DNA of 63,797 bases, the filler included, from Cercozoa sp. M6MM (lineage: Eukaryota > Protista > Endomyxa: Ascetosporea): assembly GCA_040357565.1 (NCBI GenBank). It is 9 parts of 9 records of this genome, joined end to end, with 100 filler letters (N's around TTAATTAATTAA, not from the genome) between each part and the next. Parts side by side here need not be neighbours in the genome. Positions count along the whole stretch, not along the records: positions 37,859 to 56,277 come from JBDODJ010000235.1; 8 more parts are not named here. The stretch is one strand, 5' to 3'. Position 1 is the stretch's first letter, and each line of letters begins with the position of its first letter. The position numbers and the translations under genes were made by a program. Shown here piece by piece: positions 1-63,797 of this stretch. The notes below the pieces were generated by a model. It saw nothing but the letters and a program-made list of their open reading frames with translations, was not told the DNA's origin and ran no database searches.

Positions 1-47
<47 letters not shown>

Positions 48-49
<2 letters not shown>

Positions 50-409
50 GTTTGTCAAAACACTGGCAGGAACAAGAAAAAGCAACAGCACTGCTTCGTC
101 TGTGCCCCGATGTACGCGTCTTTGGAAGACAACTTGAATTTGACAGCAAACGGTATGAGCAAGAAGCTCGCCGAAAAACTACCGGGGGTGTGCGGGCATT
201 CCCAGAGCAGCGCGCAGTGCTTCGATGCATTCAGCAAACTTGAAAACGTGCAGTGCAGAGAAAAGCCGAATGCCAAATCCTGCTCGTCGCGGTCGATGCC
301 GAGCGCTACAGACACCACCGTTGTGTGCACGGTCTCTGAGCATCCCAGCATGACCAAAGTTCACGTCGCCTGCACGGCCGACAATCAGGTCATCGTCCAG
401 TCAAGGTGA
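48..409 (+). CDS. 3'-terminal exon of an unknown Cys-containing protein (5' partial)
   Basis: A (CA)n intron ends in cag at 45-47. An open frame VCQNTGRNKKKQQHCFVCAPMYAS...VIVQSR follows, ending at TGA 407-409. No family recognised. Confidence 0.4.
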
Positions 410-622
410 CGATCATGTCGGACACATACCGATCGGACGCGCCGACACGAAACAACCCACGCCACGCCAAACTCGGGCTTTAAGTGCAGTAAAACCGACC
501 CCCGACGAGCGTGCTTAACCTTAACATACGGTAATTTACGTGTACGCTACGCTACGTACGCGACGATACCGTACATTTCGTTCGATACCGTTCGTGTATG
601 CCTAGGACAGCTTGAGCTCTAG

Positions 623-2657
623 CTAGTGCTGCGCAATGATGGAGCCGAGCGTCTGCACGACCGGCACTGGCTCGCCTGCAAGCACGTCACAAGACACACC
701 GACATTTCCAACGCAAAACGAAAACAAGCAAGCGGAAGAACGGAGAAACAGGCACCCTTGACAACGTGCATCTCGTAAAGCTCTTGCGCCACCTGTGTGC
801 ACATAGACAGACTCACACAGACACAACATAGGTGAAAAGGATGGGCACGGCGAGAGTGCCGGCATAGGCCTCCTCGGCGACTTCCTCGATACGCTCGGCC
901 GGCCACCTGGCACAAAAAAAATGAATGGATTAATTGAATTAAATCTTACATAAAAATAAATCAACGAATAAATATACAAATAAATAAATAAATACATACA
1001 AACATATAAATCGTATCAAATAGGTAGGCTGTACAGGAAGCCGTAGCGAATCGAGTTGCTCAACTCAATCGTCGTTGCGAACTGCAGCACACTCAGTCCT
1101 CAGTGGGTACAGCGAAATGTGAGACATCTTGTACCGGGTAGCCGCACGTGGCAAAGGCGTAGTCCGTGCTCTGCACACAGATATTCAGGAAGGGGGGGGG
1201 GGTAAAAGAGGTAAAGAGATGCCTACATCGCCCGACGTGGCGTACAGCACCTTGGACGCCTGTCCAACGCGGTACTGATTGCCGTTGACCTCGGCAATGG
1301 CGGCCTTCTCGACCTACGCACACAGACTCTCACACTCACTAGACTCTTACACTCACTCAGTGGTCCGCGCGAACGGCTCAACGGTCAGCGGTCGTACCTG
1401 CACGAGGTGCTCGTTGTACTCCAGCAGGTGCGGCGCGATGTTCTCCGTCGTGAAGCCCCAGGGATCTGGAGGTGGGCAGACAGGTATCGGGTCAAGGAGT
1501 AGGGGTATAACTGACGATACGCAGGATGTAGTTGCCGTAGCTGTGGTGGTCCACGAACCACTACAACAGGAGGAGGTAAGCAAGTAGGGGGGGGGGGGGT
1601 AAAACTCAAGAGTACGATGCCATCGTCGTAAGAGCAAATGAGTTTCTGCATGGCTTGGATCTCGACCTCTATTCCAAGACACACGCAGGTACATGTGCTC
1701 AGTCCAAATGGACAAATGTACAGGTCCAACTTGGACTGGTATAAATGTACGACCGTGTCTGTACCACTGGCGGCATCGCTGCCACGGTAGATCTCGCTGC
1801 ACGGGTCGTCCGAGATGCCGACGCCCGTGTGCCAGCCGTAGGCAAAGTTGCGGTTCGGGTCAGTGCCGACGCACTCGCCCGCCTGGGGGGGGGGGAGGGA
1901 TATGGAGAGTAAGAGGGCAGTAAGGGTAACATACGCCGTTGGAGGAACGCGTCTTGCGCCACATGCGCTTGTCGGTGTGCGTGTACTCGTAGCCATCCAC
2001 GTTGAGGAAGGGCACCACCACCCTGCATATACAATATATATATATATATATATATTTAAACAAATATAAAATATAAATATCATATATATATATATATATA
2101 TACATATATGCATACAAATAAAGAAATAAATAGACATATAAAAATTAAGAACACAAATATATATATATATATATATTCCACATATTTATATATATACATA
2201 CCCATATAATATATATATATATATATAATGTATACAGCACAGTATACCAGCGGAAGTGTCCCAGTGCCTTCTCGGCTGACTCGTTGCCCTGCGCAAACTC
2301 GCGCAGCAGCTTCTGCAGCCTGTCGCAAAGTGTCACGGCGGTCAGGGTGTAAGAAGTATCAGAGGGGGGGTAAGAACCCTACCAGTACTGCACCGAGATA
2401 CCACCGATGTGCTCACGCGCGTGCATCTGACCGACATGCACAAAGGTGCCTGCCACCTGCGCGGGGGAGGAGTACAGGGTACGGTGTAAAGTAAGGGGGT
2501 AAGATAGCCACCTTGTTGGGCGGCGTGATCTCCACGCCGAGAATGTCGCGCCGCTCGGCGCTCTTGCCGACATGCAGCAGCTTGAGTCGCAGGCCGCCGA
2601 CGCCGTCGAAACGCGCCACGATCTGCCGCAGCCAGGCGTCGTTCTCCGTCATGCGGT
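623..2657 (-). CDS. Zinc carboxypeptidase, peptidase family M14 (CPA/CPB-like), multi-exon, 5' partial
   Basis: Spliced exons give HAREH (Zn-binding HxxE), PFLNVDGYEY..RMWRKTR, CVGTDPNRNF, DDPCSEIYRG, DHHSYG, PWGFT and STDYAF. Confidence 0.92.
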
Positions 2658-2676
2658 CTGACCAGGAGGGGGTAAA

Positions 2677-2749
<73 letters not shown>

Positions 2750-2849
2750 NNNNNNNNNNNNNNNNNNNNNNNNNNNNNNNNNNNNNNNNNNNNTTAATTA
2801 ATTAANNNNNNNNNNNNNNNNNNNNNNNNNNNNNNNNNNNNNNNNNNNN
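2750..2849. other. Artificial contig linker (N-TTAATTAATTAA-N); also at 8114, 11782, 16706, 35315, 37803, 56322 and 62380
   Basis: The identical six-frame-stop 12-mer is embedded in N runs eight times, and genes are truncated at these points. Confidence 0.98.
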
Positions 2850-2896
<47 letters not shown>

Positions 2897-2939
2897 GTTC
2901 AAAGCTATTCCGTACAATATATCTGAAAAGCAAGCTCAC

Positions 2940-4412
2940 TTGAAGAACGCGCAGAGCCGACAAAAATATACCTTTGCGCCGGAGCGCTGCAAGCACGACG
3001 TCGTTGACGTCGCGGTTAGGCGAGAAAAAGAGTTCCGGGCGTAGGATTGTCACCACCTGGTAAAAAGGTCTCGTATTCGCCGTTGAGGTTTAAACAACGA
3101 TAGGTATACGTACCAAGCCGCCTGAAGAGCGTCCAGGACTCATTCGGTATCCGATGAATTCAAAGGTTCTTGCGCAGCGAAACCTCGAGGGAAAAACGAA
3201 TGGCGCTCGTACGGGCATGTGCCATTTCAGTTGTCTGTTGTGGTACAAGAAACGACAGAGTCGGCGCAACTTAAAGAATCCGATCTGAAGATCGCTGTCT
3301 CCTTTGTCAGGTGCTAATCACCGCAGCAACAAAAACAAAATATATTTTTAAAGGTATCGGACCGTGGCAGATGGTACAGAGTTGAGCAGCCTGCAGATAA
3401 TCGCGTTGCATAGCCCTTCGCTCGAACAACATTCGGCGGTACCAGCGTTGAAGCTTGCGAGCTGGCGACAGGAGTATCTGGCAGAAGGCACATTCGACTC
3501 GAATGGCATGCAAGAGCTTCTCCACGCGAATGCTATCCGAGGCTTCGAACAGAGACGTGAGAAGTTTCCTGCCCGCGACAGGACGTGGCGGCTTGTATCC
3601 AAGTCGCATTTCGGGCAGAATTACGAAGTCGTTCAAGCTGATGAGCCCAGCTAAGTGCTTCAGCAGCTGTTGCATTTGGACTTGATTCGGCGAGAAGGCC
3701 AGGCGCAGCACCTGCAAGCTCGGTGCCGCTATCGCCAACACCGGCAGCCACTCCAAAATAGCTTCAGCTGACAGTGTTTCGACTCTTAGATCGAGAGCAC
3801 GTAGCTTGTGCAATCGCAGTTTCGGAGGAAGCTTCTTGAGTGGACATCCGTCCAACTGCAACACTCGCAGTTCTGGGAGATCCGGGATACGCTCTGCACC
3901 GACCGTGAAAACGAAACCATCATGATGCAACGACATAGTCAGTACTATTTGGGCTACTGCATCACTTTACCGATGTTGTCGAGCCAATTATTGCTAAGTT
4001 TCAATGTGTGCAGCTGAGTCAGTGCGATGCCGCGCGATGACAGCGTGTTGAGTAGCTGGGTGAAAGAAAAGTGGTGCTGACCGCTCGCATCAACGATACG
4101 CGCAGTTCCGCCTGGTGGCAACGATCTCAACGTACCGATTGACGCAGCGTGCTCCATTTCTAGCCCTAAACTCGCTCGTAGTAGCGCAGCAGGAAACACA
4201 GTCAATGATTCATTCCTCGATTTTATGTATAAGGGAGAAACGCCAGTTTCAGAAATGAACGGCGCGAAGCTGTGCGATTGCAAAATACTGTTAATGTACC
4301 TTTCAGTCTTTGGCCATTGCGATGCATGCGCAGTTGAGAGCAAACCGGAGCTACCGTGCGTGCGCTGTTTCATTTGCACTGTCGAACTGGAAGGAACCGT
4401 GCGTCGCGCCAT
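2940..4412 (-). CDS. Leucine-rich-repeat protein with an IQ-like motif (3' partial)
   Basis: LRR-type segments LHTLKLSNNWL, LPELRVLQLDGCPL and LHKLRALDL, plus IQ-like ARKLQRWYRR. Several GT-AG introns. Confidence 0.55.
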
Positions 4413-4582
4413 ATCGTACGGTAACGTAACGTAACATATAAAGTAGCTTAGCACAGTAGCGCGGACGATAGTGCTAGCACCCAACGCAATCCTAGCTCGG
4501 AAAGCGAAGCTTATAGATACGATAAGCGAAGAACGGAATTCAAAGTGATGGGACGGCGCGGTGGCCAGAAAGCGCAGTAACA

Positions 4583-5103
4583 TCAGTTGATCATGCCTGG
4601 CAACCAATGCTTGCGCGCTTCCAGAGCCACCTTGGTTGACTCATAGCAGATGTCTGATTGACGCAAAAACACGACACAAACGTAGGGGGTGAGTGCATAT
4701 TATAGAAGCAGTACCACACACGCGCACTGGTTCCGGGAAGCCAAGCGACGGCGCAGGCGCCTTCCTACGCGAGCACGCGCTGCAACAGACTTGACCACAC
4801 TTGCGGCACTGCGCGAAACTCAAGATACGGGTGCGTTTGATTTTCAACAAGAACATATGAGGGTGCAGAGACAGAAGGTACGTGGTGTCTACGCTCCACC
4901 ATGGTAAACTTCTTGGCGCAAAACGGACACTCGGGAGCAGCCTCATCGCGCTCCCACTGTGCCACCTCCCTGCAAACACGCATGCCAGAGACATGCCGCG
5001 CAACAACAAGGCACAGTAAGTGTCTACCGCACGACACGGAACCAGGCGAAGGAGCCACCGCGTGTGCCGACACACACCGAGTCGAAGGAAGCCACACGCA
5101 CCT

Positions 5104-5153
<50 letters not shown>

Positions 5154-5562
5154 CATGCACACACATGCACACACACACATGCATGCACACACATGCACAC
5201 ACACACACACAAGTACACACATCGAACACACACAGACACAGACACACAGGGACAAGAGGCACCACTGTGATGGCACGGTCCTCCTTGCTGTCAGTGCTGC
5301 CGGTGCTATCGCTGCTGCGGTCGGTACTGCTCTCACTGTCGTCCGCGTTGTTCCCTGCCACAAGTGCGAAACAATCAGTAACTGAGACATCAATCGGACA
5401 AAAGCCGACACAGCAAGGAACAAGGGAGCAAAGAGAAATCACCACGTTGTCGCAGATTCCAGGAGGCGTAACAGTACAACTCAAATGGCAACAATGCACG
5501 CGGCTTTGGCAACAGCACATCCGCGCGGCTGCAGCACAATAATATGGTGACCAAACAGACAA

Positions 5563-5611
<49 letters not shown>

Positions 5612-5621
5612 NNNNNNNNNN

Positions 5622-5670
<49 letters not shown>

Positions 5671-6605
5671 CGCCCGCCACGCTGCGAGTGCTGCTGCGTG
5701 TGTCGCCAAACAAAGTCGTCCTTGGAGGCAGGAGCACTGTCCAATACCACATCCCAGATAACATTGAGGGTCAGGTAGCTATATAGTGTAATGCAGAGAA
5801 GGTAAGGATCAGATCAACAAGGCACCTGCCAGTTTCGTCGTGACTTCTCGCAGCACGCAGCAGTCTGGAAACACATCCATGCCATCACATAGATCACACA
5901 CCGACAGCTGAAGAGAAGAAAAGGTGCACCTCGTGTTGGGTAGCGAGTGCCAAAGTCGCACGGAACCGTCAGAATGCCCAGTCACCAGCACCGACTGCAC
6001 ATGTGCATGTGTACACTGACACATTGTGTAGGTGGGTAGAGAGTACCGGTTTGTAGTGCACGCGATCATAGACGGCGTCGAGTGCCGTGATGGCCGGTGT
6101 CTTTGCCGGCAGCGAGGTGTCGCCCAGCACCTCGCCGTTGATGGAGAAGAGTGTCACACGCCTCGTTGTCACCACAAAGACGCGGCCCCAGTTCTCGTCC
6201 AGCAGCACCTCCTGCACAGCCCGGCTGCTGCAGCTGCTGCCGTCGGTGTTCTTCTCCTCATCCTCGTCCTCCTCGGACAGGTTCGGCAAAGCGTCGAAGC
6301 GTCGCAGCAGACACAGCGTGTTGATGTCCCATGAAAGTACCTTTGCACCACCCACAGAGATAACACACAGACAGAGGCACACCTAAGTGGAGGAGAGTGT
6401 ACCACGCCATCGGCATCGGCAGATACGAGTACACGGAGGTCGTCGCTGGCGCACAGTGCCGTCACGCTGCGACGGTGCGCACAGAACACGCGCAGCAGTT
6501 GCAGTCGCATCGGGCCTTGTCGGACGGCAGCGCCGGACAAGGCACTCGAACTGGTACTCGGCGCAGTCCTACCCAGGAAGCAACACAAGTCACAGAGCAC
6601 AGAAG

Positions 6606-6686
<81 letters not shown>

Positions 6687-7989
6687 GGGGGGGGGGGGGA
6701 TAAGGGAAATCTACCTCTCACCACTTGCAATTGAGACTAGTCGCCACACGGCCACGCGAGCGTCGTGACCGCCCGTGACTGCACAGACAGGACAAGGATG
6801 TCTCAAATCCACGCGGAAGTAACGGCGTGGTACACACGAGGTCGTCGCCGAGTGTGCAGACGCACGTGATGCCACCATCGTGTACCTACATGAGTGGGTG
6901 TGTGACACAAGTACTCTGTGCAACAGGATGGGTGTAGGAAGGGCACCTGCAGAGGCGACACGCACAGCTGTCGCGAGAACTCCTGCGGCGCCGTGCGTTT
7001 CATGATGCGCTGCAGGCGACTGCGAGCACGTGGTCGCACCGTTTGCGACTGGGATCGGTGGTACTGATACTGATACTGACGGTGATCGTCGATAACGGCG
7101 GTGTCGTCGTCGTAGGCGGCAGAAGTTGTCGGAGAGTCGCCGCACATGTCCTCGCTGAGACGACGATACTGATCGTCGCTGTTACAGGTCACAGGCAGCA
7201 GGGCATCCGCGCGGACATGTGACACCGAGGTCGACGGCAGCGACAGCACGCGGAACTGCCGCTGTGTGTAATGCAGCACGTTGTGCTGGCCCAGGTAGAT
7301 GGCACCTGTCCAGGCATCCCACGCGTACCATACCGACCAGCAAGCAAGCATCCAAGGTAAGCGACAGTACCAGTGCCAGGCGTGCCGCACACCAGCGGAA
7401 CGGCTGAACCGTCATCGTGCTGCGTTGCACAAGTGCACGAGAGGGTGTAGGCAAGTGGGGCAGGTGGGAAAAGTGAGGCATGAGAGGTAGTGCCAGCGAC
7501 GGCCATGCAGAGGGTACCAGCAGCACGTCGCACACTCGGCCATGCAGGTGCTGCGCCGACGTCGGCCGGAACACGTCCTGCGCGTGCTGTAGCAACACAA
7601 CACAGCCACACAGAAGGTGCACTGGACATGGAGGAGAGCCGACAGGGAGGGTATGAGGTACCTGGAACAGCAGCGACAGCCACAAGCGCAGACGAGTCAT
7701 TGTCTTGAGGTCTCTACAATCGTGCAGTCATTGTATAGGAAGTATGTCATACGGAGTATACACAAGAGGGAGGGTACCGCTGAGGATGCGGGTGTCCCTT
7801 CGGCAGCAATTGCCGCGGCGTCTGTCCGAAGTTATTGATGTGCGACACTGTGCACACAAGTCACACATTCACTCCAAGTTGACACACACCCACACACGCG
7901 CACACAAGTCCTAACCCCTGCCTACCGAAAGAGCGTCGCTGCACAGGATCGTGCACCTGTCGCAGATCGACGGCGCCCTGTATTTACCC

Positions 7990-8029
<40 letters not shown>

Positions 8030-8069
8030 TTACACATAGATACAAGCCCCCATCCTGACAGTACCTCGT
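4583..8069 (-). CDS. C-terminal part of a WD40-repeat + FYVE protein (probably BEACH family, WDFY3/Lvs-like), 5' partial
   Basis: Spliced FYVE finger [25 protein letters not shown]|[18 protein letters not shown]|DICY. WD40 motifs [20 protein letters not shown] and [13 protein letters not shown]. The BEACH domain itself is not visible. Confidence 0.78.
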
Positions 8070-8194
8070 NNNNNNNNNNNNNNNNNNNNNNNNNNNNNNN
8101 NNNNNNNNNNNNNTTAATTAATTAANNNNNNNNNNNNNNNNNNNNNNNNNNNNNNNNNNNNNNNNNNNNACACACACACACACACACACACACA

Positions 8195-8644
8195 CCTTCT
8201 GATGTGGTAATACCAAACGACGCTGCGCGTAGGCAGGGTCAGCGCACCAGAATGCCAGCAGCAGCAGCGCTGCGTCCACCAAAACTGCGAGCGATTTTGT
8301 GGCACCAACGGCCGACCTGACCCACCAAAACATCTTAACGAAACAAAGGTCAACTAGAAAAACGCCAACCGATCAAACTCGACTCACCCGCGAAAGACGC
8401 TGAAGCACGTGCCGATCGCGGCGACGACCGCAAGGACCGCAGCTGCGTGCAACAGCGACTCGCGTACAGTTGCTTCCTTCCGCGCGGATGCCTGAGAAAA
8501 ACGACGCCGGCGCAGCAGTGGCGTCGTGGAACGCGTCCCGTCTGTGCGATAAAACAATGCGGCACAACGAAAGCAATCCGACGGGAAGTGAGTACTGTTG
8601 ATCACATTGAGGGGACGACAGCATCGCCTAAAATTGGGCGCCAC
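8195..8644 (-). CDS. Unknown multi-exon protein, 5' region (3' partial)
   Basis: Two or three GT-AG-bounded open exons running into a (GT)n intron and a gap. No homology recognised. Confidence 0.3.
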
Positions 8645-8813
8645 TGTGTGACACTTCTATTTTACGCCACTCCGTGAGTTTCTGGGCGTGCTTAGAGCCG
8701 CTGCGAATGCCAAAAACTCAGAATACGATGCTTTAATTTTTTTGAATCACCAGCTTCATGTAGTGCTTTGGAGCAGTGCCACATCGTGCTACTACCGTAT
8801 TAAAAACGTGAGT

Positions 8814-10461
8814 ATGCTTAGATGGCTTCTGGCGCTTGCAACATTGCAGTATGTCGTCGGGCGGCATACCTCGAACTGGGCCGTTCTGGTACGACATAGT
8901 ACCGTTGCTACCTCTCATAGGATGTACCGTTGTTGCCACTGATAGGTGTGCACGAGCAGATATTGGTTTAACTATCGGCACGTGGCCAACACACTGGCTG
9001 TGTACCACATCCTGCGCGAGCAGGTACTCTGACCCGTGTATATGTATGTCAGTATGTACGGTGTGCTTAAGTGTGCTTGAGGTATTAGGGCGTACCAGAC
9101 TCGCAGATAATCTTGATGCTGGCGGATGATATGCCTTGTAATCCACGCAACGACGCTCCCGGTGCTGTGGTAGGCTCCGTTTACCCCCCCCCCCNNNNNN
9201 NNNNNNNNNNNNNNNNNNNNNNNNNNNNNNNNNNNNNNNNNNNNNNNNNNNNNNNNNNNNNNNNNNNNNNNNNNNNNNNNNNNNNNNNNNNNNNCGTGCA
9301 GTTTGCCTCGCCAGACCGGTTGACTAACTTGTACCACCGCGATGTCGAAGTAGACTACCGCGGCGATGAAGTCACTGTGGAGAATGTAGGTGGCTGTGTC
9401 CACAGAGGGAGGTTATGGGATCGATCTGTCTGTAGGTACTGCGCGTACTGACGGGTCGACATCCGGCCAACACTCCGGCCAGGAAGCGACTCGATACCGA
9501 TGGTACCACTCTGAGCTACTTTACCTTTAATCTGCTTTACCATTTGATCTCCTTACCCCATAGGCAATGCCAATGTTCTGCTGTACATGACGGGACACGG
9601 CGGCGAAGAATTCCTCAAATTCCACGACAAGGAGGAGCTGCAGGTGAGGCATTGCCCCCCCCCCCCTCCAGTTAATATCGACATGTTGCAGAGTGCCGAT
9701 TTGGCTCACGCGCTGACGCAAATGAAGCACTACCAGCGCTTTCGCGAACTGCTTTTCGTGGTACATGTTGCGACTCCTCTCTGCCGTAGGAAGGTAGTCA
9801 GTACATGTGGATGGCAATGGGTAGGCTGACACCTGCCAAGCAGAGTCGTTGTACCGACAGTTCAGTGTTCCTGGTAGCACATGCTTTTAGGGTACTAACA
9901 ATGACAAAGGGAGAGTGTATTGCTGACGCAGGTGTGGTGGCCATCGGAAGTAGCAGAACAGGAGAGAACAGTTACAGCTACAAGCATGACGATGGCACTA
10001 CCTGCTTTTGCCCCTTGCTCTATTCCGTTTTGTACATTATCATTTTCTTTTAGGTCTCGGACTCTCAGTGGTGGATCGCTTCACGAGTTTCTCATTGCGT
10101 TTCTTCGAAAGGAGCGGCGGAGATGCCTCTATTCAGCAGTGGGTATCCCTGCTTTATCCTATGCCTTGCTATGATACCGTCACTCCTACTTGCACAGGTG
10201 GACAGCCTGACCTTCAGCAACCTCAAAAGTCACGTATCGCACCAAAGCACTCTGACACGGCCTCTCTCCCAAGTACTCTACCTCCCAGTCCCTTTTCTCC
10301 GTTGTTCTTTGACACTCCTCTCACACCTGCAGGTGCCACTGAGCGACTTTTTTGCCGCAACCAGCGAGATGCACCTGCTACCCACCCCAGAAGCCAACGA
10401 CGGCGATGTGGAGGACGACGATTTTGATCTGGCTGCAGTTTCTGCAACTCTAAGTCAATAG
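8814..10461 (+). CDS. GPI8: GPI-anchor transamidase catalytic subunit (peptidase C13)
   Basis: Signal peptide [11 protein letters not shown], then [44 protein letters not shown], catalytic [11 protein letters not shown] and DTCQA, and GENSYS..VVDRFT. Confidence 0.96.
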
Positions 10462-10728
10462 CCTGGCACTAGCAGAAATGTGTTCCCATTGAAGGATACT
10501 CTGACGATAGATCTACAACTCCACGATCATTTAGGGGTGTCGCATGCAACGGTTGAAGAGGTTCCAAATTGATTTGGCTGGGTTTGTGGCTGTGCGGACC
10601 CATCCGTCGATGCACTTTGCCGAATCCTCACGTCGTTTGGAAGTGCCCTAGGATCAGAAATCTCGCAACAAAATTGTCACAGTTGTGACTTGTCAGCATG
10701 CCTGTGCTCGGGCTGATGCTAACGTAAA

Positions 10729-11361
10729 TTAAAACCTCAAACCGTTAAAATTCGAGCTCAGCTGTGATCGAGCGGCCAGACCGACGACAACAGCGACGAC
10801 GCCGACGGCGAGCGACGCGAGCAGCAGCGGGCGCTTCCTGGCCGACCGGGCCACGTCGTCCCAGACATCATCGAGAGAGGTGCCACTCCACTCGACCCGC
10901 GACTGCAGCGGCTGCGACCACCAGAGATCGCTAAGATCGCACTGCACGAGTGCAGGCGAGCAAGACGGCAGTGCCGACACTCGCGTCCACGGGTCGGCCT
11001 CGGTCGAACCTGGGCACTGTCGCACTTCATCTCGAATCGCCTTTCGAAGCAGCTTCGTCGGCGGCACCTTTCGGTAGAGTGCTTCGCTTTGCGAGAGCAG
11101 TTCACTAGGGTACCAGCATATAGGTCAATCGGGCTGATAGGAGAAGGAATGGGTGGACGGTGGAGAGGGTACGAGAGGCTAAAGTCGCTGCTGGTGTCAA
11201 TATCTCGTTGCAAGAGAGTGTGCACTTCGTGCAACTCACAGGGACGCGACAATAGACGACTCCTGTTGTGTCGCAGTGTTGAGCACACGACGTACAGGGC
11301 CATCAACGGATGTGACCTGTCAGAGGTCACAGTGCAAACAGAGTGAAACTGAGAAAGAGAA

Positions 11362-11427
<66 letters not shown>

Positions 11428-11683
11428 AGGGAGAGGGAGAGGGAGAGGGAGAGAGAGAGAGAGAGAGGGAGAGAGGGAGGGAGAGGCAGAAGACTACGCA
11501 AGCAGGAAGTCAAAGACTCGCAGTGCGTGCTTCAACGAGGACAAGCGGTGCGCCAGCCAGGTCAGGTGCAGTGCCAGTACAAAGATCGGTGGGCCCTGGA
11601 AGACGCCTGCTGTCTCCAGAAACGAGCCGAGTTCGCCATCGCACTCTCGCAGCAAGTGCTTCAGCAACTGCACCCAAGAGACA
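10729..11683 (-). CDS. TBC1D20: TBC-domain Rab-GAP with C-terminal membrane anchor (TBC1D20/Gyp8-like), 5' partial
   Basis: LHLTWLAH..HALRVFDFLLA|SHPLMALYV..PCELHEVHTLL matches the TBC1D20 C-terminal TBC pattern. Hydrophobic tail LLLASLAVGVVAVVVGLAA. Confidence 0.8.
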
Positions 11684-11702
11684 GCAGGGTATATTATACA
11701 GA

Positions 11703-11737
<35 letters not shown>

Positions 11738-11847
11738 NNNNNNNNNNNNNNNNNNNNNNNNNNNNNNNNNNNNNNNNNNNNTTAATTAATTAANNNNNNN
11801 NNNNNNNNNNNNNNNNNNNNNNNNNNNNNNNNNNNNNCCCCCCCCCC

Positions 11848-13700
11848 CAGTCTTTTTACCATACGATCGCAGTTCTCATCGAATATCGGGCCATGCCCGC
11901 TCGTGCTGGAGTTGACGCCAAGTGCGTGGTTTATATCGTCGTGCGTCGTGTTTTTCATGTATGCGTGGACGTGGTAGCCAGGTTCCTTGTTTCGCAAAAC
12001 CTTCGAAACTGTCGCGTTGTGTTCTCGTTGTTGATCCTGTGTGAGCGCGTTCCACCTGGAATAAAAAAAACGAGTATTTACAGCATTTCGTGCATGTGTA
12101 CCGCTGCAGCAAACTGAAAGCGCACAATACTCTGCATCGGAAAATGACGGTATACCGCCTCCTCTTACCATCCGCTCGAGCGCGGAAACAATAACAGCAA
12201 ACGATTTTTCGTACTGTTCGGTAAACAGGTTGAACTCGCCGACTGGTGCTTCGCCGTTGGCTTCCTGAATACACGCAAACGCCCGACAGAAACTGCGCGC
12301 AAGCCGAGAATTTCGTTTTTCGTACTCTTGCGCCAGCATGATCGGAGGAGCTGCTATTTGACTGCAGCAACAGACTGTCATTCATCAATCAGCAGTACAC
12401 AATCTGGTACGTTTAAATTTACACTTACGTTACAAGTACGCCATATGTTGCCTCGATCAGCAATGGCCTCGCCTCTCGTGGTGCATTGGCGAGAGTAATT
12501 GACAACAGATCGTTGGACAGCCACTACGGGTAGCGGAAAATTACAAATCTATTTGTGTTGTACTGGGAGCCTTCTAAGAAGCACCTGCCAGTCGGATTGA
12601 TATCCAATCATCCTTCGCTCGAGCGCGCGAAGCAACGTTCTTTCCAGTGTGTTCATTGAGCACAGAATCAGTACCACTCTGTTGTCACTAGCGACACCAT
12701 CGTGTGATCACTTATGTAAACATAACAGTGTTACCGTGCAGATGACTGTTCCAAAACGTCCAAAGCGACATCTATCTGCTCTTGCGGAACTACGTCCGTT
12801 TTTTCGTCTGAAATAAAACCGGACGCGTGTGTATGCAAAGTTTCAAAACAACTGAAGGTGCAGTAATTTACCTGGTAAAACGAGAAACCTTTCGACAACA
12901 ACACCATGCCGTCGTCTAACTGAGCACCAAAAAGTTCCCCCTCCGGGCCTACGGTACTCAAGTGTCGGGTATTTTTACCGAGACTATCTCGAACAGCTTG
13001 CATGACGTCCAACGAGTAACCGTCGTCTTGGGTCAGGATAGAGAGGAACTTCCATCCGAAATGCTCAATGAGCTTTGACAGTGCCAAGCTTTGCATCCAA
13101 TTGGATGAGGTCCCACGACAGAAGAGAGGAAATTGCGATTCATCGCTTAGCCTGGGATGCGTGGCTGTCGGTGAGATTTCCGCTTTATCGAATGCAGTTG
13201 CAAGGGGAGCCATAACGTTCAAAGCCATCTGCGAAATAGTGTCGAGATTAAGACTCAACAAACGCGGGGGAGGAGTATACTCTACTTACACCAGACTGCA
13301 GTGGACCCATTAAAACCGACACGTCTTTGTTTTGGAACAAGTTTTGAAACACGTCGAATCTCGCCACGTCAAGTGGACGAACTGCCGAGTGAACGTCCAC
13401 TTCTCACAGTCTCACCGTAGACGGTAGCTAGACAAACGAGCATGCCAGCGTACTACCTAGAAGATCGAAGGGTCGTTCTGTTTTCTCGTTCTATCAAGTT
13501 GCATTGATTGAAGGAGCCAAAAATACAGCAACTGGAATGATGGATTTACGTAAACTTCGACGCCTGTGAGAATCAGAAGTGTCCCGCCAAGTACAGTCGC
13601 TGAATCCATCAAAAGTCAACACAGCACTGCAATACGAAGGAATTGAGCGAATCTCACGCTTGAACAGACTGGCGATGGGAACAAATGCAAACTTCACCTA
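11848..13700 (-). CDS. Receptor-like protein with ANF-receptor / Venus-flytrap (type 1 periplasmic-binding fold) domain, 3' partial; start approximate
   Basis: VLMGPLQS, AEISPTATHPRLSDESQFPLFCRGTSS, LIEHFGWKFLSILTQDDGYS, NRVVLILC and MIGYQSDWQWL. Confidence 0.78.
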
Positions 13701-14212
13701 CTTGTGCAGGATTTACTGGCTGAAAGCTTCCTCGTGCTTAGAAGCACCAAGCACTTTGAGCAACAAAAAACACCTTCGGTCTCGAGCTGTTTGTGAATCC
13801 AAAGGTATGATACGTATGAGTTCCTCGCGTCAACATCAGACAGCACCCTGGCGGGTGTGTTGCCAGAGTGTTTTAGTGATAAACTCCATTTTTTGGTAAA
13901 GTGTTTTGACCTCTGGCAACTGAAGACCGCGCGGAAGTTGCATTCACAGAATTAACCGGACGGGACCTCACAGAATTAACGGGACGGCAAACGGTGAACT
14001 ATGCGGTTGGTGTGTCTAAGCTTAAGCCTATCAGACTGCAAATCGAATTGAAGCAGATTAGAGTCCATCGAATGAGCTCACGGCTGACTGGTTAGCCTTG
14101 ACTCGACTGAATCAGCTTACAGTCCCTTAATTCGATTGCAACCGCACGGCACTGTACTACTGAGGTACAGTACTTACGGACTACGTACAATTTGCTCGCT
14201 AGTATGGTAGTA

Positions 14213-14629
14213 CTAGTCATGGTGCCGTCGCTGCATGCGGCGTCGCAGCTGTCGCCGGAGCGCCAGGAGGCCGACGGAGAGCACCGCGGCGAGCACGAAG
14301 ATCACGTCGAACCAGTGGTGGTAGAACTGGAACTCGAGGCCGCCCAGCACCTGCGTGATACCTCGTCGAAAGCGCAGCGGCAGGTTCATGCGCATCAGCA
14401 GCAGGCAGGCCGTGAAGTAAGCACCCATGACCTCGCACAGACCGAGTGCCATGGCAGCAGGCGACACGGCCAGCAGCGGACTCAGCTTCAGCAGCGTCAG
14501 CAAAAAGCCGCGCATCTGCGTGAACACCAGCACACCCACGAACAGGAAAGACAAGCCCTACGGGTAACCACCAAAGGGTATATATAGCACATGTATAAAA
14601 ATCAGGCATCAAGGTACATGCATACACAG

Positions 14630-14660
<31 letters not shown>

Positions 14661-16640
14661 CAGGTATATGTAGACAGGTACATGTACATACAGGTACACG
14701 TAATACAGGTACATATACAGGTACATAGTTAGATACAAGTAGATGATAGAGGGAAACAGAAGGTACCTGTGACATTGCCTCAACGTCGATTTGCACGTGC
14801 ACGGCGTGGGTCAAAAACAACTCCAAGAAACGCGTGATTGGGTCTGCGAAACAAACAAAATTAAAGGGGTGAAGGGGAAGAGGGGGGGGGGGGGGTAAAG
14901 GGGGGTAAAACTACCCATGCGACGTTTCTTGTTCAATGCGATGTTAACGGTCGCCATCACGACCTGTACAGATACTCAGTGGTTCAACTGGACCGTCCAA
15001 ATCGGGTTTCTGAAAGTACTGTACCTTTTGGACGCACAAACCGGCCATAACATAGCCAAGTACATTCTGTACACGTCTGTTGACAAGGGGGATGGGGATG
15101 GGGGATGGGAGGGTAAAGTGCCAGAGGTGTGTGAAAGGATACCCAAGCCAAGTTTTCCTTCTCTCGGTGGATTTCTTTAACTGCGCACAAAAATGTACAC
15201 AGTGCGTTACAAACAGGACCACGAAATTCGGACGCGTACCTGTGTCAATTCCTCGTAACTCGCCAGTTCCGAGTGGCACAACTGCTCGAGCACTTCGATT
15301 TCCTACGAGGGGGGTAAGGGCGGAGCAAAAGAACAAAGGGGAAGGGAAAGACTGTGCAACACACCGAGTCGAGCGAATTCTCGTTCGAGAAGAGCGACGG
15401 CAAAAACCACGAATTTTTGCCTTCGCGGAGCTTTCGCTGCCGCTGTCGGCAGTGACGGCGTTTTGCGTGCGACAGTTGATCCTGCCACGCAAGTCCGGTG
15501 AGAGAGAGAGAGAGAGAGAGACGGTTCGATTGATCGGAGTGTTCAGTACCATGGCACGAGTGACACGTGCACGTGCCTCAGCGACGGCGGTATCATCGAC
15601 ACTGAGTGCGAACCACGCCAGGTACTCGAAGGGACAGTTAACGGCACCTGTAACCACGTGTCCAAGCACCACTCACTCACTGTGACCACGCGTCAAGTTA
15701 GCAATCATTTAGTACCAAATCCAGACAGCACGGCTGACACTGTTACTCCCAGAACACCGACCTGCGGGGGGGGGGGGGGAAAGCAGGGGCGAATGGGGGA
15801 GGGCAAACCCACGGGGCCGGGGGGTAAATGGGGGGAGGATAAGAGGGGGAGGTGACACGACGCACCCGACCCAAGGCGAGCTCGAACGGACTCAGCACAG
15901 TTCCGGCACTCGTCAGCGGAAACCACACTCCCTAAACAAATCACATCCAGTCCAGTCCAGTCCAGGTCACAGTCCTAGTCCAGTCCTAGTCCAGCCCTAG
16001 TCCAGTCCAGGTCCAATGTCCCAGACCAAAAGTAGTACCAGCAGGTGGAAAACGTAGTAAAACGCCGACAGTAGCGGCAGAAAAATCGCGCTGCGAATTA
16101 AAGTTTCCGTCGACACGCTTCGCCTCGTTTGCTGCGACTTTGGTTTTACCCCCTGTTTACCCCCTTGTTTACCCCCCTCCCCCTATACCCTTTGATACCA
16201 CAGTGAGGTTGTGCGGCAGCACGGGTCGTTTCGCCTGTCGACACAGATTGATGCAGGCGGCGACTGCACATTTACCTCCTTTTTACCCCTTGTTTTACCC
16301 CTCTTACCCCCTTGTTTACCCCCTCTTATGTCCTATTTACCCCCTCTTATCCCTCAAATAACGCAGCTACCAGCCTGCACGACAGGCGACAGAAATCTCG
16401 GCACTCGCAGTCGCCACACCAGCACGAAACACAGTGCACAGGGCACTCCTGGGGTAAGGTAGGTGAAGGGTAAAGGAGAATGGGTAAAGGAGAATGGGTA
16501 AAGGGAAGGGTAAAGGGGGAAGGGCAAAAGGGTACGGGTAAAAGGGTAGGGGTATAGGGGAGGGGGCTCAAGCAAGCTACCCACACTCAGCATGAGCAGC
16601 AGCAGCGACAGTGAGAGTCGCCACAACTGTTGCCGCGTCC
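14213..16640 (-). CDS. GPR89: Golgi pH regulator / GPCR-type G protein (GPR89/GTG), 5' partial
   Basis: RVGVLGVTVSAVLSGFG|AVNCPFEYL, DPITRFLE, SFLFVGVLVFTQMRGFL, EVMGAYF..LLMRMNLP..R..IT.VLGGLEFQFYHHWFDVIF. Confidence 0.93.
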
Positions 16641-16761
16641 TTCGAGACAACCAAAAGTCGCNNNNNNNNNNNNNNNNNNNNNNNNNNNNNNNNNNNNNNN
16701 NNNNNTTAATTAATTAANNNNNNNNNNNNNNNNNNNNNNNNNNNNNNNNNNNNNNNNNNNN

Positions 16762-17630
16762 GGGGGGTTGCCGTCACCGTCCTCCATGGTGATCAGCACG
16801 AGCAGCATGTTGTTGAACTGCCAGTGCTTGCCGTCCACGAGGTGCTGCACTTGTGCCGACATGTCCAGATCCAGCAGGGTACCGTTTGTGTTGGTGGTCA
16901 CCAAGTCACTCACACGGAAGTCCAGTCCGTTGCTGAGCAACTCGCCCACGGCGCGACCCGTCGAGTGACAGTTGTCCACGAGAAAGCCAGGTACGGTTGG
17001 GTCGTACTCGGCAAGATCACGGAACAGCGGCGTGAGGTTCTTGTCGCTCACACTGGCGATGCGCAGATGCGCCTTGTCAGTCGATTGCACCAGGCCATCA
17101 ACGCCAATGCGCAAGGAGGCATGCACCTTGGTGGCCTTCTTGACGATCGGCATGCGGAACCCGAGGAGTGCGCTGTGCTCGGCGTGTTCGACGTTGGTGC
17201 CGCCGGCAACGGCGAAATCATCGCCGATCGCCTCAAAGATCTTGTTGAAAACACACACGGCACCGTCATCAAGATTGCCGCTCACTTGTGCGTTTGCATT
17301 GGCTGTGTCTTCGTCGGCCTCGAGGACAGACAGCGCAAGCGAGGGCTTGGTGGAGATGCCCGTGCACCACTGCACTCATACCAATGTGCTATGTTATCAC
17401 ACAGGAACAAGGAGTGTCGGGGGAAGTAATTTACCTTGGGACACAGATGCAAGGCGTTGGCAGCCAGGGCCGACTGGCACTGCGAGGCGCAGCCTGCACC
17501 TGGTACGGGGCGTACGACTACACCATTCAGGATATAGTAGAGTGGCCGACCGTAAGGCACGGTTGTAGGAGAGAGGAAGTACGGCAGCAGCAGACACAGC
17601 AGCGGTGACAGCGAAGGCAGCGAATTTCAT
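16762..17630 (-). pseudogene. Copy A of secreted Tyr/Gly-tail family; internal deletion frameshifts exon 2; 3' end cut by contig end
   Basis: Nearly identical to 25503-26610 but lacks the 243 bp equivalent to 25635-25877 (CAGG microhomology at the junction). 175 exonic nt are lost, which is not a multiple of 3. Confidence 0.6.
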
Positions 17631-18039
17631 CTTTAATAAAAAGTTTAATTAACGTTAAGATCGAGAAATCGAAGAAACGAAAGGGTTCTGCCATCAAAAC
17701 ACAAACGAAATACAGACACTTGCATGATATGACAGAAGACACTAAAAGGGAATAAATTAACGTACTGTTCGTCGTGGAAGTGAACGAAAGTGTATTTATG
17801 GAAGACAATACAGGTACAAGTCGAAGAATCGCGACACTTATCTATCGAAGAGCGTTTCTGGCGTTTCACCACGTTTCGCCGGGAGTTTAGTTCATAATCC
17901 GAAACTTCAGAAAAACGACCCAACTAAAGAACTCTTTGTCAGAGTTGGCTAAAACTCCGAACTGAAGTGAACGGAGAAGCCCCGAAACTAAGTGCGCAAC
18001 GAACACGACGCTCTTCTCTATGATGGGCCACAGTGGCAA

Positions 18040-20740
18040 TGGTTCCTTGCGTTAGAGTACTGATTGCATTGGCAAACACTGCGCTAAGTTTCGTCGTCGC
18101 AACCTCAGCGCGCACCGCCGACGCACTTGTGTTTTGCGTGGAACCGGATGACTCACAGCGCGCGCCGGAAATCGAGAAATTCTGCTTTCGCAAGTCAGTT
18201 TTCGTTCCCTCGAGCGCTCGCGAGCAAGTATGAAATAGCCCTAAATCACTAATTGTACCGTGTCTTTCTACTGCTTCCTTTCAGCCACTGGTGCCAGTTG
18301 GAAGCAACAGGCTCCGCGAATGGTACAACAACACTGTGCGCCGACTCGAGAGAGCGCGTTTGCAACCCGGCACAAGTACCAGACTACCTCGATTTCGAGT
18401 GGAACGCGATGTGTTCGATGCGATTCCGGACGTACAACAGCTGCTCTACCTCCCGGAGTCGGTGTACTCGCCAAGCGACCTCGCGCTCTGCCGGAACAGC
18501 GAGTATGCTTCTTTCTTCGTGCGCGGGTACGACGCATGGCGTGCTATGCTCACTCTTAAAGCTCTGCACTCGCTCGGACTTGCTCAAGATGCGGCTTTCC
18601 ACGCACGGACACAGGCGGAGGACGCAAGCATCCTGCTCGCAGTCGAGCCGAATTTCGTTACAGTAGTGGACCTGCTGATGAATGACCACTTGTCGCTGTT
18701 GGCGCGGCTTCCAGACTGCTCTTGGACATATGTTCGCGATCAAGTGTAAGAGATTTGTTTTACGTACTTCCCGATTTTACCTGTCCTTGCAGACAAAAAC
18801 ACGTTGACTTCGGCGAAATGGAGAATGCGCGTGCTCGTGTGGAGGTGCTGAAGGCATTGGCACTGTTTAAAGAAAGCGAGCAAGCAGAAGACGCCACTTT
18901 GACTCTTCGAGTTCCAAGGCTGTTGATGTCGCTACCACTATCGCCGCCTGCGAATGCTCTTTTGACAGCGATGCGAGCGGCCATGAAACAGTTCTTCTTT
19001 TCCACACACCGAGAGAAGCGACTCGAGTGTCTGGACACTCCGACATGCATGGCGGTTCTCCGTTTGGTTCCTTGCCCTCACTTGAGAAAGAAACTCGTGC
19101 TCAAAGTGTCGGGTGACGCCGTGCTGTCGAAGGAATTTCAAGCATCCGCGAAGCAAATAGCAATCAACAATCCACTCAAGTTTCAGGTCGAAACTGAAGA
19201 CTTCGTGCTCCCTCGCGATGTAGCATTGAAGTCTGTCTTTGAAGCAATGCGAGCACTGGCGAAGGTTCCCATTACTTCTTTCGACTTATCACGGGTCGGA
19301 CTGCAGAACCAAGCGCCCTTTCAGCTGCGGACAATGAACGGCTTGCGCACCCTCACGATACCGTCGGTCGGTTTCTTCTCTAACCTCATCCACCTAAACA
19401 TTCTAGCTTTGTTCAGAACAACGCAGGCGGTCCCAGCGTCACGCACATCCCAAAGAGCGTGAATCAGTTGCGCATTTCTCCGCCGTACATTGACCGGCGT
19501 CGTGCGTTTGAGCCCAGCAAGATAGCTGCCACCTCAAGGCTGTTGTCTACAATGATTGCTCCGCTCTCGCACCTGCAAGAACTCGACATGCACATCAACG
19601 TAATCATCAACCAGGTTGGGTATGGTGGGTTTAAAATACCACCGTTACATGTTTTGTTGCTTTCGTGGTACAGAGCCTCGATTCTCTGCGATACGTAAGC
19701 GATATGCTGGCCTCGTTACCGTCAAGTGTGCAACGAATCAACTTGACGCTAGAGCTGGAAACCGGTGATGCGGATCGTAGGATATTGATATGCAGCGACC
19801 TGTTTGACAGTCTTTCGCAGCGAGCGTTTCTCTCCCTGACCCAGCTGAGTTTAGGCATCGGTGACCTGACCTGTATCGACAATCCTTGCTTGGTATGTAC
19901 ATGCATAATGTTCGTCCAGTTTGCGTATCAGTCAAAGCCATATGTAGGGCTTCATTGGAATATTGTCTCAGGGGTTGGGAAAAGCCCTGGAAAGGTTCTC
20001 AAGTGCGCCGAAGCTGGAAAAGTTGCAGCTTTCTTGGTTGTCGAAAGACCGCGACACGGACCATGCAATATTTGCGCTCCCTCCTTCGCTTCGCTCACTG
20101 AAACTGGAGCTCGTGGACCTGCGCATTTTCGATTCACTGCAAAATTTGGCATTGAAACACCTATCTGTGAGCACGCGTCGCCACGACGCTTGTGAGGTAA
20201 ATTCACATTTTGTCATGGTCCTGTGCGTGAGCTCAGTTGAGTTTGACCTGTGAATTTAGCTGCTGCTAGAATGGCTACGTACACTGAGCTCACAACAGTC
20301 CCTGGAATCTCTTCAAATCGAGTCTGAGAACAACTTTCAAGAACGCTGCATCGTCGATTTACTCCGTGTAATGTGACTCACCAACTTCTAAAATAATCAG
20401 ACCCAACATATCATTTAGCGTGCTCTGCACCTAGATGATTGCTCAACTCGACAGTCTGACAGACCTCGACATTGGTGGTCTGCGCGTACCTCCTGGAGCA
20501 CCAACTGCGGCTGCGATGGAGCAATTGGTGAGCGTAACGTCACAGAGGTTGGTTCGCGTTGTACTGCCTCGAGACTTGGTTGAGTTTGATGGTAACGTTA
20601 CTTGATGCAAAACAATTTATTTACTCACTCTGGAGCCATGTAGCAAAAACACGAACCACAATAACGCTGCTTTTGCGACGTGCACCGCTGCTGCAAGAAG
20701 GCGGGGTTTTGCCGCATGATGGAGATTGTGCGTGACTAGC
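18040..20740 (+). CDS. Unknown multi-exon protein with RNI/LRR-like repeats
   Basis: Long GT-AG-bounded exons with LSHLQELDMH, LTQLSLGI, LEKLQLSWL, LRSLKLEL and LTDLDIGG. Ends approximate. Confidence 0.5.
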
Positions 20741-20820
20741 AGTGACTAAGCTTAATAAAGAGGGAAAGAGCTGTAGCATGCACTCAAGTTTCTTAACTGT
20801 CGGTGACTAGTCAGTTCAGT

Positions 20821-23117
20821 TTAGCAGTACAGACTGTTGTCAAAACCGCCGTATACACTGGCTGGTGCCATGACACTGGTATCGAGGGCAGGGCTTGTGT
20901 ACTTGATGTTCGTGTCGTTGGTGTTGATTCCAAAGAGCGCGCGCAAGGTGTCCTGCCGAATCTTGTCACCCAGTGCGACCAACAGATCGGCTGAATATTA
21001 GATCAAACCATAGTACACAACCAAAACTTGAGTTAATACAATATGTCGAGAGACTGACTCACCTTGCAGTTGGGATGGTGAAACAGCAAACTGAGAGGCC
21101 AAACGAATGACTGTAGCAGTTGGGATAAAGACAGTTAGGGTAAACAGGTTTTAAAAGCACAAGAAGCGTCTTATACCATTGATGTTTCGTACAGTTTCCG
21201 AAGCACACGCGGCTTCTCTTTGGACTTCGGCAACTACTTTCAAACAAGACCGGGCATACCCGACTCCCAGAGGGGCATAAACTCTTTTACCAGAATTGCA
21301 AGCAGTGCGAGAAACGAAGGCACTGAGTGTGGCACGTGCAAGTTCCTTACACTTTTCAATGTCGGAACAGTCTTGCTGCTCATTCGACATTCTCTTGTGT
21401 TGGCACTGGAAACGAAAGAGTCAGGTACCACACAGAGATGCTTCAGCACATGTTTTCGCCAAGCACAAAGGTCTTCCTGCAAGTCCGTGTCGAACCTGCT
21501 AAATGCATTTTTTGACGACTAAAGAGATACAGTACATGGAAGCTATCTGAGGCACCAAGGCATGCCGAGTATGTGCGAAGCAGTGGCACGCTGTTGTGGT
21601 TGTTTCTGAAGACAAGCTGCAATGACCTGCTGCATTTCTTTCGAAGGCTGTTCGAGACTGTATATTGTCAACAATGATATAGATTACCTCGAGGAGGAAA
21701 CTGGGCTACCGTTTGGCGCCCAAAACTGGAGGCGTGTGCGTTTGTGCTGCATGCAACTGCCCTAGTTCACCGCCACAGCGACGTTTGGTGAACGGTGCTT
21801 CGAAGCGCTCTTGTGTTCCCTACTCGTGTGATACAGACAGTTTAATAAAATAGAAGCATGGAAAGTCTACCACATTGGCAAGTGCATGTAGAAGACAACC
21901 CGCACTCCAAACATCGCCTCGTCCTGCGTATGTAGTACTTTGGTACTAGCCGAGTTTGTAGCGAGTCTAAAGTACCGTCGTAGTCGTCACCACGCAATCG
22001 TTCGGGAGCCATGTAATCAAAAGTGCCGATCATGGTCTTAGCCATCGCGAGTGTTCCTTCCAAAGGTTTGGCGATGCCGAAATCGGCCACTTTGATCGAA
22101 CCGTCCGCAAAAGCTAAATCAATCTGATATGTTATGGTAAAATTAAGCGTAGAAAGCACGATACCAAGCACATTGGCCGGTTTGATATCACGATGCACAA
22201 GTCGTGCACTCGTCAGATCGGCGAGCGCGTGGAACAAACCGCGTGCCACGTGTCGCAGTGCTGCCTCCGGTATCTCTCTTCTACCTTACATAGTTGTCAA
22301 CGCTGCACCTTCTACGCCTGCACTCTCTGTACCCCTGCTGCCCCAGCTTGGTGCCAATGTCGTCGAGTGAGCCGAAGCGAGCGAATTCGAGAGCAACGCA
22401 GACGGCGTCGTTGCTGGCGAAGGCACCTTTGAACTGCAGAATGTAGGGCGACTTGACTCGTGCCAAAACTCCGAGTTCCTCGAACAGTTGGTCTGTGATA
22501 GTATAGGGGGCATAAGAGACGGTAGGATACGTGGGGTAGAGCAGGAGTACGACGAAGGGAGCGCTCGTTTACACGGACATACTTGAGTGCCACCAGAGAG
22601 ACCTCCTGGGGCGACGGTGCAAATACTGCCCGAGTCACCGATCCGCATGCACCTATATCCAAGGTAGCAGCATGAGAAGACAAGAGGTTCTGCATATAGG
22701 GGGTACCTGCACCCAGAGGACCACCTTGGCGCAGTTCGACTATGCTCTCACTTCGCACCATCAAATCCGGCTGCTGCGTGCTACTGGTGCTTTCGCTTTC
22801 CGCACTCTGTTCGCACACTACACCACACTATAAGTACGCGCCTGTGTGTAGCAATATCGCAAGTGTATGTACATGTGGGCGGCTCGTAGACATCGCTCTC
22901 GACGTCCACCATGGCACCGCCGAAATCAACGTCATCGTCATCGATGTTGGTGCTATCGTGACTCTCCTGTCGCACCGGACAGTGCTTTATACCTGAACGA
23001 GAGATCTGCCAGCCGCTGGCATGCAGTGTGCCTGTCATCGACACCTGTCAACGAGTCCATGTAGCACAGAGGGTACACCTTGCGTACGGATGGAAGTACC
23101 TTGACTGTGCGTGTCAT
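20821..23117 (-). CDS. MAP kinase kinase (STE7/MEK family) with C-terminal extension
   Basis: GPLGAG|ACGSV, VALK, SPYILQFKGAF..VCVALEF, LVHRDIKPANVL, IKVADFGIAK..AMAKTMIGTFDYMAPERL and GDVWSAG. Confidence 0.87.
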
Positions 23118-23470
23118 GGCGTCAGCCACCGGCGACGGTGACTCGCTGCCCACCGATAGAGACAGTGCGAACTGCGAAATAACAGAAGAATCCCGAGTTA
23201 TCTTTTTTGCCAAACACGCATTCCAAAAGCACCGGTGCGTCGACATCGTCCTCCCCGCCCAGCTTCAGTGTCGGCGGTCGCATCTCGGCGCAAAGATTCT
23301 TTTATTACTTAGAAAACACTATTTTGCCCGCAAAAATTCTCTGCAAATCTCTAACAACGCGCGCCCAGTGCATTTTCCTATCTTTCAAAATCTCTTTGTG
23401 GTCAAGAAACAATCAAGTTGATCAAAGATTCTGGGGTGACTTGTTGCAGTAGGCCCGAGACAATTATAAT

Positions 23471-24956
23471 ATGCGTGTTCTAGGCCAACGGTTGGGTCAG
23501 TTGGCGCTGACGGTTTTATTCGTCCCCTTGGCTTTTTTCTGCACGATTTTGACATTTTTGCTGCGCGGCAAACGCATCCGCTCGGAACCTCGCCACATCG
23601 CTATCACGTAATGGGAGATAGTTTCGTTTGTCCATTGGCATATCACATCATCAACTAGTGCAGGGGTGCTTCGCGTGGTATTGGACGAGCTCTGGCGCTC
23701 GAACTCGCAAAGCCCGGTGCTGTGCTTGCACTCTTTGGTCGCAACAAGGTTTCTTGCGTTGCTTCGCTGTTGAGTACCTCATATCATCTCTTTGGCAGGA
23801 GAAGCTTGAAGAAGTTAAGAAGGCGTGTGAGTCCAAAGGCGCGGAATGCCGTCTGTTTGTATGATTCTGTACCCAAGGGTAAAAGCCGCTGAAGTTAGTT
23901 CGCTTCCTCGCAGGTTGTGGACGTCACAAACGAAAGCGAGATGGAGGGATCGTTGCAGCAGTTCGACGATTCATATGCCCTTGATCTGCTTGTGGCCAAC
24001 GCTGGCGTTACGGGCGACACTCTCGGCGGTGCGCTTAATCCCTTTTTTGTTTGTTTTGGCTTGAGTGTTTACAACTTCTGCTTGTCTAAACAGTGAAACG
24101 ACCGGCAGTAGACGCTGCGCGTGCTCTGCATGATGGTAACTTTGTACATGTTTACTTCCCTTCTCACATGTATCTTCTCACATGTATCTGGCAGTGAATG
24201 TTCGCGGAGTACTAAACACGGTGCTGCCTGTCGTTGAACGTATGCGCCAACGCCGTCGCGGTACATGCTTTCACTTTTCTTCGGAGGGATCTGATGTGAC
24301 TTGTGCGCAGGCCAATTGTTGTTGCTCTCAAGTATCGCTTCCTTCTCATGTCTTCCTTTCGACGGTGGATACAGGTGATCGCAGAGCATAATTGCAGAAG
24401 TTATTAACATCTGGCAATGCACAGTGCATCCAAGGCGTGGACGCGTGATTTCGGACTGCAGCTGCGCGCTTACTTGCACAAGTATGCCTGTAACTCCTTC
24501 TCTCTACCAGTGTGCAACAGTTCGCATTGAAATAGGTACAACGTGGGCGTCACGGTGGCTTGTCCGGGCTTTACGCGCAGCGATATGACGCTGCCCTTTG
24601 CCGAGGAGAAACCGATGCCGTTCATGGTGGGGCCACTCGCTTGTTTCCATTCTCAATTGCATTTGTCGACACTAGGTCTCGCAAGAACGTGCCGTTCGTG
24701 AGATGCTCGAAGCTCTCAAGGTGTGTTGTGATATTACTAATCCTTGAGTGCCTTTTAGCTGATTGAATGTTTCAGAACGACGAAGCCGAAGTGGTGTTTC
24801 CGTCGCGTCTGGCTCTTCCCGTGCGCGCCATCTTTGCAGGTAGCTTGCTTGAAATTGCTTTGCCTTTTAACAGCACATGTCGCAGTGTTGCCGGGCGGCG
24901 TGCGACAAGACCTCGCGCGTTTGCGACTGCTTCCGCGCGCCTATAGCTACCTGTGA
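23471..24956 (+). CDS. Short-chain dehydrogenase/reductase with N-terminal hydrophobic anchor
   Basis: IAIT|GASRGIG, VDVT, LDLLVANAGV, VNVRG, LLSSIAS, catalytic Y-S-A-S-K across an intron, and CPGFTRSDMT. Confidence 0.92.
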
Positions 24957-25502
24957 TCGGCGCTGATCGACGCGATGCATGCTTTGCTGTCGAGCAAGTC
25001 TCGGCAGTTTGGGAGAAAGTCGCGGCGCGGCACTTTGGTTTTTAAGAAGCGGAGCCGAAGCTCGCGGCACGTCCGGTCGCGTCGGGCTTTTTTGTGATTC
25101 TAGTGGCGTTTCTTGGCAATAGAACACCTTCAAAGAGCGAACTCGGGGTTTGATTTAACCTGTGCACGAAACGCGCGCGAATTGCGAAGAAACGTCCAGA
25201 AACGAGCGAAACGACGTGAAACCTGAAGAAACCGGAGGAAACGCAGAAGATGTGCCTCCGCAGACGTCAGTCTCACACACATTTTGTTCGCTTACACGAA
25301 CTGTAAGTTCCTTCTTCTATTATGACCTTTCATCAACTGGGGGTCATATGTGCATACCTTGTTCATGTTGCCTAGTTTGGCTTTCTGTCCTTCGCTGAGC
25401 ACGTGTTTGTTCACGACAGAGTGCCCAATCCTTGTGATTCCAATCGACGACTCGATTTAAACTTCAACCTTTGAACTTTGAACGTCCCCACCCAAGCCCA
25501 AG

Positions 25503-27245
25503 ATGAAATTCGCTGTCTTTGCTGTCACCACTGCTGCGTCTGCAGCTGCCGTACTCCCCTCTCCTACAACCGTGCCTTGCGGTCGGCCACTCTATATATA
25601 TCCTGAATGGTGTAGTCGTACGCCCCGTACCAGGGCGCACCGGCCACGTACGACCCTCCGGCGGCCAAGAACTACGCCACCATGTACGACGGCTCCTCTG
25701 GCGGTTCCTCCAAGTCGCCCAAGACGGTACCTTTTGCCCAAACGCCTTTCGCTTGACCCAGTCAATCAGTTAACGTTAATATATGTCCCTCCAGGTGGAC
25801 CAACTGGACGCGGAACTCACTGCTCTCGCCAAGAAGGTCGCTGTGCTGGAGCATGTCGACTCGGCACCCTCGGCAGGTGCAGGCTGTGCCTCGCAGTGCC
25901 AGTCGGCCCTGGCTGCCAACGCCTTGCATCTGTGTCCCAAGGTAAACTACTCTCCCCAACACTCCTTGTTCCTGTGTGATAACATAGCACACTTGTGAGT
26001 GCAGTGGTGCACGGGCATCTCCACCAAGCCCTCGCTTGCGCTGTCTGTCCTCGAGGCCGACGAAGACACAGCCGCTGCAGGCGCACAAGTGAGCGGCAAT
26101 CTTGATGACGGTGCCGTGTGTGTTTTCAGCAAGATCTTTGAGGCGATCGGCGATGATTTCGACGTTGCCGGCGGCACCAACGTCGAACACGCCGAACACA
26201 GCGCACTCCTCGGGTTCCGCATGCCGATCGTCAAGAAGGCCACCAAGGTGCGTGCCTCCTTGCGCATTGGCGTTGATGGTCTGGTGCAATCGACTGACAA
26301 GGCGCATCTGCGCATCGCCAGTGTGAGCGACAAGAACCTCACGCCGCTGTTCCGCGATCTTGCCGAGTACGACCCAGCCGTACCTGGCTTCCTCGTGGAC
26401 AACTGTCACTCGACGGGTCGCGCCGTGGGCGAGTTGCTCAGCAACGGACTGGACTTCCGTGTGAGTGACTTGGTGACCACCAACACCAACGGTGCCTTGC
26501 TGGACCTCGACATGTCGGCACAAGTGCAGCACCTCGTGGACGGCAAGCACTGGCAGTTCAACAACATGCTGCTCATGCTGATCACCATGGAGGACGGCAA
26601 CGGCGACCCTCCTGCTTCTGGTGGTGACGGTCCCCTCCTGTCGGTGCTGCCGTCGGAGATTGTGATCAAGTTCATGCGCCCTGCTGCCCCCAAGAACTCG
26701 TACCGCAGTCTCTTTGTGCGCTTTGTTTCTTTCTGAGACTGTCTCATTGTGTGTACACCACAGGTACGGCTACGGACAGAGCTACGGACAAGGCTACGGA
26801 CAGGGCTACGGACAAGGTTACGGACAGGGCTACGGCTACGGTCAGCAGCCGGTCTACGGTCAGCAGCCTGCCTACGGCCATCAGCCTGCCTACGGTCAGC
26901 AGCCTGCCTACGGGTGCCCTCCTCTTTTGTTCCCCTTGCAGTGGTTGTTCCTAGCGTAATTTACTGTCTGCACCACTGAGCAGATACGACAGCGACTACA
27001 ACAGCCAAGGCTACGGCAACTCTTACGGCCAGGGCTACGACAACTCGTACGGCCAGGGCTACGACGACTCATACGGCTATGACACCTCGTATGGCTACGA
27101 CAACCACAACTACGGTGGCTACGGCAGTCCGAGCCACGGCGGCTACAATGCTGGCTACGACAACAGTGCCGCCTCATACTCAAGCGGCTACTATGGCGGC
27201 TACTTGGGCAACAGCGACAGCTACGGTGTTTACGGCGGCTATTAA
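25503..27245 (+). CDS. Copy B (intact): secreted protein with short coiled coil, Cys motif, globular domain and Tyr/Gly/Gln low-complexity tail
   Basis: Signal peptide MKFAVFAVTTAASAAA. Six exons splice in frame: VDQLDAELTALAKKVAVLE, CASQCQSALAANALHLCPK|WC, a domain of about 230 aa, then (YGQG)n (YGQQPA)n and SYG/GYD repeats to TAA 27243-27245. Confidence 0.8.
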
Positions 27246-27943
27246 AATATTAACTCACTCTCTTCACTTACGAATTTACCGTAACTCTATCTGCATCTCG
27301 AAACGGAACACTCACATAGTCCCGTTTAATCTCTGAGTTGACTCATGTCTCCTGGTAAATTTACCTCTGCCGTTTTTTGCCCTCCACCTTTGTCTGGGTG
27401 CCACTTCGTGCTGATAATAAAACGGTTTGTGAGACTTTGGCAAAGCCCTAATAGCTACGCATACGAAGAGGACTACACTTTAACAGACAAGGCGCGTTCA
27501 TCGTGCACGCTTCGACATCGTCTATACTCTGTATTTGTCTTAGAAGCGTCGATTGTGTCTGTTGCATTAGATGCGGTTTTTGGTGTTGAGCCAAATTCTA
27601 TGGCATCGCCAATGTCCGATTTCTTAGTGTTTGAGTGGGCGCCAACTTCTGTTGTTGAAACAAAGCGTTAGAAGTGAATGAAGCAGATGTTATGAGGCGA
27701 AGCGCAAAAGGCCGGCAGTTCCACTTGAATGACCGCAGTTCCGTGGTACGAGAAACGACAGCGTTGCGCTCGAAACGCGCGAGTTTATTAAAAAACGAAC
27801 GAAACTGCAAGAAACGCAGGCGGTGTACTCTTTCAATGTCTGACGCACCATCGCATTTTATTCATTGAAACCAACCGTGATACAGTTGCTCCTGGGAGAA
27901 TTCGTCGTAAAGATAGCAAGTTGGACCAAAGATCCAAGCCAAG

Positions 27944-29193
27944 ATGAAATTCGCTGCCTTTGCTCTGACCGTCTATATCTCCTTCTGACGCGTGTGCGCT
28001 TGTACCTTAGTGTTGTAGTCCTACGCTCCACACCACAGCGCGTCGATTCCGTCCGACCCTGTGTTGGCTAAGTCCTTCAAGCCGTCTAGGACGGTAGAAC
28101 AACTCGATGCAGCAATGGAAGTGCTCACCAAGAAGGTCGCACTGCTCGAGCACGTCGACTCGGCACCCTCGGTTGGTGCAGGCTGCGCCTCGCAGTGCCA
28201 GTCGGCCTTAGCTGCCGACTCCGTGCACTTGTGTCCCAAGGTAAACTTACAGCGGAAAGTCTACTTGTTCCAATTGATCTTGAGCACAACATTTTGATTG
28301 CGAGTGCAGTGGTGCACGGGCATCTCCTCGAAGCCATCGCTCGGTCTTTCAGTATTTGAGGGTCCCAACGACGACGGGAATCTCGGAAATGGTGCAGCTT
28401 GCATCTTTAGCAGAATCTTCGAGAAGATCGGCGACAACATTGGCACCATCTCGGCCGAACACAGCGCACTCCTTGGGTTCCGCATGCCCATTGTCAAGAA
28501 GGCTACCAAAGTGCGTGCCTCGTTGCGCATCGGCGTCGACGGTGTCGTTGACTCGACCGACAAGGCACACTTGCGCATTGCCAGCGTGGACGAGAAGAGC
28601 CTCACACCGCTGTTCCGCGACCTGTCACTGACTGCCGCACCTTTCACCGTCGCCTGTCACGAAACCGGTCATGTGGTCGGTGAGGTGCTGAGCAAGGGAC
28701 TCAACTTCCGTGTGAGTGACTTGGTGACAACCGACACCAACGGTGCCTTGCTGGACCTCGACATGTCAGCACAAGTGCAGCACCTCGTGGACGGCAAGCA
28801 ATGGCAGTTTAATAACATGCTGCTCGTGCTGATCACTATGGAGGACGGCAACGGCGACCCTCCTGCTTCTGGGGGTGACGGTCCCTTTCTGTCGGTGCTG
28901 CCGTCGGAGATTGTGATCAAGTTCATGCGACCTGCTGCTCCCAAGAACTCGTACAGCCAGGGTTACGGACCGGGCTATGAACAGCCTGCCTACGGGTAAC
29001 TTTTTCCATTGAGTTCCCTCAAGCAATTAAAGATAACGACCCGACCGTATATGTGTGTGTGTGCTGTCGCAGATACGACAACTACAGTCCGAGTCAAGGC
29101 CACGGCTACAACACATACAGCTACGGTCAAAACTACTACGACAGCAGCGCCGCCTCGTACTACGATGACGGCCACTACGGTTACCTGGGCTAG
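27944..29193 (+). CDS. Copy C of the same secreted family (shorter leader and tail)
   Basis: MKFAAFALT leader, the same Cys motif and core domain (HSALLGFRMPIVKKATKVRASLRIGVDG...DMSAQVQHLVDGKQWQFNNMLL), and a Tyr-rich tail ending at TAG 29191-29193. Confidence 0.72.
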
Positions 29194-29499
29194 CGGCGAT
29201 AGCTACGGTGCCTATGACGCTACTAATTACGTTATACAAGATTGAATTCACACCGGTCACAACAGTAAACTTACGACAGCATGTCCTACTATTAAATTTA
29301 TGGTAGCACAGCCTACGCTACGTACTAGGCATCAGGCCGGGCAAGCAGCGCAGATAGCGGTGAATTAACTTACATTCGCTCAGTTACGGTAAGTGACATA
29401 AAACGCCGACTTCTCACGCCGTACGACGGATACATTAACGGAAAAGATATGCGCCGGTGCAGTGCCCATGCGATGGTACTCACCAAAAGAGCACACGGT

Positions 29500-30173
29500 C
29501 TAGAGCAGCGCGAACGCGAGCAGTGACGTTGCAAGCACACCGACCACCGACTGCGGTAAGAATAACAAATGACACATGTCAGAAAACCAAAAGGTACCTG
29601 GGAGAGAGCGCCGTTGGCGTACTGCACCGAAAACTCAATCGCGTGCTCGTTGGTGTTACACACGATACAGTCAGGCCAGTAGGTCGACGCCTCCAAAATC
29701 TTTGTGTGCCTGTATGAGATTGTGCATAATTACATCGTTGTCGATTGACGAAAGAATGGATTGGACAGTACGGGTGCGAGAACGAACTCGAGGCCGAGAC
29801 CTGCTTCTTGTCTTTGCCACTGCCCTTCTACGCAACAAGAACAAGAAGTGAACTTAACGACGTTTCGCAAGGACAGAATAAAAGACAACAGAGAGAAACC
29901 AACCGAATTGGCAGCGCCTGCGATAGAGATTGAGAAGTAATCCTCCGACTCGAACTTGGTGTAGACCTGCGACTCGAGTGCGCGGCGCGAGTGCTTGCCG
30001 TCGATGCTCTCCTACCCAACACAGTTAAATTTACCCTCTCCCGCATTAAATTGCAGTGGCCAAAATACGGTAATGTAGACAGGGCGACACCTGCCCGGAT
30101 CAAGTGAGAACACGGCTTGCTTCACGTCGTCTTTTGGATCTTCCTAAAAAGAAGGGGGTCTCGCGCGCGCGCG

Positions 30174-30230
<57 letters not shown>

Positions 30231-30470
30231 ACCAAAGCATACTCGCGACGGTCAAAGATGGGATTCGGGCCCTTGGCCACCACAATACCAACCTACAAAG
30301 CAGACACAAAGAAAGGAGTCAGGGTCAGGTATAACAGGTGGCGGTTTTGTCGAAAGAAACAAGTACGAGCAAGAACAGGAAAAGTAGCATTCGTCCTATC
30401 AACGATTCTGTGGCGCTTGACACTCACGCAGATTACTGAGAGCGCGAAGAACACCACAGCAGGTGAAAAC
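29500..30470 (-). CDS. Putative GPI-anchored surface protein (start uncertain)
   Basis: A series of short GT-AG exons. The last two give ..VQYANGALSQ|SVVGVLATSLLAFALL*, a GPI-signal-like hydrophobic C-terminus. Confidence 0.45.
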
Positions 30471-30929
30471 TAGTTCTCGTTGGTATGAAAAGGATCATGA
30501 TCGTTTAACCTGCTCTCGCTCCGCTGATGATTCCAAGTTGAGAGGAATGTGTGTTAAGAATCTGACAACAACCTCGAATTAGGGCAACCTCCAATGCTCC
30601 AACAAAACATTGAATTAAGCATGAAACATCATTAGGCCTTTCGAGTTGTTCGCTGTGGCAGGTCACCATTTGCGCTGGTCGGGTCGTCAACCGGTTCAAA
30701 CGTGCGATCCATACTGCTCGGGTGGTCTGACCAGGTGACACTCTGCACATCACCGAAGTGTACGGGAGTGTTCTGAGTAGTGTACAGTGTGTGAGTGCAG
30801 AACAGCGCGTGCACACAGGCACGGCACGATAGACACCAACCAGGGTGCGTGATTATTTGCTGATCTGACCCGCAAGGGTATTATTTTGCCAAATGGGCGC
30901 ACATGTGTGTCTTTCGCAGGGCCGCGCCA

Positions 30930-35170
<4,241 letters not shown>

Positions 35171-35462
35171 CCGTTCTTTCTCACTTTCGCCCTTTTACCC
35201 CCTTACCTTTTTACCCCCCTTACCTTTTTACCCCCCTTACCTTTTTACCCCCCTTACCTTTTTACCCCCCNNNNNNNNNNNNNNNNNNNNNNNNNNNNNN
35301 NNNNNNNNNNNNNNTTAATTAATTAANNNNNNNNNNNNNNNNNNNNNNNNNNNNNNNNNNNNNNNNNNNNGGTAAACAGGGGGGTAGGATGGGGGGTAAA
35401 CAGGGGGTAAGATGGGGGGTAAACAGGGGGGTAAGATGGGGGGTAAAAGGGTGGGAGCGTAC

Positions 35463-37707
35463 GACGTGATGCGCATCGGCGACAGAGCGCGAGCGATCGC
35501 GTCCGCCGGGATGGCGCCGCGGCGTCGTCGGCAGCGACCGTGCGCCTCCGCGCGGAAGGTACCGGTGCCGCACCTGCGCGCGCTGCTGCTGTTGTTGTTT
35601 CTCCTGTTGTTGTTTCTCCTGTTGTTGTCGGTACAGACGGTTCGCATTGCTGACGGTTATCCTCACCTGCGACAGGTGCTCCTCGTTCTGCTGGGGGGGG
35701 GGGGGGGGNNNNNNNNNNNNNNNNNNNNNNNNNNNNNNNNNNNNNNNNNNNNNNNNNNNNNNNNNNNNNNNNNNNNNNNNNNNNNNNNNNNNNNNNNNNN
35801 NNNNNNNNCCCCTATTTACCCCCTCCCCCCGAGGCGAGCCTACCGTGACGCAGGGTCGCTGCGTCCGCGCGGATCCGACTCGGCGCGCGTGCGTCGTTTC
35901 TTCTACAGTCCAACGAGTTCATTGAGTTGAAGACGCAAAGCTTTCGCTTCGAAACGGAAAGTTTTTTTCGAAATTGAAAAAAGCTTCGCTTTAAACTTTT
36001 TCTCGACTTTTCAGCTTTGTTTCATATGGATAATTTCAAACTTTGTTTTAAAATGCAAAGCTATTTTTTGAAATTTCAAAGCTGTGATTTCGAAATTTCA
36101 AAGCTGTGATTTCGAAATTTAAAGCTTTGTTTCGAAAGTGTCATCAAAGCTTTGCCTTGTGTGTACCTTGGGCGTGCGTGCGAAAGCAGCGGACGGCGCC
36201 GAAAGCGTGTCGTTGCTGCAGCTGTTGCTGCAGTCGGTCATGTCGACACCACTCGTCGAAAGCTCTGTTTGTAAGTTGAGTTGAGTTGAGTTGAGTTGAG
36301 TTGAGATTGGTACCACCAGGCGAAGCAGACGAAGCGAGCGAAGCAGACGAAGCAAAAGAAGAATTCGAAACAGAGTCGCGTTGTGCATCGTTTCCCGTCG
36401 AGTCAGACTCGGCGTTTCGCAAAGCTTCGTTTCGCGCGGTTTCATTTTGCGTCGCTTCATTTCGCGTAGCTTCATTTCGAGTCGCTTCATTTCGCGTAGC
36501 TTCACTTCGAGTCGCTTCATTTCGCGAAGTTTGCGACGCTTCGTTTCGCGAAGCTTTGGGGAGCGACCAGGAGGAGCGCATCAAGGCGGTGCTGGGCGAC
36601 TTCTTGGCGGCAGCACTGGCTTGCTTCGGTAGCTTCGGAGGCTTTGGCGACATTTGCTTCGGTAGCTTTGGCGACATTTGCTTCGGAAGCTTTGGCGAAA
36701 TTTGCTTCGGAAGCTTTGGCGACATTTGCTTCGGGAGCTTTGGCGACGGTGAGACGGGAGTTGAGACAGGTGCCGAGACAGGTGCTGAGACAGGTGCCGC
36801 AGTTCTGCGACGCTGCTTGCGATGGCGTCGCGACGGCGTGGGCGACCACATGCGCGCCTCGAGTGCCGCAGCATCCACGAGTGCCGGCTTGGCGGCTTCG
36901 GCGCCTTCCGGCAGAGTCGGAGTGCTTGTGCTCGGTCTCGACGTCGCCACCGGTTCAAGCAGTGGCGCATCTTGGCTTTCCTCGCTCCAGCTCTCGCTTT
37001 CGTCCGACTCGACTGCTGCTTCGTGCGCTTCGTCGCGATTGCGCTCTACTTCGCTCGAGTTTCGCTCTGCCTCGATCGAGTTTTGCTTTGCTTCGTCGGA
37101 ATTTCGCTTTACTTCGTCGGAATTTCGCTTTGCTTCGTCGGAATTTCGCTTTGCTTCGTCGGAATTTCGCTTTGCTTCGTTGGAATTTCGCTTCACTTCA
37201 CTCGAGTTTCGCTTTGCTTCGCTCGAGTTTCGCTTTGCTTCGGCGGGATTTCGCGTTGCTTCGGCAGAATTTCGCGAGTTTCGCTCAGCTTCGCGGCGAT
37301 TTCGCTCAGCCTGGCTCGAGTTTCGCTTGGTTTCGTCGGGATTTCGAGTGGCTTCGGAGTGGCGCAAAGCTTTGCAGACAGAGGCAGCGAGAGACGGAGA
37401 AAGCGAGGGAGAGGAAGGTTCTGCGAACTGTCGGAAGCGACGGAGACACTGCGCGTGGAGTCGCTGCTTGCGTCGTCGGAGGTACTCCTTGTCGGCCTGC
37501 TTGAGGGCATGGCAGTGCTCATCGACGAGGCGCTTGGCTTCGCTGGGTTGGCACATGGGCACTGCTCTCTGGGGACAGGGAGGGGGGGGGGTAAGGGGTA
37601 GTAAAGGGGGTAGGGGTGGTAGGGTACCGACAGGCCAGGCAACAGGACACACCACGGCGCTTTTTCGTCGCTGCTTCGCTGCGTTTTCGCACTCAACTTG
37701 GATACCT
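35463..37707 (-). CDS. Internal exons of an unknown low-complexity repeat protein
   Basis: Coding tandem repeats (EAKRNSD)n, (SPKLPKQM)n and (EATRN)n. GT-AG introns link exons down to KKRRTRAESDPRG and QQQEKQQQEK. Spans the whole contig. Confidence 0.55.
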
Positions 37708-37858
37708 GGGAGGGGGCAAATAGGGGGGTAAACAGGGGGGTAAATAGGGGGGTAAACANNNNNNNNNNNNNNNNNNNNNNNNNNNNNNNNNNNNNNNNNN
37801 NNTTAATTAATTAANNNNNNNNNNNNNNNNNNNNNNNNNNNNNNNNNNNNNNNNNNNN

Positions 37859-37917
<59 letters not shown>

Positions 37918-37923
37918 AAGTAC

Positions 37924-38704
37924 CAGGCAACGTGGACGAACATCTCGCCACGGCACGTACTCGGAACACAGACTGCGGTTCGTAGACAACATCGAGACGT
38001 TGCTCCAGCGAGGGACCGGCCTGTTTTAACAAACCAGTGACAACAGCAACGTGCTCTTTTTGACTCAAAATACGTCATCTTCGTCGAGGTAAACGCCGCG
38101 TTTCTCAGCGTCTTCCACCGCCTTCTTCTTCAGCTGCACGGACCATCAGCACACACGCCAAGAAACATTCACTTGAGTCAACGGGGTCAAATGAAGCTTA
38201 CAACATCGATCGCAAGTCGCACCGACGTCGCGATTTCGCCTTCTTCCTGCGGAATAAAGTGAGGCATTAAACGCCCCACAGGGCAAATGGTAGGCCACTT
38301 ACCAGGTAGAAACGCAGAGGCGCCTCCATGTCGAACGAGTCATCCTCCGGCTTGGACCGCAGTTCCTCTTTTTTCAAAGTGCGCACCAGGGTCACCAACT
38401 GCGCACAGTCACATCCGCGCGGACATTAACAAACACAAATCCTGTCACACATGCATATCAATACCTGCTCAGGCTTGACATCGATGGGCACTGACACGGC
38501 GTCACCGAGCGGCGTTCCGTCGCGCGAGCGCAGCTGAATCACCACCGAGGTCACCTGGCCGCGCTGACGTTTCTCGCCAACCGCGACAGCCTCCTGCTCA
38601 TGGTCAGAAGCAATCTCCTCGAACTCTTCCTCGCTCTCAGGGCGAACACTCGTTTTCGTGTTATTTTGCGTCTTTCGACGCTTCTGTGCCGGTTCCGCAC
38701 TCAT
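37924..38704 (-). CDS. NLE1: Notchless/Rsa4 ribosome assembly factor, N-terminal NLE domain (3' partial)
   Basis: VVIQLRSRDGTPLGDAVSVPIDVKPEQ|L, then SLEQRLDVVYEPQSVFRVRAVARCSSTLPG, the NLE1 signature before the first WD40. Confidence 0.92.
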
Positions 38705-38869
38705 TGTAGTACGAGTCTCACCAAGTGCACACACGCCGGGAGTAAAAGCGTTGATTAGTATTGGCTACAACCCCAAAGCCACACTGCCCAAAAGATAAAA
38801 ACAATCGCGTAGAGCCCGCGAACGCTGCTGTGACACTGCTGACGCGTATTACTACCCACAGCGTATCGA

Positions 38870-39680
38870 ATGGCACCCAAGCCCGGCCAGGCGCGCAAGC
38901 GTAGACGAAAGCGCTCTTCGAAACAGAAGAACGATGTGGTGACTGAAACGAAGATTGCCGAGAACACTGTTGTTGAGACGCCGCAGGAGCCGCCGAAGAA
39001 GCGATCGCGCGGCAAGAAGTCCCGTGACGTGTCTGAGGCTGTTGAGACCCCGCAGGTGGCCGATACGACGGACAAGAGCACGGACAGCGCTGACGGTGAG
39101 GTCGTCCAGGATCAGAGGTAGCCTTTCGCGCGGTAGTGTTTTTGTGTACAGTTGAGTGTTTTTATCAACGCAGCGCCGATGCCGAAGTCGTTCAGGGCGA
39201 CGGCTCGTCCATGCCTGCGTCTGTGGTGTGTTTCTTTGCTGTCCAATGTGAGTGTGCTTTCACATGTGCGTGTGCAACGCAGGAGCTGCAGGAGCAGGAC
39301 TACCTGTTCTCGTCGCTCGGTTTGCACGAGGATACGACCACTGCTGTTGAGCGCATGGGTTTTGAAAAGGTGTGTTTCACGTACGCGCGTATGTGTATGT
39401 TTGTGCTACCCGCTTTGTTCTCAGATGACGTCGATCCAGGCGCGTGCAGTGCCGCCTGCTCTGGCGGGTCGTGACATCCTCGGTAGGCCGTACTTGTTGC
39501 TGTTCTGTGTCCGCTGTATATGTATGCAATAGGTGCTGCCAAGACTGGCAGCGGTAAGACGATGGCCTTCTTGCTGCCCATCGTTGAACTCAGTACCTCA
39601 ACCTCTGTGTCTGTGTCTGTGTCTGTGTCTGTGTCTGTGTGTGTGTGTGTGTGTGTATATCTGATCGAGACATGAGACGC

Positions 39681-39714
<34 letters not shown>

Positions 39715-42050
39715 TGCGGCGTGGCAAGTTCAAGACGCGCAACGGCACTGGCGCGATCATCATCGTCCCAACGCGCGAACTTGCTATCCAGGTGTGTTTG
39801 CTACTGTGCTTGGTTGAATCGATGTTTACGTGTGTATGCTTAAACAGGTGTACGGCGTGCTCCAGGAGTTGCTGACCAACAAGGATGGCACTGGCCATAC
39901 GCACACGCACGGTGTCATCATGGGTGGAGCTAATCGGTACGCACTTTAGCCGCTTACGTCTAGCCCTGCTGCATACTGCCTGGCTATTAATGTCGTGCCG
40001 CAGTCGTACGGAGGCGCAGCGACTGATGCGTGGTGTGAGCGTGCTCGTGGCTACCCCAGGTCGTTTGTTCGACCATCTCGAGAACACTGACGGCGTAATA
40101 GATTCATCTGCTTGCCTGTAGCACATATGTCGGTGTACGCTGGTATCGTGTAGTGGAACACTCGGTCGCTGTCGGTGTTGGCAATCGACGAAGCTGATCG
40201 CATTCTCGAAAACGGGTTCGAGGTTGCCTGGCCTGTTAACTTGAGGTTTGTTGTGTGTACACACGTGTTTTGTGATGCACAGGACGAGATGAAGAAGATC
40301 GTGAAGCTGCTGCCGCGCGACCGACAGACGTATGTCATGTTGTTCCTTTTGGTATTGAGTTAAAGGTGCGTATGTTCTGTAGCCTGCTCTTTTCGGCCAC
40401 GCAGACCAAGAAGGCGAGCGACCTGGCGCGTCTGGCCTTCCGCGAGAAGCCGGTGTGCTCTGTCCTTCTGTCTGTTTACAAAGCTGATGTGTTCTGTGTC
40501 TTTCCCTTAGGTCTACATTGGCGTCGATGACAATGCGCAAGCTGCCACGCGTCTCGGTCTCAGTCAGGTATCACGTAACCCTCCTTCTCCTTGAACCTGA
40601 TTCTTCCACTTGACTTTAGGGTTACGTGGTGTGTCCGTCCGAGCTGCGTTTCCGCCTGCTATTCTCCTTCCTGAAGCGACAGCGCAAGAAGAAAGTCATC
40701 GTGTTCATGTCGACTTGCGCGGCTGTGACCTACTTTGCGCAGTTGCTGAATTTTGTCGATCTACCCGTGCTGTCGCTGCATGGCAAGCTGGTACCCGCCC
40801 CCCCCCCCCCCCCCGTGTGCATTGAAGCCATATTACCTCCTTTATTCCCGTGTTGCAGAAGCAAAAGCGCCGCACGGCCACTTTCTTCGAGTTCTGCAAT
40901 GCCGAGCACGGCACGCTCATCACGACCGATGTTGTGTGTTTCATCTGTGTTGCCTACCTTTGTATTTTGGTACCCACCATTCGCTGACTAGGCTGCTCGT
41001 GGTCTTGACATTCCGCGCGTGGACTGGATTATCCAGTTCGACCCGCCTGAGGACCCGCGCGACTACATCCATCGCGTCGGTCGTACTGCTCGTGGACAGG
41101 GCGATGTACTACCTGACTTTTGCTGACTGTAGGGAGTGCACTGGCCATACGTGTATGTTACAGGTGTCTGGCAAGGCTCTGCTGTTCTTGCGTCCCTCCG
41201 AGCTGGCGTTCTTGAAGTACCTCAAGCAAGGTATCAACATTAAACCACGGTTGCACTTGATTTCTCTGGTATACGTATGTACAGCCAAGGTGCCGTTGAA
41301 CGAGTTCGAGTTCCCGTCCAGCAAGATTGCCAACGTGCAGGTATACTGCCTTGCGAGTGATAGGGGGTGACTAAATTAAAAGTGTGTTTGTCGACAGTCG
41401 CAACTTGAGCGTCTGGTGTCGTCGAATTTCTATCTGCAGAAGGCTGCCAAGGAGGTATTTTTACTGATGCTCCGTACTCTCTTTGGTGTCTTTGAATGTA
41501 TCCGCGTGCTTCCGTAGGCATACAGATCGTACATGCAGTCGTACTCGCAGCAGAACAAGTACAGAAGACTATTTGCGTAGCCCCTTTACATTTCTGGGTG
41601 TGCGTCTGGTGTTCTTAGGAAGGACATCTTCGACATCATGCAACTCAAACCGGTCGAGGTGGCTAAGAGGTAACCTCTCCCTGGCTCTCGCGTTTGCTAT
41701 ATGCATGTATGCTTCAGTTTCGGTTTCAATGTGCCGCCCAAGGTGCACCTCAACATTCGTTTGCGTGGCCGTAAGCGCTCCGATGTACTTTGCCTTCTCT
41801 TTCCTTCTCCGTCCACACTTGTCTTTACCGTTACATTCATATGTAGGGCCAAAGCCACGGCAAACTTGGGTTCAGCGAGAAGAATCCTTACGGCCGTACC
41901 ACTGCCTTCTTTTCTCATCAATTTTCCTGTGTGTACGGCGTGTTTGCAGGATTCGCTGCTCCGGCTGACTCGGTCAACGAGAACAACGTGATCCAGCGCG
42001 GCGATCAGGCGTGTTTGCCTGGCTCGGATCAGCGACAATTCGCGCGCTAA
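38870..42050 (+). CDS. DDX18: DEAD-box RNA helicase DDX18/Has1
   Basis: [99 protein letters not shown], and C-terminal DQRQFAR*. Confidence 0.96.
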
Positions 42051-42088
42051 ACTGACGCTGTGTGACTTTCATTTCAATGATATTAACT

Positions 42089-42245
42089 TTGCTTGAACTC
42101 TTAGTTAGTTAGTTGAGTCTTCTAGGAAACCAACTATGTAGTTCCCCTGCACCAGTCTGGGGTGGGTCACAAGAGCATGGCCGTGTCTACCGCCCGCTTA
42201 GGGTAGGACTATACAACTCCCCTTTTGATTGCTTGAACTCTTAGT
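42089..42245. mobile_element. Short (123 bp) SINE-like insertion with 17-bp target-site duplication
   Basis: TTGCTTGAACTCTTAGT occurs at 42089-42105 and 42229-42245, flanking 42106-42228. A (TTAG)n tract sits at the left end. A second diverged copy is at 49998-50102. Confidence 0.65.
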
Positions 42246-43297
42246 GGTTGTTTGTACAATCAGGAGATCAATTCTCCCCATGTAACTACAAGGAAAAGAA
42301 CCTAAACACGATACCGCAGTCCTCTCAGATGTAGGGATCAGGCCTTGTTAAATTGAGGGTACTTTGCCACGCCAGTTGATTAAAAAAACCAAGGAACGCA
42401 AGAAAGTCTGTTCTTGGATGGCGAGTGGCCAAGTGTCAATTTGAAGAGTGAGTTACCCCAACAATTCAGTTGGGCGGCAAAGCACTGGTAGACGGGAAAC
42501 ACCCGTCATGTTTTTAAGTTTACTGTAGGAAGGACAGTCAGTAAAAGGGTTCTTGAGACGGAAAGGCGTCGTCAGAACAGAGTAGTGAGGGTTCAGAAGT
42601 TTTTGAGTTGGCGTGAAGTAAGGAAGAAGAAAGAAGAAGGCCTCTGGCTGGAAAGGCAGAGGACGGGTAGAAGCGGACAACTGGTCCTGGAGAGATCAGA
42701 TTACCTGGTCGAGAGAGCCCTTCTTTGAGTTCAGCTGCAAAAGCTTGCTCAAGGCTTCCCTACTCAAACACAGGTGTTCCACAGTCTGGAATGGAGCTCT
42801 CAGTAGGTCAGGACACCAGCGAACACAGGTCAAAAACTTCCACACCTCTCTTGAGGTTTTTTTGAAGTCTTAAAATGGCTTCCGCGCGGTACTGTCAGAT
42901 CATGCTGTAACAAACATGTCTGTAGTCCACCCCCTTAAATGTCTGAAATCCCAATGGCCCGAAACCTAAAAAATGCTCGGCCCGCTCGCGTGAAAAAGCA
43001 AGAAGTCTATGTCGATTCCGTTTGTTTCTTTAGTCTTTTTCGTAGCATAAGTACTCGAGCTTTTCTACACGGGTATGTCTTCTAAATCCTCCCCTTCGAC
43101 ACAGGAAGATGGTACGGACACCACGTTCGAGTCGTTTCCAAAATAAACCGACCGAACATCTCCGTTCGGAGTCGCCCGCTGCCCATCACAAACGGTTTCT
43201 TGTCCCGAAAACTGCGATCTACAGGCGATCCACAGCACCCAGAGGACCTTTAACGCTCCAAAAACTTTGCTTGAAGTTGGTTTAGGCTTCTAGTGAG

Positions 43298-44388
43298 ATG
43301 TTTAAGGTTTTCAAGCACGTGGTATGGCTTTGCTACGCGCAATCGGTTTTGTGTGTTGTCGCTGATCCGAGATTGTGTGCTGTGTTCTTTTTGTACGAGC
43401 GCAGTTCGCGAAGGGCGTGTACCAGGCGGAGAGCCAGTACGTGCCTTCAATGGGGCTGTTCTATCAGCACTCTGCGCGTATGATGTCGCTTCTTTCCTGT
43501 ACCCTGTGCATTTTGATTTGAATCTGTACGCAGAGAACATCGATGGTGAGACGGTCTCGATGGAAGAGTACCGCGGCAACGTGATCATGGTGATTAACGT
43601 AGCCTCTAAGTGAGGGTAAGCTGTGTTTAATCTCAAGTCGTCTTCCTATTTTGTGTGTGTGTAATGTCTCGGTAGATTGACTAAAGCCTCGTACAAGGCC
43701 ATGGAACGGCTGTACCAGGCTCACAAGGATAAGGGTTTCACGATTCTTGCCTTTCCTTGCAATCAAGTACGCTTGGATTTTGTGTGGATTTTGTCCCTGT
43801 TGGGTGCATATTCTTTGTGTTTGTGCTCCTAGTTCCTGAGTCAGGAACCTTGGGCTGAGGATAAGATCAAGGAGTTCGCCCGCGAGAAAATGGGCTACAC
43901 TGGCCCTATGTTCTCCAAGTACACTTCTCACTGCTGCCTTGTTTTTTTTTTAAGATTCCCATGCACGTGCAGGATTGAGATTAACGGCGAGAATACGCAT
44001 CCGATCTACCAGTACGCTCTTCTGTCAGTGCATCCTTTCTGTCACTATGCCAAAGTGAAACTACCACAGGTGGTTGAAGGAGATTTTCCCGGGCGATATC
44101 GTACTCTGCATTCTCACTTTTCCTGGCTCTGCGATGTGTTGTGTATTGAGTGCGCTTCTGTAGACCTGGAACTTTGCGAGCAAGTTCCTCATCGATCGCA
44201 ATGGCGTTCCTGTGCGTCGCTTTGACAAGAGCGAGTCCTGGGAGGTGCCTTTAATCTTGCATCTTATGCTGTTTTAATTTTCTTGGTATTATGCTGCTGT
44301 TTGATGCAACCTGCAGTCCATCGAGGAATCCATCGTGCAGTTGTGCGAAGCTGAGGTCGAGGAGACGGGCTCTGCTGCCGCCATCTAA
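43298..44388 (+). CDS. GPX: Selenocysteine-containing glutathione peroxidase (PHGPx/GPx4-like)
   Basis: GNVIMVINVASK-TGA(43611-43613)-G|LTK, GFTILAFPCNQF..QEP, MFSKIEING..HPIYQWLK and TWNFASKFLIDRNG. The TGA occupies the catalytic C/U position. TAA stop at 44386-44388. Confidence 0.95.
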
Positions 44389-44435
44389 ACAGTGCGTACG
44401 CCCTTAAATGCATCAAAGTCGAGCGAAATCGCCCC

Positions 44436-44588
44436 CACAATTTGTCTATCCGTGACGGCTGTTGCGTCAATGGTCTGCAACCCTTTGTTTTTTTATGTGT
44501 CTGTCTGTGTGTCAAGCGATCCTCATTTTGGTCTCATGCAGTCACCGACACCGCTTCAGCCCGATTTTTCTTCTGTGACGAATTTGTG
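44436..44588 (+). promoter_or_regulatory. Type II SECIS element, interrupted by a 69-nt intron (44473-44541)
   Basis: Spliced sequence is GTGAC-GGCTG-TT-GCG-TC-AA-TG|TC-ACC-GACA-C-CGC-TT-CAGCC-CGAT. It has the UGA/GA core, a 12-nt helix II arm, unpaired AA and a TGTC/GACA mini-helix. Helix I is AATTTGTC/GACGAATT. Confidence 0.85.
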
Positions 44589-44826
44589 CCCCCCGTTTTC
44601 CTCGCTTTTGGCGCGTGATTTGAAGCTGGGTTAGTTATAAATAAATAACGTCTGTTGACTACTTTATCTCGCGTCGTCTTAGTCCGGAAACTGAAACCCA
44701 GCCTCAATGGCGTGATCTAACAAGCTTGTTCTCCATCGGCAAAACGCGGGAACCCAGCCATGTTTTTCGTGGGTTTTTTGGATCGTTAGAAGTGCGCAAC
44801 GTTGTGCCGCAATATATAAAGCTCTG

Positions 44827-45713
44827 ATGAATCCATTCAAACGCTCAACAAAGCGCTTCTCTGGTGCCAAACTATTTTCGTGGTTCGTTTGTTTGTGCAT
44901 TGTTTTGCAGTTGGCGGAAAGCCGTTGCCGTCGCCAGCGCAACCATCATCACTGCAGAAGCGACCGCGCCGTGTGGTACTTTGAGCATGACGGCATGAAT
45001 GCGCAAACTTTTGCTTTGGCAGGGCCGTGTCAAGTCAAGCGGCGACCCAATACCCATGCGTATCCCGATTGAAGGTACCTTGGAAATAACAGAATACAAA
45101 GAACCCGTTTGTGGATGTCTGTGTGTTTACAGAGAAAAAACCGCCAAAAAAGAAGCGTCGCATTATCAACAATTTCGTCCCGACCACGGAGCATATGTTG
45201 TTCACGGACCGGAAGACAAATCTGCATGGCGGGAAGAAAGTGCTTGGTTCCACCACGCAAATCGACATTAGTGATGTGTATTGATTTTGTTGTGTTGTTG
45301 TTTTACCACTTTACCTTCTCCGTCTCATTTTCTAGGCCACGTGTTGCTTCGTTTGGTGCCGTGAAGAAAAGCACCAACAACCTGTCGGATCAGCAGGTGC
45401 CTGCTTCCGCTTATCTTTTTCAGAGGAACCATATTTTGTTTCGTTTTTCATTTGTGCAGAAGCATGTGCTTGAAACTGTGCTGAAACGTCGGCGGTCGGT
45501 GTTTTTCACGGGTGCTGCTGGCACCGGCAAGTCCTTCCTGTTGCGTCATCTGATCAAGTGTCTGCCTGACGTACGATTTAGTTCCTTTACCCTTTTGTCT
45601 TCATACCTTCGATCTTTTTGCAGGATGGAACCACGGCTGTTACAGCATCAACCGGACTCGCAGCGACTGCACTCAAAGGTAACTGCCAATGTTACCATTA
45701 CCGTTGCCTTCTA

Positions 45714-45770
<57 letters not shown>

Positions 45771-48157
45771 ACATACACGAACACACACAGGTACAACGCT
45801 GCACGCGTTCTGTGGTGCCGGTGCTGTTCTGGGCGACCCTCGTGCCACACCTATGGCTGTTGCACGGTACCTTTTCTGTGTGTGTAACCTTTGTGCCCGC
45901 ATTTGCCTCCTTTTGTTTGGCCAGTCGCGTGCAGTCGCAGCGCAAAGCGATCGAGCGTTGGCGACGCACGCGAGTTCTTGTTGTTGGTACCCCCCCCCCC
46001 CCGTCCCTTCTGTGGTATCTTTAATATACCTTCCGCTGCTTTAGACGAAATCTCCATGGTGTCGGCGCACCTCTTCGATCAAATAGAGTTTGTTGCGCGC
46101 AAGATTCGCGGCAACTCCCGACCGTTCGGTGGTATCTGTCTCGTGCTCTGCGGCGACTTTCTGCAGCTTCCGGTATCTTACATTCCTCAAATTACGATAA
46201 CTTATTTGTATACTTTTCATTGTGTAGCCAGTATCCAAGAACTCGACGTGCAAGTTCGCCTTTGAGGCTGCTTCATGGCGTCAGTGCATTTCGCTCGAGG
46301 TCGAGTTGACGCACGTGTTTCGACAGCAGGGCGACAAGGTGTTCGCGCGCATGGTACGCTGCACTTTAATTCCGTCTTTTTTATTCGTGTTTACATTCTT
46401 TTGTGTTCCTAGTTGAACGAGCTGAGATACGGTGTGCTCAAAGACGAGACGCTTCAATCGCTGCGCAAATGCGTCAATGCACATGCTTCCAACGCTTCTG
46501 ACAGTGCCTCGTATTGCACATTTGTTCTGCATAGTGTAAAGGGAGGAAGGCTCTGCGTATGTCCAACAGAGGCATGAGAGCGACGCGACTTCTACCGCAC
46601 CGAGCGCGTGTGCAACGCGAAAACAGCGCCGCGTTGGCGAAACTTCGAGGACAAATGGTAAGTTTCTCTGCCCTTTACGTTCCATATATACTGAGTTCTC
46701 TCCTTGACCCTTCCAGGAGACGATCCGTGCACGCGACATAACGCGACAGAGTCGTTTCTTACCCAACGGCAGCAAAGAACTGCAGCAGGCACTCGACAAG
46801 TCTACGCCTGTCGCACAGGTATAAAACACCTGGTGCAGTTGCTTGCTGGTTTTCCAGGACGCTGTTGTGTGTGTTGTCAGCAAATTCAGCTGAAGGAAGG
46901 CGCGCGCGTGATTCTGCTCAAGAATGTCGACCCTGCACTGGGCCTTGCCAACGGTTCGCGTGGAACCGTGATCAGTCTTATCGATGCTCATGTACTGCTG
47001 TATTGACGGGTTTGCTAGACTGCAGAGTACACGATATGCTACAGGCACAATCAGGACGCCGTTCTCAAACGCCGAATATGCTTCCACTTGTGCGTTTTGA
47101 CAACGGCTGTGAAAAGGTGCACTCTGTCTGCGGATATGGACGTGTGTGTGTGTATGTATGTGTGTGTGTGTGTGTATGTGTGATGGGCTCTTGAACAGGT
47201 GATTGAACGCTGCGAGTTTGAGGTTCGCGACGGCAATGGACAGATCAAGTGCGTGCGCGTCCAGGTGCCGCTTGCGCTGGCGTGGGCACTCACGATTCAC
47301 AAGTGCCAGGTACTATCCTTGTTTGGGCTCCTAGCATGCTTTGTGTGTTTGTGTACGTTATTGCGTGCAGGGTTTAACGTTGGACAGCGCCGTTGTCGAT
47401 TTGGCACCGTGTTTTGAGTACGGAATGGCCTATGTTGCCCTGTCTCGTGTCGTGTCTTTAAAGGGTACCACAATGCGCATGATCGGACACTTTTACTATG
47501 TTGTTTGTCCATTGTTTGTGTTAGGTCTGTCACTGCTGTCGTTTCGAAAAGACGTGATTCGCGCGAACCCGGCTGTTCTCAAGTTCTACCGCGACTTTCA
47601 TCTGCGACGACGTGGCAGCGTATCAATCCCTGTGCGTGTGTCGCATTTTTCATACACTTGCGCGTAGGGCAAGGTGCCAGAGCTGCTGCAATTGGCTTTG
47701 CGTAAGCACGGCATTTTTGCCGACGAAAGCAACGAAACTCAACGATCAACGGCAGCGCCGAGTATGCTTCCTTTTCACTTTGTTGCCTCGATCCATTGTT
47801 TTGCAATTATTTGGGCTTACAGTAACTCCAGTGCGACAGGAAACACCAAAGACACTGGCAGAATTCGCCTTGGCCGCGCAGCTGTACCGCCAGCAGCTGG
47901 GCAGTGATTTGAGCAAGAGCGAGAATACAAGCGGCACAAGCATCGTCAAACGGGAGAGTCCCTCCATTCCAGTCTCCCAATTTGACAGAGAAAGCAAGAG
48001 CGACATCAAGGATAGAACGCGAATTGTCACACGAAGTAGCAGCGATGTCACAGCTGCCAATTCGGCCGCCAGTTCGGCTGCAGCGCCAGTTCGAGTTGCG
48101 ACACAAAGCTCAAGCTCGCAGTTCGAGTTCGATGACGACTTCGATCTGGAATTTTGA
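44827..48157 (+). CDS. PIF1: PIF1-family 5'-3' DNA helicase
   Basis: [81 protein letters not shown] and [10 protein letters not shown]. Confidence 0.96.
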
Positions 48158-48294
48158 CCGACTCACCGTCACGTCAATTGCAAGGCCGCGGCGAATCCAA
48201 TCAGTCATCAGATCGATATCAGGACGTTACCGTACATAGTAAATTTATATCATACGATATGCCACAGTAAGTTAAGCCTCTGGTTTTCGTTACG

Positions 48295-49904
48295 TTAGTA
48301 TGGTCGAGCAGGCACGTGTCGAGCGGACTTGCGGCGGTTTGAGCTGTGCCGTTGGTGCCGTTGCACACTGGAGCCCGTAATGGGGATAAAAGAAGGCTGG
48401 TTCGACCTCGATTGCGAGCGTGTGGCCGGCATCGGAATGCAGTTGCGTGGGACGCTCGTGCTTGAACTTGGTGGGCGAAAGCTCCTTATCTTGTTGCCAT
48501 TTCGTATGCGACTCCCGGCCAGTATCGTGCTGCTTGAGTAGGTCCCCACATCAGGCGCTGTCATGTCGAACGCTTGCGAGCGACTTGTTTTCCGTGGAAG
48601 CGTCGACTGTGAGTGACCGTACTCCAGATTATGTAGCGACGTCACATGAGGTCTCGAACGGCGACAGTTTGAAGGACGGTGGTGCTTGCTTGCAGCGGGA
48701 GGGGCGAGACTTGCCAATGATTCGGACTGGGAAGGTTTGAAATAGTTCCGTGAGCGTCGGCTACCGCCATTGCGCTTCGCTTTCGCGGCGGCGCGTCTAA
48801 AACAGTTAAGCATACTGACACAAATTAAGATCACACAAGGGGGTTTTACTGTTTTTCGCGAACCAGCTGCAAGAACTTTTTTTCGGTTTGTACGCTTGCT
48901 GCAAGTTTTTTTGTCGCTTCTCGCAGCTTTCTGCCAAAAGCAAAACATGTGTTCGACAGTTCACCGTGCATATTTTCTTTTCAAATTACGTGACTTTGTT
49001 TTGCAGCGTTTCGAGTGTTTGCTGCGCACGTGCTAGTATCTGTGACGTTTGTTGAAATGACTTGTTCATTGGCCGAAGGCGACGTTCCTGAAACTCTTGC
49101 TGCAATTGTTTTTGCTCGCGGAGCGAGTTTCGCAAACGGACGGCACGTTGCTTTTGCTTGTGGTAAACTTCTGCCTTGGCTTTTAGCTGTTTCTGTAAAG
49201 CGATCACCCTTGGACTCGCTACTTGACGCGATAGAAAGGCAACACTAAGGGACAGATCCAGTATCAACAAGCCAAAGAGACGAGCAGTTGAAGCGCGAAC
49301 CTGTTTTGTGACTCCAAAAAAACAAGCGCTTTTGCATAGTCAGCAAACAGTTGCGACAGCCGAACTCCGTACAAAACGTTGGTTTTGCGCAAAGCATGGT
49401 GACCCTTTTTCAGCAGCGAAGGGTTAAACTTGCTAATTTTGCCTGGCCTTGTTTTACACACTGCGCAACGATTCTTGTTCGCGACTGTCCGAGCGCAGCT
49501 TGAGCAAAAGATGTGACCGCTGCAATGGTATTTTTAATTTGCATTATTCGGTGTATTTGTCGCTTAAGGCAAAGCACTAGTACCATACAGTCTTGCCGAA
49601 TATTGTACAGCTTGAAGTACAACAATGGTTGCACCTAACAAAGATGGAAGCGACCAGGTCCTGCAAGTTTAGAAACGAGACTCCAATGCTGAAACACACC
49701 GAAAAGTGCGCAGACACGCCTGCGCAGACATCTGGCACACCCCAACGTTCGCAGGGTAGACCGTGAGCGTAGCAAAGTGGCGTTACTCAGCCAAGTTGTT
49801 CCTCTGGTCAATTTATCATATGGACGCCAAAACGGAGACCAATCCGCGCGGATATTGGATTTACTTTTTCCAGTCCGCATGCGACGACCAGGACGAGACT
49901 GCAT
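48295..49904 (-). CDS. Unknown basic coiled-coil protein
   Basis: Several GT-AG exons with K/Q/R-rich heptads (LQKQLKAKAEVYHKQKQRAVRLRNSLREQKQLQQEFQE) and an S/R-rich last exon. Start uncertain. Confidence 0.45.
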
Positions 49905-49997
49905 ATCGTAAACACTCAAAGCACCCAAACAGCCGAGCTGTGCTTTCTAGAGAGAGGCCAAAAGTCCAGAGGAAGGGGTGAAGTCCACGCGTAATAC

Positions 49998-50102
49998 GAA
50001 ACTAACTACGTCGCGTGGTTCCCTGCACCGGTCTGGGTCACAAGGGCATGGTCGTGTCTACGGAGACCCGCTTAGGGTAGGACCATACAACTCCCCTTTT
50101 GA
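49998..50102. repeat. Second copy of the short dispersed element at 42126-42228
   Basis: Shared blocks CCCTGCACC, GGGTCACAAG, CGTGTCTAC, CCCGCTTAGGGTAGGAC and ATACAACTCCCCTTTTGA, with the same right boundary. Confidence 0.8.
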
Positions 50103-50201
50103 CGTTCCCTAAACAACGAAGCCGAGTTCATCGTATAGTAGCGTACGTACGGTAGAACTGACTATACGTCCGATTATTCAGGCCCGGTTTCGATCGCGAA
50201 G

Positions 50202-51871
50202 CTAATCAGAATTCACATCTGAAGAGTCTTCTTGAAGCGCCATTTCTTGCACGAAGACCTCCTGCACCAGGAAGGAGCGCCAGGTGTCTGTGTACTTCTC
50301 TGGCTCACGCACCGGCAGCTGCGCACATACAACTTTGCTGATCTCGAGGAGGGAAACACGTCAAGAAACGCACCTCATTATGCGTGCCAAGTTCGAACGA
50401 GACAAAACGTGTCCTTCTTGAGGTCGCAGCCTCGCTATATTACAGAGAGAAGAGATAAAAAGGACAGTCAACAAGGACAAATGAGCAGGGGGTACTGCAA
50501 CTGACGCATCTGGGTCGGTGGGATCAATTCGTCCCTCTCGGACGACAGCAGAAGCAGCGGACACTGCACGGACGGAATACGCTCGAGTGAGCGCCAGTGC
50601 ATGCGCAACAGCAATCCTATGGAAGCAACATGACGGTGATGGAGAGGGGTGAGAATGGATCATCAGCGTAGTTGAAGGGCCATGCACTACCCTTGAGAAG
50701 AGCGAGCGGTCGCGGCATCAGCGCGTCCACCATATCGGCCACCGAGGTGAACGTGTTTTCCAGTGCCACGGCACGCAGGTACTCACCGTGCGTCTCGTGC
50801 CTACCCAAGCATACAGCAACATGAGGACATTATCCATAAGGGAAAGCAAAGTAAGGACCAAGGAAGCAAAGGTGTACAAGGCAAGTGCGACAGCGCCACC
50901 GAGTGATCGGCCGTACACGATGATCTTCGACCTAGGCAAAGGATGGGCTAAACCTGAAAACAAACGCGAAAGATATAGCAACTCACATATCAACGTCACC
51001 GCGGTTGCGCAAGTAATCAAGTGACGCACGTGCGTCCAAAACGAGACCTACCAGACGGCAGCAGAGTATAGAAACAACAGAAAAGGTGTACAGGACAGAG
51101 ATACCCTCCTCAGACGGCTCACCCTCTGACTCTGCGTAGCCACGGTAGTCACTGATCCAACAAAAGAGTCAGTAGCCATACAGAGAGGTAAGGGAAGGGA
51201 GGCTACATGATGAGCACGTTGAGACCAAGTTCGACGAGCTGCTTCATGTTGAACAGACGGAAGCCGCGGTTGCCCGCGTTGCCGTGGAAAAAAATCACCT
51301 GTTAAGTCAACAGGTAAGAAGCAAGGATGCGATGCGTCTAACACAGCGTACAGTAGGCTGTTGCGTGTAGTCACCAGGCAGGAAGCCACGGTGCCGCGGC
51401 GCACGCATGAACCATCCGTGGATACGCTTTCCATCCTATGGTTCGAAGAAAGGGTCATGGGGTAAAAGGCAAAGCAGGAAGCACACAACTGGATCCAAAG
51501 CAACCTCAGTGACATAGACGGCCTCGTCGTATTCGATTCCGTGTTCGTTCGGCCGTCCTGTTAAAGTGCAGACGTACATTTGTGTCGATTTGTCACGTTA
51601 AAGTAGTACGGAAGTAGGGCGGGTTCTTTGACGGCGTTTTGAACTGCGGCATGTGGTGGTTCTGCCAATCACACAATCACATGTATCGCAACGTAGGAAC
51701 AATGCTCTGCAAAGTACCATGTAGAGAAGCTTCTCTTGGTACACGTACACCAAGCCAAGCAATCCGGCAGTCAGCGCAGCCACCCCGGCTACAAACGAGA
51801 AAGAGCAATGAGAGTGCCCAACCACATGGCTGACGCAATATCAAGGCACCTCCAATTAAACGTAGGTTCAT
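50202..51871 (-). CDS. ABHD13: Alpha/beta hydrolase ABHD13/Bem46
   Basis: N-terminal anchor GLLGLVYVYQEKLLY, FFHGNAGN, DYRGYAESEGEPSEEG, nucleophile elbow YGRSLGGAVA and LENTFTSVADM. Confidence 0.92.
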
Positions 51872-52255
51872 CTCGAAGAACCAGACTGCTGCGACTGCAC
51901 AAAGAACGACGTTTACTCGTGACGGTCCCTCAATCTATTGATCTGAAACCCACCTCCAAGACAGAAGAAGGCAGCCCAAGTCGCGTATACGTTCATATCT
52001 GACACGTGGGAGCCCCTTACAATGACTTTTGACAGCGCACTGCAGCTGGGTATTAAATGCTACTCCCTTAACCAAATGCGTTGACAGAATGCCGCAACCG
52101 CGCCCTGCAAACACGGCAGCACAGCGGTGGGAGTGTGTCTAGAAGCAGGGTAGCCCAACTTTAAATCACGCACGTGTCCGATCATCTCGAATGAGATAGT
52201 GGCGAGTCTTTTTTTTTTGTCACTGTGGCTGGTGTGTATTGTTCGCAGAGCACGC

Positions 52256-53709
52256 ATGGTGTCGCAGAAGCAGTTGCGTACCCAGCTGCGCCGCGAGCTC
52301 GCCAAGCCTGGGAACAACACGTGCGCGGACTGTGACTCACCTGGACCGGTGCGTTTCGAGTTTCCCTGCTTACTATCTTTTTTACACCTGTCTGTTGCCC
52401 TATGTAGACCTGGGCGAGCTGTAACCTCGGCGTGTTTCTATGCATCCGATGCGCAGGTTGTCACCGCTCACTCGGCACACACTGTTTGTTCCTTACCCTC
52501 TCTGCTCCATGTACCCCTTTTATCCCTTTGTCCTTTGCAAAAACAAAACAGTATCACGCATTCGATCGACGGAGCTGGATTCGTGGCAGCCGGAAACCGT
52601 CGCTTTCTTGTGCCGCGTGGGCAATGGTACTAGTTCTACACGCTTCTTCTACACACTTCCTTCACTAAACTTCCTCCTTTCTGTGTTCGTAGTGCGTGCG
52701 AATCGCGTGTGGGCGGCGTCGCTGCAGCCGCATGAGAAAATCAATGCTGCCACACCTGACTCGTACTGCTAGACAATATAATTCCTGTTGTATTTTTACA
52801 CATCTGTATACACTTATGATTTTTTCAGGGAAGCTCAGCGTTTTATTACTGCGAAATACGCACTGAGGTAGGTCGTATAGTGTACGTATCATAATGTACC
52901 GATGTCTTTTTATGTCTTTGTAAGCGTACGTGTCTATTGGGGGTGCAGGCGCTGGATCGGCAGCGTAGAGGAGACGCCGCGTGAGCAGCTGCAGCGCATG
53001 TCGACGCCATCGCCCACTGCGACTTCGTGTATCCTATGTTCTTCCCTACCCCTCCCCCGTTGATCTTGTTGATCCTGTTTAACCGTGTAGCCAGTGAGCC
53101 GGAGGAGAGCGTTTTCGACTTTCTCGGCACTGGTGTCACCGAGAGCACCTCTAATCAGGGTCAACAGGGACACCAGGACCAGCAGGGAAACCACAATTAC
53201 CAGGGCGAATCGGACAATGCTGTGTCGCCGTTCGACTTTTTGATGTCGTCGACGGGTCCCTCCAGTGACACCAACAGCAACAGCGTGGTCTCGGAGGACG
53301 CTTCCTCTGACCTGTTCGCCGACATGCAAACACAGACGCAGCCGCAAACGCCGATGCAGGCACAGCCAACTGCAGTACGTACCACCTACACTTGTAGCCA
53401 GGAGGTGCGTCATGGTGTGTGTGTGAGTGTGTGTGTGTGTGTGCAGGCAAGGAGTGCTGCCCCGTTGACACTGTCCGAGCGTCGTGCACTGGCACGGCAG
53501 CGGCACTGCGCTTCGCCGTGGGTGCGTCGTGAAACGCCAGTGTATCTTCTGTCCTTAACACGTGCCGCCTTTCATTGACCCTAAGTCTATGTACGTATGT
53601 TCAGGCAACAAACTGTGCCTGTTGCGCCGGTGCAATCTGCTCCTGTGTACCTTGGCCTTTCGGGTTTTTCGTGTGTGTGTGTGTATGTGTGTGTGTGTGT
53701 GTGCGTGTG

Positions 53710-53743
<34 letters not shown>

Positions 53744-53835
53744 GCACGTGTACTTATCTCTGCAGGCCAGATACTTCCCCCACCACGCATATGGAAGATC
53801 TTTTTGCCTCTCTCACTGTCTCCAACAACAACAGC

Positions 53836-53869
<34 letters not shown>

Positions 53870-54269
53870 CCAAGAGCACCACCCGCACGCACCCTCCAGT
53901 TAGTCAGACTGCTCACACAGTCATCCCTGCCGTAGCCCCTGCTGCCGCAGCGGCACCTGTGGTATCAATCCTCACCTCCCATCGTATGGTGGTCAATTCA
54001 TTTTGGTACAGGACCCGTTCGCGGCACTCTTGGGCGGTGCCGAACTGAACAACGCACCGCTTGACAGTAGCAACATTGGTTCTCTTGGCAACGGCAGCAC
54101 CGGTGGCAGTAGACATGCCAATGACTTCAACGGCAGCAGCATCGGTTCTTCTGCTTTCGACTTCTTTGGCTCCGCGTCCGGTTCCACAAGCGACACTGCT
54201 GCGACACCATTTGCGTCTGCTGCCGACACAAACACCGGCGGTACTGCGTCCGCATTTGGCTTCATATAG
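52256..54269 (+). CDS. ArfGAP-domain protein (SMAP/AGD5-like) with low-complexity tail
   Basis: [14 protein letters not shown]|[44 protein letters not shown] and FITAKY. Tail has DPF/FDF motifs and poly-Asn. Confidence 0.92.
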
Positions 54270-54678
54270 CTTCAGCCGAGCTCGGCGTCGCGACGGACGT
54301 CCGGGGACACCATTTTCTATTATCAATACTGCGTCCAGTAGTTCAGCGATGCCTAGACAACCACTACACATGCCCAGGGTCCACTAAGGGTAAAAATAGC
54401 TTGCTCACTATTTTTACCCGACGATAGGGGAATTCCCCAGCTCACCAGCACACCCGGTACCGCAACGTGAAATAGCCCGCTGGTAGTACGTGTGCGGTGA
54501 CGTGACCAAACCGACGTAACGTAAACGAAAAACATCTAATGTGATGCGAAGTGAGGCGAGGAGAGACGAACATTTTACGTCGCGATAGGTGCACTGCCCC
54601 TACCGCACGTAGCTGTAATTGTATGCGAGGAGTGTATGATACTGTGACTGTAGCTGTGGCTGTGCCGATGCGTGTTGT

Positions 54679-56173
54679 CTATGTGCCACCGGCATCGTCG
54701 CGCTTCTCGTCGTCGAGGTCAGCTGCCGTGGTCTCGTCCAAACTGGCGTACACATCGTCATCGTCGTCGACATCATCATCGTCTTCATCGTCACGCGGGT
54801 CGCCCTCTTCTGCCGCCGCATCAGCGGCCATTGTGAAGTATTTGGTCAGATAGCCCGGCTCCAATGGCTTGTTCAACGACACCTAATTGTGAAAGGGGTA
54901 ATTGAAGTGGCAGGGCGCGGGGGGGGGGGGGGGTAAACGTACTGAGATGCGTCGCCGCCGCGCACTCGGCACCCAAACACGATTGCGGCGCGGGTCAGGC
55001 TCGGCCACGACGGCGTTGTACTCAAAGCCGCGGAACTTCCCCTGCACAGCACACATGCTTTATCAATCGTACCCCCTTCCGTGCTGGCCCACTGTACCTG
55101 TTCCTCTGGTGTGAGATGCCGCACTGGTCCCGTGTTGCCAACGAGCTGGTCTTCCAGGTCAAAGTCGCTCACGCAGTTGGCACGGTCCAGATCCGGCTGG
55201 TGCGGCGGTTTCACCTCTACTCAACTCATGGATACAGCGATAAGACAGGGACTCGAGTATAGGGGGGTAAAGGCTACCACGACTAAGCATCTTGTCCCAG
55301 TCAATGTCGCGGAAGAAGGGGTGTCGCTTGATCTCGTCGATGCCGTCGCGACCGCAGCCGAGACGCTTTTTCGGATCCTTTTGAAGCAGGCCACGCAGCA
55401 GCGACTCGGCCTATCATGACAAGGGGAGGTTAAAAGACGAGGGGTAAAGGTAGAAAGCTACCTCGGCCGAGATCTCGCGGTTGCTGTCGAAGCGCAGCGG
55501 CGACGTAGCGGCCTTGCTGTTGCTCTTGAATGGTCGGTGCAGGAACAGGAACTCGTACAGTGTCACGCCGAGTGCCCACATGTCCACTGTCGTCGTGTAC
55601 TTTTTGCGCTGGATCACTTCTGGGGCCTGGTTTTAAGACATATATTAGTTACACATACATACGCGGATAGATACAAGACAGGTGAGGTGATGGGACGAGA
55701 GGAAGTACCAGGTACAGATCGGTGCCACTCTTGCCCGATGTGCGGAACCGGTTGCGCGGTCGCAGGTGGTCGGCGATACCAAAGTCCGAAATGCGGATAT
55801 GTCCCTCGGCGTCGAACAGCAGGTTGTCCGGCTTGAGGTCGCGATACACGATATTGTACGAGTGCAACTCCTCCAGTCCGAGGATAATTTCGCACGCATA
55901 GAAACGGCACATATCCTCGCTCATGGCACCGTAGGTGTGCAGGTAATATCGCAGGTCTGCATGTACACAAAAGCATGCCTTTAGGAACATAACTCGCATA
56001 AGAATGACAGGAGTAGTACCACCGCCCTGCAGGAAGGGCATGACGAGGTAGCACTCGTGCTCGTCCTGGAAACAGTACAGCACGTGCACCAAGAAAGGTG
56101 ACTGTAGCAGTTCCATGATGTTTCGCTCCATCCAGACCGTCTTGAGGCGCGTTTCGCTTTCCACGACCGTACT
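54679..56173 (-). CDS. AGC-group Ser/Thr kinase, STK32/YANK-like, 5' partial
   Basis: ERNIMELLQSPFLV..FQDEHECYLVMPFLQGG|DLRYYL, YRDLKPDNLL..HIRISDFGIA, APE, VDMWALGVTLYEFL, HPFF..IDW and ANCVSDFDLEDQL. Confidence 0.85.
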
Positions 56174-56196
56174 CTGCAAACCCATACAAAAATATC

Positions 56197-56277
<81 letters not shown>

Positions 56278-56387
56278 NNNNNNNNNNNNNNNNNNNNNNN
56301 NNNNNNNNNNNNNNNNNNNNNTTAATTAATTAANNNNNNNNNNNNNNNNNNNNNNNNNNNNNNNNNNNNNNNNNNNNGTGTGTGTGT

Positions 56388-56459
<72 letters not shown>

Positions 56460-56476
56460 TAAGTCTGTGTGCGCAG

Positions 56477-57016
56477 ACACTTCTTCTTCATCATTGCGAC
56501 GTACACGACCACTGCCGCGTGTCCTGGTACTCTTTGTTGTTCTGTTTCTTGCTGCTCCCTCTCTGCTTACACTTGCTCGCAGATGCACATGCCAGTATCG
56601 ACGCTGCCACGCTGGTACCAGTATCAATGTCTGTGTACATGTTTGATTGCTCGTGCACTGACCGGTGTACCCAGGCCTTCAACAAGGCGCACGACAAGAC
56701 ACGCAAGTACATCAACAAGATCGTGAGCAAGCGCGGCCCGCAGATGAAGGCGCTGCTGCAGAAGGCACGTGTACAGCTCGCCGATGCCATGGTGGTAGTT
56801 CTTGCCCTGCTGCTGGCACTCCTGCACTTACTGCTTGCGATTGCAGTTGCTGCGGCCGTTCTGGCCCGATGCAACGCTGCCGGCGTTGACTCAGGCCGGT
56901 TTGTTTTTGCCTCTGCTACCTGTGATGTTTGTTTGCTTTCAGTTTGCTGCAAGTTCCTTGTCACTGCAGAAGAGAAGCTCCGGGGCTCTCACGACGAGTT
57001 TCTCGAATCGCAGTGA
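56477..57016 (+). CDS. 3' exons of an unknown protein (5' partial)
   Basis: GT-AG exons HFFFIIATYTTTAACP and AFNKAHDKTRKYINKIVSKRGPQMKALLQKA, ending ..HDEFLESQ*. Confidence 0.4.
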   Translation, partial: TLLLHHCDVHDHCRVSWYSLLFCFLLLPLCLHLLADAHASIDAATLVPVSMSVYMFDCSCTDRCTQAFNKAHDKTRKYINKIVSKRGPQMKALLQKARVQLADAMVVVLALLLALLHLLLAIAVAAAVLARCNAAGVDSGRFVFASATCDVCLLSVCCKFLVTAEEKLRGSHDEFLESQ

Positions 57017-57437
57017 GGTTGAGGCACGCGCACACGACTAAGTTGACGTTGATAGGCACAGGGAAACAACATCGAGAGTTGGTCATTTAATTCAGCCTAC
57101 TAACAACATCGAGTTGGTCATTTAATTCAGCCCACAGTAAAAATGCGTCCGTCTCCGTCTGCTGGATTGCCTGGGTACGTTGCAATGGCCAATTTACATC
57201 AAGTGTCGTGGCCGTACTCCGATTTCGGGTGTTCTGCGCATTTGCCAGAGCCTGGGGGTAGAGCAGGCGACGATCTAAGCAGTTTCTATGCTTTTTGGTT
57301 CCGAGCTTTCGCCGTTTCTCGGACTGAGCTATAGGACGCTCATAGACAAATGAAACGTAGAAAGATAATTTAATAATACTAAAAACACTTAGGGCGCACT
57401 GACTGGCCGTTTAGTGCAAGCGACTGCAACTATTCGC

Positions 57438-58114
57438 TTAGCAGTTGGTACCCGGGTACCTGTAATACAGTGTCATAAAAACGCAAAAGAAGCTGCAAGA
57501 AAAAAAAAGCAGAAGGAGCACATACTTACACACACACATAAATATACATACTTACACATATATACACATCCTTACACATATACACACATACTTACACATA
57601 TATACACATACTTACACATATATACACATANNNNNNNNNNACACATATATACACATACTTACACATATATACACATACTTACACATATACACATACTAAC
57701 ACATATATACACATACTTACACATATATACACATACTTACACATACATACACATAGATATATACACACATCCATACACACATCCAGACATACATACATAG
57801 GCATACATACATAGACATAACATGGACATAACGGTCTCACCAGTTTCCGTATTTGTTCTGACAAAGCATGGCGTTCACTTCCTCGTCCTCCTGCTGCTCG
57901 AGCTCTTTCTCGTACTGTACCAGCGTCCGCAGCTCGGCACGCAGTTCCTGCGTGCGCCAGGAGTAAGCCACAGGACACATACAATGCCACAACATACGTG
58001 CTCACGAGCGCGGATATCTTCGATCTGCAGGCGCAGACGCTCAAGGCGCTGACGCGGCGACGAAACAGCTTGAGCAACGCCAAGGGCGGCCAGGGCAACG
58101 AGAAGCAGCTTCAT
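57438..58114 (-). CDS. Small secreted precursor-like protein with coiled-coil/acidic pro-region and C-terminal Cys-Cys loop
   Basis: MKLLLVALAALGVAQA signal. Exons splice to ..RLRLQIEDIRAREH|ELRAELRTLVQYEKELEQQEDEEVNAMLCQNKYGNW|YPGTNC*. Confidence 0.6.
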
Positions 58115-58413
58115 TTTGGGATTCTATGGCAACGACAACAAAACGGGAACAATAAAAAAAAACGTGCAATGCGGGAAATTTAGGTACAAGCAGTAGATAC
58201 CAGAGATGAGTACTACAGTTAAAAACTAGCGAGACGCGTCGTGCGACAGTACAGTACTGCAGTTTGCAGATGTCAGCCAACCTGATCGATCGACGGACTG
58301 ATCGGACACACCAGCCAGGAACATCATCTTCCTTCTTCTTCCGCTTACTGAAAAGTTAGTACAGCATAGCTGCGTATCTTAGGCAACAGGCACGGGTACG
58401 GGAACCCGAGCAT

Positions 58414-59357
58414 TTACGGGCAGCGAACGACGGCGCCGAAGCCACGAAGAGCGCGGCCGACGAGCACCGGCAGAGCCGGCCATGCCATTCTCTGTTAGTC
58501 CAGCACAAATAAAAAAGACAAGCCCCACGACAAGGTGCGGAGCAATGTGGTACCACTCGCCTGTGCCATGATGGTCGCCAGTTCCGAGCGTGTAGGCACA
58601 ACGTCGATGTCGTCGTCGTCGTCGTCGGTGCCGTCAACGGCCACCTTGTTGTCGGAGTTGTCTTTGGAGTCGTTCTTACCATCGGCACTGTCGGTTCCAG
58701 CAACGCCAAGAACACGCTTGGCCTCCTCGGGCGTCATGAGGACAGGGCCGCGCCTTTTCGACTCCCCTGGAGACAGGATGAGTCGCCTCTCAGTTGCTGT
58801 CTCGAGTAGAACGGTGTACCTGCGCATGCGTCAACGGGAGTCTTCACCGTTCGAGCGACAGAACGACGGCGGCGGTGCCTGCTCTTGCCACTACCGAACA
58901 GCGTTTCGACTATCGAGCGCCGGCGTGGTGGCCGTGTTCTGTCAGACCAGCATTCATCATCCATCTGTGTGCAGTCACAAAGAAGTGCATCACAGCTGCA
59001 AGAACAAAAGTACGTCACAGCGATCGGCTCTACATGCTCGGGTGCGGCAAAGTGCGTCGGCTCCGACACGCGCAGCACCGCATCGCGCACGAGTCCACCG
59101 CCTTTGTTGTTGAACATCGGTGCCGTCGTTCGTGTCGCTATTGGTGTGGAAGTCGTGTCTGACAATGACGACAAAGGCAGCGCGCGGGCCAAGTCGGCGT
59201 TTGCACTTGCTAGCTGAGCTTGCGAATATATGTGTGTCCAACATATCACACACAAACACATACACACAAACACAAACACACAAACACAAACACACAAACA
59301 CAAACACANNNNNNNNNNACACACAAACACAAACACACAAACACAAACACACAAACA

Positions 59358-59414
<57 letters not shown>

Positions 59415-60021
59415 CACAAGGAGCACAATACCGCACTCTGCAGCAGCTTGACTGTCGACCGCAACTCCGCGTTTTCTGAACGTAGCTGTTCTTCTCGCTC
59501 GCGTAGCTTCTGTTTAATTGAAAGAGTGTAGATTTACGCCGTGGATATCCACATGCATATGAGAATTTACTATGTGCTTCTGAGCCAGGGCGCGCGCATC
59601 GCGCAAGGTTGCCTGAAGTTCTTGGCGCAGTCGTTCGCACTCGCACTGAGCAACCGCAGGCATGCAAAGCAACAAAATTACTTTGGAGTAGGCGCGATGT
59701 TTAAAGCTACCTGTCTTCGAGCACCCGAATCCGCCATACCAAGCTTGTCCCCAAAAGCAAACAGGCACCAAAACAGTCCAAGCTACAGTACTCCCAAGGC
59801 TGCCAGTACAATGCACAGTGATGCTGCACGTATGCACACACTATGAAAGAAGCAGTACAGTACAGAGAGGATGAGAGGATCGTGGTCACTTCACCAGTTT
59901 TGTCCCGTCAGCTGTCAACCAATTGACAGTTTGCGGAAAACGCAACCACAGGTCACAGTCGTCCCCGAGGATGGTCGATGGTTCTCGGTCAACTGAAGTT
60001 GTGTCTGCAAGCGACCTCATC
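58414..60021 (-). CDS. Unknown coiled-coil protein
   Basis: Exons ECERLRQELQATLRDARALAQKH, KLREREEQLRSENAELRSTVKLLQS and an acidic DDDDD segment. Boundaries approximate. Confidence 0.45.
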
Positions 60022-60104
60022 TTCAATTGTCGGACTTGCCAGTTGCAATTGCCCCTGTTGAGCCGTGCTTCAGACCAGAATTTGTGAAGAGTCCGTTCCA
60101 TCGA

Positions 60105-62072
60105 ATGAAGCTTTTGCTTGCAAGTTTAATTTTGACGGGTGCTTTCGGCCAAGAATGCAGCCCTGGTGATTGGTCTAACCCTGACCCCTGTACAACGTGT
60201 GTCTGCGAAGCCGGTGCGTGGAGGTAACCTATTTCAATACCGATACAGCGAGACGAACTTTGTGGGCTTTCACTGTCAATCAGTTGCGAGCACATGGAAT
60301 GCGCGCCTGTTGACTGTCCTCCTGAGTTTGTTCGGCAGCCAGAGGGCGAGTGCTGCCCAGTGTGTGACTGTGAAGGTTTCTTCTTTCAGTTCTTTTGGTG
60401 TATGCAACGAATTAGTGTCTGGACGGAAAGTTGCCTTCATTTGCTTTCTGTTTTTTAGGAGTATGCCCTATGATCTGGCAACCCGTGTGCGCTAACGTCA
60501 TGGGAAAGCAGCAGACACTGGGTATGAGCGCTCAAGTCCACTCACACGCGAAGCCAAATGCACCCTATCCTTTGTTCCGGATACTGTTCCATGAAACCGC
60601 TTTCCCGATACCCGTCGGTGTGTAGGAAACATGTGCGAGTTTTCTCGAAAGCAGTGCGAACAATCGATGGAATCTGTCGTTCTTCTCTAGTACGCTTTTC
60701 CATCGAAGTTCAGGGGCGTCTTTTACGTGAAAGTACGGGGAAACGTTGTTTGCTTATTTTCAAAGTGAGGGTGAGTGCGAACCAGAAGCCTCGAGCGCCG
60801 CCTCTGCGAATGATGACCCTTGCGCTTGTACGCACGACAGTACCTCGAACGGTGTGCACGTTCAGTACAATGGTTGCGCGAGACACCTTGCATTTGGGTA
60901 TGCTCGATTTTTAATATAAAATTTACTCGCAGTTTTATTGTACAACTTACCTCGTTTAAACTGTGTAACAAAAATTTTGAACCGTTTATGTTATTTTCCA
61001 TACTCAAAACAGACCGGTGTTTTGTTACTTGTCGAACTCCAAACTGGGCGACTCGGCTGGATGCGACCATGCTTTGCCGTCGTTGCAGTCTGAAGGTGCC
61101 ACTTGGCGGTAAAGATGATAAACTGACAGTCTTCTCTTCAAGCAAACCGACTGAAAAACAGAATTGTATCGTTTGCGCAGTCTTTGCTATGGCGAAGAAA
61201 CAGTTCTGTTGGACGACAACGTTCATGATGAAGAATATGAGTACTATCGTTCGTACTACATGCGCGAGCACAAACGACGTCATAACGCTTCGCGAGGGTA
61301 CAGTCACAACCATGTTCGTTTGAAGGTATTAAGCATGCATGTTTACCGCCGTTTTTCTGTCACATTTAGTGGCGAATATGGTGAAAACGCTGAGAACCAG
61401 TGGTCAGGTGAAAAAGAATCTGGTGAGACTGAAGAGTGGACGCCTACTGACACTGAGTCAGGGTACGGCAGTGGACCTGTGAATGATCACAGTACCTCGT
61501 GGGGACATGGCAGTGAAGGGACTTACGAAAGTGAGGAAATTGAAGAGACGGGCGAAGAAACTGGCGGAGAGACGGGCGAAGAAACTGGTGAAGAGATGAG
61601 CGAAGAAACTGGTGAAGAGACGGGTGAAGAAACGGGTGAAGAAACGGGTGAAGAGACATCCACTAGCGGCGAAGAGACTGATCCTGAGCAAGAGATGGGT
61701 GAATCTGAAGCGACCGATCACGAAGAGACGCCGGTCGGCGAAGACGAAGAGACTCCCGTTGCAGAAGACGAAAAAGCTCCCGTCGGTGAAGATGAAGAGT
61801 CTCACGTTGGTGAAGACGAAGAGGCTCCCGTTGGTGAAGATGAAGAGGCCACGGTTGGCGGAGAGGAAGATACTTCGGTCGAAGGCACCGACGAAGAGAT
61901 TGAGACTCCCGCTGGCGAAGACGAAGAGGGTCCAGTTGGAGAAGACGAAGAGGTTCCCGTCGGAGAAGCTGAAGAGACTCCTGTTGGCGAAGCTGAAGAG
62001 ACTTCCGCCAGTGGTGATGGGACTGGTCCGGACGGAAGTGGTATCTTCGCCAAGGCTCACTTTGCTTTCTGA
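60105..62072 (+). CDS. Secreted protein with VWC-like and Kazal-like Cys modules and a long Glu-rich repeat tail
   Basis: Signal MKLLLASLILTGAFG. VWC pattern WSNPDPCTTCVCEAGAW.CEHMEC..C..GECCPVC. Kazal pattern CPMIWQPVC..GNMCEF. Repeats (GEET)n and (PVGEDEE)n. Confidence 0.75.
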
Positions 62073-62435
62073 AACTAAAGGTGCAAGATTTGTCTCTGCA
62101 TACTTTAATATGCACAACCACGTGCACGCACGGCACACCCAAACTGGAAAATTCCATCGAATGGCTTTGTTGATACTAACTTGAAGTTTCAATTCATGCA
62201 ACCAACTCTTCACGTTCAAAGTTAACAGATCGATCGCGTATCGGTATGGCCGGGTTTTTCGAGGCAAAATCAGAATTAAAGAGAGGTTAAGGGGTAAGGG
62301 GGCTAAAGGGGTAAGGGGGCTAAAGGGGTAAGGGGNNNNNNNNNNNNNNNNNNNNNNNNNNNNNNNNNNNNNNNNNNNNTTAATTAATTAANNNNNNNNN
62401 NNNNNNNNNNNNNNNNNNNNNNNNNNNNNNNNNNN

Positions 62436-63797
62436 CCCCCTGTTTACCCCTAATGTAGCCGTCGAAGAAGATCGGCAAAGTCGGGCCCGACGACTGGCGC
62501 AAGAAGAAGGTGTGCCGCTTGTTGTTTCTTTCGTGTCTTGTTGTTGTTTTTCTGGTGTTGTTGTTGTTGTTTCTTTCTGGTGTTGTTGTTTTTCTGGTGT
62601 TTGTTGTTGTTTTTGCACCGGGAACACGCGCGCAGAGAAAACGCGGACCGCGGCGCAATCACGAGGTGGCGCAACTGCTGGCCGAAGGTACTCTTTTGAG
62701 TGTGTTTTAATTAAGGTGGCGTTTTTAAATAAGGCGGCGTTTTGTAGCCGAGGCAATGTTCGGTCATGACATCGATATCACGAGCTACGGCATGCAGGAG
62801 GTAGTTTTACCCCCCTTAACCCCACCCCACCCCCTTAAGCACTTACCCCTTACCCCTTACCCCCCCCCCAGGTGGGCGACTCGTCGGCCAAGAGTACGCG
62901 CGCGGCGAAGACGACGACGCCGCCGGCAGAAACACCTACTGCAGCGGTGGCTACAGGGGTGGCTACAAGCACAGTGGCTACAGGTGCGGTGGCTACAGGT
63001 GCAGTGACTACAGGGGTGGCTACAGTGGCTACACCGTCGACGAGTGGCGAATCGACGCCGTCGTCGAAAAATGAGTCGAACGAGGCGGCTGTCACTGGTG
63101 CGCACGTTTTTNNNNNNNNNNCCCCCTGTTTACCCCTAATGTAGCCGTCGAAGAAGATCGGCAAAGTCGGGCCCGACGACTGGCGCAAGAAGAAGGTGTG
63201 CCGCTTGTTGTTTCTTTCGTGTCTTGTTGTTGTTTTTCTGGTGTTGTTGTTGTTGTTTCTTTCTGGTGTTGTTGTTTTTCTGGTGTTTGTTGTTGTTTTT
63301 GCACCGGGAACACGCGCGCAGAGAAAACGCGGACCGCGGCGCAATCACGAGGTGGCGCAACTGCTGGCCGAAGGTACTCTTTTGAGTGTGTTTTAATTAA
63401 GGTGGCGTTTTTAAATAAGGCGGCGTTTTGTAGCCGAGGCAATGTTCGGTCATGACATCGATATCACGAGCTACGGCATGCAGGAGGTAGTTTTACCCCC
63501 CTTAACCCCACCCCACCCCCTTAAGCACTTACCCCTTACCCCTTACCCCCCCCCCAGGTGGGCGACTCGTCGGCCAAGAGTACGCGCGCGGCGAAGACGA
63601 CGACGCCGCCGGCAGAAACACCTACTGCAGCGGTGGCTACAGGGGTGGCTACAAGCACAGTGGCTACAGGTGCGGTGGCTACAGGTGCAGTGACTACAGG
63701 GGTGGCTACAGTGGCTACACCGTCGACGAGTGGCGAATCGACGCCGTCGTCGAAAAATGAGTCGAACGAGGCGGCTGTCACTGGTGCGCACGTTTTT
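62436..63797 (+). repeat. Exact 676-bp duplication across a 10-N gap, containing exons of an unidentified gene
   Basis: 62436-63111 is identical to 63122-63797. Exons include AQLLAE|AEAMFGHDIDI (weakly Spt6-like) and (VATG)n repeats. Confidence 0.85.

Follow-up and report, generated by a model that had tools for sequence, protein, structure and literature searches.

The locus analyzed here resembles the eukaryotic type II SECIS elements (Rfam SECIS_1 and related families) in its position in the 3'-UTR of a selenocysteine (Sec)-encoding glutathione peroxidase (GPx) gene and in the succession of helix I, an internal loop, the UGA/GA quartet and helix II, as well as in the unpaired AA situated 12 nt above the core; excision of an inserted segment adds an apical mini-helix to these likenesses. 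It differs from these elements in that its genomic halves lie 69–81 nt apart and match no Rfam family at E ≤ 10, and from the commoner type II representatives in the core, which is GUGA and not AUGA, and in helix II, which includes a UU/UU internal loop. The nearest described case found is that of rodent MsrB1, where an intron arose in the 3'-UTR by intronization between the stop codon and the SECIS, the SECIS itself being excluded from it, and where the consequences of either mRNA form for Sec insertion were considered (PMC2901347). The present gene shares with MsrB1 a spliceosomal intron, here a candidate one, downstream of the selenoprotein stop codon; unlike in MsrB1, this candidate intron is located within the SECIS apex, and the compact element would be obtained only after splicing. 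Introns of tRNA anticodon loops depend for their removal on the tRNA splicing endonuclease instead of the spliceosome, and none of them serves as a recoding signal of an mRNA; the likeness to our locus consists in the insertion into an apical loop, the removal of which restores a compact fold, as is proposed here. A full-text literature search, most subscription journals being outside its coverage, returned no precedent for an intron inside a SECIS, and the SECISearch3 paper mentions none; within this incomplete coverage the search agrees with the statement of the initial annotation that no intron-interrupted SECIS had been described.

The source strain, M6MM, is an amoeba from fish gills, assigned to Apofilosa (Rhizaria; PMC11069148, PMC13746701). 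Cercozoa sp. M6MM, a marine amoeba, has recently been named Lemnamoeba sinaloensis; its genome is small and compact, a gene containing 13 introns on average; the introns have a mean length of 82 nt and are in 99.5% of cases of the GT/AG type, intergenic distances have a median of 162 nt, simple repeats are abundant, and the transcriptome of the strain is SRX22918777 (PMC13746701). The use of Sec is known in Rhizaria, Bigelowiella natans possessing 23 selenoprotein genes (PMC7539508).

Materials and Methods

The analyzed window, i.e., the whole stretch of DNA in which all coordinates are counted, comprises 63,797 nucleotides; the gene and its neighbors considered below belong to the part derived from contig JBDODJ010000235.1. 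SECIS elements were sought with a descriptor demanding an [AG]UGA core, an AA located 10–13 nt above the core N, a helix II in which pairing extends to at least 8 of the first 10 positions, a 3' GA, an apex between 3 and 32 nt long, and energies of the upper stem and of helix I within set limits. Two shuffle controls were used. In the first one, 20,000 dinucleotide shuffles of the region 44389–44800 (412 nt) were generated and the descriptor was run on every GT..AG excision; in the second one, the arms were kept fixed and the 81-nt insert was shuffled with its composition matched.

The reference set of 59 introns was compiled on both strands of contig JBDODJ010000235.1 (38134–56019) without a splice-site matrix. 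It comprises the seven GPx introns, introns of a PIF1-family gene placed by homology to five PIF1 proteins, and introns proposed by a chain parser based on codon score and intron composition, and it rests, accordingly, on our own parser and on homology and not on RNA. Since the parser chains through non-coding sequence and mis-set two of the seven GPx donors (one of them forced by the UGA), only the 59 hand-checked introns were kept.

Glutathione Peroxidase Gene with an In-Frame UGA

Features of the gene and of the region downstream of it are collected in Table 1. The seven introns of the coding sequence are 54–72 nt long and contain 29–47% T and 38–48% GC. Exons 3–8 are identical to the NCBI protein MHM6MM_004641 (124 aa, Pfam PF00255), the single protein retrieved with an open frame that covers exons 4 and 5, to which the PF00255 (GSHPx) profile aligns at positions 42–108 with E 9.4e-23; the peptide of exon 2 is matched by profile positions 9–31 with E 1e-4, and the UGA follows directly after this peptide. 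As the two GSHPx matches flank the UGA (profile positions 31 and 42), it occupies the catalytic Cys/Sec column. Hence, the reading of the UGA at 43611 as the Sec codon of a real selenoprotein gene, made in the initial annotation, is corroborated by the profile on both sides of the codon and by its catalytic position. The gene is otherwise intact: its eight exons maintain an open frame, and residues on either side of the UGA are conserved.

The NCBI model MHM6MM_004641 begins at the first Met downstream of the TGA. A model that starts at the Met after the UGA is the classic truncation of an unrecognised selenoprotein, and since MHM6MM_004641 is devoid of the Sec codon region, it represents a mis-annotated selenoprotein. 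Altogether, the public annotation (43450–43675) lacks exons 1 and 2 and the first part of exon 3, which amounts to 45 codons, the Sec codon included. When metagenome contigs were searched for relatives with MHM6MM_004641, only distant GPx genes (at most 48% identity) were retrieved, with no SECIS match at E ≤ 0.1; being too distant and devoid of a SECIS match, they were of no use for comparison.

Table 1. Coordinates of the GPx gene, its Sec codon, the putative SECIS and the candidate intron within it.
Feature	Coordinates	Strand	Basis or remark
Selenoprotein glutathione peroxidase gene	43450-44388	+	Spliced translation: 8 exons, 169 codons
GPx start and stop	ATG 43450, TAA 44386-44388	+	
GPx exons 1-4	43450-43477, 43534-43615, 43676-43766, 43833-43918	+	
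GPx exons 5-8	43973-44011, 44070-44100, 44164-44244, 44317-44388	+	
In-frame UGA, Sec codon 36, motif NVASK-U-G	43611-43613	+	Pfam placement, translation
SECIS helix I, 5' strand CACAAUUUGUC	44436-44446	+	Pairs with 44577-44588 in every fold; duplex -13.8 kcal/mol
SECIS core, 5' side, G-UGA-C	44452-44456	+	Non-Watson-Crick quartet with 44562-44565; sequence and descriptor match
Helix II, 5' strand GGCUG-UU-GCG, followed by UC, unpaired AA (44469-44470) and UG	44457-44472	+	
Inserted segment, candidate spliceosomal intron, GTCTGC...ATGCAG, 69 nt	44473-44541	+	
SECIS 3' arm: UCACCGACAC (mini-helix partner), then helix II 3' strand and core	44542-44565	+	
Helix II, 3' strand CGC-UU-CAGCC	44552-44561	+	
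SECIS core, 3' side, C-GA-U	44562-44565	+	
SECIS helix I, 3' strand GACGAAUUUGUG	44577-44588	+	Folds
AATAAA, possible poly(A) signal some 50 nt downstream of the SECIS	44640-44645	+	Sequence match only

Putative SECIS Downstream of the Gene

A check of the sequence located both SECIS arms where the initial annotation had put them, namely the 5' arm GTGACGGCTGTTGCGTCAATG at 44452–44472 and the 3' arm TCACCGACACCGCTTCAGCCCGAT at 44542–44565, and the 69 nt between them (44473–44541) indeed start with GT and end with CAG. When 44472 is joined to 44542, an 11-bp helix I, a GUGA/CGAU core and a helix II (5+3 bp, the two parts being separated by a UU/UU internal loop) are obtained, with AA 12 nt past the core N and a UGUC/GACA mini-helix. 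The proposal that excision of 44473–44541 restores a type II SECIS with UGA/GA core, helix II, AA and mini-helix is sustained by both the descriptor and the fold.

The element lies in the 3'-UTR of a gene whose in-frame UGA occupies a known Sec position, helix I beginning 48 nt and the core 63 nt downstream of the TAA; in the mRNA, 465 nt separate the Sec UGA from the SECIS. The quartet between helices I and II is present at the level of sequence and fold (GUGA at 44452–44455 against CGAU at 44562–44565), 8 of 10 helix II positions are paired, and the unpaired AA, at 12 nt after the core N, falls within the range of 10–13 nt characteristic of such elements. A compact apex (about 10–30 nt) is what the genomic form lacks: its apex is 81 nt long, and it shrinks to 12 nt upon removal of 44473–44541 or to 26 nt upon removal of 44487–44541. 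If the AATAAA downstream serves as the poly(A) signal, which is possible judging by the motif, the whole SECIS would be enclosed in a 3'-UTR of about 270 nt.

The descriptor detected no unsplit SECIS in the region 44389–44800, and the same core surfaced once the apex limit was raised to 110 nt. Among the 75 GT..AG excisions of 40–120 nt available in this region, two restore a valid SECIS: that of 44473–44541 (69 nt), with an upper stem of −14.1 kcal/mol, and that of 44487–44541 (55 nt), with an upper stem of −14.4 kcal/mol, helix I being at −13.8 kcal/mol in both. The genomic sequence gave no Rfam covariance-model match in 44300–45000 at E ≤ 10, and none reached the gathering score across the whole contig piece 37859–56277, in line with the expectation expressed in the initial annotation that genome-based scanners would probably miss the element.

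As to the probability of obtaining such arms by chance, a loose spliced match occurred in 79 of the 20,000 shuffles, the observed combined energy was reached by 3 of them, and both energies separately by none. In 162 other contig windows, taken on both strands, there were three loose matches and no strict one, none of these windows equalling both observed energies. The arms are non-random, well beyond what chance produces. Every Sec gene requires a SECIS; as nothing else credible is present in the 3' region, the arms were taken as the SECIS; that 44452–44472 and 44542–44565 constitute the SECIS of this gene we regard as highly probable.

Splice Signals of the Inserted Segment

The 59 reference introns are 48–83 nt long, with a single one of 122 nt, a median of 60 nt and a tight cluster at 50–70 nt. 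Their donors carry at position +3 A in 47 cases, G in 8, T in 4 and C in none, and at position +4 C in 27 cases, T in 15 and A in only 6. The local 5' splice-site consensus is thus GTAC/GTAT-like, unlike the usual GTAAGT.

Both candidate introns, of 55 and 69 nt, have GT...AG boundaries and fall within the bulk of the reference lengths. The inserted segment 44473–44541 contains 43% T and 43% GC. It had been described as U-rich and of typical intron size, and it is both; the U-richness, however, is common to the flanking 3'-UTR and does not discriminate. Composition was for this reason rejected as evidence for an intron as against UTR sequence.

The two ends of the segment are of different quality. 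The acceptor at 44541, with its pyrimidine-rich 3' end and YAG, scores 7.46 bits against a reference median of 6.57, a value reached by only 4% of AG sites. The donor at 44473 (ATG/GTCTGCAA) scores −1.56 bits, which is below all 59 reference introns (leave-one-out minimum −0.08); it departs from the local consensus (GT with purine at +3, mostly GTAC/GTAT) in that its sequence, GTCTGC, has at +3 a C, found in 0 of 59 references, and 81% of the GT sites of the contig score as well or better. An alternative donor at 44487 (TTT/GTTTTTTT; GTTTTT) reaches 2.76 bits, low but in range, and defines a 55-nt intron with the same acceptor. The exact donor named in the initial annotation, 44473, is accordingly doubtful, scoring below every reference intron and below 44487. 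In terms of the splice-signal score, the 69-nt candidate obtains 6.7 bits (4 of 59 references are lower) and the 55-nt candidate 12.1 bits (20 of 59 lower); with composition and length included, the full scores of the candidates are 15.2 and 14.4 bits, which places both among the lowest sixth of the reference introns but inside their range of 10.6–29.6 bits.

Shuffling of the insert shows how far such boundaries arise from its composition: 55% of the shuffled 81-nt inserts still hold a GT..AG excision giving a valid SECIS, and the splice-signal score of the 69-nt candidate is attained by 34% of them, that of the 55-nt candidate by 10%. Given that 10–34% of shuffled inserts do as well, the intron boundaries constitute weak evidence. 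The same control bears on the apical mini-helix, which had been put forward as existing only across the splice junction. The UGUC/GACA pairing does form across 44472/44542, but it is not significant when the composition of the insert is preserved, as 15% of the shuffled inserts match the energy of the upper stem together with at least the signal score of the 69-nt candidate; the mini-helix was therefore rejected as an independent line of evidence.

Taken together, the acceptor at 44541 and the length of the segment moderately favor an intron. On the splice signals, the 55-nt variant is at least as likely as the 69-nt one. The SECIS is neater in the 69-nt variant, where the UGUC/GACA mini-helix is closed by a 3-nt loop; in the 55-nt variant, there is a UGGU/ACCG mini-helix with a 14-nt loop.

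Predicted Folds and Alternative Explanations

According to the thermodynamic folds, the presence of the insert does not prevent the formation of helix I, the core and helix II, the probability of the closing pair being 0.68–0.70 throughout (0.69 in the unspliced RNA). The predicted probability that the AA motif is unpaired is 0.28 in the unspliced RNA vs 0.99–1.0 in the 69- and 55-nt spliced forms. The z-score of the MFE is −2.2 in the 69-nt form, −1.8 in the unspliced one and −1.5 in the 55-nt one, a modest value in each case. As the basal part of the SECIS is predicted to form without splicing, retention of the insert may not abolish its function.

Considering these data along with the splice signals, we find it probable that an intron is removed from within the SECIS, and that its removal is constitutive. 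The SECIS itself appears real and interrupted and the intron probable, and the interpretation given in the initial annotation is in this sense partly supported.

The alternative that survives best, itself rather unlikely in our estimate, is that the insert is retained and is not an intron, the SECIS working with an unusually large structured apex, which may have grown by expansion of TG/TGTC repeats. Such a reading would accommodate the equally good helix I, core and helix II in the unspliced RNA (closing pair 0.69 vs 0.70 spliced), the bad donor at 44473, and the 10–34% of shuffled inserts which yield equally good excisions; besides, a UGGU/ACCG mini-helix beside the AA is possible without splicing (d55 and d45 folds). 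A T7 run and TG-rich repeats occur in the insert, and simple repeats are plentiful in the genome as a whole (PMC13746701). Against retention stand the lack of Rfam matches to the genomic form, even with the threshold relaxed to E ≤ 10, the prediction of a largely paired AA in the unspliced RNA, and the acceptor at 44541, which is among the top 4% of AGs. Moreover, a SECIS whose apex measures about 80 nt is not known to us.

The initial annotation went further and supposed that the splicing is regulated, for instance by selenium supply, so that retention or removal of the insert would set the UGA at 43611 as Sec or stop. The sole basis of this supposition consists in the split architecture and the predicted masking of the AA in the unspliced RNA. 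No feature of the sequence favors regulated over constitutive removal, seven introns of similar size have to be removed from the coding sequence anyway, and the basal SECIS still forms unspliced; unspliced mRNAs, moreover, are usually retained in the nucleus or degraded. We therefore hold regulated splicing of this kind to be a speculation and highly improbable. Similarly improbable is a broader version, according to which the compact SECIS exists only after splicing and the cell makes use of this, the masking of the AA upon retention and/or an exon-junction complex (EJC) on the core (44452) coupling the splicing history to the choice between Sec and termination or decay.

The least probable explanation, which can be given very little credence, is that the arms are not a working SECIS and that either another element serves the gene or the gene is decaying, with the UGA terminating translation: the main arms are far beyond chance, the gene has its eight exons, its open frame and the conserved residues around the UGA, and the only other loose descriptor match, at 44575–44623, with a GUGAC core at 44575, its 3' GA at 44622 and pairing at 8 of 10 positions of helix II, carries CC in place of AA, includes four G.U pairs, has an upper stem of only −6.6 kcal/mol, overlaps helix I of the main element, gives no Rfam match and is probably due to chance.

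Proposed Mechanism and Implications

Returning to the constitutive intron within the SECIS, we propose the following course of events. The genome encodes the basal half of the element intact, from helix I and the UGA/GA kink-turn core up to helix II and the unpaired AA, and the 81-nt apex would contain a short U2-type intron ending at 44541 and starting at either 44487 or 44473. This intron would be removed constitutively along with the seven introns of the coding sequence; the splicing itself, the choice of donor and the constitutive removal are all inferred here. The mature mRNA would then carry an ordinary compact SECIS 63 nt after the stop codon, which would recruit the SBP2/eEFSec machinery, the UGA at 43611–43613 being read as Sec.

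A point against the intron is the exon junction that it would create in the 3'-UTR, 84 nt past the stop codon, because a junction so placed marks the mRNA for decay in organisms with EJC-dependent NMD. The usual site of the EJC is 20–24 nt upstream of a junction. With the junction at 44472/44542, the EJC site would coincide with the 5' strand of the kink-turn core, at 44449–44456.

Should the splicing be confirmed, this would be the first SECIS, within the literature covered by our search, described with an interruption by a spliceosomal intron. In that case, genes of this kind in intron-dense protists would escape pipelines that seek a genomic SECIS downstream of a UGA, and since genomic scans would fail to detect split elements, the sizes of selenoproteomes in such lineages may be underestimated. 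The locus would also offer a natural system for studying the tolerance of the SECIS to apical insertion, as well as a 3'-UTR junction 84 nt past the stop codon alongside mRNA surveillance. Were the insert to remain in the mRNA, the element would still be unusual, since a SECIS would then function with an apex measuring about 80 nt.

Neighboring Genes and Repeats

Downstream of the GPx gene, a PIF1-family helicase gene occupies 45000–47930 on the plus strand and consists, according to our own parse, of many short exons with about 17 introns. Several of the introns in this region are in frame and stop-free, which results in a 311-aa ORF composed of a mix of exons, introns and an HTHT repeat. In the protein search with this 311-aa frame, the matches fell mostly on the HTHT low-complexity stretch, and five PIF1 homologues were usable for exon placement. 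Upstream of the GPx gene, at 39100–41950 on the plus strand, the parser alone delineated a putative DEAD-box helicase-like gene, in which about 22 introns, each 48–122 nt long, would be packed into 2.8 kb.

Long (TG)n/(CA)n repeats are located at 37859–37930, 45700–45790, 53640–53760 and 56200–56277, both ends of the contig being among these sites. Their presence at the contig ends agrees with what has been published on the strain, namely that its short-read assembly was broken by repeats.
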